Position numbers and translations under genes: made by a program
In this document: positions 1 to 64,000 of the stretch, piece after piece
Layout of the letters: each line of letters starts with the position of its first letter
Numbering within the stretch: position 1 is the first letter of the stretch
NCBI GenBank assembly: GCA_965112155.1
Contig: OZ218099.1
DNA length: 64,000 bases
Reading direction: 5' to 3' (one strand)
Source: Podarcis liolepis
Taxonomy: Eukaryota
The notes under the pieces: generated by a model
Databases searched by the model: none
The model's input: the letters and a program-made list of their open reading frames with translations, nothing else
What the model was told of the DNA's origin: nothing

Positions 1-1207
1 ACAAGCCTGGTAGATGAAGGGAACGCAGTGGATGTAGCCTACCTTGATTTCAGCAAGGCATTTGACAAGGTGCCCCATGATATTCTTGTAAAGAAGCTGG
101 TAAAATGCGGTCTTGACTATGCTACCACTCAGTGGATTTGTAACTGGCTGACTGACCGAACCCAAAGGGTGCTCATCAATGGTTCCTCTTCATCCTGGAG
201 AAGAGTGACTAGTGGGGTGCCACAGGGTTCTGTCTTGGGCCCGGTCTTATTCAACATCTTTATCAACGACTTGGATGATGGACTCAAGGGCATCCTGATC
301 AAATTTGCAGATGACACCAAACTGGGAGGGGTGGCTAACACCCCAGAGGACAGGATCACACTTCAAAACGACCTTGACAGATTAGAGAACTGGGCCAAAA
401 CAAACAAGATGAATTTTAACAGGGAGAAAAGTAAAGTATTGCACTTGGGCAAAAAAAAAAATAAATAAAAATGAGAGGCACAAATACAAGATGGGTGACA
501 CCTGGCTTGAGAGCAGTAGATGTGAAAAGGATCTAGGAGTCTTGGTTGACCACAAACTTGACATGAGCCAACAGTGTGACACGGCAGCTAAAAAAGCCAA
601 AGCAATTCTGGGCTGCATCAATAGGAGTATAGCATCTAGATCAAGGGAAGTAATAGTGCCACTGTATTCTGCTCTGGTCAGACCTCACCTGGAGTACTGT
701 GTCCAGTTCTGGGCACCACAGTTCAAGAAGGACACTGACAAACTGGAACGTGTCCAGAGGAGGGCAACCAAAATGGTCAAAGGCCTGGAAACGATGCCTT
801 ATGAGGAACGGCTAAGGGAGCTGGGCATGTTTAGCCTGGAGAAGAGGAGGTTAAGGGGTGATATGATAGCCATGTTCAAATATATAAAAGGATGTCATAT
901 AGAGGAGGGAGAAAGGTTGTTTTCTGCTGCTCCAGAGCAATGGATCCAAACTACAAGACACGGAGCAATGGATCCAAACTACAAGAAAGAAGATTCCACC
1001 TAAACATTAGGAAGAACTTCCTGACGGTAAGAGCTGTTCAAAAGTGGAATTTGCTGCCAAGGAGTGTGGTGGAGTCTCCTTCTTTGGAGGTCTTTAAGCA
1101 GAGGCTTGACAACCATATGTCAGGAGTGCTCTGATGGTGTTTCCTGCTTGGCAGGGGGTTGGACTCGATGGCCCTTGTGGTCTATTCCAACTCTATGATT
1201 CTATGAA
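1..1207 (+). mobile_element. CR1 LINE, 3' portion (RT domain and 3' UTR), frameshifted; runs off the left edge
   Basis: ORFs 28-468 and 491-1003 carry RT motifs ([26 protein letters not shown]) and the CR1 C-terminus ([17 protein letters not shown]). The element ends in a 3' stem-loop and an ATTCTATG-type tail at ~1191-1207. An A-rich insertion at 451-470 breaks the frame. Confidence 0.95.
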
Positions 1208-1462
1208 TAAGGAAGTGTTGCTCTGTAGACTACAGGTAATTTGCATCTTACATGATGGTTCAGTTCTGGGAGTCCACATATAATGCAAAAATGTGCAAAA
1301 CCGGGAACTGGTCTTCTTTGGGTGTGAGGGCTCCAGGATGTTGCCAGAGCCCTAGCACTGCCTTCCCAAAGCCAGGTAAGTCGGTAATCACAGCCTTGTG
1401 CGGGTGGGTGGAGAATAAATAAATGGAGAGTGGGTTTCCCCTGCTCTCCATGTATTTAATAA

Positions 1463-1780
1463 TTCTTCTTCCTTAGCGTTCACTCGTAGCTGAGTAAGAT
1501 TGTCTTCCATAAACATGGTTTTAACAATGAGTCCATAAGTGACTGTGGAGGCCAATGCTGGCTCCACATGTCCTTCTACAGTGGGGACATTGGATTCCGG
1601 GTGGGAGTTGATCACTGTGTGGATTTGCCAAGCATGCCTTCCTCTTAGCACATTTCTCCCTTGCATCTGGAGTTTGAGTGTCTTCAAAGTCCATGACACC
1701 TTTGGTAAAGGCTGTTCTCCAATTGGAGCGCTCGCAGGCAAGTGTTTCCCAATTGTTGCTGTTTATACTACTTTTTTAAA
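1463..1780 (-). mobile_element. RTE-clade LINE 3' fragment
   Basis: The minus strand reads ...GIQCPHCRRTCGASIGLHSHLWTHC* (C-terminal C2H2 finger typical of RTE-1-like ORFs), followed by a short 3' UTR and a (GAA)n tail at ~1463-1472. Confidence 0.75.
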
Positions 1781-1894
1781 TACCCCCCTGCACACAGCTG
1801 CCATTGTGTAAGTAAAATAAGTGTAAGATGTGAGTTACCTGTATACTCTTGAACTGGCACCTACACTAATATGTAATTGCTGCTTCTCCTGCAG

Positions 1895-4800
1895 CCTTGC
1901 AACGAACGCCACTGTCTGCTACTCTCTCCCTGGTTATGTCCCAATGTTGTAAGAAGATCAAAGACACAGTGCAGAACCTAGCTTCAGACCACAAAGACAT
2001 TCACAGCAGTATTTCTCGTGTGGGCAAAGCAATCGATAGGGTGAGTAGGTTTCAGGAGCAAGGTGGGAACCCAAGCATTTAAAACTGAAAACTTGATGAG
2101 TTTTGAGAGCAAATGTTTTTCTTGCATGTGCTCCATCACCCTATATAGAGCTCATTATTGAAACATGGGTCTTTAATGGATTAGTGCAGTGTGCATCTTC
2201 TCTCCTGTATTGTGCTTTGACTACATCCACACTGCCTGATTTTACCAAGCCCACAAATGTCTCCCTGTTTTTCCAACCTGCAGAACTAGTGTCTTTCCTC
2301 TGTGTTGACACTGAAACCTAGAATTCTGCATAAAAGAATACAGTCATACCTCAGGTTGCCGACGCTGTGGGTTGCACGTTTTCGGGTTACAGACATGCTG
2401 AACCCGGAAGTACCGGAATGGGTTACTTCCGGGTTTTGGCGCTCACGCATGCACAGAAGCGCTAAATCATGCTTTGCGCATGCGCAGAAGTGCCAAATCA
2501 CGTCACACGCGTGCACAGACGTGGTGCTGCGGGTTGCGAACGCTGCAGGTTGCGAACATGCCTCCCGCATGGATCACGTTCACAACCCAAGGTTCCACTG
2601 TATTAGATTGTCCAGAGTTCAGTATTTCTAGTAAACACAGGTGTGCTTTGTATTGGCTAAACAAGGGTGGCTCCTGTTTTTTCTTTTTCTTCACAGACAT
2701 GGTTTAAATGGGATTAGTTTTGGTTTTGCGGGGCTAGGAGTAAAAGCATGGGGGGCATTAAGCAGAAGAATCAGAGTTGAATCTTGTGAGAATTTCCTTG
2801 ACTATTGCCAAGGAGAGGGATATTATTTAAGCCTTGATAGTGAACATGACTAGAAACCATTGCAAACTCTGTTCATGCCATGATAATGTGATCTCTCTGC
2901 AGTTGCCAGGATGGCAACCCACCTTGCTTTCCAGCATGCATAATAAGTTCCATCAAATGACTACACCCCCTTTTTAAACTCAAAGCTGAAGAACTAGTGG
3001 CAAGCACTGTGGGAAGCCCAGATCATGAATAAGTGTTTGGAGTTGAAACCAGTTATTCAGCTGTTGTCATTTAAGAAATTGAAGGAAGTTCTCCTGCCTC
3101 AACTGAGGATTGGGCCTAGGGTCCCTCCCCATCAGTACCTATGGAGAGGAAGACTTAACCCATGTGCTTTCCTTTTGCTGTTACATCAAGAGCATCCACA
3201 TTTCTCCAGCACACAACAAACCTTTCTACCTATCCAATTCCTTGCTCTGAGGTTCCTTAGCTCTGTTGCTTGCCTGTCGTCTTTTCTCTCAGACTGTTTA
3301 AATTACTGGAAACAAATTACTGACAAGAATGCCCCTGAATTTGAAAAAAGACTTGCATGGGGTGCAATATGGCTGCCATTACTGTGTCCAAAACTTCAGT
3401 ATACTTCTCTAGCTGTCTGTAGATACTGCCAAATTCATAGTGATATGGGATGACAGCTAGTATTGTACTCAATGCTGATGGAAAGCCACTTATTGTTCTA
3501 GGATCTGGAATACTACTTGTTATGGGGCTTTCTTTAGTGAATGACTGACTCCTTGTTCTGTTCCAGCATTTTGATGCTGATTTGTGTGGCATTGTTCCTG
3601 CTATGGTCTGGGAGTCTCAAGAGAAGCAGATCCTGGTGTTGGCCATCATAGAGCACCTCTACCAACAAGGGATGCTGGGAGTGGCGGAGGAACTGTGTCA
3701 GGTACAGGGGTTTGAGGAGATGGAAGTGCAAATGTTATTTGCATGGTGTATGGGAACCGATAGTTGTATCTCTACATTGTGCCATGGCGCTGCTTGGTAT
3801 TGGCCATTGAGATGTGCCAGGAAAGGTCTCTGTTTACTGCTTGCATATGCAGGAGGATCAGAAGCTTGAACCTCCCAGCCAGTTCCACTGCAAAGTACAA
3901 CAAGCTGCCTATTCTGCTGCCTGTTCTATCCAACCTGCAGAGGATGGATATGTACTTGACAGCCTCCCTCTGGGAATATTTACCTTGCCTTGAGCCTTGT
4001 TCTGATTTGGCTTGCCCTTCCACAGGAATCCACTGTGAATGTGGATGTAGACTTTAAAAAGCCATTCCTGGAACTTAACAGCATATTGGAAGCTCTGCAC
4101 AAACAGGATCTGGAGCCTGCTCTGAGGTAAGAATGATGAGCTATATTCTGTTTCCCCTCTTAGGAAGTACTGTGGGAGAGGAAACAGAGTCCTAACATGA
4201 TGTAGAGCCTATGGCAAGGACCATTGGGGGAACCACACTCCTCATTATCAGTGAGCCTATCCGCTCTACGGGTCTGCCATCTTTTCTCTTCCAACAAGCA
4301 CTGAGAAGTTCTGCTTGTTTTGTTTTCACTCATTATCTTCTACACAAGGCCAGGGTATTCCTGTAATAAGATACCTGAATTTGTGAGCTCACAGCATGCT
4401 GAGAAAATGCTGCTGCAACCTGCCTCAGACCAGGTTGTCCACAAATATGTAGCTTGGATTGGAGTAGCACCCACTTTAAGGGCAACTTTCTATGTAGATG
4501 ATGGCATTGAGCAGTGTTGTCTCTTGCTCAGTTGGGCAGTCTTTCACCGACAGCAGCTGGCAGAAATGAACAGCAATCTGGAGTTCCGGCTGCATCGACT
4601 CCACTTCATTAGGCTCCTTGCTGGCGGTCCAGGCAAGGAGCTAGAGGCCCTGAGCTACGCACGCCATTTCCAGCCCTTTGCTCACCTGCATCAGCAAGGT
4701 GAGGCTGTTTCCAGAAGCCTACTCTGCTACTTGTTCCTTGGGAGGAGCTTTCTTGCCTTTAGGCTGTTTCTCTGGGCCTTGCCGCACCCAACAGGGCTCC

Positions 4801-6536
4801 TATTTTGTTGCTTCAAAGTCTTTGGAGTTTCCCTTTTTAGTAGGGGAAGTCTTGGGAGTTGTTGACTCAGCCTGGTCATTGTTATAGGTATCACCATTTC
4901 CTAATAACTGGTTCCATAACAGGCCAGCCCCGTTAGCAAAAGTATGTTTACCTGAGTGCTGCTTCCTGCATTTTTCATCTGCAGAGATCCAGGTGATGAT
5001 GGGCAGCCTGGTGTACCTGCGCTTGGGCCTTAAGAATTCTCCATATAGGCATCTTCTGGATGAGAGTCAGTGGACTGAGATTTGTGAGATATTCACTCGT
5101 GATGCCTGTGCCCTATTAGGTCTCTCAGTGGAGTCACCTCTGAGTGTCAGGTAAAGCTTGTTATGGGTGGGACTGGCGGTGGATTGAGCAGTGCTGAGCT
5201 ATCTCCTCCCTCCTTCTCTCTTGGCAGCTTTGCTGCAGGATGTGTAGCACTGCCGGTGCTGATGAACATCAAGGCTGTGATTGAGCAGAGACAGTGCACG
5301 GGTGTCTGGAGCCACAAAGATGAGCTGCCTGTGAGTGCCTGGCCCATTCAGGGGTAGGGTGCTATGAGAGAGCTGCAGGGTGGGGATATTTTTGTGGAAG
5401 AAAATTAACAATAACAACCAGGTCATGGGCCTAATTATTTTCTGCTTGTTTTATCAGATTGAAATTGAGCTTGGGATGAAATGCTGGTACCACTCGGTCT
5501 TTGCGTGTCCCATTTTGCGCCAGCAGACAACTGATTCTAATCCACCCATCAAGCTCATCTGTGGGCATGTTATTTCTCGAGATGCCCTTAACAAGCTCAT
5601 CAATGGAGGGAAGTGAGTGGTTTTTACAAACTGTTGTTACTTTCCTCAATTCTGGGAGGCTGTGGATGACGAACTCTTGCCTGAAATCTTGAAGTATCCA
5701 GGGTCTCCTACCTGTGAAGTGCTGTGGTCACCCCGACAGGATTAGATTCCCCACATCTCATTTCCATGTACTGTATTTTTTGCTCTATAAGACACATTTT
5801 TCCCCTCCTAAAAAGTAGGGAAATGTTTGTGCGTCTTATGGAGCGAATGCAGGCTGCGCAGCTATCCCAGAAGCCAGAACAGTGAGAGGGATTGCTGGCC
5901 TTCATCCCGCTGCCCTGAAGAGGCTGCGCAGCTGTCCCAGAAACCAGAAGAGCAAGAGGGATCAGTGCGCACCGATCCCTCTTGCTGTTCTGGCTTCGGA
6001 GATAGCCACACAAAGCCTCTTGAGCGCAGCAGGATCGCTCCTGCATGTTTGTTCAAGGTGCTTTGCATTGCTTTCTTGTTTCTTGTTTTCCTCCTCGCGT
6101 GCGTCTTATAGAACGAAAAATACAGCAGTTTCTCACTATCATTTTATTTTTTGGACTACATGTTAGTTTCACTGTGTCTGCTGCCCTCTGCTGGGTAACT
6201 AGGTCATACTGCAATTGCTATAGTAAGGGGGACCTTAGCACTTCTCCTTGTAGTTTCTTAGTAACTGGCAAGCCCAAGGCCAAATCAGACTTGTTAACAG
6301 GGCAGAGAAGAGAGTGAGGTAGTGGACCAAACACCAGGACTTGCTAGTGGTCTACTGGAAGTATGGGTCTGGGTCAGCTTCCTGCTTATCTGCTTTAGTG
6401 ATCTGGTAGGACTACTTGCCAATGAGAATTCTAAGGCCTTGTTTTGATTCTGATCTTTCTTTCTTTGTGCAGGCTGAAGTGTCCATATTGTCCCATGGAG
6501 CAGAGCCCAGCTGATGGAAAACGCCTAATCTTTTGA
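1895..6536 (+). CDS. RMND5B: RMND5B, CTLH/GID E3 ligase RING subunit (first coding exon is upstream of the window)
   Basis: Exons 1895-2040, 3567-3701, 4026-4126, 4532-4698, 4985-5150, 5228-5330, 5458-5612, 6473-6536 (TGA 6534-6536), all GT-AG and in frame. Peptides [45 protein letters not shown]...[27 protein letters not shown] match RMND5B, and the position next to NHP2 fits B rather than A. Confidence 0.95.
2341..2600. mobile_element. Tc1/mariner (Tigger-like) MITE
   Basis: TA on both sides; imperfect TIRs CAGTCATACCTCAGGTTG / CAACCCAAGGTTCCACTG; CpG-rich interior with short palindromes. Confidence 0.75.
5771..6125. mobile_element. Mariner/pogo-like MITE with internal direct and inverted repeats
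   Basis: TIRs CTGTATTTTTTGCTCTATAAGAC / GTCTTATAGAACGAAAAATACAG, with TA at the left. A related shorter element lies at 59427-59595. Confidence 0.75.
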
Positions 6537-8175
6537 TAATGGCATGCCTTGGAGATGTTCTGTTGAAAATAGGCTATTGGGATAATGCTTGATGGAAAGT
6601 GGCATATGCTGGCAGGAATGGTCTTTGCTGTGAACAGTATTAGCTGCTACACTCTGGGAACTGACTGTAGCTTACTGGGCCAGAGGAGAGCAATCTTATG
6701 TCTACTGTAAGCCAAGCCACATTATTCTGTACTCCTCGCAACATACTGCTTCCTAGGATTCTTCCTGGGAGCTTTAACTGGCAGTGATCCTTCCTAGCAA
6801 GATGGTTTACACTCTCCCCATGCATAGCTCTACTTGTTGAGATACAGCTTGTATCACAAATAGTACAGGGAGCTGTTGCTATTTTTAAAACACTTCAAGA
6901 TAAATCTAGGTCTTTTTTTCTGTTTCAATCCATCAGTTTGAGGGGGGCGGGGAGTCTTAGAGCTGCCTTTCTCTGCTTTTGACAATGGGAAGGATGGAAT
7001 TTAAGTTGGGAGAAGTATGCTAGAAACTTGGCTTACTGCTATTTTGAAGAAAAGTTTAAAATAGGTTGGAAATGCAATGGTGAAAATATTTGAATCAACA
7101 AAGGTGGAATTTGGGCCCTCTGTGTACTAATACACAGTGTAGCTCTTCAAAAAACAAGGGATAAGTAATAAGGTGTATTGTTTCCTAATGAAAATAACAC
7201 AAGTGAAAAACTGGGACAGCACTATATTAAAGAAATTCATACTTTATGACAGGTACATGATAGCAGCTTGCTGCTTTTGAGTGTTAGAAAGCCTAGCAAA
7301 GCTACTTTATCCATTGTGAAGGAGTAGAAAATGGAGAAAGTACCATGACTTTGTGCAGGTTGAGAAAGCTGGTAGAATAGTAACTATCATTGAGACATCC
7401 TTAAAAGTAGGTATACAGTCTATTTTATTCAAGAAATTTGAAGTAATCCTTTCCCCTCTTGCTGACAATTCACAGCATTTGCAAGTACTCATTAAGGTTA
7501 CAGAAACACATCAGAATCTGACTAGGTGAACTATTTTAGGCAATGGTCCTAAAAAAGCTCTATAATATGCGAGAATGGGGGTATGGATAATTAACAGGGA
7601 TCTTGAATCTGATTTAGAGATTTGAACTCCCTTGGAACTAGATCCGAAAGTAATATTAAAACAACTGGCAGTGTTTAAATCTGTGTTGCTTGAAGTCTGA
7701 AAGCTTTGAAAGTTGTGCCCATCTTTATTAGAACGGTGAGGGTAAATAGTTTAAAGCTGTAGGCGCAGGAGTTGGGGCCTACAAGTTGCACTTTAATTAG
7801 ATTTTTGTTGTTTAAAAAATGCAGTAGTTTGGAGTATCTGGAATAACAGTGGATGTGAAGATCTGCAGTAGCCTGGAGAGACATTTAAAGATACTTTTTC
7901 TGATGCCACAGAAACCCTTTGACATCAAAGGGTTTTCTCACACTGCATGTATTCTTAGTTTTTCTTCCTCCGAGGCACCAGGAACTGTTAAACCCAGGAT
8001 AGAGATGGATGGCATGGAAATACAGCTAAATAAATTTCTTTTCAGCAAACTTGTGTATGGTTTTTGGTGTTGATATATTTAGAACCAAAAAGAAAATTTT
8101 CCTTAAAGCAGACACGTTCTTGACAATATTGGTTTTAAAGCCTCCCAGCAGAGCAAAACTCTTACACAAGTGTAG

Positions 8176-8472
8176 TAATAATAATAATAATAATTTATTA
8201 TTTATACCCCCGCCCATCTGCCTGGGTTTCCCCAGCCACTCTGGGTGGCTTCCAACAAAATATTAAAATACAACAGTCTGTCAAGCATTAAAGGCTTCCC
8301 TAAACAGGGCTGCCTTCAGATGTCTTCTAAAAGTCTGGTAGTTGTTTTTCTTTTTGATATCTGGTGGGTGTTCCACAGGGCGGGTGCCACTACTGAGAAG
8401 GCCCTCTGCCTGGTTCCCTGTAACTTGGCTTCTCGCAGCGAGGAAACCACCAGAAGGCCCTCGGCGCTGGAC
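8176..8472 (-). mobile_element. L2 LINE 3' end
   Basis: The minus strand encodes RAFSVVAPALWN (L2 ORF2 C-terminus), followed by the 3' UTR GGAAGCCACCCAGAGTGGCTGGGGAAACCC and a (TTA)n tail. Confidence 0.8.
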
Positions 8473-8524
8473 TTATCTGAACTATCCATCTCTCTTCACC
8501 ATGCATTCTGTGTTTGCTTGTATT

Positions 8525-8735
8525 ATTTATTTTTATTTTATTAAATATATATCCCACCTTTCCTTCAAGGAGCTCGAGGTGGCATAAATGGCTTTCCCTC
8601 CCCATAAACACAACAATCTTATGAGGTAGATTAGCCTGATGGCAGTGACCACTAGTCCAAGGTCACTCAGTGAACTTCATAGCAAGTGGGGATTTGAACA
8701 CTGAACTCGCAGGCCCTAGTCCAACACTACACCAC
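8525..8735 (-). mobile_element. MIR-like SINE (degenerate)
   Basis: Core-like text CCAAGGTCACTCAGTGAACTTCAT...GGGGATTTGAAC (reverse B-box) and an AT-rich tail. Confidence 0.5.
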
Positions 8736-9508
8736 AATGGTCTAGATTACATAAGTCTGGAGAAGGGAAATAGCTGGAGGCTAACTAAGGCTACACTTCT
8801 ATGGTCCCTGGAAGGGCATCTCAGAGGCGCTATTTCTTGGGGGGGGGGGAATCTCTCAAGTGCAGAGGAGAAGCTGACAGTGGTGCTTCTTTAAAAAGTC
8901 CAAGGATGTTTAAAAGGGAGAAGCTGTGGACCTACAGGCCCCAAAGTTCTCCTGTTGCCCCAGCCCAGGGGAAAAAACTATGACAGCCCCCACACTGAAA
9001 TAAATGGGACGGACACTGCTGAAGGGAGAAAACAACACCCACTGCCACTACCTGCCCTGCCAAAACAGGGATATTGCAGTTTCTCTACCATGTGTGGATT
9101 GATCAGCTTACACATTAAATTTAAAAATCATTTATGTGTCTACTTCAAGTGGAAGAATGTAAAAGTTGGTGAACACTTCACCTTGGAAAGGATAAGTTGT
9201 GGTATGTAGGGGTAAATAGTGTGTTGTAATAGACACTACACAACATTACAAGTGTTTTAATTAGTTTAATCTTTCCGCCTCCCCGCCCCAAGCTTCACAA
9301 ACTTCCCTTGCTGCAAGACAAGTCAAAAACTTCTTTCTAAATCAGTTGCTTAATATCTGGCACTTGAAGCGGGTATGAGCCACAGGGCTGGTGACAGTGC
9401 CAACTGCAGCATTCTCTTCATTGCACGGCTCCTCTAAAATCAGGGTCAAGCTACTGCCCAGGCAAGTGCCTGTTTGTCAGTCTTAGTAGCATCTCTTACT
9501 GATGTTCT

Positions 9509-10746
9509 TCACAAAGGGAGGGGAAGAGCCTCCACCTCTTCCATACACTCATCATAGGCTTCCTGATATTCCTCATGGGGCTTGATCATGATAACACACG
9601 TTGGTCGCTTTGAACCTGCAGCTGCTCCCAAGTCCTGAAAGAAAAAAAATATGAAAGCAGCATTCAGTTTCCTAATTCACATACAAGTTTCCCTTGTTTA
9701 CTTTAAGCAACAAACGGACCTTGTGCCAATTCACATGGAGAAATTATATAAATGCCAGCTGCGTGAAACTGCTCTTCTAGAATAGCCAAGATTTCTGTTC
9801 CTTATCAGGATGCAGGTCTATGGTGAAGAATAAAAATTCTACAAGAAATGGAAGCCTCCTTCTACTTCCCCACCCTACATTACCGTTTTGGAAGGGATGT
9901 AGACATATGGAAGGCTCCTGTCTTCACACATGATGGGAATGTGGCAATAGACATCAATAGGAAGTGTGTCTCCTGCAAGAACTGTGATCCTAAGAGAGAC
10001 AGACAATGCAGCATCAGCAACAAAAATAAGACCAGAGCAATGCAAGTAGAGAAGACAACACATTAAAACAGATATATTATGAATCTTTCCAAATATTTGA
10101 TATTGTAATACAGGTATAATCCTGTGTATACGTATCAAATTGTGCTTCATCTCTGCAGTCATAATTTGCACAAATAAGAGATTTCAAGCATGCATGTACA
10201 CACATAAGGGAGCAGGTGAAATAGCTCACTGAGGCAAGTAGGTCCATGCAAGGCAAAAAACTTACTATGCAGAGCCAACTGAAAACGAGGTCTGATGAAA
10301 AGGATTAAAATCTGTTTTTGCTGGGCAAAGTATACTCATTTGCATGCAAGACACCCTTACTCATTCTCACACACAACCAGATTGTTTCTCTGGTGATGAT
10401 GCCTTCAAGGATGAAGGCCTTCAAATGTTACAAATCTGATAATCCCTAAAAATTAGCTATGCTAGCTGTGACTAAGAGGAGATGTGTATTAGCACAGCCT
10501 TCGCCAATCAGGTGCCCTTCAGGTGATGTGGACTACAACTCCCATCAGCTGTGCTGGCTGGGGCCCTGAGCTGTAGCCAAAATATCTGGAAGGCACCATT
10601 TTGGCAATGACTGCACTAAAAGCAGAGTCCCTTCAGTCCCTTTGTCTCTTGCACCAACAGAATCACAGGATTATAAACTAGTTGAGGATTATTTGAAAGC
10701 TTGCAACCCGGAACATCTCAGAAAATGTCATCTACTGATTCCAAAG

Positions 10747-10787
<41 letters not shown>

Positions 10788-10824
10788 TAAACAATACATG
10801 TCTATATCTCTCTCCGATAGATAG

Positions 10825-10859
<35 letters not shown>

Positions 10860-11333
10860 GGATTTCCTAACACGGCGAGAGTAGGGACCAGACCTGGCGA
10901 ACCAGACTGGCTCCGAATTCAAGACCTGAACTGCTAGCGTCAGGCAGCGGCATGGAGAGGGAAAGAAGGCACATCGCGTCGCAACGGCGCGCAGTTCTTA
11001 CCCCTTCTCGCCTTTGTTGATGAATTTCTGGACCTCTTTCACCCCACGCCGGATCTGCTTCTGCTTCGATGCTGCAAGTCAAACGGGAGAGTTTCCAGCA
11101 AGGGTTGGTGGACGGAGCCCTCACCCACCACCCACGAAAGCCGGACTGCCCTCCTTCCCCTCTCCTGCACGCGCACCTTTCTTGATGCACTTGTACAGCT
11201 TGCGCGTCAACTTGCGGGAGGCCAGAGGCCGCGCGATGGCGTTCACGTTCTCCACCAGCTCGTGGTACGACTTCTCCGGGGTCGCCTCGGGCTCCGGCTC
11301 TTCCCTCGACTCCTGGTGCTTGGCTTTGCCCAT
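9509..11333 (-). CDS. NHP2: NHP2, H/ACA ribonucleoprotein subunit 2 (L7Ae family), 152 aa
   Basis: Exons 11333-11177, 11071-11002, 9989-9884, 9634-9509 total 459 nt, all GT-AG. Peptides PLASRKLTRKLYKCIKKA, QIRRGVKEVQKFINKGEKG, LAGDTLPIDVYCHIPIMCEDRSLPYVYIPSKTDLGAAAGSKRPTC. Confidence 0.97.
10748..10858. repeat. (TG)n and (GACA)n microsatellites in NHP2 intron 2
   Basis: TG run at 10748-10786; AGAC run at ~10829-10858. Confidence 0.95.
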
Positions 11334-11575
11334 CTTTGCCGCCGAAAGAACACAGACCCACGTGCGGCCACTTCCGCTCCTGACCCTCCCAGAGCAAGGA
11401 ACTCTGGGAAGGCAACCATAGAGCTCAAGGGGAGGGAAACACATTGTTTCCGGTCACCCGGCCGGCTCTGCCATCATCCAATAGAAAAGCGACTTTTAGG
11501 AAAAGTGCCGCCCTCCCCTTCCTCTTCGGAGCAGGTTTCCCAGCAAGCATCGCGCTTGTTGGCGTCTTCGGGAAG
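11334..11575. promoter_or_regulatory. Bidirectional CpG-island promoter shared by NHP2 and BRD8
   Basis: Only 242 bp separate the divergent ATGs, within a CpG-rich stretch at ~10870-11660. ETS-like CACTTCCG at ~11369, CCAAT at 11478-11482, ZNF143/Staf-like TTCCCAGCAAGCATCGCG at 11537-11554, and YY1 AAGATGGCGGC over the BRD8 ATG. Confidence 0.85.
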
Positions 11576-14500
11576 ATGGCGGCGGGGACGGGTAGTGCGT
11601 GGGGGTCTTTCTTTGGGGAAGGAGGGGCTGGCGCGGAGAGGGGAGCTAGGGTTGGCCCCGCCATAAAAAAAAAAAAACTAGAGAAGGATGCCTGTTTCTT
11701 GGTTGAGCGAAGCTTCGTTTGTTGTGTCAGGTGTCAGGCAACTTTTAACATGACTTTAAGAAGGGTTGGTTGGGAGGTGGCTTGTCTAAAAGGCCTCCGA
11801 TGACAGGTCAGTTTTCTCCTTAGCTGAGGTACCCAGGAATAACAGCATAAGGTAAAGGGACCCCTGACCATTAGGTCCAGTCGTGGCCGACTCTGGGTAG
11901 TAAAAAGCCTTATGCTTAGCCAGACAAACGGCTTATTTGTTCATACTGACTGGCAGTGACTTTCCAGGGCTTCAGACAGGAATCTTCCCTACCACTAAAT
12001 GAAGGCACCTCTTCAGGGTTTCAGATGGGAATGTTTCCTGAGGTTAACAGGAAATTAGCCGTGTGACTTTTTGCATGCAGCATATATTCTCTGACACTGA
12101 GCTGTTACCAGTAGACTTTTCATTGAATTGACTTTTAGTGTGGCTTTTTGGGCGTGGGGCATGGAGGGTGTAGGGGCTTGAAAACCAAACTTTTAAAAGC
12201 AGCATGGATTGAGATAGATTTAATTTAGTTTGAGGGTTCTTTTTAACTATGTGGGCATGTTGCAACACCGTAATGTCTATCTTTTTCCACATCAGAGCAC
12301 AAGTTGCTGAGTGCTGGGCCTACAGAGCCATGGTCTATCCGGGAAAAACTTTGCTTGGCTTCTTCGGTCATGCGGAGTGGAGACCAAAACTGGTAAGAAA
12401 CTGGAACATAGGTTTTTAATAATAATAATAATAATTAATAATAATAATAATTTATTTGTACCCCGCCCATCTGGCTGGGTTTCCCAAGCTACTCTGGGCG
12501 GCTTCCAACAAAGATTAAAAATACATTAAAATGTCACACATTAAAAACTTCCCCAGTCCAATCAACTGGTGACCAAACCTTTCCCACTATATTTTGCCCA
12601 GCAAAGGAGGGAAGATCTTGAAACTTTCTTCTTTTTCTCTAGGGTGTCTGTCAGCAGAGCCATCAAACCCTTTGCAGAGCCAGGCCGCCCACCTGATTGG
12701 TTTTCCCAAAAGGTAGGGTGCTTAAATCTCACATCATAATAGGCTTTCATTTCACCTATGGGGAATACCTGTTCAGGGGACTCCCTGTAAGGATCTATTG
12801 CATGTTAAATGCGTAAAACATATTTAAAATTGTTTGCCAGGAAAGTATACTTCCTAGCCCACATATCTGGAAACAGCTTTAATATGTGGAATGTGTGTTA
12901 TATAAACTACCCCAAGTTTTTGTCTCAACTCAGATTCTTAGTGCTGTCTGTTGTGATTTATCTTCTGAAATCTGTATGCACTTTTATTATCTTTTTTTTT
13001 TTAGCATTGTGCATCACAATATTCTGAGCTTCTGGAGACCACAGAGACCCCAAAGTGAGTTCAAAGGCCAAACCACCTCTTTGAGTGGGGTGGGACAGGG
13101 CAGGACTTCACATTGCAAGGAAGATACTGTGTAATGGTAAACTACTGCATTATAGACTATTAGAGAACTGAAGAGGAATGACAGTTTGAACACAGCATAC
13201 GAAAGTACCTGAAACGCTGCTTCCTGACCATCTTTCTTTTTAAGTCTGGCTCCCAGAAATTATAGTAACTTGCATACTTTACCCTAAGCTGAATTATTTG
13301 GTTACAAAGAAAGATAATGCACTGGCAGAACAATCCAAACCCTGGCTGGGCAGTCACAAAACATGAAAGAAGGGCACAGCCACAGTCTCATCTGGCTCCA
13401 TCCAGACCCATAGCTCATGCTGGCCAGGTGGGGGGTAGACAGAATGCTGCCGGAGCAATCAGGCCCATTGCCATCAAATGACAGCAATGAGGCCAGCTAG
13501 GAATCAAGTGGATTCTGGATTAGCTCAGGCTGTTCTGACCACCTCCAGAATGCTGTGTTCTAGTTTGGGGAGTACTGTAGATGTGTTTCTCATATTTTTG
13601 TAACCTGTGCTTTACTTGGGGGTCAGTTCGACATCATTCCCCGGGAAAGAGCAGTAGGATGTTTAAATCTGCAAAAGTCACTCAGTTTTAGAAGCCAAAC
13701 ACTTTTTCATATGTTATTGTGTCTTGTGACTGAATCATTTGTTCTGTTTATTTGTGTTTCAGTCCCTATAAATTGTACAATGTACAATGTTTGGGAAGGT
13801 AGGCTTCTTGCAATTTCCCATACAAATTTCCAAAGTGGCTGGCTGATACTTAGGCTGTAGTGATCTTTTTAAGATTGCATTTCCACTGAGCTGCAGAAGT
13901 GCAAAAGTGGGAAAGAGATAATTGGAACAAGGAAGAATTAGGTGGGATATGTGAGGGCAAAAGGTGCTTTATATGGGAAGATTGAAAGCCATTACTGGTT
14001 GCTAGATTGTTTTCTCCTTTTTTGTGTAGAAGAAAGCGTGGTGAGAAGGGAGAAGTGGTAGAAACTGTGGAAGATGTAATTGTGAGAAAACTGACAGCAG
14101 AACGGGTTGAGGAGTTAAAGAAGATGATTAAGGAGACACAGGAAAAGTACAGGTACCTATCAGATTTTTTGGAGTGTGGAGCTCTTGAAAACCCTGGTTG
14201 CTTCAGGACATGTGAATAATGATAACGTGGATCAAACCTATCTGTGTTGTCTCTACAGGCAGCTGAAGAGGGATGCAGAACTGATCCAGGCAGGGCACAT
14301 GGACCATAGGCTGGAGGAACTGTGCAATGACATTGTGGTGTGGGTTATCTTATTATTTCCCTGCTACAGCTTTTCTTTCTTTCTGGGACTTCATATCTGA
14401 GCCCTCAGATTTAGTTCTTAGCGTTGCAACGAAATGATTGAACTTGACCCTTCTTGGCTTTATGGCAACATTACCCCATGTGGTGCAATTGCCCAAGCTT

Positions 14501-16787
14501 TGTAGCATTTGCTCACTTTCTCTCCCTCATCCCATGGCTTGCAGGGCCTTGTGGCTTTTGAAATAGAGCTTTGAGGACATTCTTGGGAAATGGTCCTGAT
14601 ATCTGGCCTGACATTTTTAAGGTCTTGGCTGAAAAGCCTGCCTCGGGGCTTAATTGTGAGCAGTTACTTATTATATTAGGGACTGTGGGATATCTGTCTA
14701 ACACATCCATGGGAAGCACCTCCGTTTTGCACCCAATAGCCTAGTGTAACATTGAACTTGGTTATTTTTTTCAGGAAGAAAAGAATGGAAGAGGAGGAGG
14801 CAGAAGTGAAGAGAAAGGCTACAGATGCTGCTTATCAAGGTTAGTTGGAAGCCAGTTTTTGATACGATAGAACTAAACTCTTGGAGGTGAACATGTTTAG
14901 TGGTACAACTGAGCTGAGACGAAAGAGGTCTACAGGTAGCTGGATTGGGTCAGCCTGATTTCCTCAGTCTTTCCTTTGTGAAGTGGAAGAGAGTGTATGA
15001 TTTTCAGAAGCCTCTCCCTTCTTCAAAGACTGTCCTCAGTATTAGATGCCAGGTTTTGGTGCAAGAATCCTGAGGGAAGGCAAAATGCCAGAGAGATTCT
15101 TCTAAGAGAAAAAGAGATGAAGTAAGAAAGCTGCCTGGATTAGTGATGAATAAGCCACTGAGGAAGCATTTGCTACCAGTTGCATATTCTGATTCTTTAT
15201 GCTAGGAGAAACGGCAGGAATTCGTTAGCACTAAGAATGTTTGTGATGGTGTTTTGGGGATCATTTCATCTTGTGCCGAGATTTCTTATTTATCAAGGTG
15301 ATTCTTTGAACTTCTTGACTGAATTTTCGGCATTTTCCAGCTCGTCAGGCAGTTAAGAACACATCACGAAGACCTCCAGGAATTATGGTCCGTTCTCCTG
15401 CAGGCTCAACCTCGCCAGGAGCAGACTACAGTCTGGGTGACTTATCTCAACCCACGTTGGAAGAGGCTAGTCCAGGGGTAAGGATACGGCAAGAATGAGA
15501 AACCATTGAGACGCTATAGGTCTCTCTGCAGTTTTCCCAGACTTCTTGCCCCCCCTTTTTTTCTTTTATAATGTTGATAGCTTGCATGCAACCTTTTCCA
15601 GAGAACAAAGCCTGCTTTGTGCTGTGTGGCAAAAGGTTGAAATGCACTTTGGTGGTAACTGCTAGTTTAGGTCTGAAAAGGTGGAGGTACACAAAGGGCT
15701 GAGGGGAGCAAGAGTGATGGAGGAGGTGCTTGGGGTATGCTTGGTCATTGGCCCCGGTGGGAGGGGTGATTGGGACTTGTCAGGATGATGAGGATGTGGC
15801 ATTGAACAGTGTGGTTTTTCTCTTTCTCAGGTAACTCCAGGGACATTGCCCAGCACCCCAGTTGCCTCCTTCATTGGGATCCCTGACACCCCTATGGGCT
15901 CCACCTCCCTGGATGCCCCCATGACCCCAGTCACAGATGATTCAGCCCAGAAAAAGATGCTAGGACAGAAAGCAACTCCGCCTCCTTCTCCTCTGCTTTC
16001 AGAGCTGCTGAAGAAGGGCAGCCTCCTGCCCACAAGCCCCAGGCTGGTATGGAGTTCCCTGCTTACATATGCAATAGTCCTGGTGAATCTCTGTGACTGA
16101 CTTTCACTGGAAAGGGCAAAAGGCCCAAGCATTTTTCAAAGGGGGAAGCTTAGATAGTCCTTAAATGCCACATGTTAATTTTGGCTGCTATATAGCAAAT
16201 TTTCCAAGCTCCACAAAGCACTATGCATGCAGCTTCTTAGTCATTCATATGATAACCCTATATGGCAGGCCAGTATTATTATCTGCATGTTACAGCTGTG
16301 GGGGAGAGTGACTGTCCTAATGCTACCAAGTGAGTTCATAATACTAAGATGGCATTTGAACTGGGAATTTTTAGTTCATGAGTATACAGGGTTGAAGACC
16401 ATACACAGCCATATTAAGGAAATGCAGTTGCAGATTGGTTGGGATTTTTATTGCTTTTTAAAATATTGTTCTTAATGGTGATTGGTTGTTTCTTTAAAAA
16501 ATTATTTATTATACTCACTATCTTGTTCTAACACGGGGCTCCCAGTGATTTCTCATCCAAGGTATTTGATCAGAACCACAATGGTTAGCCTCCAGTGCTT
16601 CAACATTAACTGCTTCCTGATCACTCACTGGAATTATTTTTAGTGTGGTTTGTTTAATAATTTAGTCCTAAATATGTTGTAAATCACCTCAAAGTATGAG
16701 GGAGGTGGGATAAAAATATTTTAAGTAAACATTGAGCATACAAAAGAGGAGAAGGAGGCAACCAAGCTGCATACAGTGAAATTAAAG

Positions 16788-16833
<46 letters not shown>

Positions 16834-19800
16834 ACACATGCAGAGAGAGAGAAACTATTTTATTTAACAGAAATTATATATCATTTACCCGAACTAAAAA
16901 GACTTTTAGATGGTTTACAACATTAATGTCAAATAGACATGATTTAGTGCAAGAACTTTAGGAAACCTCACACAATTACACAATAATTTGGATGTTTTGC
17001 ATTGCAATCCCATGCACCCAGGTAAGTGTGTATGAGATGGCAGCCATAATGTATTTTGTTTTGCTCTCTTAATATATTTAGAGCTTGTTCACTGCCTGCA
17101 TGTGGCGGGATCCCCAAAGAGCAGGGGTGTGTGAAGAAACTGTAGCCCTCCACATGTTGGACTCCAACCCACATCAGTCCCAGGCACATGGCCAGTTGGG
17201 TTTGGGCTGATGGGCATTCTAGTCCAATAATCTCCAGAGGGCCACAGCTTTCCCATCTGTCTCATAAAGTCTGTCTTCTCTCACCACTGGTGAGTGTGCA
17301 TGGGCAGGTGGAATGGACACTATGTGGAATGGGAAGATTTGCAGCCATATGGGGATCCCTTCATATGAGTAAGGTCATCTGGGATGTGTGTGACCACCTA
17401 TGCAATGTAGTCTTTGTTTGCTTCATATACACCTTGGTTATTTTTTTCCTTCTCTCCTGTGACTTTTTAATACATAGTGTGTCATTTTATGTTTTTAGCA
17501 TTGATTATATTGGGGAGGCGGGCTTGGGAAAAAATCTGTCTTGTGTTTCCAAGGAAAGCTCTACAATTTTCTCCTTTTTGAGCTGATCTTTCCTGTCTGG
17601 CATTTCTAACAAATTAAGCCAAGCTAACCTGAATTTCTAGCCGTGGATGAGAAGCTGAGTGTTATTTCTTTGGATGAGAATGAGGGAGTTTTTTGTTTTG
17701 GATTTTCCCTGCCTCTGTACTTGATTGACTTTATTAACTTGATTGACTTTATCCATGTTGCTGGCTCCTTGCTTAAATGCTACACGGGAGCAGCCAGAGC
17801 ACCTTGGCGGAGCCAGCTGCAAGAACCTGAGTTAGTTTTATTGGTAGTACAGGCAAGACCTTGTTGTGTGTGGATAGCAGTGGGAGAGTCTGTGTATTGG
17901 TTTTTAGTATGTGAATATCCTTTGGCAGGTGGGTGAGAGCGACATGACAGTAGTTTCTGGTCACACAAGCAGCTCTGGTCTCCTCCTGGACGTGGGAGGG
18001 GTTCTTCCAGGGCTGCACGGTGGAGAAATGCAGTCAGCTTCAACTACGGTTCCTGCATCTCCTGCTGCTTCAGGTAGGCCTATTCTGCTATTGTTGTGTA
18101 TTTCTTTCTATCCTAGAGTTGGAAGGGGCTTCAGAAGATATCCACCGCTACAGTGTGTAATTTCTGGTCTGCCATTTGTGTTGAGAACAGCAGAGGATGT
18201 GAGGGTCCTGTTTCAAATAATGTGAATAAATCAAGAACATATTCTATGAAAGCTGAGACCTTGGAAGACCAAATATGTAATTTGCATGGCAAAGCCTTTA
18301 GTCAAAGCTTTGCTTGTATGTGTCGGGGCTTTGTGTGATGTTTGATCATGTTACTTTGTGTTATGAATGTTATTGCCTTGATTCTCTTCCTTAAATCACT
18401 TTGTTTGCTTACTTCCCCTTAATCTCATGTTTAGCTTAATGTTCCTTTCCACTTCCTGCATTCTTTTGGTATGTTTGTTCTTGGTATGAGCTTTTGTGTG
18501 CATGGTATCTGAAGTGTGCATGTACACAAAAGCTCATCCCAAGAACAAACTTAGTTGGTCTTTAAGGTGCTACTGGAAGGAATTTTTTATGCACTTTTGT
18601 ATGTATTGAACTGATAGCTTGAGACTTTTATCTGAGCCATAGTGCGTCCTTTCCCCCTGCTCCCCCTTTCCTCCCTCCTTCCCTATCTTTCCCCTGCCCT
18701 CATTGTTAAGCACCTAGTAGTAGGCTGGTGGTGGGGAACCTAATTACGTCCACGACCTCAGCAGTTAGCCCTCTAGGTTGAGATCTATAGGTATAGGGTG
18801 GTATACAGATTTAATAAATAATATTTTCCCCCTTGTTTTGACGTCTTATGGCATCAAGTGCAAGAAAGTTCAAGCAGGAAAAGTTTAATAATAATAAGAG
18901 AAGAAAAAGTGTGAATCTTCCGTTGGAGCCAGGGTTTGAAGCTTGTCACATAATGTCCTATGACGTCAGCTAATTAACCCAAGGAGGCTCAGCCACTTTT
19001 GGATCCAGCTCTCCAGTGTGATCCAATTTCTCACCCCTTGTAAATCCAAAAGGATAATACAAACATAAAGATTGGTGCCAAGTGCAGCACAAAGTACCCT
19101 GAGAATCTCAACTTTTTAAAAAAGTAGTTTTCTGGCCCATTTTAAAACAATGTTAAAAGTATGTAATTCCTGAGGAAAATGCAGGTGTTGGGGAAGTGAT
19201 TGGAAGAAAAATCTTTGTATTCTATACCGGTTGCAGAATTCACCTTCTCTTGGTCCAAATACTCCCAGAGCAGTGTTAACATGGTGCATATACAGGCTTG
19301 GCTTCAGAGTTCTGCATCAGACTTTGTCTGCTCCAGCCCTGCTACATGACATAAGATCTTGATTGATGCCAAATTGCCTTCCTAGCTTGGTCCTCCTTGT
19401 TTTTTAAAGATCATTCTCACAATGATAAACCTTATAAGGAAAAAAATGTGGGCTCCAAGTCTGCTAAACACTCCGGATTCAGCAGAAGACTTGTGTTGAG
19501 CTTCAATGAAAGCCTTTTATACTTTACTAGTTCCCATGGCTCCAGAATCCTGCTATCCCTTGGGCATTGTTGCTCAGCCAAACTTTGCTCACTCCCTTCT
19601 TTCCCCTATCCGATTTAATCTATACCAAAATATTGTGAATTCTGCACACCTTTAAATACTGATAATTGAATTTAGGTTTTGCAAATAAAGGGAAAGCTAT
19701 GAAAACCTCCTATGATTTGTTCAGTGTACGAAAATGTGGTTGTTTTGCCCCAGATTAGGATTTCTTCTAGTATAAAATTCTGCCCTTCCTCTTTTAAAAG

Positions 19801-22800
19801 CACACAGTGATCCTTGCTTGTATATGCTCCTGAGCCCTGCTAAGTGAGTCCCAGGACAGCTCTCTGTGGTCCATTTTGTGACTTGTGTCGGCGTGTGCAA
19901 CCCTGGTGGGCATGAGCTGGTCAAGAGCCCAAGGATTGCTTGCTCTGTAGTATTCTGTAGCTTCTTGGCTAATGTGCTTTCCCCCCTTCTTCACACTTTT
20001 GTTAGGTGCTCCTACACTTTCCCGCCTTTTAGAAGCTGGTCCAGCGCAATTCACCACATCGCTTGCTTCCTTTTCTGCTGTTGCCAGTGAACCTCCAGGC
20101 AAACTCCTGCCTCCCCCTGTAGAGTCCGTGTCTCAGGCAACTCTAGTCATGGTGCCCACGCTACAAGCACCAGCTGCTGTGCCACCCGCTGCAACTCCCG
20201 AAAGTGTAACGACAGGTGCGTCCTTGCACTCGTATGCCCGTCCCTACCTTGCAGAAGACTTTCCCTCTTAGATTCGGTAGAAGGTCTAAAATCTGTAGCC
20301 AGGTGGTTGATTTTGGGATTTATTGTGCCAGAGGCCCAAGGTTGTTGAGAAGAGTCCCCCTTGTATTTCAGGCAGGGTGCAGGAACTGATAAAGGAAAGA
20401 TGATCAGGGGTGAAGTTATCGAGCGAGCGGGATAGAGCTAGACTCCGATGCTAAGTGATGGCTCCTGCTCTGACTCTTATCATTTAGGAGGGTGGGGAAA
20501 ATAGGGGCCATCAGCCTGCATGTGCCTTTATTTGGGGCTGTAGAATGTGTTTTGGTTTTCTTGATCTGACCCATGCTGCTGGTTGCTGCAGCTGCCAGGC
20601 TTTCACTTGACTTGTCACTCTTGTCCAGTGAGTCAGCCCAACACCTGTGTTTCCATGGAAGCAGTGCCTGATCCTCACACTGTGACAGTGTCAATGGACA
20701 GCAGTGAGATTTCCATGATCATTGATTCCATCAAGAAAGATTGCCTGGGCTCTGGGGCATCTGGTGCTGTAGGGACTTCCAAAGACCACAGCATTGATGG
20801 GAAGGAAGACCTAGATCTGGCTGAGAAGATGGACATTGCAGTTTCCTACACGGGGGAAGAACTGGACTTTGAGACTGTTGGGGACATCATAGCTATCATT
20901 GAAGACAAGGTAAAATTATCTAGAGGCTTGGTCATGCCTCTCCTATCGCATGAAATCATAGTTAAAATAAACTTCATTTGTTTTAAACAAGGGTTAAACC
21001 TTGCTGGGTTCAGGTGACACTACAAGGTATACCCTGGCTCAGCACAACTGGAGAGTCATGAGGCACCCACAATTTTAGCAGCGTGTAGAAGCATGCTGCT
21101 CATTCATATTGTTTAAATTACTGTTTTAATGCGACATGTGAACTAGACCTCTCCTCTCCCCTTGTGTTTAGCACCCTAGCCTGTTGAATAGACGGGGTAG
21201 TGCAAGGACTTTCTTTACATCTCCATTGTTCTCATGGCCTCTGATTGTTGCCTGTATCGCTGTTGGTAAAGGTGGACGACCATTCTGAAGTCCTGGATGT
21301 AGCAGCAGTAGAGGCTTTCTGCGATGAGATTGAGGATCCTCAGTCACTGACCGACCCCTGGGAGCACCCACTCCAACGAGAGCACCCAATCCAACAGGAG
21401 CACGAGAAGCAGAGTCAGATCCCCCCAATGGCTGTGACTGTAAAGCAGGAGAGACCAGACTGTGAGGAATCGGAGGCTAAGGGGATCAGAGATCTGATGA
21501 GCATTGGGGATCTGGGAACAGAAATAAAGACGGAACCTTCTGAGCAGGGACAGATTCATCTGAGCCCTGAGGAAGCTTCTGCACTAGCAACCAGAACAAG
21601 TGAAGCCCCTGAAGATGAAGAGACACGGGTTGCTGGTCTGGAGTGCTCTGAAATGGAGATGGAATCCTCAAAGGTTGAAATGGATCATGGCACAGTGAAG
21701 ACAGAGGTAAATCGATGAAGAGGCTTCTTGGATAGAACATGAATGGGGAATCGGTTGATAGATGAGGTATGGGAGGAGAGAGGGAGCCCCTAGCTTGAAG
21801 CTGTTTTTCAGACTTATGCTTAGTGCACAGTAACAAGCCAATTTGTTTGTTAGCCAAACTGACTAGACAAACTAACTGTGTTCACTCTGTGCAATCTATG
21901 CTTGGGCATTCTTAGATTTACCCCAAATAAAAATCTGGCATGTATAGATTATGCAGATTGCTGAAATTGGGGCAGGGGTTATAGGTATTCTTGTTTTGCT
22001 AGCCAGAAGGGAGTGGCAGTGAGTACTGAATCCCTGAATCCCAGTCCCTCGGGAATGTTCTTCAACTATCCCTGTCACTTGGAAGACATTACCCACCAAG
22101 TATATTGTGCAGTCACCCTTTCTTTATCATTGAAATCTGGATTCACAGTCAGCTGAACACTTCATTCTCCATTTCTTTGTACTTGTGGGGCTACAGCATA
22201 TGCACAGTTTTGGCCATATGTTAGATCCTTGGGGAGCCACTTGCTCAGGTATGCAGAGCTTTGCTGTGGATGCAGCTGTTTCGTTGTTCAATTACTGTCT
22301 GCTTTTAGAGTCCTGATGGCATAAAATATGACTTAATGCTGAGTTGTGTAGGAAGCTGGTCCTGTTGCTCATGTTAGGCCATTCTTTTCTTTCTAGCTTC
22401 CCCCTGATGATGATACGTCCTCCCCACATGCTCCAAGTGCAAGTGAAGATTCCTCACAAGCAGATCTTCACCACAAATATGAGCTTTCAGGTAACCTGAC
22501 TGGCTTGCTGGGGAAGGGGGAACTGGTTGTGACACTGCTAGGGAGGGAGGCTGGTATCTGACTGCCTGAAATTACTGGATTTAAAAAAAAATCCCCTTTT
22601 CCCCCCTTCCAGAATCAATGAAGGAAGAAGCCCAAGCTCTTTTTGAGAACCAACTGAAGGTATTTTATTTACCCTCAGATTTCTTGACTTACATGCAGAA
22701 TGAAAGTAGTTGTCAGCTGTTTGCATCTGAGGCCATAGGTGGAGAATGCCAGAATTAATTTAAAGTGTGATCCCAATATATACCAGGTTCTCAAAAATTA

Positions 22801-25800
22801 CAGACGAAAAGGAAAAGTTGAGTTAATCTTTCTGCAGGCAGAGATCCGGGCCTCCCTTGTAGCTGTGCTATTGTGTGTTAATATTTATTCCTATCCTGTT
22901 TTTTCTGGCCAAAGACCTTCAAAAGAATGAACAAAGTATTGTGTAACAAAATGCAATATAATTAATATCTGGCAACAGGCTGCACTGGGTGGGGGGAAGT
23001 AGTGGTGCAGGGATTCAGGGCTGCTACCAGCTCTGCTGAGAAGCTAGGCTGCTTCCTTCAGCTCACTTAGCAGCAGCCATTAACATCCAGCAGTGGGGGG
23101 GGGGGGTGCAGAGCCATATCATCTGAGCAGCTGAGAGACCAGCAATTCTGGCACCTGTTCGTGAAGTTTTCCACTCCAGCTGCCCACTGGAAGAATTTGA
23201 AATGAAGAACTTACACTTGAGTTTGCTTTTTCTTTCTCCCACCCAGTCTGTTTCCCTTTTGTGTTGTGTCCCTCTAAATTGTAAGCCTGTGGGCAGGGTC
23301 TCTTTGGGGAGGTTGGGGTAGGGAGAGTCCTGTTGTAAAAGCGGAAATAATTGTGCTAATAGGATGAGGTACCATCCTTCGTCTTAAACATGCAAAACCT
23401 GGCAACAATACCATCCATAGATTTTAAGATGCTGGCATAAAATTACAGAAATCAAGGGGAAAGTAGCAGAAGCTGAAAACCTCAATTGTTGAAAAAGTCT
23501 TGATGGAGAAGGGTGGGCTTTGCCATCTGTCAAATGTAGGAGAGGGAGGAAAATACACCTGCCTTTTGATAGAGTTGCCACTTCTGTGAAGAGCCTGTGA
23601 GATGGGGTGGGGGAAGTGGGACAGGGTCCCCTCTGTAAATCTCAGCAAGCAGATAGACTCATTTGGGGAAGTTAGCTGAAAGGCATTCTCCCTAATCATG
23701 CTTCCCTAGTATGCTAGGAGCAGATGTTTGCTCATATAGCTTTTCCTTTTCCTCTGCTGTCCTCTTTGGCAGCTGGTGCAGATGCTGTTATTGGCAGCTG
23801 CACCTTAGTTGTGCTACTTGATTTGCCTGGACTCTTAATCTTGTATCTAAGGGTGAAGAGGATGAGGAGGATGGTGCCAGTGAGGCTGCCAGTCTGGAAG
23901 AGCCCAAAGAGGAAGATCAGGGTGAGGGATACCTCTCTGAAATGGACAATGAGCCCCCTGTGAGTGAGAGTGATGATGGCTTCAGTATCCATAATGCGCC
24001 TTTGCAGTCTCACACTTTGGCTGATTCCATTCCCAGCAGCCCCGCCTCCTCACAGTTGTGAGTATTGGTGAACCTACAACTACTCACTAGATAGCCCAGA
24101 ACATGCAACTAGCCTGCTGAAAGTTGAGACTAACTTTGACCCTTTGTACAGTGGTATGTAGTGTGAATTAGCTGAGACCCATGCAATGTTATAGTCTTCT
24201 TCTTGTACTACTACTTGGCTGTATGGAGAAGCCTCAAGGTTAGGCTTTTGCTTGCTAGGAGACCAGCAAACATTTTTTTTTTTTTTTGTTAACTTAGATA
24301 AATTTGAAGTAGGAGGGGATGGATGTTGGAGATTGTGGTTAGTTGCTAGGCCATAATCTGTATGCTTTGCTTTAGGAGCCTTTGGGTGTCCTTTTCTAAT
24401 AGATGCCTTTTCCTCTTCAGCTCTGTTTGCAGTGAGGATCAGGAGGCTATTCAGGCCCAGAAGATCTGGAAAAAGGCTATTATGTTAGTTTGGAGAGCAG
24501 CAGCCAATCACAGGTAAATCAACTTGCATCCAGTGTCCAAGTATGTAGAACAGGAATGGGGAACCTTTTTGGCTCCATGGGCCAGATCTTTTATCAGGAT
24601 CTGCCTTATGGGGCAAATTTGACAGGTTGGCAGGGCCATCCACCGTCAAAATCCCTTGTGCTTTGCAAGTCTTCCTGCACGCTCCCCTTTTCAGCTACTG
24701 ATTGCAAAGGCTTAAAATGGGAGCAGGAGGAGACTCAGAAAGCCTTTTCCAAGTCTCTCTGCAGTTCCCATTCAAGCCTCCAAGACTGGGGACTTTAAAA
24801 AGGTGGGGATAGACTTGCAGAAGGCTTTAAAACAACCCCCACGTTCCTGTTTGAGCCTCTGGAGCCACAAATGGGAGTGCAGGAGCTATCCTAAAGTCTT
24901 TGAAGTAGCTGTTGTGATTAAACTGCTGTCTTGACTGCGTGGACTTGTTCCCTGCTGGGAATGCGTAGCCAATGCAGGATTAGACCCTGTCCTCCCACTC
25001 ATCAGCTGATGTCACCAGTGATGTCAGCTGATGGGTGTGTGTGTGGCCATGGTTTGGGAGAAATGACCTGGCAGTTCCCTACCCCCTGGTGTAGGAAGAG
25101 GAGAGACTGCTGTAGGTGTCTGTTGTGCTAACATTCATTCTAGAAGAGGCATTTCCTTGCGTGTGAAGAGAAAGGGGAATGCCTCTTTTTAATAGGGTGT
25201 TTGCCATCTGCAGTCTTTAGAAGTACTTACACTTAATTAATTGGGCATCTTTTTAGTTGAATAATTGCTTAGTTTAATATATTTTAAAACTTTTAATCAA
25301 TTAAATGTTGCAACTCTAGGCATTCCCATGCGAGTTTTTAGTACAAAACCCGGCAAATGCCATGAAATTTTGAAAAACTAAGCTGTCAAATTGAAACATA
25401 AACCCTCAAAACATGCCAGGTACTGATGGCTATGGGAGAAAACTGAAAAGGTATTGAGTGATCTTACCACATTATTCCAAAACCAATGGGCATCTGCAAC
25501 ATAATTCTGGTAGCCTATCTTCTGTGTTCAGCGGGTGTCATATCTTTGTGTGGTGCAATTCACAATACATCCATTTGACTGCATATCTGCTACTGCTCTA
25601 ATGTGCATATTTTTCAAGTCCCAACTGCGCTTTGCCAGTTTGATGGAACTGGTACAAAAATATGCATATATAACACTGGTGTATAGTTTCCTCTTTGTGT
25701 AGCTCCAGTCATAGAAGGTGGATTTTGAGGTGTAGAATTCTCTTGGCTATAGCATATTGAGCAAATGAGTGGAGAGCATGTTGAAAACAGTTCTGTACTT

Positions 25801-28800
25801 CTGCATGTGGAAGTTGTGTTACTTCCACTGACCTTGTATGTACTCAAACTTTCAGTAGCTAGTCTTACACATTTTTTGTTGCACAGGTATGCCAATGTCT
25901 TCTTGCAGCCTGTGACCGATGATATAGCTCCAGGTTACCACAGTATTGTACAGAGGTGAGTCACCCGTTTTTGCATTAGTTTTGATGCCATCTGTCACAG
26001 ATCTGTCCTGGATGTCGGTCAGCCTGCAGATTTCAGACACTGCCGGCATTTACCTGGGACAGTCTCTTCAATCTAGCATTAATAAAGTTGATCAGGTACA
26101 GTGATCAGATTCTTGGCAGAAGTGGGGAGAACAGCTAGTTTAGTTCTTTTTAAATATATTTTTAGATTGTATTAATAAATTTAATTTCTTCGGTAACGTT
26201 TGTCTGCTGTTTTATTGACAGGCCAATGGATTTATCAACCATTAAGAAGAATATTGAGAATGGGCTAATCCGGACCACAGCAGAGTTCCAACGTGATATC
26301 ATGCTGATGTTCCAAAATGCTGTCATGTACAACAGCTCTGACCATGATGTATACCACATGGCTGTGGAAATGCAGCGAGATGTCTTGGAGCAGATTCAGG
26401 TAAAGCCACAGTCAGAAGTTTTCAGTGGGGCACTGTTCTTATCCTGATGTTGTATGGGAAGCACTGAGTACACTAGGGAAGATGCCTGCTCATTGCGGCA
26501 TCTTTATTGTCTCATTAGCTTTTAAGATCCTCTTGGAGGTTAAACCTGGTGTCTGACCATCCCTGCATGATTTACCATTCCTACGATCAATCAAAAGGAA
26601 TGCAGGCTTAGAAACAAACCAGTAAACTGAAGTTACCTCCATTGTTTCTGTAGCAAGCCACTAAACTTGCATTCATGTTGAGAACCTTAATAGCTATTAT
26701 GTGGTTTCTTGCAGCAATTTCTAGCCACACAGTTGATCATGCAGACGTCTGAGTCTGGGATCAGTGCAAAAAGTCTGCGTGGACGAGATTCCACTCGGAA
26801 ACAAGATGCTTCAGAGAAGGTGGGGGCTAACAAGAACCTTTGATTTGTTTGGGGGAGGTTGTTTGAGCCATTTGATAGATGCATCCATTTGAGGGGGAGT
26901 AGAGGAGCTTTGGAATCCTTCATTTAGAAGTCTCATTCGGAATAGAAATTGGCTTACCCTTTCAGTTTAATTAATAACAAAGATGGCTGTGGCAGTCCCT
27001 CTCCCTTGCCCCCATATCCTGCGTTTTTCAATATCTAGTACACTGAAAAAATAATTTGTCCTTGAAGTTGAGGATTGCTACCAAATGAGGAGGGCTGGCA
27101 TTTCAGTGTGTGAAGAGCAGCTCTATTCTGTTATCTGAGTGGTGGGTTAGAGACAGAGAAGTCACTTTTCCAAAACTTGAAGTCAGGAGACTTTACTTGA
27201 AGTCAGGAGCCCAATTGAGACACGCTTTTTTGGTTTAGACCAGGGGTTCTCAAATTTCTACCCCCAGCACCAACTTGAGATGATTGAACATTATTGAGGT
27301 GAACCAGTCAGAAAGTAGTGGCAGAGGGAGGAAGAGCTTGCCATAATTGGCTAGCAAATTGCTGTCCTTGTTGTTGCAAGGAGTTCCATAGCTCACCTTT
27401 CCTCAAGCTAAGTACAAACATTACTCTGCAAGTATTGTGGCTGTCTCCCCATATTAAGCCAGATTCACTGATTCAGATATTCTAAGTGGAGAAGTCTTTT
27501 TCTTTTATATTTTTCCCTTTCCACCTGCACCTGCATTTTAAAGCAGTATTACCCATCTCTTCTTATTCTCCTTTCACACTCAACTTGTACTTATTTCCCC
27601 ACCCACCCACCAACCAACCCAAACTGCCTGTTTCATTCCTCTTCTCTGATCCTTTTACATTCACTTCCTATAATAGCTTTCCTTTCTTAGACCCTTCTTT
27701 TTTATTCCCAGTTTGTTTATTTTCTTATTAGTATCAATAATAACAATAAATATTAATCTTTTATCTTACTTTCTAACTTCCTTCAACACCTCTTCTGTCC
27801 CTTTTCCCTGAGAGGAGGGAGACCTCCTTTACCTCCTCCCCACCTGAACTTTCTTGCCTTCTGATTAGAATTTGCTGGTGCTGCCTTTGGTCCAGCCAAA
27901 AGGCTATAGTGCAGTTAGGAGGCAAGTGAGGAAGCACAGGGGAGGCTGTGACACTGAGGATGCTAGAAAGTGGCCCAAGGCCCTCTGGTGGGTCCCAGAC
28001 CATGGTTTGAGAAACCGTGGTTTAGACTGCCACGTTGTCCTGTCTTGTTGTCTTCCTGTGTGTGGGGGTGCGTATATTTCCATCAAATTCATTTGCTACT
28101 TCTGTTTGTCTTTTAACAGGACAGTGTCCCCATGGGCTCCCCTGCCTTCCTCCTTTCTCTCTTTGTAAGTACTTAATGATTACGCTTTCAGCAGCACAAT
28201 AACAATATGGGGACTGTGTCTGCATGATGAGGGGCTTTCTAAAATTACAATCAGACTATGGTCATATTTGGGTTGCAGAAACACATGAAATGTCTCTACC
28301 CCCTTGTGCTTCAGTGTATTGTTTCGTGATTGGAGGTCTGGGGGAAAGTGGGGGACTTTTTGTTATTTCTGGCTGCAGGCTGCTCACTTCCTTTCATTTC
28401 TTCAGTCTTTCTCCTTCCATTCTGGCTTTGGGTAGATCACAAGACTCTACATTTAAAAAAGGCAACTCTTGCATAGAGGGTAAAGTTACGCACTAAAGTC
28501 CACATTGCAGAGTAATATCCTTGGCTTGCGGCTCTTCCCTTGTTTTCTCTGCACCCCTATGTTGGATTTAATTATTCACATCTAAAGCTTGGTTCCTGCC
28601 TTCGTAGCTCACAGGACTCTCAGAGCAGCTTTCTGTAAGACATAACACAGCAATAAAATTGTGAAATTATTCTGAGAATTGCAGAGGAAAAGATCCCCAG
28701 GAAGGGTTGTATCAATAACAGCTTCCCCTGCTGTAAAGAGAAATCTAGTTACATATGAGCTGCTGTTTCATACATACTTCTTGCAACAGTTTGTGTTGAA

Positions 28801-29526
28801 GCCTCCTCCAAACTATGGGATAGTTCTAGACAGTGTACTTTGCAAGAAGACTAAAATACAGTGTTTTGTTTCCATGGATGCAGCCATGGTCCTATAGTAA
28901 GAAAGCTGCTGTTCTGCCCAAAGATGTGTTTTGGCAGGTTCATCCTCCACCCAAGGGAATGCGGGCAGGGATTGTTTTCTAATGCCTATTTATTAAAGAC
29001 AGAGAAGCATGAGGAAAGGCAGCCAGATGGAGTGGGCAGCAGATGGAAGTGATCTCTCTAGCTTCCGTACATTCACAGAGAGCCGCTGTGAGGACATGCT
29101 AGGGAGATAGTGGCAGGGTCACCCACCTGGAAGAGAACTTCTGTAAAGAGCAGCAGTTGATCAGGTATGTTAGTCAGCATCCTTTCTGCCCACTGAAAGA
29201 AATGACTTGGAACTTTTCACATGGGGCAAACACATCATCACATATGCCAATGCCAAAAGTCCATTTCCCCCTTTCCCCTTTTGAGTTCACATGCAAACTC
29301 TGTAGCTGGTTTCATACAGTAGTCCTCTGTGTTTTAGGAAGGCAAGTGGTACTGCCTGTCTGTGCAGTCTGTCTTTCCTGGCAACACAGATGGCAGCCAG
29401 CAGTCTTTCCTTTTGTCACAGTCTTGCTAATAACAGTGCCTTCCCTTCTCTTTGCATTTTGATTAGGATGGGGGAACCAGAGGCCGGCGTTGTGCCATTG
29501 AAGCAGATATGAAGATGAAGAAATGA
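11576..29526 (+). CDS. BRD8: BRD8, bromodomain-containing protein 8 (NuA4/TIP60 subunit), short single-bromodomain isoform, ~941 aa
   Basis: Exons 11576-11594, 12296-12392, 12643-12712, 13005-13054, 14030-14152, 14259-14339, 14775-14839, 15341-15477, 15831-16046, 17929-18073, 20006-20215, 20629-20909, 21272-21706, 22397-22490, 22613-22659, 23852-24057, 24421-24513, 25887-25955, 26222-26399, 26715-26819, 28120-28164, 29467-29526 total 2826 nt in frame. N-terminus MAAGTGKHKLLSAGPTEPWSIREKLCLASSVMRSGDQNW; bromodomain YANVFLQPV...PMDLSTIKKNIENG...AVMYN; C-terminus DGGTRGRRCAIEADMKMKK*. Confidence 0.96.
11850..11897 (-). mobile_element. Sauria SINE 3' terminal fragment
   Basis: AGGTAAAGGGACCCCTGACCATTAGGTCCAGTCGTGGCCGACTCTGGG is the reverse of the Sauria-SINE/BovB-like tail ending in CCTTTACCT (recognised from memory). 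Confidence 0.6.
12418..12553 (-). mobile_element. L2 LINE 3' UTR fragment
   Basis: Same tail as 8176-8472: (AAT)n...CCCCGCCCATCTGGCTGGGTTTCCC...GGCGGCTTCCAACA. Confidence 0.75.
16789..16831. repeat. (TG)n microsatellite
   Basis: Direct reading. Confidence 0.95.
18473..18590 (+). mobile_element. Decayed Penelope-like terminal repeat with a partial inverted arm and a mutated hammerhead
   Basis: Homologous to 40538-40763 (GGTATCTGAAG..TGTGCATGTACACAAAAGCTCAT...TTAGTTGGTCTTTAAGGTGCTACTGGAAGGAATTTTTT); inverted arm at 18473-18503. Confidence 0.75.
24551..25088. mobile_element. hAT-like non-autonomous element (degenerate)
   Basis: CAGGAATGGGGAAC... / ...GTTCCCTACCCCCTG ends; subterminal TTGACAGG/CCGTCAA motifs shared with 58902-59230. 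Confidence 0.45.
27241..28019. mobile_element. hAT non-autonomous DNA transposon
   Basis: 8-bp TSD GTTTAGAC at 27233-27240 and 28020-28027; TIRs CAGGGGTTCTCAAA / TTTGAGAAACCGTG. Confidence 0.8.
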
Positions 29527-29837
29527 TGCTGAAGATAAGAAACAGCCCAGTCTTTGGTATCTGAACCCAGGAAGCAAAATGAGAACCTTCCTGATCCTGA
29601 GGATGAAATGGCTATGGACAGGGAAGGGCTGACCTGTCAATAATAAAGAATATCTATCATCCTGGAATGTGTAACCAGGGTAATCCCAGAAACAAGAGAG
29701 CAGCCCCACTGCCTGTTGTAGGGCAGCAGTATTGGGGTCCTATTAGTGTCCTCATATTAGCTAGCAACTGGTGGCTAGTACGTACTGTAATGTGAAGTGT
29801 ACAGATTTTTTTGTATTTGTGGAGTGTAAATGTGTAT

Positions 29838-29843
29838 AATAAA
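29838..29843 (+). terminator. Candidate poly(A) signal for the BRD8 short isoform
   Basis: AATAAA ~310 nt after the stop, preceded by TGTA elements. An alternative AATAAA lies at 29642-29647. Confidence 0.55.
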
Positions 29844-32249
29844 CTGTAGTAGAGAATCCTGTAGAGGAAGGCGTGCTGGCTGCATTGATTTATTTACATT
29901 ACCACCCTCTCTAAGAAAAACTTGTTTGTAAAGACCTACACATACTGTGAATCAATGTTTTGACTACGTAGTCCAGAATGGCAAATCCATCAGCTAGATC
30001 AGACCTGCCAAGCAATTTCAAACAGGTCTGCTAGCTCCCATCTTCCTTCCCATCATAAAGAGACGTCTCTCCTCCCAGCCCAGGTGCTGAAAAAATAGTT
30101 GCCTCTGCTCTTCAGAGATCTGTTGCTGAAGAGCAAAAGGAAACAATTGTATTTTCCATTGCAGTTTTGGTCTTTCTGGAGGAGTTTGAACTAGTCTATC
30201 AAACCCAGTGCTGTGATAGATGAGTTTCTGCCTGTCTCTAGATGCAGGATAGTAACGTTAACGTTGGCCGTGGCCCTCTGCTGGCATGTGGTAGTCCAGT
30301 ACTGTCTCTTCTCATTGGCTATGTGCTATGTGTGCCCAGACACTCTAATGTTTCAAAACATGAGGTCATAGCAAGGAGGAGAGAGCATGGAGCAGCAGCC
30401 TGGCTGCCTCAGGTGGCACAACCCACAGGGAAGTGGCTATGGGGGGGAGAGACTAAGGCAGAAGTGGGGAAGAGGGAAGCAGACAGAGAGACAGACTAAA
30501 AAGCCTAGAATGGATCTGCAGTTTCCTCCTTCCTTACTGTTGCTGCTGGAGCTAAGTATCCCACCATTGCTTACAGATACAGATGCAGGCAGAAGCTGCA
30601 GCCTTTTTCTTTTGCCTGTGTCTGTCTCATGGCTCTGTCTCCCTCCAAGCACCACTTGCCTCCTTCCTAGGACAGGAAGATGATGAAACCATAATCTGTT
30701 TTGGTCAATTTGGTTTAACTCATCTGTTTAAAGGTCATGACATTTCGTTATCACGGCAGCAAAAATTTGGTATTTTTTGTTAAGTTGATAATAAAAAGTT
30801 ACATTTTAGTTTCTTCAGTTTATTTATCAAACAATGTCCTTTATGATTATGTATTCAATAAATATTCATCCTTGGAAAAAATGCAAAACCCCTGCATACA
30901 CACCCTCATTAAATGTGCTGTGCACAGCTATGCTCATTGGTAGTGACTCTGCAAGGCAGGGATGGGAAGCCTGTGGCTTTCCAGATGATGTTGAACTTCA
31001 ACTCCTGTCAGCTCTGACTATTGGTCATACCGACTGCACTTGATAGAAGTTGGAGTCTAACAACAAGATCTCCATGCCTGATCCAATATCATGGATAGGT
31101 GTCCCTTCCTAGCCCTGCTACTTAAGAACTCTTTCTCCCTTGCCCACTTTTCAAACTGGAGACGCCAAAGACTTGAAACTATGATTGTTTAGGTCTTATA
31201 GGGGCAGCCAGCTGGTGTGCAGAGGCCTTCATTGTGGTTCCTACCTTCTGGGAGCGACATGTCATTGTTGGCTGCAGCCAGAGACAAACGTGCTCAGAGA
31301 AATGGATGTGATTTTTCACCTTTGTACAGTAGGCTACATTACAACTGTGTGGATGTTTCTATACACCTACAGTACACCTGTCCTCCATACAAGCAAGCAA
31401 GACACATTTTAACCCAGCAAAAGCAGTCAAGGAGGGCACAGGAAAATAATATAATATTTTATTTTTATTACGACAGTCTGGGCGGCTTCCAACACATAAT
31501 AAAACAATAATAACAATCTGATCCAATATAAAAAAATCACAACTTTAAAATAGACAACTTATATCGAACAATGCAACACTCAACAACCCATCAGGATCTA
31601 ATAATACACAGTAAAATTAAACAACAGCAAATAATTAAACAGCTCACACATACCACAATAAAGAATACCAATCCATAATCAATAAAAATAACAGCAAATC
31701 ACAATGCATGAAAACCATAAAACATACAAAGGCTCAAATTGAAAAACACACAAATTATAAAACTACACCCACACCCACACACAAACATCCCTGAAATCCT
31801 CTCTTCCTAGCTGCTGCTGTTCTCAAAGTCACAGTCTGGGACAGGCTGGGTGGGGCAGATGGAAACACCAGTGCCTGAGTAGGAACAGAAAACACATGAG
31901 GGATGTGGGCTGAGGAGGGGAAATGGCTGGGGGAGAGTCCTGAGAGTTGGATAGAGAGCCCTGGGGACCCACCTAGGGCTCGTCAACCTCAGCTTCTCCA
32001 CCACTTTCGACCATGATATCTCCGCAAACGCTTCAATGTGTTGCTTCAAAACATACGTCTACTAAAATTTATATTCTCACCAATGAGAGTAAAATAAGAA
32101 ACCGTCATAATGTTTTAAGACATCCTCGGGTTTTGTCAGCAAAAACGACTTACTGATTTTCTCCACCCCAAAGAATCTTTCAGGGATAATCAAAAGAATA
32201 ACTGGATAATCATCAGTTGAGTGATCCCAGCATAAGCAATACAATTGGG

Positions 32250-32345
32250 TTTCAGGCAAAGGACATTCCTACCCGTACTTGGAGATACCAGGGTTTGATC
32301 CTGGTCCCTTCTGCAGGCAAAGCAGGTGCTCTGCCATTGAGCCAC
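32250..32345 (-). mobile_element. tRNA-derived SINE head (Squam3-like)
   Basis: The reverse strand reads GTGGCTCAATGGCAGAGCACCTGCTTTGCCTGCAGAAGGGACCAGGATCAAACCCTGG (A and B boxes). Confidence 0.6.
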
Positions 32346-32658
32346 TTCTGGGTTGCCCTGTTCCCAATCCCCACTGCTAGCAAACCTGGTGATATAACCC
32401 AAGACTTCAGCAACCCACTCCTGGCTCACCATTTGGATTGCTGTGGGACTTGGCAGATGTGCAGTACCACATAGACAATTAGAAGCTAGGGATAATTTTT
32501 GGTTAAAGTTCTTTCAAGTCACAGCTGAGAGCATTACCACAACAGATTTCAGGGTTTGAACTTGGCTCCTTTACTACCTGCTCGAACACCTGATCTGATC
32601 TGAAGCTAGCACGTGAGCGAGTGACAAACCCTCTTCCCATCTCATGTACCTCTTGTAG

Positions 32659-35600
32659 ATGGGTCACGTGTGGACCTGGCTGGAGTCCAAAGAAGAATTC
32701 TTCACGGAGTCTGAGAAGAGCAGCTGCTGCCAGTCTCCCCAGGACTCCCCAGGCTCTAGCTCAGATCTTGACCTGGAACTAGGCTGCTGGAGAAAGGGGG
32801 AAGAAACTGCTGAGGAGGAGGTCGAGGAGAGCAGCAGCCAAGAGGAGGAGAGTCAGCTGGGAACGAGTGGTCCTCTGGCATGGGAAGATGCCAGCAGAGG
32901 GGACCAAGAAGAGGCTGGGAGGTACAAGCAGGATGCTATCTTGAGGTTCCTGTCAGAGGTATGGCTGCTGATGGGTGCAGTTGAGGAAAAGGCGGAGGTG
33001 GTGGTGGGTGACCTTGTCAATTGGCTGAAAAAATAGTGCTCCCAGTCCACGTCGCAGACTGGCCATTTCTGTATGCAATTGGGTAAAGGTACCTGGAGGT
33101 AGAGGTTCAGAATAAATGTGTTGACAAGGGTTGGTGCCTGCCCTCTAATTCAAAAGTGGAAGGGGGTCTTTGCCCAGATGCACTTCTAATCACATGCCCA
33201 TGGAGTGTTATTCTGTGTTTTGGCTGCGTCTCTATCCTATGCCCGTTAGGACAAAAGATGTGTTGAATGGACAGATCTGCATATAGTTCTGTAATATCAC
33301 TAATTCTGTAATGGTCTTAAGCTGTTTAGCCTGTCACCCTCTCTTCCAGGTAACTCATTTGATGGAGCCCCTTTGCATTGGCAGCACATACCTGGCCCAG
33401 GGTCCACAGGCACCTTGCAGTGCTGGGGAGCTGCCTGGAAGGGGATTGCTGGATCATGAAGGAGACATAAAGGGATCTGTGATCCACCAGGAGGAGGAAG
33501 TGGCTAAAGGAAGTCAGCTTCAGGTTCTGAAAAAGAGAGCTACTTCCCAGGGAAGGGGAAAGTTGGCATTTCAGGTCTCAGAAGAGGTGCCAGTTATGAA
33601 TTGGGAAGCAGAAGGAATGGAAGAGCAACAGCATCTGTGTGAGGAGTCAGGAGACTCTCAGATTCAGGATGACAATCCTGATGGGGATTTGGAAAAGAAG
33701 ATGCCGCATAGCTTTGTGGAAAGTGCAGGAGAAACAGATGAAGATGACTACTCATTAGAGCTTACAAATGATACTTCCTTCAGTTGGAGAACGCTGAAGG
33801 ATGGGGTGCCACAAAACGTAGAGGTAAGTGGAGAAACTCTCACAAGTCGAGTTTTAGGACTAGGTCTCTGTCTCTGTGCCTCATCTCCCCATTTTGGGAT
33901 AGAGTGTGACTAGAGGTCATATTCTTTGGAAAGGAGAAGCACAGTGAAGTGAAAGTTGATAAGCACCAAGGGAAAGATGAAATCTGTGAGCTAGCCTTGA
34001 TTGTTGGTGGGAAGGGGGAAAGTGAGAACAAGTTGCTTGGGAGGGCTTGGCTGCTGGAGAAAAGATGGATCCACCCAGTTAGAATCCTTGTATCTTCCAT
34101 CATGGGCATCTGGCCCTAAGTTTGATATTCCAATTGTTACTTTGCCAATTCAGCTCATGCCTATTTTGTGTTCACCAGGAAGTGGCTGCGGAACGCACTG
34201 AAGAACAAGCTGAAGACTGGAAAGATTGTGACTTCCACCTGAGTTACAGCAACGATGACTCCAGTCCCTATGGAACACCCTTGATGAGCTCTCCTACCAC
34301 AAGTACAGCTTCTTTGCCTTTGTGAGTAATGGTGGCACAAAGCTCAGAAATGGCATCATGCCTACTCTTCAGGCTTAGTACTTTAAGTGTAGCCAGTCAT
34401 CTCACCATGCAATACTGCTCAGGTCTACTCAGAAGTAAACCCCACTGAGTTATGTGGGCCTGGCTCCCAGCTAAGCTTAGGTTGCAGCCTAAAGCTCCCT
34501 CTAGAAGAGGCGTGGGGAACTCTTTGTTAGGAAATAACTGGGGAATACTAGTTAATCCAGATATTCCATGTGTGGGGGAAATTACAAAAGAACAAAAAAC
34601 GGCTGACTGCCTGAATTAAAAAAACATGGGGCTGACTCACTCTGTAGTCAAAAGGGCCCCCAGCAGAGTTTAAAACTAAAATATATGCAGTGTTTGCAAA
34701 GCGTGGCAAATGTAGGTTGTTAGACCTTTAAATGTCCCAGTATTAAGCCCTGGGTACTAATTGTGTTCCCCTGTCTCTACCACTCTCAGAGTTAATAGAG
34801 CACAAACTTTCATAAGTTTAAATGCTTTACTTATATTAAGGAAAGGTTACACTCATGCATCAATCAATGCTACAGCAAAAACAACACAGGTAAAAACTTC
34901 CTGAGTACAAAATACGAAAAGGGTACCTTCAAGCGTGGAGTTTGGACAGGGAGCGCCAGCCTCATGTGTCTGGTCAGTTGCATGGTTCAAAAAGAAGAGG
35001 GAGAGAGGAGCAGGGAACAAACAATACTTCCCCCCTCCCTGAAGGTGAGGGGGTGTATCTTAGCTGTGCCTTCTCTAGAAATTTACAGTTCTGTGTTCCT
35101 TAACCCCTTCATTTACTAACTTTCATTGGTAAGTTGTACAAATTTCTTTTTCCATCGGGGGCTAACAAACCTTAGCTGCATCACTGGTCCAATAACACAT
35201 TTCATCCCACCAATTTCTTTTTCCTGATGGGAATAAATCTGTTCCGTTTCTTATCTGTATAGGATGCGGCTGAGCCAAGATGACCCTCTCCAGCAGCATT
35301 TGCTTTTCAAAAGAACTTTGTTGTCCATCTGGAAGATGGTGGCTGGCCACAGGTGTGTTATTAAGGTTTATGGAGGCGAAGAGGACTAAGGCTGCATCCA
35401 CAGTAGCACATCTTCATGGCTGCTTGATACTAACCATTCAAGAGCTAGTGCAGGTCACACAGCATCTTGTGATTTGTCTGTGTCTGCATGCCACTTCCTG
35501 TGAGGGTCCTCTCCTCCCCCCAATTTAAGAGATGCAACCTTTTGCACAGTCTGCTCTAGACTGAAATCTCCTGCTGTCCCACTTCCTGACGCTGCAGTTT

Positions 35601-38422
35601 TCCTCTTCCAAATTGCTTCAATTCTTGGAGTGGTGTAGCGTTGCATCTATACATTCAGTAACCTAGGCACCTTGCTTATTGCATTTACTGCATCTGCTAA
35701 TTTTTTTTAAATAGCAGAAATCGTCTCAGACTTGCTTCATGATCCTAAAATCCAATACACTCCTGAGATTATCACCCTGGGTTTTTTTGGCAAGCAGCAT
35801 CAAATTTATCAAGGTGGATTTGGGTAAACAGGAGCGACTGCCTGTATCTGGTGGTTATTAAGAGGGTGAACTATGTGTGTAAGGTGAGGGGTGGGTGGGT
35901 TGAAATTTAAGAGGAGGAAATATATAAACAGAGGAAATGTGCCAAAATTTAGTACTGATACAGTGAGAGTAAACCTAAGACTTTAAAGCCTGCGTGGAAA
36001 GACCAGAGTTGGATACTGAGGGAGTCAAAGCTCCAAGAGAAGAATGTTGTGGATCAAGCTCAGAGAGAACTGGTGAAAATATGGGGGAAGACACTGGGAT
36101 CCCCGGACTGAAGCCCGGAGGAAATGGAGTGTCCTATATGTATTAGGGTTAGGAATGTAGGAAGCCACCTTATACCAAATCAGACAATTAGTCCCTCCAG
36201 CTTAGCATTGTCTACTCTGACTGGCAGCTATCCTCCAGGTTTCAGACTAGGGACATTTTCAGTCTTGACTGGAGACTGAACTGCAATCATTTGCAACCAA
36301 AGCAGATGTTCTTCCATTGAGCTACAGCCCTTCCCTGTAATTAGAATTGGAAGGTGGAACAACAGCTGAATGTGTCCCTTTTTCTCAGCCTATCCTGGCC
36401 TGATTCTCTTAGTCTGACATTATGCATACACAGCATTCAGAGCTGCCCCCTGTAAAGCACAAACCTGTGCATGGTTCTACCCTGAGCATTTCACCCTTCC
36501 TTTCTAATTGTTATATTGTGATTTCTTAGCTGATTGACTTCCATCTGCCAATCACTGTCATCCCCACCAGTCATTCTGAGATACAGAAAAGGGTGTGGCA
36601 TGAAGTCCGGTGGTGAGTCAAGGGGTTGTGTAATGCACATGGGGAAGCCTATTTAGCTCTCTTCATCTCTGTCTCCCCCTTAGATACAGCGGCCCCTTTC
36701 TGAAGCCCGTTTCCGAGAAGCAGGCTCCTGGTTACAAAGATGTGGTGAAAAGGTCAGCTGAGAAAGTGGAGGGAGAGCTGGTACGGAGAATAAGGCTGTG
36801 AAGTGGCTACAAGTCACAACAACTGCCATGCTTGCAGTTTCAGCCGAATTGTCCAATGCCAGAGTCTATGATATGTTACAGGATCAGTTTCAGCTTATGC
36901 AGTCAAGTTGATATGGATAAGATGCTGGTGGCAATAGGTCTGACCACATGCCCTCTTCACCCCTGTCCCTCCTAGCTTCTTAAATCTACCAGAGGGAGTT
37001 TGATTCCTTGGGTCCAAGGCATGGAGAACATTTTATTGTATGATGGGGTGGTTCCAGCTGTCTTGAAAGAGACGGTGGTGTGAACACACTTGAAGAAACT
37101 GGCCCTGGGCCTTTCGACCTGGAGTAACTACTATCCAGTTGCAGCTACCAATTTCTTGGTGGTGGAGAGAGTAGTGGCAGGGCGGCTGCAAGCATTCTTG
37201 GATGACACAGAGCATTTAAACCCATTCCAATCTGGCTTCAGGCTTGGCTATGGCACCGAGTCAGATTTGCTCCTGCTTTTCTGCCTCTCTGCTGCTTTTG
37301 ATACCATTGTCCATATAGCCTCTTGTACTGGCTCCATGAAATGAGAAAAGGGGGGTTCCAGTCCTACCTACATTGAGAGAGTACTTTTTGGGCCCTTTGG
37401 TGGTTAAATTATGGGATCCTGCCAGGCACTATTTTATCCCCTATGCCATTGAATACCTATATGAAGCTGTTGGGAAGCAGTCATTAGGCATTTTGGGGCC
37501 AGATGCCATCAGTACACTTATGACACTCAGCTCTATTACTCCATAACATCTGGATCAGGAGAAGCCTTCCTGGATGCAATGGTGGGATCGATGAGGTTCA
37601 TGAGTCAGTCTCCCATTCCCTCCCCTTACCCACCCAATAATTATTATTGATTGAAAAGCAGTTAGGTAGAGGATGGGATTTGGATTGGGACTTCAGTACT
37701 GGGGCAGATTCCCTAACACGAATCACTCCCCCAGAGGCTATTGTTTAGATGAGAAAAGACAGTTGCCTGTATTGTACCCATCTTCCTATCTACCCACTTT
37801 GTGGATAATAGCAGCTTTAGTGTGTGGTTTATGTATTAAGAAGCAGTATGGGTATGTGAAGGGTTAAGCCCACCCCCAGAATCATCAAATACCTGATCCA
37901 AATTGAGGGAAGGGGCTAATTTCAACCAAAGAAAAGTATGTTTGAAGATTAAATCCACTGTACAACACAAGCCAGTAACTGCCACCACCCGCTGATGGAG
38001 GAACAGAAATTCTTACTCTAAGGATTGGATATTTCCTTTGAGAGCTATCTGGGCTACCAAGTTAAAATTCTGCTAGTTTCCAATCTATAACCGCCCAAAT
38101 CCTTCTTTGAGAGACAATATAATTTTTTCTTAACAACTTCGACAGAATGACAGACAATTGCAACTCACTTCTCCCTCCTTTCTGAAGGCCAGCCGATCTT
38201 TCCTCCATAAAGAGGAGCCTCTCCAAGGGCCGCATTCAGAATATGGTGCAGTTCCAGCGGGATCTCATGCTGATGTTCCAGAATGCCATCATGTACAATA
38301 ACTCCAACCACCATATACATCGCATTGCTCTGGAGATGCAACGAGAAGTCCTGGAGCAGCTTCAGATGCTGGGCGAGGCACTCCTGTGCTCGGAGGAAAT
38401 GCAGGGCTTTGTGAGAAGGTGA
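32659..38422 (+). CDS. BRD8: BRD8 long-isoform exons encoding an acidic linker and the second bromodomain
   Basis: Exons 32659-32958, 33350-33823, 34179-34321, 35263-35352, 36684-36752, 38188-38422 (TGA), in frame with exon 28120-28164. Peptides MGHVWTWLES, LRFLSEVTHLMEPLCI, LSQDDPLQQHLLFKRTLLSIWKMVAGHRYSGPFLKPVSEKQAPGYKDVVKRPADLSSIKRSLSKGRI...MFQNAIMYN match the mammalian long-isoform tail as recalled. Confidence 0.88.
34525..35167. mobile_element. Possible solo LTR
   Basis: 643-bp block bounded by inverted TGTTAG...CTAACA; no TSD found. Confidence 0.3.
36151..36335 (-). mobile_element. Squam3-like tRNA-derived SINE
   Basis: AGGAATGTAGGAAGCCACCTTATAC...TGAGCTACAGCCCTTCCC; homologous to 38684-39705 and 43121-43300. 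Confidence 0.7.
37010..37590 (+). mobile_element. Degraded L2 LINE RT fragment
   Basis: Remnants NYYPVA..FL.VVERVVAGRLQAFLDDTEHLNPFQSGFRLGYGTE and LSAAFDTIVH, with many indels. Confidence 0.7.
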
Positions 38423-38683
38423 GAGGATTGTGTTCAAAGGGGGAAAACCACATCAGCCTCCCCTTTGCCATGTTCCCATACCTGTAGGGAACAAATGAGT
38501 GGAAACCCAACCATTTATTCACAGGATGTTATTGGGTATGGCATCTCTGCTTGTGTCTCCCAAACATGAGTGCTATTCATCTCAAGGTGAAAGCCTCTTC
38601 CTTAGATTTCCCAATAATGAGTAGAATTTTCTGCCAACCTGCAAGGCATATAGATTATTAAAAAGTCCCTTGGCTCCCTAAGC

Positions 38684-39705
38684 AGGAACATAGGAAACTG
38701 CCTTATATCAAGTCAGACCATTGGTCTGTCTAGCTTAGCATTGTCTATGGTGATAGACAGCGGCCCTCCAAGATGTCAGACAGGGTATACCACCTGTCTG
38801 ATAATAAGTGTTGGAAATGTAAGGAGGAAGAAGGGACATTCTTTCACCTCTGGTGGACCTGCCCGAAAGTAAAGGCCTTCTGGGAAATGATATACAATGA
38901 GTTGAAAAAGGTATTTAAATATACCTTTCTTAAGAAACCAGAGGCCTTTCTGCTGGGCATGGTGGACCGGAAGGTGCCAAAGAAGGACAGAACTCTGTTT
39001 ATGTATGCGACAACAGCAGCAAGGATTCTTATCGCAAAGTACTGGAAGACACCAGATTTACCCACACTGGAGGACTGGCAGACACAGTTGTTGGACTACA
39101 TGGAGCTGGCAGAAATGACTGGCAGAATTCGAGATCTGACCGAAGAAACAATAGAGGAGGACTGGAAAAAATTCAAGGATTATTTGCAAAAATATTATAA
39201 GTTGTTTGAATGTTAAGATTGTGCATGATTAGGAAACGTCACGCTTCCGCAACCTATTTAAGCAAAGGATAAAATAAGCGTAGATAAAAAAGAAAAGGAA
39301 ACAAATTTGAAACAATATATTATGTTTATTGTGAAGGTACCAAAAGTAAACTACAAACTTTCGAAATTGGTAACATAATAAAGTCAAAGATACAATAAGT
39401 TGTGAAACAAGGTAACAAATTGCTGATCAGGTTAGAACAATGAATGCAATGTTGGGAAGATGTGGGGAGGTCCAAAAGAAAGTAAATTTATGAAACATGA
39501 TGTGTAACATATTCAATTTTTTTTTTCTTTTTTTATTTTTCTTTATATATAAAAAAAAAAATGTTTCTTGTATGTTGCTATGTAAACTAATTTGTGAACC
39601 TATGAAAAGGAACGCAATAAAAAATTTTATAAAAAAAAAAAAAAAACAAGATGTCAGACAGGGGATGCCTGGAGATGCCAGGGATTGAACCTGGTACTTT
39701 CTGCG
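38684..39705 (-). mobile_element. Squam3-like SINE split by an L1 insertion (pieces 38684-38785 and 39647-39705)
   Basis: AGGAACATAGGAAACTGCCTTATATCAAGTCAGACCATTGG... continues after the insertion as GGAGATGCCAGGGATTGAACCTGG. Confidence 0.7.
38786..39646 (+). mobile_element. 5'-truncated L1/Tx1-clade LINE (ORF2 C-terminal cysteine-rich domain, 3' UTR, poly-A)
   Basis: Stop-free CWKCKEEEGTFFHLWWTCPKVKAFW (CCHC-type); AATAAA at 39616-39621; A16 tail at 39631-39646; perfect 17-bp TSD CAAGATGTCAGACAGGG at 38769-38785 and 39647-39663. Confidence 0.92.
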
Positions 39706-40228
39706 GCCCTTCATAATGAGGTTTATGTAGGCATAGATACAGGCTATTCTGGAACATGATAAATCCTTAGGGAACTGGGAGATTTACTGTCTTTCTTTCG
39801 ATTTATAGATGTTGAGGAGCCAGAAGAATCAGGCTAGTCCAGAAGCCGGATTTCAACCTTGATACCTTCAGTCTGGCTCTACGGAAAAGTTGTTAAGATA
39901 ACCACAGTTCAGCAGTCTGATGCCCCTCCACTTCCCTAAGAGCTTTTGTTATCTATTATATGTCCCAAAGTATTAGTCATAACAGGTTTATATGTATTAG
40001 AAAAGTCAGTTTTTAGACTACAGATACTATGTTTTTTCCTGTTGTTTATTCCTGGGCCCCGTGTTGTCTTGACCTCACCCAGGAGTCTCAGTTGAAGTTT
40101 AATGGATGAAAAAGAAAGTTAAAGAACCTACAAGCCATAGCACAGGCAAGACTTGTTGTCCCCCAAAGCTAAGCCCCATTTTTGGTAGCAAGCACCAACA
40201 AGGGGTTGTAGAACTTACATTTCCAGAA

Positions 40229-40234
40229 AATAAA
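40229..40234 (+). terminator. Candidate poly(A) signal for the BRD8 long isoform
   Basis: AATAAA followed by GT/T-rich sequence. Confidence 0.4.
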
Positions 40235-40591
40235 TGTTATGTTGTGTATTATCGTTCCAGAACAGTTCTGTTCTAGATTCCGAAAGATTTTTTTTTTAAA
40301 TCTGTGTTGGCTTCCTTTTTAGAAAATTCTAAAACTGAAAGAGCATGCAGTTATCTGCAAACATTATTTTGGAGGCAAAAAAAACCCAAAACCCACATGA
40401 TGCCGCTGTTAGTACCCAAGCAAGGTAGCTTTGTTGGTTTCAACACTGGCACAAATGAAGTCTGTTCATGCCTCCCTAGCAGAACACTACTCTCTGAAGC
40501 TGCATCCATTGTACTCACCTTTACCAGTTACCAAGTACAAAATAAAAAAATTCCTTCCAATAGCACCTTAAAGACCAACTAAGTTAGTTCT

Positions 40592-40633
40592 TGGTATGAG
40601 CTTTCGTGTGCATGCACACTTCTTCAGATACCA
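40592..40633 (-). ncRNA. Mirror-image hammerhead ribozyme motif on the minus strand
   Basis: Exact reverse complement of 40634-40675. Confidence 0.8.
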
Positions 40634-40675
40634 TGGTATCTGAAGAAGTGTGCATGCACACGAAAGCTCATACCA
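40634..40675 (+). ncRNA. Minimal type I hammerhead ribozyme motif (Penelope type)
   Basis: UGGUAU (stem I) CUGAAGA A GUGUGC-AU-GCACAC (stem II) GAAA GC UC^ AUACCA (stem I'). All core nucleotides are present, with palindromic AGCU in place of stem III. Confidence 0.8.
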
Positions 40676-41498
40676 AGAACTAACTTAGTTGGTCTTTAAG
40701 GTGCTATTGGAAGGAATTTTTTTATTTTGACTATGGCAGACCAACACGGCTACCTATCTACTACAGTTACCAAGTAGTTATCACTAGGCTTGGCCTAATT
40801 TGGCAAGGGCGTAAGAGATATTGGGAGTTCTCCACCAATAATGATAAATTATTTGTGAATGCCTGATATAAAAGAAGAGTAGATAATGACCACAAGGAAA
40901 GAAAAGGGGAAAACAAATACCACACCACGCTTCGCTTCAATTATACCTGTGAAAACAGGATCACCTTTATGACAAGTCCAGATATAATGACAGCGGCTTT
41001 GCAAAGTACCAGGAAACTGTTAGACTCTGCCTCTTCTGTGTCCCACAGAGTTTGAGCATAATGCAGCAGAAGCTAAAGTTGGACTGGGGAGAAACTGGGG
41101 AGCAGCAGGTGGAGTGTGCAATGCTTGGTGCATATACTATTTTGCAGAGCCCCAGCACCTGGTGGGCTGCTGCCAGATAAAATCCATGTATGGCAGGGGT
41201 GGGAAGCTCAGACCCAGGGCCAAATGTGGCCCTCCAAGCTTCTCTGTGGCCCTAAGGATCCTTCAGATGCCACATCCCCTCCTAATCCACACTTCTCCAT
41301 CCCTCCCCAAGTGATTTGGTATGTCCTTAAGCTAGCTTGCCAGGATGGCGTCGTATGAGTGTAGAAATGTCTGTCTTTTGTGTGGCTGGAATGCGGCCTA
41401 TCATATAAAGGTAATAGTAGCACCTTTTGCTCACCCACTGTCATCTCTAGCCCCATCCACCACTGGCAAATGGCTTCTGGAAGTTTTCCTTTGATATA

Positions 41499-41739
41499 CA
41501 GTGGTACCTCGGGTTAAGTACTTAATTCGTTCAGGAGGTCCGTACTTAACCTGAAACTGTTCTTAACCTGAAGCACCACTTTAGCTAATGGGGCATCCTG
41601 CTGCCGCTGCACCACCGTATCATGATTTCTGTTCTCATCCTGAAGCAAAGTTCTTAACCTGAGGTACTATTCTGGGTTAGCGGAGTCTGTAACCTGAAGC
41701 GTCTGTAACCTGAAGCATATTTAACCCGAGGTACCACTG
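41499..41739. mobile_element. Tigger-like MITE, nested in an older hAT-like element (~41193-41781)
   Basis: TA TSDs; perfect TIR CAGTGGTACCTCGGGTTAA / TTAACCCGAGGTACCACTG; internal TAACCTGA repeats. Confidence 0.88.
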
Positions 41740-42299
41740 TAATGGGTTGGGTTTTTTGCTAAAAAATGTTCCCCATTCCTGGTGTAAGGGATCTGGGCAA
41801 GACTATGTTGCAGTTGGAGGAATTGCATCAGGGCCCATGCCTGCAATGCGCCTGAGATTCTGAGCTTCCTTTTTTTTCAAAAAATAAAATAAAAAGGAAG
41901 TCTTTTGGAAGCTGAGTTAGGAATCAAAATGTGACTGGAGAGGAAGTCAGGGATGCAGGTTTCATATAGCTCGCCTGAGCAATTCCCAATGTCTGAAGCG
42001 TCCCTCACCTTCCACTGTGATTGGCTGTGAAGTAATCCTCTCCTTTTCCTTGGAATTTGTGTTGTAGGGGGTTGGAGCCAAAGGTAGCCACCCCCCCCCC
42101 GCCACTTGTTGTGAGATATTTGGAGGTGGGTGGGGGCAAAAATTGGCACTGGAATGGTGGCAGGGAGCATATTTTGTGGCCCAGAAGGGTTTTAATAGAG
42201 GGAGAAGAACCAGAGGGGGGAAGACTCTGCCCGCTCCTTCTTCCACTCCTCCCACACTGAGGCTGAACTACATGCGACAAGAGCCAGGATAAGAAACAG

Positions 42300-42520
42300 C
42301 CTCGCGTTAAGCTCCGCGCTGGCCACGCCCCGGATAGGTGATTAGCCGCTGAGTTTTGCGCGTCCTGATTGGCTGATCGGGCCGACCGCGAGGTTTGAAA
42401 GAGCAGGAGAAGCAGAAGAGGATTTCGAGGGCTCCATTGTGGCTCGTACGGACACCGGCGATTGAGCGGGCAAAGCTTGGCGGGCCGGGCAGAAGAGAGC
42501 ACGGAGCGGGGGAAAGCCTG
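42300..42520 (+). promoter_or_regulatory. KIF20A CpG-island promoter and non-coding first exon, with G2/M-type CCAAT and CHR elements
   Basis: CpG-rich; inverted CCAAT (ATTGG 42368-42372); GC-rich CCGCG followed by CHR TTTGAA at 42394-42399; splice donor CTG|GTGAGA at 42521. Confidence 0.75.
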
Positions 42521-43120
42521 GTGAGAGGGGGGAGAATTACTTTGGACTCAATCCTTGCTACTGGTGTCAGGGAGAACGAGGCTCGGGCGTGAGTTGCTCC
42601 TTCTGCAACGGCCACGGCGGGTAATTTAAGTCTCCCGCTGCCCCTCCTAATGTGAGCGCTCAGCATGTCTCATTTTGGCTACTCGTGAAAACCTCCCCCT
42701 TTCACTAGGTTGGCAGTCGTATTCGTAATTCTAGGCATTTATTTCCCATCTTATTTCAGTTCCTCTTTACCTTATGGGACCTGGAAGATACGTTACAGAC
42801 GCTAGGCTTGAGGCGGGTCTCCTGAATTAAGTTGCTCTCATAGGGAAAGGAAGAGGGGGATCGCAAAGGCAGATTGGGTAGAGTGGCATGTTCTTTTTAA
42901 ATAACCCTTTGCAGAAGCTTGTTAAAGAAGCTACGCTTGCACGAGGGTCACATTTGTTGCTGCTACAATACTGTCTGAGCCAAACAATGCACTTGCTAGC
43001 ACTCCCATAGCGAAACAAAGTGCCCACATGATAGTGTTTTCGCTACAGTCCTAACCCCACTTCCTTGGAATTAAGCCCCAGTGGATTTATTTCTGAGGAT
43101 ATGTGGTTGGGAATGTACTT

Positions 43121-43300
43121 AAGGGCTGTCCCTTGGTTGGAAGAGACCACGTGTGTTGAATACAGAATGTCCCAGGTTCAGTCCCTGACATCCTCAGGTA
43201 GTGCACAGACTGGGAAAGATGCTCTCTGAAACCTTGAGAGCTGCTCTCAGCAGGTAGACCAGACAATACTGGCCCCAGATGGAGCAGTGGTCAGGTAAGG
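43121..43300 (+). mobile_element. Squam3-like SINE (degenerate)
   Basis: B-box GTCCCAGGTTCAGTCCCTG, then CTGAAACCTTGAGAGCTGCT...AGACAATACTG. Confidence 0.55.
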
Positions 43301-43451
43301 TACCTCCGGATTTTCTTCTAGTTAGTTTTCCCTAGAATGCAATGCATCTCTAGCCGAGGTATGTTGCTGGTATCCTATCTACTGTTTGGCTAGTGGAGGT
43401 TGTGAGGGTTGTTTGTGCTAATGGTAATTATCCTCTCATTTAATTCTTTTC

Positions 43452-44050
43452 TGATGAGGTTATAATAAAAAGGTCTTATATAAATAATAAATGTTCATAA
43501 ATGTACCAAGCAAACACGTACATAAACCACATGTCTGAAGCAGCACAGGAAGACAGTCCTGAAACCATTTTGACTCCCAAACTGACCAAATGTTTCTCTG
43601 CGGGGGGGGGGGGGGAACCTTCCCATTGTCTCAGGAATTAAGTAATTACCATCTCAAAGGAATAGCCAGACTACCAGAAAAGGCAATCAGATAAGGCATT
43701 ATCAGATAACCTGGCAGACAGCAGAAACAACAACATTCAAATGTCTGTTGTAGATCGCCTTTTCTGTGATGTATGTATGATGTATGGAGGGCTGGTCTTG
43801 AGCTCCAGAGCAGGGAATTTCAAAATGTCTGGGCACACCTTTGTTCTGGGTCCTTCTCCTCTCTTCCTGTGTGTGAGGGGAGCACCCTGTTGCAACAGTT
43901 AATAAAGATCTGGCTTACTAGCTGCTTTGCTTCTCAATATTCTCTGGTTGGCCTCTGTTATTTTCTCCTACCGATGGAGAACCTACAAAGGACTCTATAA
44001 GGGCTCTTGTGTACCCCATAAGGGAATAAGGACAGATTTTGTTTACATCA
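43452..44050 (+). mobile_element. Putative solo LTR in KIF20A intron 1
   Basis: ~600-bp block with TGATG...CATCA ends, AATAAA at 43901-43906 and a pyrimidine-rich U5-like tail; TSD not resolved. Confidence 0.4.
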
Positions 44051-44421
44051 TGGGCTGCTTCTTCATTGTTTTAGTTTGGGAATAGAAATCTTGCTGCAAC
44101 AATAAAGCGATCAAGGCTTCCTAGCTGCTGTTTTGCTTCGATTTGTCCGGCTATGGTTTCTTGCTTGAACCTGACTGATTCAGAACCCACAGGGCTAGGC
44201 CCTAGCGAAGCTGGGAAACGGTTTCAGTATTGTACCCCAAGATTATATCCTTATCATAGGCATCACACATTTTGCAGTTATAGGAAGTGTTGTTACAATT
44301 TATTTAGAAGTGGCAAGGAACCTGGAAACCAGGTGGCAAAGTCTGGCAGTGGAACTTGCGCTTCTTTTTCTATTCCTCATCCTATGATGGGCTTCTCTTG
44401 CAGCATCAGTGTGTAGCCGCT

Positions 44422-47400
44422 ATGGCCTCCCCAGTAGGGCTGTTATCTGATGAAGAAGCTGTCACTTCTCCTGTGCTGGAGTCCACTGTGGCAGAATGTG
44501 GGGCTGGCTTGCGCCGAGACCTCTTGGCGGAGTTCTCTGCCATCTCTTCAAGCAGTGATCAGGTAAGAGCAGTGAGGTAAAGAATTAAAACCCTTGTTTG
44601 TGCTCCCTCGGGGGTAGCCAATGTGATGCTCTTTAATATGGTTGGACTGCAGCTGCCCATCAGCCCTGTCCAGCAGGACCCATGGTTGGGAAAGATGGAG
44701 CTGTAGACCAACAGTGTCTGAAAAGCATCTGATTGGCTACCTCTGGTCTGGTTTCAAAACAATTAAAAAACAGCAAAATGAATGGGCTAGTATTGCCTAC
44801 CTCTCCTAAGTATGAACCTAAAAGTCACATGTGGCTTCTCCACAGGCCGCTTCTGATGACAATGGAAAAGTGAAGGTATATGCAAGAGTGCGACCCCTGA
44901 CACCAGCCGAGATGGAGAAACAGGAAGATAAAGTGAGTTTATAGGCAATGCATGGGCCAGCATCTAAGGTGTGTGTGTGGGGGGGTGCTTTTGCCAATCT
45001 CCTGGGAGGGGATAGACACTGGTCTCTGCCCTTATCCAGAGGTATAATCACACCAGGAGGTTGCCCCCTTTCGCTCTCTGGCAAGGGGAAGAGTAGCCTG
45101 GCCCCAGCCTATCCCCCTCACCAAGCTACAATTCCCCGAGTTCCTTATAAAGAAGGATCGCTTGTTAAGCCATCCTGGTAATTGTAGCTCTGTGAAGGGA
45201 ATAGGGGCTCTTAACGACTCTCAGCACCTTTTAAAAAAACAACAACACAGCTCCCATAATTCTTTGGGGGAAGCCACAAATGTTTAAACTAGTATCAGGG
45301 GGTGCTGCTGCTGTGGCAAATAATGTTGAATGCAGAATGTTAACTGTCCTCTCTAGGGCTGCGCCTGTATTGACGATTCTGAGACCCTTCTTCTCAAAGC
45401 ACCAAAGGATTCCTTCACCATGAGAAACATTGAACGGGGGCTTGGTCAGGCGGTGCACAAATTCACCTTCACTCAGGTACATACTTGGATCTTGGGTTTA
45501 TGTAGGATTCAACATGGACACCAGTTGTTTTTTTAAAGGATTTTGCAGGGCTCCACTAAGGAAAAAGTGGAGAAGCAGGGGCAACCCTTCCCCTCTTCGT
45601 TTTACTGCCTAACTCTAACCCCCTGAGGGGGAATGTGTGGCCTGCCTCCTATTCTGACCTGCAACTCCCATCAGCCCTAGCCAGCACTGCCACACTGGTC
45701 AGGGATAATGGAAGTTGTAGTTCAACAATGTCTGGAAGGCCCCAGGTTCCCTTTCTCTGCTCTCTAACGGTACTAACTTGTAACATTTGGGGTTGCAGAT
45801 CTTTGGGCCAGAAGTGGGCCAGGCGGCTTTCTTTGATGCAACGATGAAGGATGTGGTGAAGGGTGTGCTCCATGGGCAGAACTGGCTTGTTTACACCTAT
45901 GGCGTCACTAATTCAGGGAAGACTTACACCATCCAGGGTAAGAAGCACTCAGTCTGTGCTGGCTCAGGCAAGCACCTCTGCCTAGTGGCGGGGGGCCCTT
46001 GTCTCAGTGTCTGCTCACTTCTTCTTTGACTTGCAGGTAGTGGTGCTGATGCGGGCATCCTGCCTCGCTCCCTGGCCATCATTTTCAATAGTATTGGGAC
46101 GCGGTTGTACCGGGCCATGGATCTGAAGCCCTTCCTCTCGAGTGAGGTGATCTGGCTGGACAGCAAGCAGGTTCGACAGGAGGAAATGAAAAAGCAGGCC
46201 CTGCTTTGCGGCAAGATGAAGGAGGTGAGTGTCCCTCCTGCTTGTTGAGTCTCCTGTTATAAGAAGAAAAATGCCCTGATCAGCAACTCAGTGGTCTTCC
46301 TTCCTTCCTTCGGAATTACAGGAGGAGCTGTATACTTCTCTGAATAAAAGTCACAGCACAGCATCCCAGCTGCAAGCAGGCACAAGCGGAAGCATTGACA
46401 GTGGCTTAGGTGGCCTCTCTTACAGCTGCCAGTCTGCCAACCTGACAAGCACCAGCCAGCTAGAAGGTACCTACTGCCCTGAGCCACCTGTTTGGGGACA
46501 GGTGGTTTTCTAATTGTCACGATCAATGCTGAGAAGTACCTCAAGAGGTGTGCAATCTCAAAATAGATAGGGCCACCCAACCCACAAGAGAACAAAGGGG
46601 GGAAATACCTAGCGACAGCATCCATATATAAATTTTATAACAATGTTGGGGTGGTTTATGGGGACTCATTGATGGGCTTTACAGGAGAGGGCCTTTGGGC
46701 TTCCTCTGGAGGGGCTTGTAAAATATTCCCCCAAATTGCTTTTGGCTTGGCTATTGCTTGATGGCCAAAGCCAGTCTTCTGTCACAAACTACAAAGCAGA
46801 AAGCTGGACTGTTGATAAAACCATATTTACCATTCAATAGAAGCTTTGTATTTTACCTCTCTCTCTGAATTTCACACCAGTGAGGGCATGGAAAGGCCTC
46901 CAGAAGAGTGAGTGGGCTAGCAATGAAGGGACTTACAGGAGACTTAAAATCAAGGCAGATTCAGAGGCATGTGAGAATTTTTGTAAGGGCAGGTGCCTAT
47001 GGCCTTCTTTAGCAGGGCAACTGCTGTGTGTTAAAACAGGAAGAAAAAATTATAAAGTTAATGGGGAGCCAGGCGAGGGCATTGGGAAGGGACATCATGT
47101 ATTTTGGATGGACTTCAGCTGAGGCAAGCTGTGGGCTGTGGCAGTCACTGGCAAAATGCATGTTTGGCTTTCATTGACAGAGACAGGACCTCGCTGGGCT
47201 GACCCAGATAATGTCTCAATGCTGGCACAAGACGATGTGCAGTTTTCCATCTGGGTCTCCTTCTTTGAGATCTACAATGAACAGATTTATGACTTGCTGG
47301 AGACAACCACACTTGGCCCAAACTGCAAGAGGCCCACCTTGCGGCTGTGCGAAGATCAGACCGGCAACCCCTATGTCAAAGGTAGAGACTAGCCAGCTTA

Positions 47401-49031
47401 CCCAGGATGTTGCTGTGGGTCAGCCAGCTGTTTTCCCATAGCTTGAGCCACTCTCAATAAGCCTGGAGTCTGTGGGTGGCAGCATTGGTAATGTGGGCTG
47501 TGTAACGAAATAGGGTCTTGTCTGCTTGCTGAGGGTGATCCCTCATAGAGATGTGAAGCCTAAAGCCACATATTCCTGTTCCCAGATCTGAACTGGATCA
47601 ATGTTCAAGATGCTGCTGAGGCCTGGAAACTGCTGAAACTGGGCAGGAGAAATCAGAGCGTTGCCAGCACCCACATGAACCAGCATTCTAGCCGCAGGTC
47701 TGTAACAGTGCCATAATTTTATTAGCGGAGTGGTAGGGCGAAAGTGCATATCTCAGGATGGGCAAAGTGTGTCTTTCGCACAAGTAAACAAAGCCCATGG
47801 AGGCAGGAGGGCAAGTGGGTGTCTATGAGATAGGGAATGGGGGTGACAATCTGAGCCCAAGCTACTGGTTTTCATTACTCTTTTCTCTTTGCAGTCACAG
47901 CATTTTCTCCATTCGCATTCTGCACCTCCAGGAAAGCAGCAGTGGGATGGAGCCAAAGATCAGCGAGTAAGTCAAAGTTTTTGTATGCAGTGAAGGGCAG
48001 AATTATGAGTTTCCCTGTCAGTTGGCTGAAGGGCAATCTCATTTAAGGGTAGGGGAGTTCAGAAGGGCAAATGGGGTGTGTGGGAGAGTGTCCCCCCCTC
48101 CCTAGTCACAATGGGCACTTCTCAAACAGACACCCACTGTATGTGTCAGTGTAAAGATTTCAGGGGCTTTTCCAGTATCCCTGCAATGTGCCAGACCTGG
48201 AATGAAAATCTCCTATAATTAGTCCCACGTTTTGCTTACCTGAAGCAGAGCAGCCTAAATCCTCCATAGCGTGGAATTAACGGGTTTTAGTTGGGTGTAT
48301 TTGGCAGTGGTTGAAGTGTCTGGTGTGCAGGATTTCTAACCTGAAGAATGCAACACTTGGGTCTAGTAGGATTAGACTTCCTGTATCCCGATACTGACAC
48401 CACCCTCCCTCCTCCCCAGGATGTCCCTCTGTGACCTGGCCGGCTCAGAGCGCTGCAAAGAACAGAGAGTCGGGGACCGCCTGAAAGAGGCAAATAACAT
48501 CAACACCTCCTTGCACACGTTGGGGCGTTGCCTCACTTTGCTGCGCCAGAACCAGCAGAGCAGGTAAAGCTCTTCCTAGCTCTCAGTCTGACGGCTCCTC
48601 ATAGCCCTGACTTGAACCCAGCAAGGAGCGCTTCCTGTAGGATGTCCGCTCCAACTTGAGATGTTGCTGGTTGTGTGTAGGGTTTGTCAAATTTGATTCC
48701 CGGCAGGTGGGGTGCCGGCTATGGTTGCTGCTTCTCTGCTCCATTTCTGGAGCTTAAATCCTCTTCCTGTATCCTTAACAGGCTGAAGCAGAGTGTGGTT
48801 CCCTTCCGGGACAGCAAGCTCACCCGTGTGTTCCAAGGCTTCTTCACAGGACGTGGGCAGTCCTGTATGATTGTTAATATCAACCCGTGTGCTTCATCGT
48901 ACTATGAGACTCTTCACGTGGCTAAGTTTTCAGCTATTGCTAGTCAGGTGAGACACAAAGTTGTTGAAGGTGAATTCAGGTGCCTGCAAGGTTCCATAAA
49001 TGTTGGCTGGCCTTTGAAGTTTCACTGCTAA

Positions 49032-49085
<54 letters not shown>

Positions 49086-52000
49086 CCTCCCCCCCGGTGT
49101 ACCCCAAAGTGTGCTTGTTACACTTGTACTCTCTCTCCTACACCTCTTACGTGTTTCCCCATTTTCTTTCCTTTAATAATGATGATTATGACAATAATAA
49201 TATAATTTATTATTTACACCCCGCCCATCTGGCTGGGTTTCCCCAACTCCCAACAGAATATTAAAAACACGATAAAACATCAAACATTAAAAACTTCCCT
49301 AAACAGGGCTGCCTTCAGATGTCTTCTAAAAGTCAGATAATTGTTTATTTCCTTGACATCTGAAGGGAGGGCATTCCACAGGGCTGGTGCCACTACCGAG
49401 AAGGCCCTCTGCCTGCTTCCTTGTAACCTCACTTCTCGCTGGGAGGGAACTGTCACAAGGCCCTCAGCGCCAGACCTTGGTGTCTGGGCTGAACAATGGG
49501 GGGTGGAGACACTCCTTCAGGTATACCAAGCCGAGGCCTTTTAGGGCTTGAAAGGTCAACACCAACACTTTGAATTGGGCTCAGAAACGTACCTATTTAT
49601 TTGTATTTATTGCATTTGTTTACTGCCCTTTGCTTGCAAATCTGAAGGCGGTCCACAACATAAAAATGCAAGATAACAAACACAAATTGCATAATAAAAA
49701 CAAGAATGGAAACAAACTAATAAGCCCCCACACCCCAGCCTCTCTTCTCCAATATCCTCTCCACACCTTACCTTGTCTTATCTTGGCAACTTTTGGCTAA
49801 GCTCAGCAGCACCTGTAATTCCCTCTCTGAAGGACCCTTGGGTGCTGGTTGGCTGCAAGAGAGCGGAGAAACGGGCAAGATTGGGGAGATGGTGTATCTC
49901 AATCCTTGCCAGGGGAGAAACAGACTTTCCACAGTATGAGGAAAGACAGATAGCTGGTTGTCCTTCTAGGGAGGGCTAGATGTGGCTTATTAACCTCCAG
50001 GCATGGGCGTCAACTGGGGCAGGAGAATTTCCAACAATGTGTTAAACTGCCTAGGTTAAACATAGGGCTGTGGGGCATGGGTGGGAAAGCGAGGGCCAGG
50101 TGCAGGCCTCTGCCTTGGCCCTGGGATTCTCGGCCACATCCCCCTGTTCTATCCACATGTGCTTTTGCCTGGCTGGGATGAGCCCATTGCTCTTTGGAAT
50201 ATGCCAATAGCAACACTTTGTATACCTTCCAGATCCTACAAGCTCCTACAAAGCTCCTGTCGATTCAGTCTCTCATCAAGGAGCACAGCCTCCGGGGGAA
50301 GAAGATCCCTGCAGAAGTACCGTATCAAGAAGATGAATTGGATGAAGAGAGCGAGGATGAAATGGATGTGACCACATATGACAAAGAGGCAAGTGCTTGT
50401 TTGTCGCTCACTGAGAAAGTCTCCTGTTGGCAGGGTCCTTTGGTAGACTGGAGCAGTCAGAAAACCTCTTATGGACCCAGCCAAGAATAGACCGTGAAGT
50501 GTCAACTGAGGTTCAAAAATTCTGTGCCCTCATGCAGGAAAGAATTAAAAGCTGTCTGATGCAATGATAGCCAGTTACCGCTAGGCTCCAAAACCTCCTT
50601 TGGATACTTACTTGCCCATTAAAAACTGAGTAGCTATGGTAATGCTTGGATGTCTGGGGCAATTCCTCATCTTGGCTGTTCTGGAAAACCTGGGACTCAG
50701 CTACATTAGTCAAAAACCTGCGTTTTAAATGCGTTATAAACATGCAACACCAGATGGCACTGGAGAGCACAAAACTTTTCTATGCGATTTTACATACAGG
50801 GTTTTTAAAAATTTTGTTAAAGGATTGAATTTATGACTTACAGTGTTTTATTCCTGTGTGTAGCTCCACCCCAGTTGTCATGTTCCTTTCCTCTCTTCTT
50901 TCAGGACCTGTTGCGTGTGGTTGAAGCTGTGCGAGACCTTCTGCTGAAAGAGCGGCAGGAGAAGTTTCAGCTGGAAATGCGTCTCCGCGATGAGATCTGC
51001 AATGAGATGATGGATCTCCTACAGAAGAAGGAGCAGTGGACCAGGTACTGTTGGTGGCAGAGGGCTGTGGAGGCACATCTCCTCCTTTCCAGGATTGGGC
51101 CTTGGCGGTCCATCCCACATCTTGTCTGTTCTTGATATGGCTCTTTCCCTGCCCACCCACTTTCACCTTCCTCTCTGCAGTGAGCATGTGGACATCCAAA
51201 AGGAGATGCTGGAGGACGTTTATGAGGAGAAACTGAACAGTCTGAAGGAGTCACTTACGGACTACTATCAGGAGAAGATTGAGGTGTGTGGGGTGAAAGA
51301 GCTGTGGGAAGGAGGTGCTGGAGGGTTTCCTGAGGGCAGGACATTGCAGTTCCAAACCTTAGCACTGACCTGAAGCAAGGCACCCAGCTTTATTGGCATC
51401 TGCAAAACTGCAGGGCCTCATGACATCTTTTAAAAGATTTAACAAATTTATAATGGCATACGTGTCGTCAAATGTGCGCTCTACGTCCATGGAAGCTTAT
51501 GCCAGGGACACCCCAATGTTTTTGGAACCAGGGGCACATTTGGAAATCTCAGAAACTGTCATGGGCACTAATCAAAAGCCATTTTACATAAAGAAAAAAG
51601 CACACCTGCCAGTTCTCAGAACACCCAAAACACCTACGCCATGCTCCCCAAAACAAATTGAAGACAGGCAAAAGCATGCCATACACCCTAAAATAAGGCC
51701 ACCCCCCACAAAAAAGCCTTTTAAAAGGACAATTGAAGCAATTCAGGAAGAGCAGAGGGTGTTTGGGGGGCTCAGTGAGGGTGTCTGAGGGTTCCATGGT
51801 AGGAAACCCTAGCTTATGACATGGTGATTTCAGTCCACACAGAATAAAGTTTGGGTAAGCAGGAGTGACCTGTGCACAGTTCAGGAACGTTTTCGTATAA
51901 CTGGAGAATGCGGGCGGGGGGGGGGGAGAGAAATGCCTTTCCATATGTGTGTGGAACAGATCTGATCTGTGAAGAGGCTAGCTCCCAAACAGCCTACTGA

Positions 52001-54829
52001 AGGCTTATAAATAAATACGCAAGAGGTTTGTGTGTGTTGCCACCTAAAACCCTTGGAGGAGTGAACTACAAATGTGATTTGATAGGTTCTGTATGCAGGC
52101 GCATTCGTGGAATCCTTTGCACACTTGGCACTGAAACTTTTGGCTCTGCCATGGATTTCTGGGTGTATCAGTCTGCCCAAATGAGAATCTCACAACCCTG
52201 CAGGACAGGGATGGCAACCCATGGCCCTTCCAGATGTTGTTGGGCTCCAATTCTCCAGGGGTGACGGAAGCTGTGGTCCAGTAACAACCAAAGAGTAGTT
52301 GCCGGTTCCCCATGCCTACTACAGGAGATTCTGGGGAAGTTTAATCAGCTTATCTTCTGCTGCTGCTGCTGCTGCTGCTGTTCATTCTCATCTCAAGTTG
52401 GCAGGCTGCATCTTCCCAAACAGAGCCCTTCCTGTAATTTGTCTTGTTTGTCTCCCTCAGAGTCAAGATGAAAAGATAAAAGAGCTGCAGGATGCCTTGC
52501 AAGAAGCAAAGCGGCAACAGCAGCTCCAGGAGAGAAAGGAGGCAGATCCGGAGCAGACTCCTCGCAAATCCAAACGACTGGCAGCAGCAACGCCTGCCCA
52601 GAATCAGGAATTGCTGCAGGTGAAAGCCAAGTTAGAGCAGTGTCAAGCAGAGCTGCAAAGAACTACAGAAGGTGAGGCGTTCTCCCCCTTGTAGTCGCAT
52701 GGGCTCCAAGCAGGTGGTTGTCAAAAGATCAGACTGCGCAGCGTAAGTCTAGTGAACTGCAAGCCGACCTAGCATTTGGGAACCTTGGTTTCTGTGAGTG
52801 AGCTGCCATGAAATGTTAAAGCACACCTAGGATATCTGCCTGACTATTATTAGTGTGGGACCCCTGCTCCTCCTTGAGAGCAGGTCTCCTTTTAAGAAGC
52901 TGTATTATAACAGGTCAGGCCATGGGACCAGTTTCGTCTTTCCCATCCACCGATATATGACTTTTAATGTGGAGGTACCTGGGAGGGAACACGAAAAGCT
53001 TTGCATGCATTCCCCATCTTTATCTCTGAAAAATGGTTGCACGTTGCAAGACGTACAAGGAATGGAGACTTAATATTAAATACAGTGGTACCTTGGGTTA
53101 CATACGCTTCAGGTTACAGACTCCGCTAACCCAGAAATAGTACCTTGGGTTAAGAAATTTGCTTCAGGATGAGAACAGAAATCGTGCTCCAGCGGTGCAG
53201 CAGCAGCAGGAGGCCCCATTAGCTAAAGTGGTGCTTCAGGTTAAGAACAGTTTCAGGTTAAGAACGGACCTCCGGAACGAATTAAGTACGTAACCACAGG
53301 TACCACTATACTTTTTTAATGTGGCAGGTTCCCACCTGACAGAGGTCAAAATTAGAGGGGGGGGAGAATCCAAATAATTGATTTAAGGCCATTTTTGCTT
53401 AATCTTTTAAATGCTGTACCAAAATTCTGCACTTTGATCAAATTATAAATTTCTTTGAGCATGTTTCTTTACAAGACAATTGAAATACTTGAGTTCGTAG
53501 CCCTGAAATAGCAAGGTCTGGGGTGATGAAAGCCAAAGAAGGGGGATAAAGTCCCCTTGACTATTAGGATCCCACCCAGTTGTCATCCTTCTAATGCTCC
53601 CCGCCTCCCCACAAGCATGAGGGCTAGAGACATAATAAAATCAAAGCTGGGATTATCTCATCACAATAGACTGTGATGCAGAGAAGAACCTGGAAAATAT
53701 AGTTCATTCCTATGTTTGTGTTTAGTGCCTCTAGTCTAGCAGTATATTTTCCAAATCTTCACCGTTTCCCATTGTAGGGTAAACTATTTTGCTCTCCTCT
53801 GGCCTGGCCAGACTTCCAAACTGCATTATTGCTATAGGACATGGCCCTGTAGCAGAAGGAAGGGGATTAAAGCGATGCACAACTTCTCTAAAAATAGCAT
53901 TGTCGGGGTTCAAATCTGCCTTGAAACATTGCTCCTTAAACTGAAGAGTGTGGGAAAAGGCCTGGGTAGCCTGGCAGTTCTTGGGTAGTATATTCAGCAT
54001 TACACATTTAAGAATTCAGCTCTTGTATTGAGGACTGGCCAAAATAAATTTAACGGTTGGGCTAAATTGCAATGATCTGTGGTTTGTCCTTAGAGTTGCG
54101 TAAACACCAGAAGATGCTGGAGCCGCCACTTTCCTCAAAGCCCATCACGACAAATGTGGACCGGAAGCTGGAAGAAGGCCAAAAGGTAACTGCCAGACCT
54201 TCCTTTCCTGGCATCTGCCAACCTCCTTCCTTTACCCTGGGCTTGAATGGCACTGTCTCTGAAACCTTCATCTGCTGCCAATGGGTGCATAACTTCTTTT
54301 TCTCCCCAATCACAACTTGCCATTGTATGTAGTTCAGTCTTCCTTAAGGGGCTGGAGGCTGCCTTTTGCTTAAATGTCCTTCCCTCTCTCAGAATGTAAG
54401 GATGCTGAGATCTGAACTGCAGAAACTTGGGGAGTCCCTCCAGTCAGCCGAAAGAGCATGTTGCCACAGCACAGGAGCCGGGAAACTCCGTGAAGCTCTC
54501 TCAAAGTGTGACAACATTCTGGCGAAGCAGGTAGGTGAAGGAGCCTCCCAAATTTCAGCAGCTTACTGGGGGCATGCATGCTCTGCTACACAAGATTTAG
54601 TTTTGTCCATTTTAGTCAGTTTACATTGGTGCCTATAGACTGAACCATAAAAATTTCAGATCCAGCAGCACAACACACACACGTATATCCAAGGAGACCT
54701 TTGATTTGATGGTGGAAAGCCTATGAAATAGATAGATAAATCCTTAGTGTCCTTAAGGTTCTGGGCCTTGATCCATTTTTATCTTGTAAACTGCTCTGAG
54801 ATCTTCAGATGGAGGGTGGTGTATAAATA

Positions 54830-54869
<40 letters not shown>

Positions 54870-55655
54870 ACTACTATTATTTATTTGTACCAAGATTGTG
54901 CTTGAAAGTGCCAGATCTGATGTTTATGTTTTGGTCCATGGAGACAGATGCCGCTGGCTGGGGAGAGGTGGGGGAAATACCATATTAAAAACATTGTGCC
55001 AGTTTTTAAAAAACATTAAACCATTTTCTGGAGTAGTTTGTGCTCACAACCACACTGCATTACACAACAGTAGTGACCATAGAATCAACTCCTCCTCCCT
55101 CAGTTGTCATAGACCAGTCCACAGGATTTGGTGGCTGGGTGAAGCTGTCCCAGAGGGCCCTTGTTAAGGTCCAGGCACCTGTCATCTTCATCTCTCTGTA
55201 ATGTTTCTGAGTCCGTAAGCATTTTCAGAAGTCTTCACATTCAGGGTAATTGGCTGAAATGATTGGCACCTGTCTGACAAGAGGGGAGGCTCCATCTTCA
55301 TAAAACTGAATTTCTCCACTGGCTCTTCCAGGACCAGACTTTGGCCGAGCTGCAGAACAACATGATGCTAGTGAAGATGGATTTGCGGAAGAAAGCAGCC
55401 TGTATTGCAGAGCAATTTCACACCGTGCAGAAGCTCCAAGCAGCACCGACCTCTTGCAGCAAAAAACGGTTTTGTGCCAACAATGAAAATGTGCAGCCCA
55501 GAAGTCAGCCTCCCTTCAAGAAGCCTTTCTTGCACAATTTCCTGACTTGCACAACAGCCATGCCTGCTGTAGCAATAGAGACCCCCTATAGTAGTATCCT
55601 ACGTGCCCGTGGCTCTCCAACATTTAAAGCCACGCCCTTTGGCAAAAAACACTGA
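44422..55655 (+). CDS. KIF20A: KIF20A (MKLP2), kinesin-6 motor, ~892 aa
   Basis: Exons 44422-44562, 44846-44932, 45357-45476, 45799-45937, 46037-46224, 46322-46466, 47181-47381, 47586-47697, 47895-47966, 48420-48563, 48782-48947, 50233-50388 (GC donor), 50905-51044, 51181-51283, 52461-52671, 54094-54185, 54393-54530, 55332-55655 total 2679 nt in frame. P-loop GVTNSGKT, SSRSH, DLAGSER, VPFRDSKLTRVFQ, ERACCHSTGAGKLR, C-terminus PFGKKH*. Confidence 0.96.
44608..44745. mobile_element. Short palindromic hAT-like MITE (relatives at ~10494-10612, 17121-17245, 30956-31081, 45625-45755, 52206-52316)
   Basis: Self-complementary GGGGTAGCCAAT...TTGGACTGCAGCTGCCCATCAGC...GATGGAGCTGTAGACCAAC...ATTGGCTACCTC; the same layout recurs at the listed sites. 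Confidence 0.55.
49035..49080. repeat. (CT)n microsatellite
   Basis: Direct reading. Confidence 0.95.
49176..49590 (-). mobile_element. L2 LINE 3' end
   Basis: Same family as 8176-8472; the minus strand encodes RAFSVVAPALWNALP. Confidence 0.8.
53083..53308. mobile_element. Tigger-like MITE, same family as 41499-41739 in the opposite orientation
   Basis: TA flanks; CAGTGGTACCTTGGGTTA / TAACCACAGGTACCACTA; the interior is the reverse complement of the 41.5-kb copy. Confidence 0.85.
54832..54869. repeat. (TTG)n microsatellite at a LINE-like tail
   Basis: Direct reading. Confidence 0.9.
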
Positions 55656-55912
55656 CTTTTGGGGGGTTGTAGTGTACCTGGGAACAAGCAACCGGTTGAT
55701 AACTTTAATATTTTTCTTCACGTTAATGTGTTGAGGCCTGAGCTAACTAAATCTTTGGCTTCCCAAAGATGGTTACTTACTATGCATGCCCTCCGTTTCA
55801 GGCCAGCTGCTACTCCAGTGTATATGGAACCTGGATTCATATTCCTTATGTTTATCACCTCCAATAGCTTATGTTATGCATGTGAAATGTTTATTATCTA
55901 TGTTAATTGTAT

Positions 55913-55918
55913 AATAAA
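55913..55918 (+). terminator. KIF20A poly(A) signal
   Basis: AATAAA 258 nt after the stop, with TGTA upstream and GT-rich sequence downstream. Confidence 0.7.
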
Positions 55919-58582
55919 TGTACCTTGTGTCTTCTAAAACCTCATGTTTATGTGAACAAGCTCTAATAAGGGAAACCTTTCTGGCATTTGTTTTTAAGTT
56001 TCTTCTATTTGCCTGGTGGACTAGGCTCCACAACCACGAGGCCATAGCTGTTAACTTTTCCCTTTTCTTGCAAGGAATCCTATTCGGAATAAGGGAATTT
56101 CCCTTAAAAAAAGGGAAACGTTGACAGCTATGCACGAGGCTGGTTTTTGAGTCCCTCTGGTAGCCACAGGATGAGACTTCAATGGTTAATTTGCACATGA
56201 TCTCTAATACAGAAAGTATTCAAAATGCAAATCTTTTAATGGAACAGGCAATGTATCCTACTCAGTTGTGCATTTCTGGACAAAGGGAATCTAGCTCCTT
56301 GGGAGTGGGTAGAAGAACAGACTATTTTTTCCAATAGTACTACTCTTAGTATAAATAAAAGTACTTAACTGATGCTATATTGGATTCCCAGCCTTAAGAC
56401 AATTATGAGCAGTGCAAACTATTCCAAACCAACAAGACAGATATAACTACATCTGTTACAAAGTCTGGCCTGCTAATTCTGGTTCTTGACTGAGGGCACA
56501 AATAGAAAGGACTCCTATGTTTTATTAAGGTTGTAGTTTTAAATCATGGCTATAATTCTACAGCAGTGGTGAGAAACTTGTTGCAGGCATCACATACTGA
56601 CATCAGGGCAAGATGTCTACTCTAAAAATACCCGGTTTAAACTGATTCTTAGAGGTGGTAAAGTATTGTAATTTTCCTATATTTAGTCTTCTACAAAGCT
56701 GAAATCAAGGCATATACTATTAGATACTGATAACATACACAGTAGAGCAAATTATGTGTACTACATTTTCTAAAAGCCACTCACCAGGAAATTACCCTAG
56801 AGACTTAACTGTTACTTAGGCAGTGGCACAGCAGGTGTGGTTCTGGAGGGTCAATAATTAAAATTATATATGATTTACACCAAACCTCTATACAATTTTT
56901 ACAACCTATAATACCCTAAATAGGCAGAATCCTTATTTACATGGTGTCTGGGTTTTGTTTTGCATATATTGCAAGTATCGTGCAGATTGGGATGCAGTGG
57001 ATTAATAACTGCATTAACGTGAAAAATGTTAGCCTCCATTATCATTGGTTTTCAGTGCTAAGCAAGGCTATCTAGGATATAAGCTAAGTTAGTACAGTGC
57101 TGGCAGAGCTGAACCAAGATATTTTGCTGCCTAAGCCAAGGTAATTTGGCACACAAGATAGAAAATCCCACAACTGCTTTTCCCCAGGAGTAAAAATACA
57201 TTAAAAATAAATTTATTTACAGTCCTTTCATGGCATCTAAAATCAGCTGTGACACTGCCCAATGGCAGGGGTGGCATTGAATGTTTGAATTTGACGGGAC
57301 AGATCTGGGCCCAAGTTTGTAGCTCACCGACTATGAATCAGTCTCTCTTAGCCTACCCACCACCACCACCAATTGTGATGATAAAATGAGGGCTCTGTAT
57401 GAAACCCTGCCTGCAAGGATCTCTAGATAAGATAAAAATTAACAAAATGTGAGTGGTCTAGCCCCAACATCTGTGCTGTACAACAGAAGTCAAAGTTCTG
57501 TGTTTTACTAACATAAATGACAAGAATGTGTAGTAAAAACAATTTAATAGTGGAAGCAGAATTCAAGCTTGCTTGATACCATTACCTGCTCAACTGTAGA
57601 CAAGTCAAGTTTGCATACCTGAATTCTCATGTCAGCTGAAGAAAATCATACCATTGTTATTCTTTACCACTTAGTTTTTTCTGCTAAGTCACATTGAGAA
57701 TAGATCACAACCATTATTTTGTCATAGGATCATATTCAACAAAACTGCATCCCTGCTTCTAGTTCAAAGAACTAAGCAATAGGTTTTTTTCTACTGAACA
57801 GTTATGTTGTGTTCCTGGGCAACAAAAATATGTGGATGAGTTTTGCCACTCAAATAGTGGTGGATACTTCTAGAGCCCATATATATGGATAAGCTATGTC
57901 AACACTGCACTCTTGTCTTAATGAACACACAGAAGTCCCACCACTTCATTGTTACCAGGCTACACAACACCATCGGCTGCTGCATTAGTAAGGGAAATGA
58001 TGGAATATGAATTACTACATTTTTCACCCATGTCTCTACATTTGTGCTAGACAAACGGCAGTCCCTTTGCTCTCTCCACTGGCTCCTTTTACCAGCCGGC
58101 TAATCTAACACAGCGAATTTGCTCGAAAAATAACTAAAACCAAAAGGACAAGGGACCAACTGCTGCAAGGACATTTTTTCCATCATGAAATAAGAGCGAG
58201 GCAGCACCATTTCTCCTCCAAAAGATAACACACTGGTAGCCAGCAAGACATTACAAGGAATGCCATGAACATGACAGAGAAGCAACTCCAATTGATATCA
58301 ATGGAGGAAAGTGACTTTGGAATCCCTTCTTACACCAAGATGTCACGCTAGAAAGGAGAGGCATAACAGGAGTAGAATGGATTCAGTCACTCACTATGAA
58401 ATATGGTGCCGCCAGCCTTTGATGCCCGCAATGTAACTATCTTCAACAATGAGTTATCAGCCCTTCTAGGAAGGCATCACTGGATACAGAACTCTCCTTA
58501 GAGAGGCAGTATTGGAAGGAAAACCCAGGCTCCAGCTGGATTACATTTGCAGTTCACATCAGCCCAGAGGGGCAGGCACACT

Positions 58583-61500
58583 TTAAGGTGTAATATTGGA
58601 CAAGTTCAGGGGTGACACACGGCGTGTTGGAGTGTTATTGGCAGATAGTGAAGAAGGAAGCAAGAAAGGTGTGGCAATCTCTGTGGACGAGGTCTCCCCT
58701 TGATTTCGTAACTGTAAGATTTGCCGCAAGAGGGCCTTCCCTTCTTCTCTTGTCTGGAAGAGAAATGAAGTTGCATGAGCAAAGAGCAAACACAGTGCAA
58801 TAACTAGAAAGGGGGCACATGGGTGTTCCTGTGCAAAGATCAGCCATTCTGAATTGCATGTCAGATCTAGTGAGCCTTTAGATACTCCAAATCCCTAACT
58901 CTGGGGTGGGGAACATCTGGCCCATGTGCCAAATTTGGCCTGCAAATCTGTTTTCTCTAAACCATGCCCACCTGTCCCATACCCAGTGTCCTATGTGACA
59001 TCAGGTGTGGAGAAGGTAGAGACATGGCTTTGTCAGCTGCACAACCAAGTTTCCCTTTAAGAAAGCTGGCTGTCAAGCATTTGGGAAGTGCTGAACAATG
59101 AAACTTTGACAGGTGAGGTAGGGCAACCCACCTGTCAATCATCTGATATTACGATGCCACCCACCTGTCAAGGTTGGCCCAATGGGGTGGGGAACATCTG
59201 GCCTGCTGTGCCAAAAGGATTCCCCATGCCAAACCAACTCATCAACAGGATTCTAAATACTTTACTTCCTGTTCATGCTTTCTCTTTATCTATTTCATGG
59301 GCAAGCTAACCTGCAGGCCATATAAAGCCCACTAAGATGTTTTTGGGTGACCTGCAAGCACATATCTGCACATTTTCATGTTTTATCCATGTAACTAGCA
59401 ACACATTTCTTACCAGGCAAAAACTACCGTATTTTTTACACCATAACAATCACTTTTTTCCTCCTAGAAAGTAAGGGGAAATGTCTGTGCATGTTATGGA
59501 GGGAATGCCTACGGGTGGCATGCCTACGGATTTTCCTCCTCTAAAAACTACGTGCGTGTTATGGTCGGGTGCGTGTTATAGAGCGAAAAATACGGTAGCT
59601 ACCTCCATTTCCACAAGGAATGAAAACTTTTTAGCAGATTTCTTTACTTGTTTTTCACACAGCTCTTGTCATGATCTGGTGTATTATTGATTGGTTCTAT
59701 TATTAGAGGTAGATGGGTGAGCTCTCTGACAATCCTGAAGGATTTAGATTGTTGTTCTAGAAAAGAGTTGGGCTTTCAGTCTCTCTTTTAGGTTCTTTCA
59801 AAATCCTGTGTATGACTTAACACATGTGTGGCCTCAAACCATTATAGCCATACCCAAGAGGGGTCTCAGTGGTGGCACTGTGGGTAGAAGCAGGAATTGG
59901 ACCCAGTGAAGAAGTCCACAGATGATGTGTTGGGTACTCACGTCATTGAATGCACAGCATTTCTGGGCACAGGCTGAGGCTTCATCCCAGAGTTTACACT
60001 TGAAATAATATTGAGCCAGGTAGCGGAAGGCAGTGCTTACTTCCAGGTGCTCCACTATCTCCTAGAATGGAATAAAGGTATTTATGGTTTGGTTCAGGGT
60101 AAATTCATTTCTTATATCAAGATTTAGTATTAACCTGGGAGAAACTGAGTATTTACAACTTTTTATTTAAAAAATCCAATTTAAATACAATGTTTTTCTT
60201 TTTTAAAAAACAACAACAGCTGTTTTTATCCACTCTGTATATCCTTCACTCTTTCATTCCCAAAATCATTTGGAACTGACTCACCCCACAAGAATAGATA
60301 TCTTGTATGTATTTGATATAGCACTGAGCAGCTTGCTCCGATTCATTCAACTGTTCATGAAGCCTGGGAAAGAAGAAAAAAAGGCAAAAGTGTTCTTGCT
60401 TAAAGGATAAGACCACCACTATAATAGAAGAAGCTACCTCTTGTCCACTATAAGTATTCAATATGTAGTTGATGGGATTATCCTAATAACAAATGACATG
60501 CTTTGGAGTAAGCCTAGGTAGCCTATCAAATGTGAGCTGCATTTATGGGGGGAAAGACATTAAGCAATGTCTTAATCTCTGCGCCTGTCACTCACAGGTA
60601 TTTCCCAGGGGTCATTTTCATCAAGGTAGGCAAACATCCCATTTCCATTCTGTAGCAATTTTAGTTTTATATTTATCTTGATATACATTACAAAATACTT
60701 TTTATACTTAGTTTATGTGTAGCCATTTAATTATTGCCAGTACCTGTATGAACGCACACTGTGTGACGCACCAAGAGCACATGCCGATACCAAGAACTAT
60801 GGAAAAACCACTAGTAGTTATCCAGAATATTGCTGCCATAAAGGTCAAAGATAATCTGGAGTACTTCCCCTAAATAATTTCCTGGGATCACAAGGACTAG
60901 GAGCTATGCAGAAAGACAGGAAACATCCACATCATAAAGTCTGCAGACTAATATTTCAGTCCAAAAGGCAGTGGTCAGATAAGGAGGTTTTGCCAATCTA
61001 TCCAAGAAAAGCAATATAAAACTACTACTTACTTTGCCAGTTTCACCAGTGCCATTTTTTCCACATCTCCAACAGCATAGGCTCTCCAATAACACTGTCA
61101 AGAAAAAAACAACAAATGCAAAACTGTCTAGTCCAGAGTCAGAGGTGATATTGCCTACTATCCTGCCTAGCAGAGATGAATGAAAAGTATGAAGCATATC
61201 AGAAGTAACATAATACAAGACTATAGGAGTGATAACTCCAATAAACCTAGCTCCAAGTTTTGGACAATATTTCCCTCTTTTTTTCTAACAGAGGATGAAG
61301 AAATAATGCCATCTGAAGATCTGATTGCTATTACTACATGGAAGAAAAGTGCAAACAGAATAAAAGCTCAGTTCTGGAAACTGCTCAATTTTTAGCACTT
61401 TCCCCCAGTACCTATGTTCCAGCTACATAACCTACATTCACCAGTCCATTCTCAAGAGGCAATGAATGGACAGAGGCAATTCAATTGTTATGACAAAACA

Positions 61501-63555
61501 GCACAGCAGAAATACACTAGCATTTCCTTTATCTGGTTCAGGATAATCCCCACTGCTGCTGCTCAAATGCAAATCCATGTCCCGCCCTACCTTTTTGGCT
61601 TCCACTAGCTGATTCAATTTCTCGTAACATTCTCCAAGAGCTACCAGCATACGGGAATCATTGGGCCTGTGAAAAACATGAAACTATCAGCTGGCTCACA
61701 AAAAGACCGAACAAGCTCAGACTTCTAAAGCTACCTAAAACCCAATGAGCACTAAGCCTCACTTTTAAATCTAGTAGCACAACAGTCTTTTTTTTGTCAA
61801 CATCCCAAAAGAAGAGACTAAAATCAAACACTTAAAACCCAGCTGTTGGGACTTGTTATGATTTCAAAATTGAGTTTTAAAATTTGGATTGTCCCATGCA
61901 CCCTTCCTTTAACTGTAGAGTAGGAAGAGTCTGGGAGCAATGGAGAGATACGGGGAGCTATATTAAATGCCAAATTCTCATTATTTTTTTGCAAAAGTAA
62001 AGATCAGATTATCTTTTAAATGACATGTAAGATCCCCTGCCTCTGGTCAATCTGCACTGAAACATTAGATTTTGTAATTTGCAGGGCAGCCATGGCAATG
62101 CGCATCCCTATTTCATTTACAGCAAGCTGACTCCATACACTGATAATGGCAGCTACTAAAAAGAGTTAGACACAAAGACAGTATTTATACTGGGCAGTTT
62201 TACCTGAGCTGATGGGCCCGCCGATAGTAATAGAGACAGTAAAAGGGCATCTTGAGGATCTCATATGTTTGCCCCAATCCGTACCACGCTCTGTAGTCTC
62301 TTTTATTCACTTCTATGGCATGTCTAGAAGAGAGAAAGCCACAGGAATTCTTTGAAAGAGTATGCAGAGTATACAGGTATACAGCACAAACGGAGGTAAG
62401 ATCATAACAGTCTGCATTTGTTAAAAAAGAAAGGCACAAGTAGAATCAATTGGGAGAGTAACAACAATAGAAAAAGATCTTGTTAAAATACTCCCCACCC
62501 TAGGTGGAAACCAGAAGTAAGCCTTCTTTTTTGGAAGGCATCTGCAGACGCACCTATATGCCTGAATGGCTGCTGATGTGTTTTTCATTTCCATATATTC
62601 ATGTCCCATGAGGGTCCACGCGCCAAGGTATCGAGGATTCAGCTTCAACGCTCTCTGGAAGTAGAGAGCTGCTTTTTCATGCTGTGAGCGCAAACTATAG
62701 TAGTTCCCTATGGCAAAAGCACAATGAAAAGTGAGCAGAGAGCAGCCAGGGCCTGGGAAACAACAACTCTGCTAACACTCTTCCATGTGAAAGAGGATCA
62801 TGTCCTGCAGCTTCCTCCCATCCCTCTTCAGGCAAGCAAGGTCTCTCACCAATCACACAGCAGGTCTCCACACGGTACTTGTCAATCTCACATAGGTTGT
62901 GGGCCAAATAGCTCAGTTCAGGCTTCATACTCTAGTGGGATAAAGGAAAGTGGTAAGCTTAAGGACAGGATCCAGTGGGTGGGGGTGGAACTGCAGGGAT
63001 GGAAACACACTCTTCTAACACCAGTGCATGAAAAGAAAGAAGGAACAGCATTTCAAGCCACAAAATCAGTCACTAGGTTGTCTGAACTAGGAGAATCCAA
63101 TGAGAACAACAAATCTTGGGATGTTTGGAAGTCATCAGCAACAGGGACTACCAAAGACTTGGCAATTTCATACAATATCCAGAATAACTTCACAAGCTGG
63201 TTCAAGACAACTGGAACATCTCCCTGTAGCAAATGTTTCCTGATTCTGTTTGCCGTTATATACTTTCACTTGATAGTGCAATGCTGTTATTTCCTTACAG
63301 ACCAAATTTCCCTACTGGGGTTTACCGCTAAGAAAACATGAGTAAGTTTAAGAGATATAGACAGAAAAGTTCTCTATACAAATTGAAGGATTGCGAGCAA
63401 TTTAAGGTTGAGGTAGGGTCATATGCAGCAATGGCCAGCATGGTAGTACAGCAAGTGTATCATAGTTTGATGTATCATAGTATTTTAATATTCTTTTGGA
63501 AGCCGCCCAGAGTGGCTGGGGAAACCCAGCCAGATGGGCGGGGTATAAATAATAA

Positions 63556-63592
<37 letters not shown>

Positions 63593-63946
63593 GTGACTTC
63601 CTACCTGGCTCCCCAATGCAATGCATCGCTGCCAGTTACCAAGATGTCAGGCAGCAGGGAACTCAGCAGAATACAGACAGACAGCTCACCCAATCCAATG
63701 CTCCTCCCACTGTGCCAAGCTCCCTGCTCCCTCCCACTCTCCCTTTCTGTAACATGCCTTTGGGAAGCCTGCTAAGCAACTCCATCCTGCCCACACCACC
63801 CACTACTCAACCTATAACGTATTTCAGATTGAGAAAAAAAGTACGCACCCTGACATAGAGCAGATTAGAGAAGGTGTCCATATTTTCTATCCTGTAAGGG
63901 TCTTGTTTTCTTAGTTCATTGAAGATGGACAAAGCTTTATCAATAT
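58583..63946 (-). CDS. CDC23: CDC23 (APC8), anaphase-promoting complex TPR subunit; 3' nine exons, 5' part beyond the window
   Basis: Exons 63946-63849, 62931-62850, 62707-62554, 62323-62204, 61666-61591, 61094-61033, 60363-60285, 60061-59942, 58753-58583 (TAA), all GT-AG and in frame. Peptides [74 protein letters not shown]. Confidence 0.97.
59427..59595. mobile_element. Mariner/pogo-like MITE, short relative of 5771-6125
   Basis: TA TSDs; TIRs CCGTATTTTTTACACCATAAC / GTTATAGAGCGAAAAATACGG. Confidence 0.75.
63495..63592 (+). mobile_element. L2 3' tail with (TTA)n microsatellite
   Basis: TTGGAAGCCGCCCAGAGTGGCTGGGGAAACCCAGCCAGATGGGCGGGGTATAAAT followed by (TAT)n. Confidence 0.8.
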
Positions 63947-64000
63947 CTGAGGAAAGAGAAAGGCAGGCACTCAGGGAAAAAACGCAGGAAACAAAATACA

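What the first reader, a model, noticed from the sequence alone, without database searches (positions are those of the whole stretch)
40538..40763. Perfect 192-bp palindrome carrying back-to-back intact hammerhead ribozymes, inserted as a 226-bp unit with a 13-bp TSD
Seen: 40538-40729 is a flawless inverted repeat with no spacer, centred on CCA|TGG at 40633/40634, and the unit is flanked by CAGTTACCAAGTA twice. Each strand, starting exactly at the symmetry axis, reads UGGUAU-CUGAAGA-A-GUGUGCAUGCACAC-GAAA-GC-UC^-AUACCA. That is a complete hammerhead core with a 6-bp stem I, a 6-bp stem II and a palindromic AGCU replacing stem III; predicted cleavage is after 40669. Established: Penelope-like retroelements carry such minimal hammerheads in their pLTRs, which are thought to cleave as dimers, and they often insert with an inverted partial repeat. 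Inference: this is a recent, non-coding, ribozyme-only mini-element, possibly a non-autonomous retrozyme-like family, that encodes the same ribozyme whichever strand is transcribed.
Basis: partly seen in the sequence, partly recalled or inferred. Interest (0 to 1): 0.85.

Follow-up and report, generated by a model that had tools for sequence, protein, structure and literature searches.

The report
Abortive Penelope retroelement hairpin insertion
This is a real, recent 226-bp insertion, but it is an ordinary dead-on-arrival fragment of a very abundant Penelope-like retrotransposon, laid down head-to-head in the way already described for that class, not a new ribozyme-only mobile element.

Summary
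Arms 40538-40633 and 40634-40729 are 100% complementary with no spacer. A 34-nt tail follows at 40730-40763, and CAGTTACCAAGTA flanks the unit twice. A minimal type-I hammerhead motif lies on each strand.

A closely related species carries the empty site with one copy of the 13-mer, so this is a genuine, recent insertion.

The anatomy matches the published signature of Penelope-like element (PLE) insertions: extreme 5' truncation, an adjacent inverted 5'-truncated copy, a 30-40-nt tail at one end only, a TSD, and a min-HHR. The family is very abundant in three related species.

Their sense arms, however, often begin at exactly this copy's axis.

Any transcript of the unit carries one sense ribozyme next to its perfect antisense. 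It is predicted to fold into a 94-bp hairpin (-170.8 kcal/mol) rather than a hammerhead. Two of the six stem I pairs come from two axis letters that differ from the usual family sequence.

No Rfam hammerhead model matches.

The scan has flagged many similar palindromes elsewhere in this genome.

Verdict: a new member of a known kind, of low to moderate interest.

The parts
40525..40537 (.). Left copy of the 13-bp target-site duplication, CAGTTACCAAGTA
   Evidence: The empty site in run X3 has the 13-mer once (record 9).
40538..40633 (-). Inverted arm, the antisense copy of the PLE segment. Its outer end (40538) is the 'tail-less' 3' boundary. It carries the hammerhead motif on the minus strand: core 40627-40598, predicted cut after 40598.
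   Evidence: Family depth is 0.7-2 million against 45 in the flanks.
40632..40635 (.). Central CATG. These four letters differ from the usual family sequence, which reads ...TTTCAGT|GTATC before 40636. They are either filler or a 2-nt subfamily variant (TG for GT). They add 2 bp to stem I in each arm.
   Evidence: loose ends at 40631/40636. RNA consensus agreement is 0.78-0.80.
40634..40729 (+). Direct (sense) arm of the PLE segment, starting 6 nt upstream of the CUGAAGA box
40634..40675 (+). Minimal type-I hammerhead motif. Stem I is 40634-40639 with 40670-40675. CUGAAGA is 40640-40646. The unpaired A is 40647. Helix II is 40648-40661. GAA is 40662-40664. A15.1-G-C-U16.1 is 40665-40668. C17 is 40669. 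The predicted cut is 40669|40670.
   Evidence: searches (descriptor; the MFE of the isolated arm forms stems I and II), and the features listed in PMC4209133
40730..40763 (+). 34-nt AC-rich 'tail', present at this end only. It matches the family up to 40759. The last letters, ACTA, fit the family continuation CTGTAACTA with 3 nt missing.
   Evidence: loose ends at 40756/40759. The tail concept is from PMC11167929, PMC8557442 and PMC3846280.
40764..40776 (.). Right copy of the 13-bp target-site duplication
18470..18588 (+). Second, older copy of the same family in the window. The inverted arm is 18470-18504, followed by a 14-nt spacer. The sense arm again starts at (T)GGTATCTGAAG and runs to about 18588 at 91% identity. 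Its hammerhead core is decayed (3-nt deletion, GAAA changed to AAAA).

Best explanation
The unit is a dead-on-arrival product of one integration event of a very abundant Penelope-like retroelement (PLE).

How it most likely formed:
1. The element's GIY-YIG endonuclease made two nicks 13 bp apart in the target, which gives the TSD.
2. DNA synthesis started at the element's two internal reverse-transcription entry sites. One is the tail-less site, now at 40538 on the inverted arm. The other lies 34 nt further 3', now at 40763 on the direct arm.
3. Synthesis ran only about 94-130 nt, to the point 6 nt upstream of the hammerhead's CUGAAGA box.
4. The two halves were joined head-to-head. Either two cDNAs, one primed from each nicked strand, ended at the same RNA 5' end and were joined by an end-to-end template jump. 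Or one cDNA was copied back on itself by self-priming.

The hammerhead is simply part of the PLE segment that lies next to the RT entry sites, so every such short copy carries it. In this locus it is not expected to work. Each transcript has one sense ribozyme, of a type that needs a second copy to form helix III, and that ribozyme is locked against its perfect antisense in a 94-bp hairpin.

Shown here: the insertion, TSD and empty site, the anatomy, family abundance, variable breakpoints in other copies, the recurrent sense-arm start, and the hairpin fold.

Inferred: the order of steps and which joining route was used.
For: Anatomy:
- 96/96-nt perfect arms, a 34-nt tail at one end only, and a 13-bp TSD.

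Insertion status:
- The empty site with a single 13-mer is present in run X3. Both outer junctions are present in X1 contigs.

Family data:
- Word depth inside the unit is 0.7-2.7 million against 41-45 in the flanks in X1, with similar ratios in X3 and X7.
- Both arms share a minor variant, 40560A/40707T, where 94-95% of family depth has G/C. They therefore come from one template, or one arm was copied from the other.
- Other copies show inverted-arm inner ends at 40559, 40565, 40566, 40568, 40570, 40579, 40586, 40590, 40593, 40596, 40606 and 40627.
- At least 5 distinct joints (from 40559, 40565, 40568, 40580, 40602, with 'GT' between) start the sense arm at the same nucleotide as here.

Second copy in the window:
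- Copy 18470-18588 has a different inverted-arm end but the same sense-arm start.

Literature:
- PMC8557442: PLE insertions are highly 5'-truncated, often have an inverted 5'-truncated copy adjacent, and have a 30-40-bp tail often at only one end.
- PMC3846280: describes an inverted pLTR plus a 31-bp tail plus 8-10-bp TSDs, with palindromes at the inverted junction read as self-priming.
- PMC11167929 (Poseidon of Anolis): RT starts at two adjacent internal sites whose spacing is the tail. The protein nicks and extends both strands. The hammerhead lies just upstream of those sites. The minimal template needs sequence 3' of the start site.
[quoted passage not shown] That paper also notes dual min-HHRs on opposite strands 100-700 bp apart.

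Folding:
- The full unit folds to -170.8 kcal/mol as a hairpin. The isolated hammerhead fold is -12.5 kcal/mol.
Against: - No full-length element of this family, with its RT/GIY-YIG ORF, was seen in the window, so the PLE assignment rests on anatomy, the min-HHR and the literature.
- 14-mers of this unit are absent from the published Poseidon_Ac consensus (sequence read), so it is a different PLE family. Its RT entry sites are inferred by analogy, not measured.
- No read or contig spans the axis, so the exact centre rests on the assembly alone.
- Perfect symmetry including the central CATG is not automatically explained by two independent cDNAs. A zero-loop self-priming turn is sterically awkward. 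The joining step is therefore unresolved.
- The recurrent sense-arm start is not explained by simple random truncation.
Confidence: 0.85

Rival explanations
1. A dedicated non-autonomous, ribozyme-only mini-element (retrozyme-like). On this reading the palindromic 226-bp unit is itself transcribed and re-inserted by PLE enzymes, with the hammerhead processing its RNA.
For: - The sense-arm start at the hammerhead's 5' edge recurs in several other copies and in the second copy in the window.
- Earlier notes of this scan list other palindromes with about 89-96-nt arms and 13-bp TSDs. These are unchecked leads.
- A 2026 preprint argues that animal non-LTR retrozymes derive from PLE pLTRs (10.64898/2026.07.22.740005).
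Against: - Retrozymes are tandem direct repeats with same-strand ribozymes. Here the two motifs are on opposite strands, so no unit-length RNA can be cut out.
- The RNA is predicted to be a 94-bp hairpin.
- The inverted-arm breakpoints of other copies are scattered. This fits independent abortive events, not copying of one palindromic master.
- In PAc the template needs sequence 3' of the RT start site that insertions do not carry (PMC11167929).
- Most family contigs and RNA reads continue into non-palindromic upstream sequence.
Confidence: 0.07
2. A fold-back assembly artefact. The true insertion would be a simple 5'-truncated copy, and the inverted arm would have been created by a chimeric read or a mis-assembly.
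For: No contig spans the axis. PLE tandem and inverted structures are known to trouble assemblies (PMC8557442).
Against: - Independent contigs of X1 cross both outer junctions. The left one reads flank then CAAAATAAAAAAA, the outer end of an inverted arm. The right one reads tail then flank. An inversion junction must therefore lie inside the insertion.
- The TSD and the empty site fit a 226-bp insertion.
- Many other copies with inverted-to-direct joints exist in three species.
- The same architecture is documented for PLEs generally.
Confidence: 0.03
3. A foldback or MITE-type DNA transposon with 96-bp terminal inverted repeats, or a hairpin-RNA or miRNA gene.
For: It has perfect inverted repeats flanked by a direct repeat. 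Rfam miRNA hairpin models give sub-threshold hits, for example MIR1222 at 69 bits against a gathering score of 90.
Against: - The unit is asymmetric, with a tail at one end only.
- The family normally occurs as a non-palindromic sequence with its own upstream continuation.
- The outer ends coincide with PLE 3' boundaries.
- All miRNA hits are below gathering and are generic hairpin matches to unrelated families.
- A species with the empty site shows no conserved gene there.
Confidence: 0.03

Closest known systems
Canonical Penelope-like element insertion structure: inverted 5'-truncated copy, direct copy and a 30-40-bp tail (Evgen'ev & Arkhipova; PMC8557442, PMC3846280)
   Same: Head-to-head inverted repeat, extreme 5' truncation, a tail at one end only (34 nt here; 31 bp in Adineta vaga, 34-37 bp in D. 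virilis), a short TSD, and a palindrome at the inverted junction.
   Different: Both halves are cut down to the last 94-130 nt, so nothing remains but the hammerhead-bearing terminal segment. The TSD is 13 bp, against 8-10 bp in the rotifer examples.
Poseidon_Ac (PAc) of Anolis carolinensis, the PLE characterised in vitro (PMC11167929)
   Same: - Same hammerhead layout: CUGANGA, one extra nucleotide, helix II, GAAA, a 2-nt palindrome, then UC^.
- An AC-rich motif (CAACAC) about 70-90 nt downstream of the cut site.
- Two RT entry sites whose spacing equals the tail.
- Extension of both nicked strands, which would give exactly this two-ended product.
   Different: It is a different family: no shared 14-mers. 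In PAc the ORF starts at helix II, whereas here the frame from the ATG in helix II stops after 9 codons. The RT entry sites of this family were not measured.
Minimal hammerheads of metazoan PLEs (min-HHR; Cervera & de la Pena 2014, PMC4209133)
   Same: All four listed hallmarks are present: a nucleotide between 9 and 10.1, G10.1-C11.1, a large helix II and palindromic 15.2-16.2. Helix III is missing, so a dimer is needed. Pairs on opposite strands a few hundred bp apart were already noted in that paper.
   Different: Here the two motifs are back to back with no spacer, and stem I is lengthened to 6 bp by the axis letters.
Animal non-LTR retrozymes (tandem hammerhead repeats giving circular RNAs)
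   Same: A type-I hammerhead related to PLE pLTRs, non-coding, and very abundant.
   Different: The arrangement is not tandem and not same-strand. No pair of cut sites bounds a unit.
L1 5' inversions by twin priming
   Same: The second nicked strand is used as a primer, giving an inverted 5' part within one TSD-flanked insertion.
   Different: In L1 the inverted part comes from a more 5' region of the RNA, so no palindrome forms. Here both halves cover the same segment, because synthesis starts at fixed internal sites.

Membership tests
Penelope-like element insertion | 5'-truncated copy with an adjacent inverted 5'-truncated copy (head-to-head) | tested here: met
   arms 40538-40633 and 40634-40729. 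Definition in PMC8557442 and PMC3846280.
Penelope-like element insertion | 30-40-bp 'tail' extension at one end only | tested here: met
   The 34-nt tail 40730-40763 is absent from the inverted arm's outer end.
Penelope-like element insertion | Target-site duplication, with the empty site holding one copy | tested here: met
   13-bp TSD. Empty site in run X3.
Penelope-like element insertion | Derivation from an element encoding a telomerase-like RT and a GIY-YIG endonuclease | not tested
No full-length copy of this family lies in the window.
Penelope-like element insertion | Outer ends at the family's internal reverse-transcription start sites | tested here: inconclusive
   The geometry matches PAc by analogy. 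Family contigs mostly read through both points, so the ends could not be shown to be family-wide termini.
Hammerhead ribozyme (min-HHR of PLEs) | Core boxes CUGANGA and GAAA, U16.1-H17, G10.1-C11.1, an extra nucleotide between 9 and 10.1, and palindromic 15.2-16.2 | tested here: met
   and reading against the hallmarks listed in PMC4209133.
Hammerhead ribozyme (min-HHR of PLEs) | Match to a curated covariance model (Rfam Hammerhead_1, _3, _II, HH9, HH10) | tested here: not met
   No hammerhead hit at gathering on the window, nor at E<=10 on 501 nt or on the 73-nt arm alone. This is expected, since helix III is absent.
Hammerhead ribozyme (min-HHR of PLEs) | Self-cleavage at the predicted site | not testable with these tools
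   Published min-HHRs cleave poorly, as dimers or only with the PLE protein (PMC4209133, PMC11167929).
Non-LTR retrozyme | Tandem direct repeats, each with a same-strand hammerhead, bounding a unit-length RNA | tested here: not met
   The two motifs are on opposite strands. No tandem array is present.
MITE / foldback DNA transposon | Symmetric terminal inverted repeats as the element's own ends in all copies | tested here: not met
   The tail is asymmetric. Most family members continue into a non-palindromic upstream sequence.
microRNA precursor families | Score at or above the Rfam gathering threshold | tested here: not met
   The best hit is MIR1222 at 69 bits against 90. All hits are generic hairpin matches.

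The most novel reading that the evidence does not exclude
The axis is not an accident. It would mark a defined 5' end of the PLE template RNA, exactly at the 5' edge of hammerhead helix I.

On this reading the mini-palindromes are 'strong-stop-like' run-off products. They are made when synthesis enters at the 5'-proximal copy of the RT entry sites, from both nicked strands. They would then be in vivo footprints of the two-strand priming so far seen only in vitro, and a genome-wide record of template 5' ends.

Two candidate causes sit within one nucleotide of the recurrent start. The family sequence there reads TTCAGT, which is initiator-like. It also reads Y-tract-CAG, which is 3'-splice-site-like, as in D. 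virilis where the intron ends at helix I.

A rare contig whose arms meet at 40670 hints that hammerhead-cleaved RNA is occasionally used as a template.
Probability: 0.3. Interest if true: 0.5.

Novelty: new member of a known kind. Interest (0 to 1): 0.27.

Why it matters
As a single locus it is ordinary. It is one of probably tens of thousands of truncated Penelope fragments in this lizard lineage, and its ribozymes are most likely inert.

Its value is as a clean, datable specimen. The arms are perfect, the TSD is intact, and a sister species has the empty site. It comes from a retroelement class whose integration mechanism is still unresolved.

The specimen shows both internal start sites used in one event, on opposite strands. 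Together with the family-wide hot spot for the sense-arm start, it suggests that a simple census of such mini-insertions could do two things:
- decide between two-strand priming and self-priming;

The locus also marks this PLE family as recently active in this lineage. Finally, it creates a long perfect hairpin that could feed dsRNA pathways if transcribed.

Tried and rejected
- Rfam. There is no hammerhead hit at any threshold. The only hits are sub-threshold miRNA hairpin models, which I reject as generic matches to a palindrome.
- Search for 14-mers of the unit in the supplementary files of PMC11167929. None were found. Reading the Poseidon_Ac consensus shows the same hammerhead layout but a different sequence family.
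- Transcription start from RNA reads (run X23). There are no pile-ups of read starts or ends. Most RNA reads cross 40636 into the usual upstream sequence. With so many intronic copies this is uninformative.
- State of the site in organism F (X7). Contigs stop at 40537 and restart at 40764. Filled, polymorphic or otherwise could not be decided.
- Homodimer folding of the arm RNA. The minimum-energy dimer pairs the self-complementary helix II strands between molecules (-42.0 kcal/mol) rather than forming the classical double hammerhead. I draw no conclusion on activity from this.
- ORFs of 30 aa or more inside the unit, for a look-up of other contigs. There are none, so that route was dropped.
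- The joint 40627->40670 looked like use of hammerhead-cleaved RNA. It is explained by the ATACCA microhomology of stem I (6 letters fit both sides).
- Shared GAAA-to-AAAA change in both arms of copy 18470-18588. This could be a pre-insertion variant or parallel CpG decay, and was not used.

Full report
**1. Observation**

The sequence is as described.
- The repeat finder gives a single inverted pair, 40538-40633 and 40634-40729. The arms are 96 nt, 100% complementary, with no spacer.
- It also gives a 13-nt direct repeat, CAGTTACCAAGTA, at 40525-40537 and 40764-40776.
- Between the palindrome and the right repeat lie 34 non-palindromic letters, 40730-40763.
- A descriptor of my own finds exactly two hits in the 64-kb window, the mirror-image motifs at 40640-40669 (+) and 40627-40598 (-). 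The descriptor asks for CUGANGA, helix II with an optional 5' bulge, GAAA, 0-6 nt, UH, and stem I.

**2. Is it a real insertion?**

Yes. I laid the contigs of three DNA runs and the raw reads of one RNA run on 40380-40920.
- A 1100-nt contig of a closely related species (X3, organism B) runs 40385-40524 and then directly 40764-40920. It skips 239 nt, which is the 226-bp unit plus one 13-mer. This is the empty site.
- Contigs of the window's own species (X1) cross both outer junctions, at 40380-40550 and 40742-40920.
- The left junction reads flank then CAAAATAAAAAAA, the outer end of an inverted arm. The right junction reads tail then flank. A strand switch must therefore exist inside the insertion.
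- This leaves little room for a fold-back assembly artefact, although no contig spans the axis itself.
- In a third species (X7) the contigs stop at both borders, so its state is undetermined.

**3. What family is it?**

Depth inside the unit is 0.7-2.7 million against 41-45 in the flanks in X1. The ratios are similar in X3 and X7. The window itself holds a second, decayed copy at 18470-18588. The segment is thus very abundant. The depth ratio points roughly to 10^4-10^5 copies, although the tool warns that depth is not a copy number.

The family normally continues upstream of 40636 as ...AACTTCTGTTTCAGT|GTATCTGAAG. It continues downstream of the tail as ...GGCTACCTA(T/C)CTGTAACTA... (loose ends). 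It is therefore a piece of a longer, non-palindromic element.

**4. Comparison with the literature**

- Craig et al. 2021 (PMC8557442) describe PLE insertions as highly 5'-truncated, often with an inverted 5'-truncated copy immediately adjacent, and with a 30-40-bp tail often present at only one end.
- Arkhipova et al. 2013 (PMC3846280) describe the same for rotifer elements: an inverted pLTR, a 31-bp tail on one of the inverted pLTRs, and 8-10-bp TSDs confirmed by empty sites. They note palindromes at the inverted junction, which they read as self-priming.
- Frangieh et al. 2024 (PMC11167929) studied Poseidon of Anolis in vitro.
  - Reverse transcription starts at two adjacent internal sites in an AC-rich stem-loop, and the tail is the stretch between them.
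  - The protein nicks and extends both DNA strands.
  - The minimal RNA needs sequence 3' of the start site.
  - The hammerhead sits just upstream and is not needed for insertion.
- The Poseidon_Ac consensus has the same ribozyme layout: CUGAGGA, U, helix II, GAAA, CG, UC^. Its AC-rich motif lies 82-89 nt after the cut site. Here ACCAACAC lies 71-78 nt after the predicted cut, inside the tail.
- The two families share no 14-mers, so this is a different PLE family.

The unit is therefore [inverted copy ending at the tail-less site][direct copy ending at the tail site] within a TSD. This is the canonical PLE product, reduced to its last 94-130 nt.

**5. The hammerhead**

Against the hallmarks listed by Cervera and de la Pena 2014 (PMC4209133), the motif has all of the following:
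- the CUGANGA and GAAA boxes;
- G10.1-C11.1 (40648/40661);
- a long helix II (5 bp plus CAUG);
- palindromic 15.2-16.2 (GC within AGCU);
- C17 (40669).

It lacks helix III, so it belongs to the kind thought to act as dimers. Published examples cleave poorly in vitro, or only with the PLE protein. No Rfam hammerhead model matches, even at E<=10 on the isolated arm. I report that as a membership feature not met, although it is expected for this variant.

- The usual family sequence gives only a 4-bp stem I (GUAU/AUAC). The fifth and sixth pairs here come from letters 40634-40635 (TG), which differ from the family's GT.
- A transcript of either strand carries one sense motif next to its perfect antisense. 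The whole unit is predicted to fold as a 94-bp hairpin at -170.8 kcal/mol, with 0.63 of the ensemble. The isolated hammerhead fold is -12.5 kcal/mol. A dimer-dependent ribozyme locked in such a hairpin is unlikely to act. The same paper already noted pairs of min-HHRs on opposite strands 100-700 bp apart.

**6. Is the axis special?**

Among the best-supported joints shown (15 of 172), the inverted arm ends at 40559, 40565, 40566, 40568, 40570, 40579, 40586, 40590, 40593, 40596, 40606 and 40627. These are scattered over the arm.

The sense arm is not random, however.
- At least five distinct joints (from 40559, 40565, 40568, 40580 and 40602) continue with GT and then 40636. That is the same nucleotide as this copy's axis.
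- The copy at 18470-18588 also starts its sense arm at (T)GGTATC, while its inverted arm ends inside helix II.

The picture is a fixed sense-arm start with a variable inverted-arm end. This locus is the special case where both ends coincide.

Unchecked notes of this scan list further perfect palindromes in this genome, with about 89-96-nt arms and also 760-bp to 3.4-kb ones, and 13-bp TSDs. I use these as leads only.

**7. Mechanism**

Shown: two staggered nicks, inferred from the 13-bp TSD and the empty site, and both outer ends being element 3' boundaries 34 nt apart in element coordinates. Both arms share a minor family variant, 40560A/40707T, against 94-95% G/C in the family.

Inferred route A:
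- The dimeric PLE ribonucleoprotein primes from both nicked strands at its two internal entry sites.
- Both cDNAs run off at the same RNA 5' end.
- One strand then jumps end-to-end onto the other.
- The central CATG is either a TG-for-GT subfamily variant, or two added letters on each cDNA (for example a cap-templated C plus an A).

Inferred route B:
- One cDNA turns back on itself, the self-priming proposed in PMC3846280.
- The intermediate is resolved at the tail boundary.
- This explains the symmetry directly. It needs a specific cut at 40538 and a sterically awkward zero-loop turn.

I cannot decide between the two routes.

Either way the copy lacks the sequence 3' of the start site that the PAc template needs, so it should be dead on arrival. 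This rests on analogy with PAc.

**8. The recurrent start is unexplained**

The family sequence reads TTTCA|GTGTATC at this point.
- It matches an initiator-like TTCAGT, whose A lies one nucleotide upstream of the recurrent start.
- It also matches a pyrimidine tract plus CAG, like a 3' splice site, ending one nucleotide inside.
- In D. virilis Penelope the intron ends at the 5' end of helix I (PMC4209133), and the promoter is an internal LINE-like Inr/DPE promoter 46 nt upstream of that intron (PMC2377424).
- RNA reads of organism F mostly read through the point and show no start pile-up. With so many passively transcribed copies this decides nothing.
- One contig has arms meeting at 40670, the predicted hammerhead cut site. 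Another joint at 40670 is explained by ATACCA microhomology.

**9. Verdict**

The idea of a ribozyme-only, retrozyme-like mobile family that functions from either strand is not supported.

The locus is a new member of a known kind. Modest interest attaches to the clean evidence for one event using both start sites on opposite strands, and to the family-wide hot spot at the ribozyme's 5' edge.

Noticed in passing
window 40687 (family position, right arm): In RNA reads of organism F, A>G appears in 46 of 232 reads with the first mate on the minus strand, and in 0 of 178 with the first mate on the plus strand. It makes up only 0.02-0.04% of DNA contig depth in three species. The context is UAG. 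It could be A-to-I editing of hairpin-forming copies, or one highly expressed copy carrying G.
   Followed up: partly
window 18470-18588: An older copy of the same PLE segment with an inverted arm of only 35 nt and a 14-nt spacer. Its hammerhead core is decayed: 3 nt are deleted in CUGAAGAAG, and GAAA is changed to AAAA in both arms.
   Followed up: yes
window 28-468 (+): An ORF with a clear reverse-transcriptase domain (Pfam RVT_1, E=3.9e-24) at the window's start. The kind of retroelement was not determined. No copy of the hammerhead segment lies next to it.
   Followed up: no
window 4320-4865 (+): A 181-aa ORF with a CTLH domain (E=3.8e-10). It may be a host exon or a processed copy.
   Followed up: no
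window 32280-32351 (-): A tRNA-like sequence just above the Rfam tRNA threshold (33.6 bits against 29, with several non-standard pairs). It is probably a tRNA-derived SINE head or a pseudogene.
   Followed up: no
window 40544 / 40723 (family level, organism F RNA): 82-88 RNA reads leave the family sequence at the T-run and continue as TGTTTTATCCATTCCACTGTTACAGCACAT, with agreement 0.70. This is a second expressed subfamily, or a host transcript holding a variant copy.
   Followed up: no
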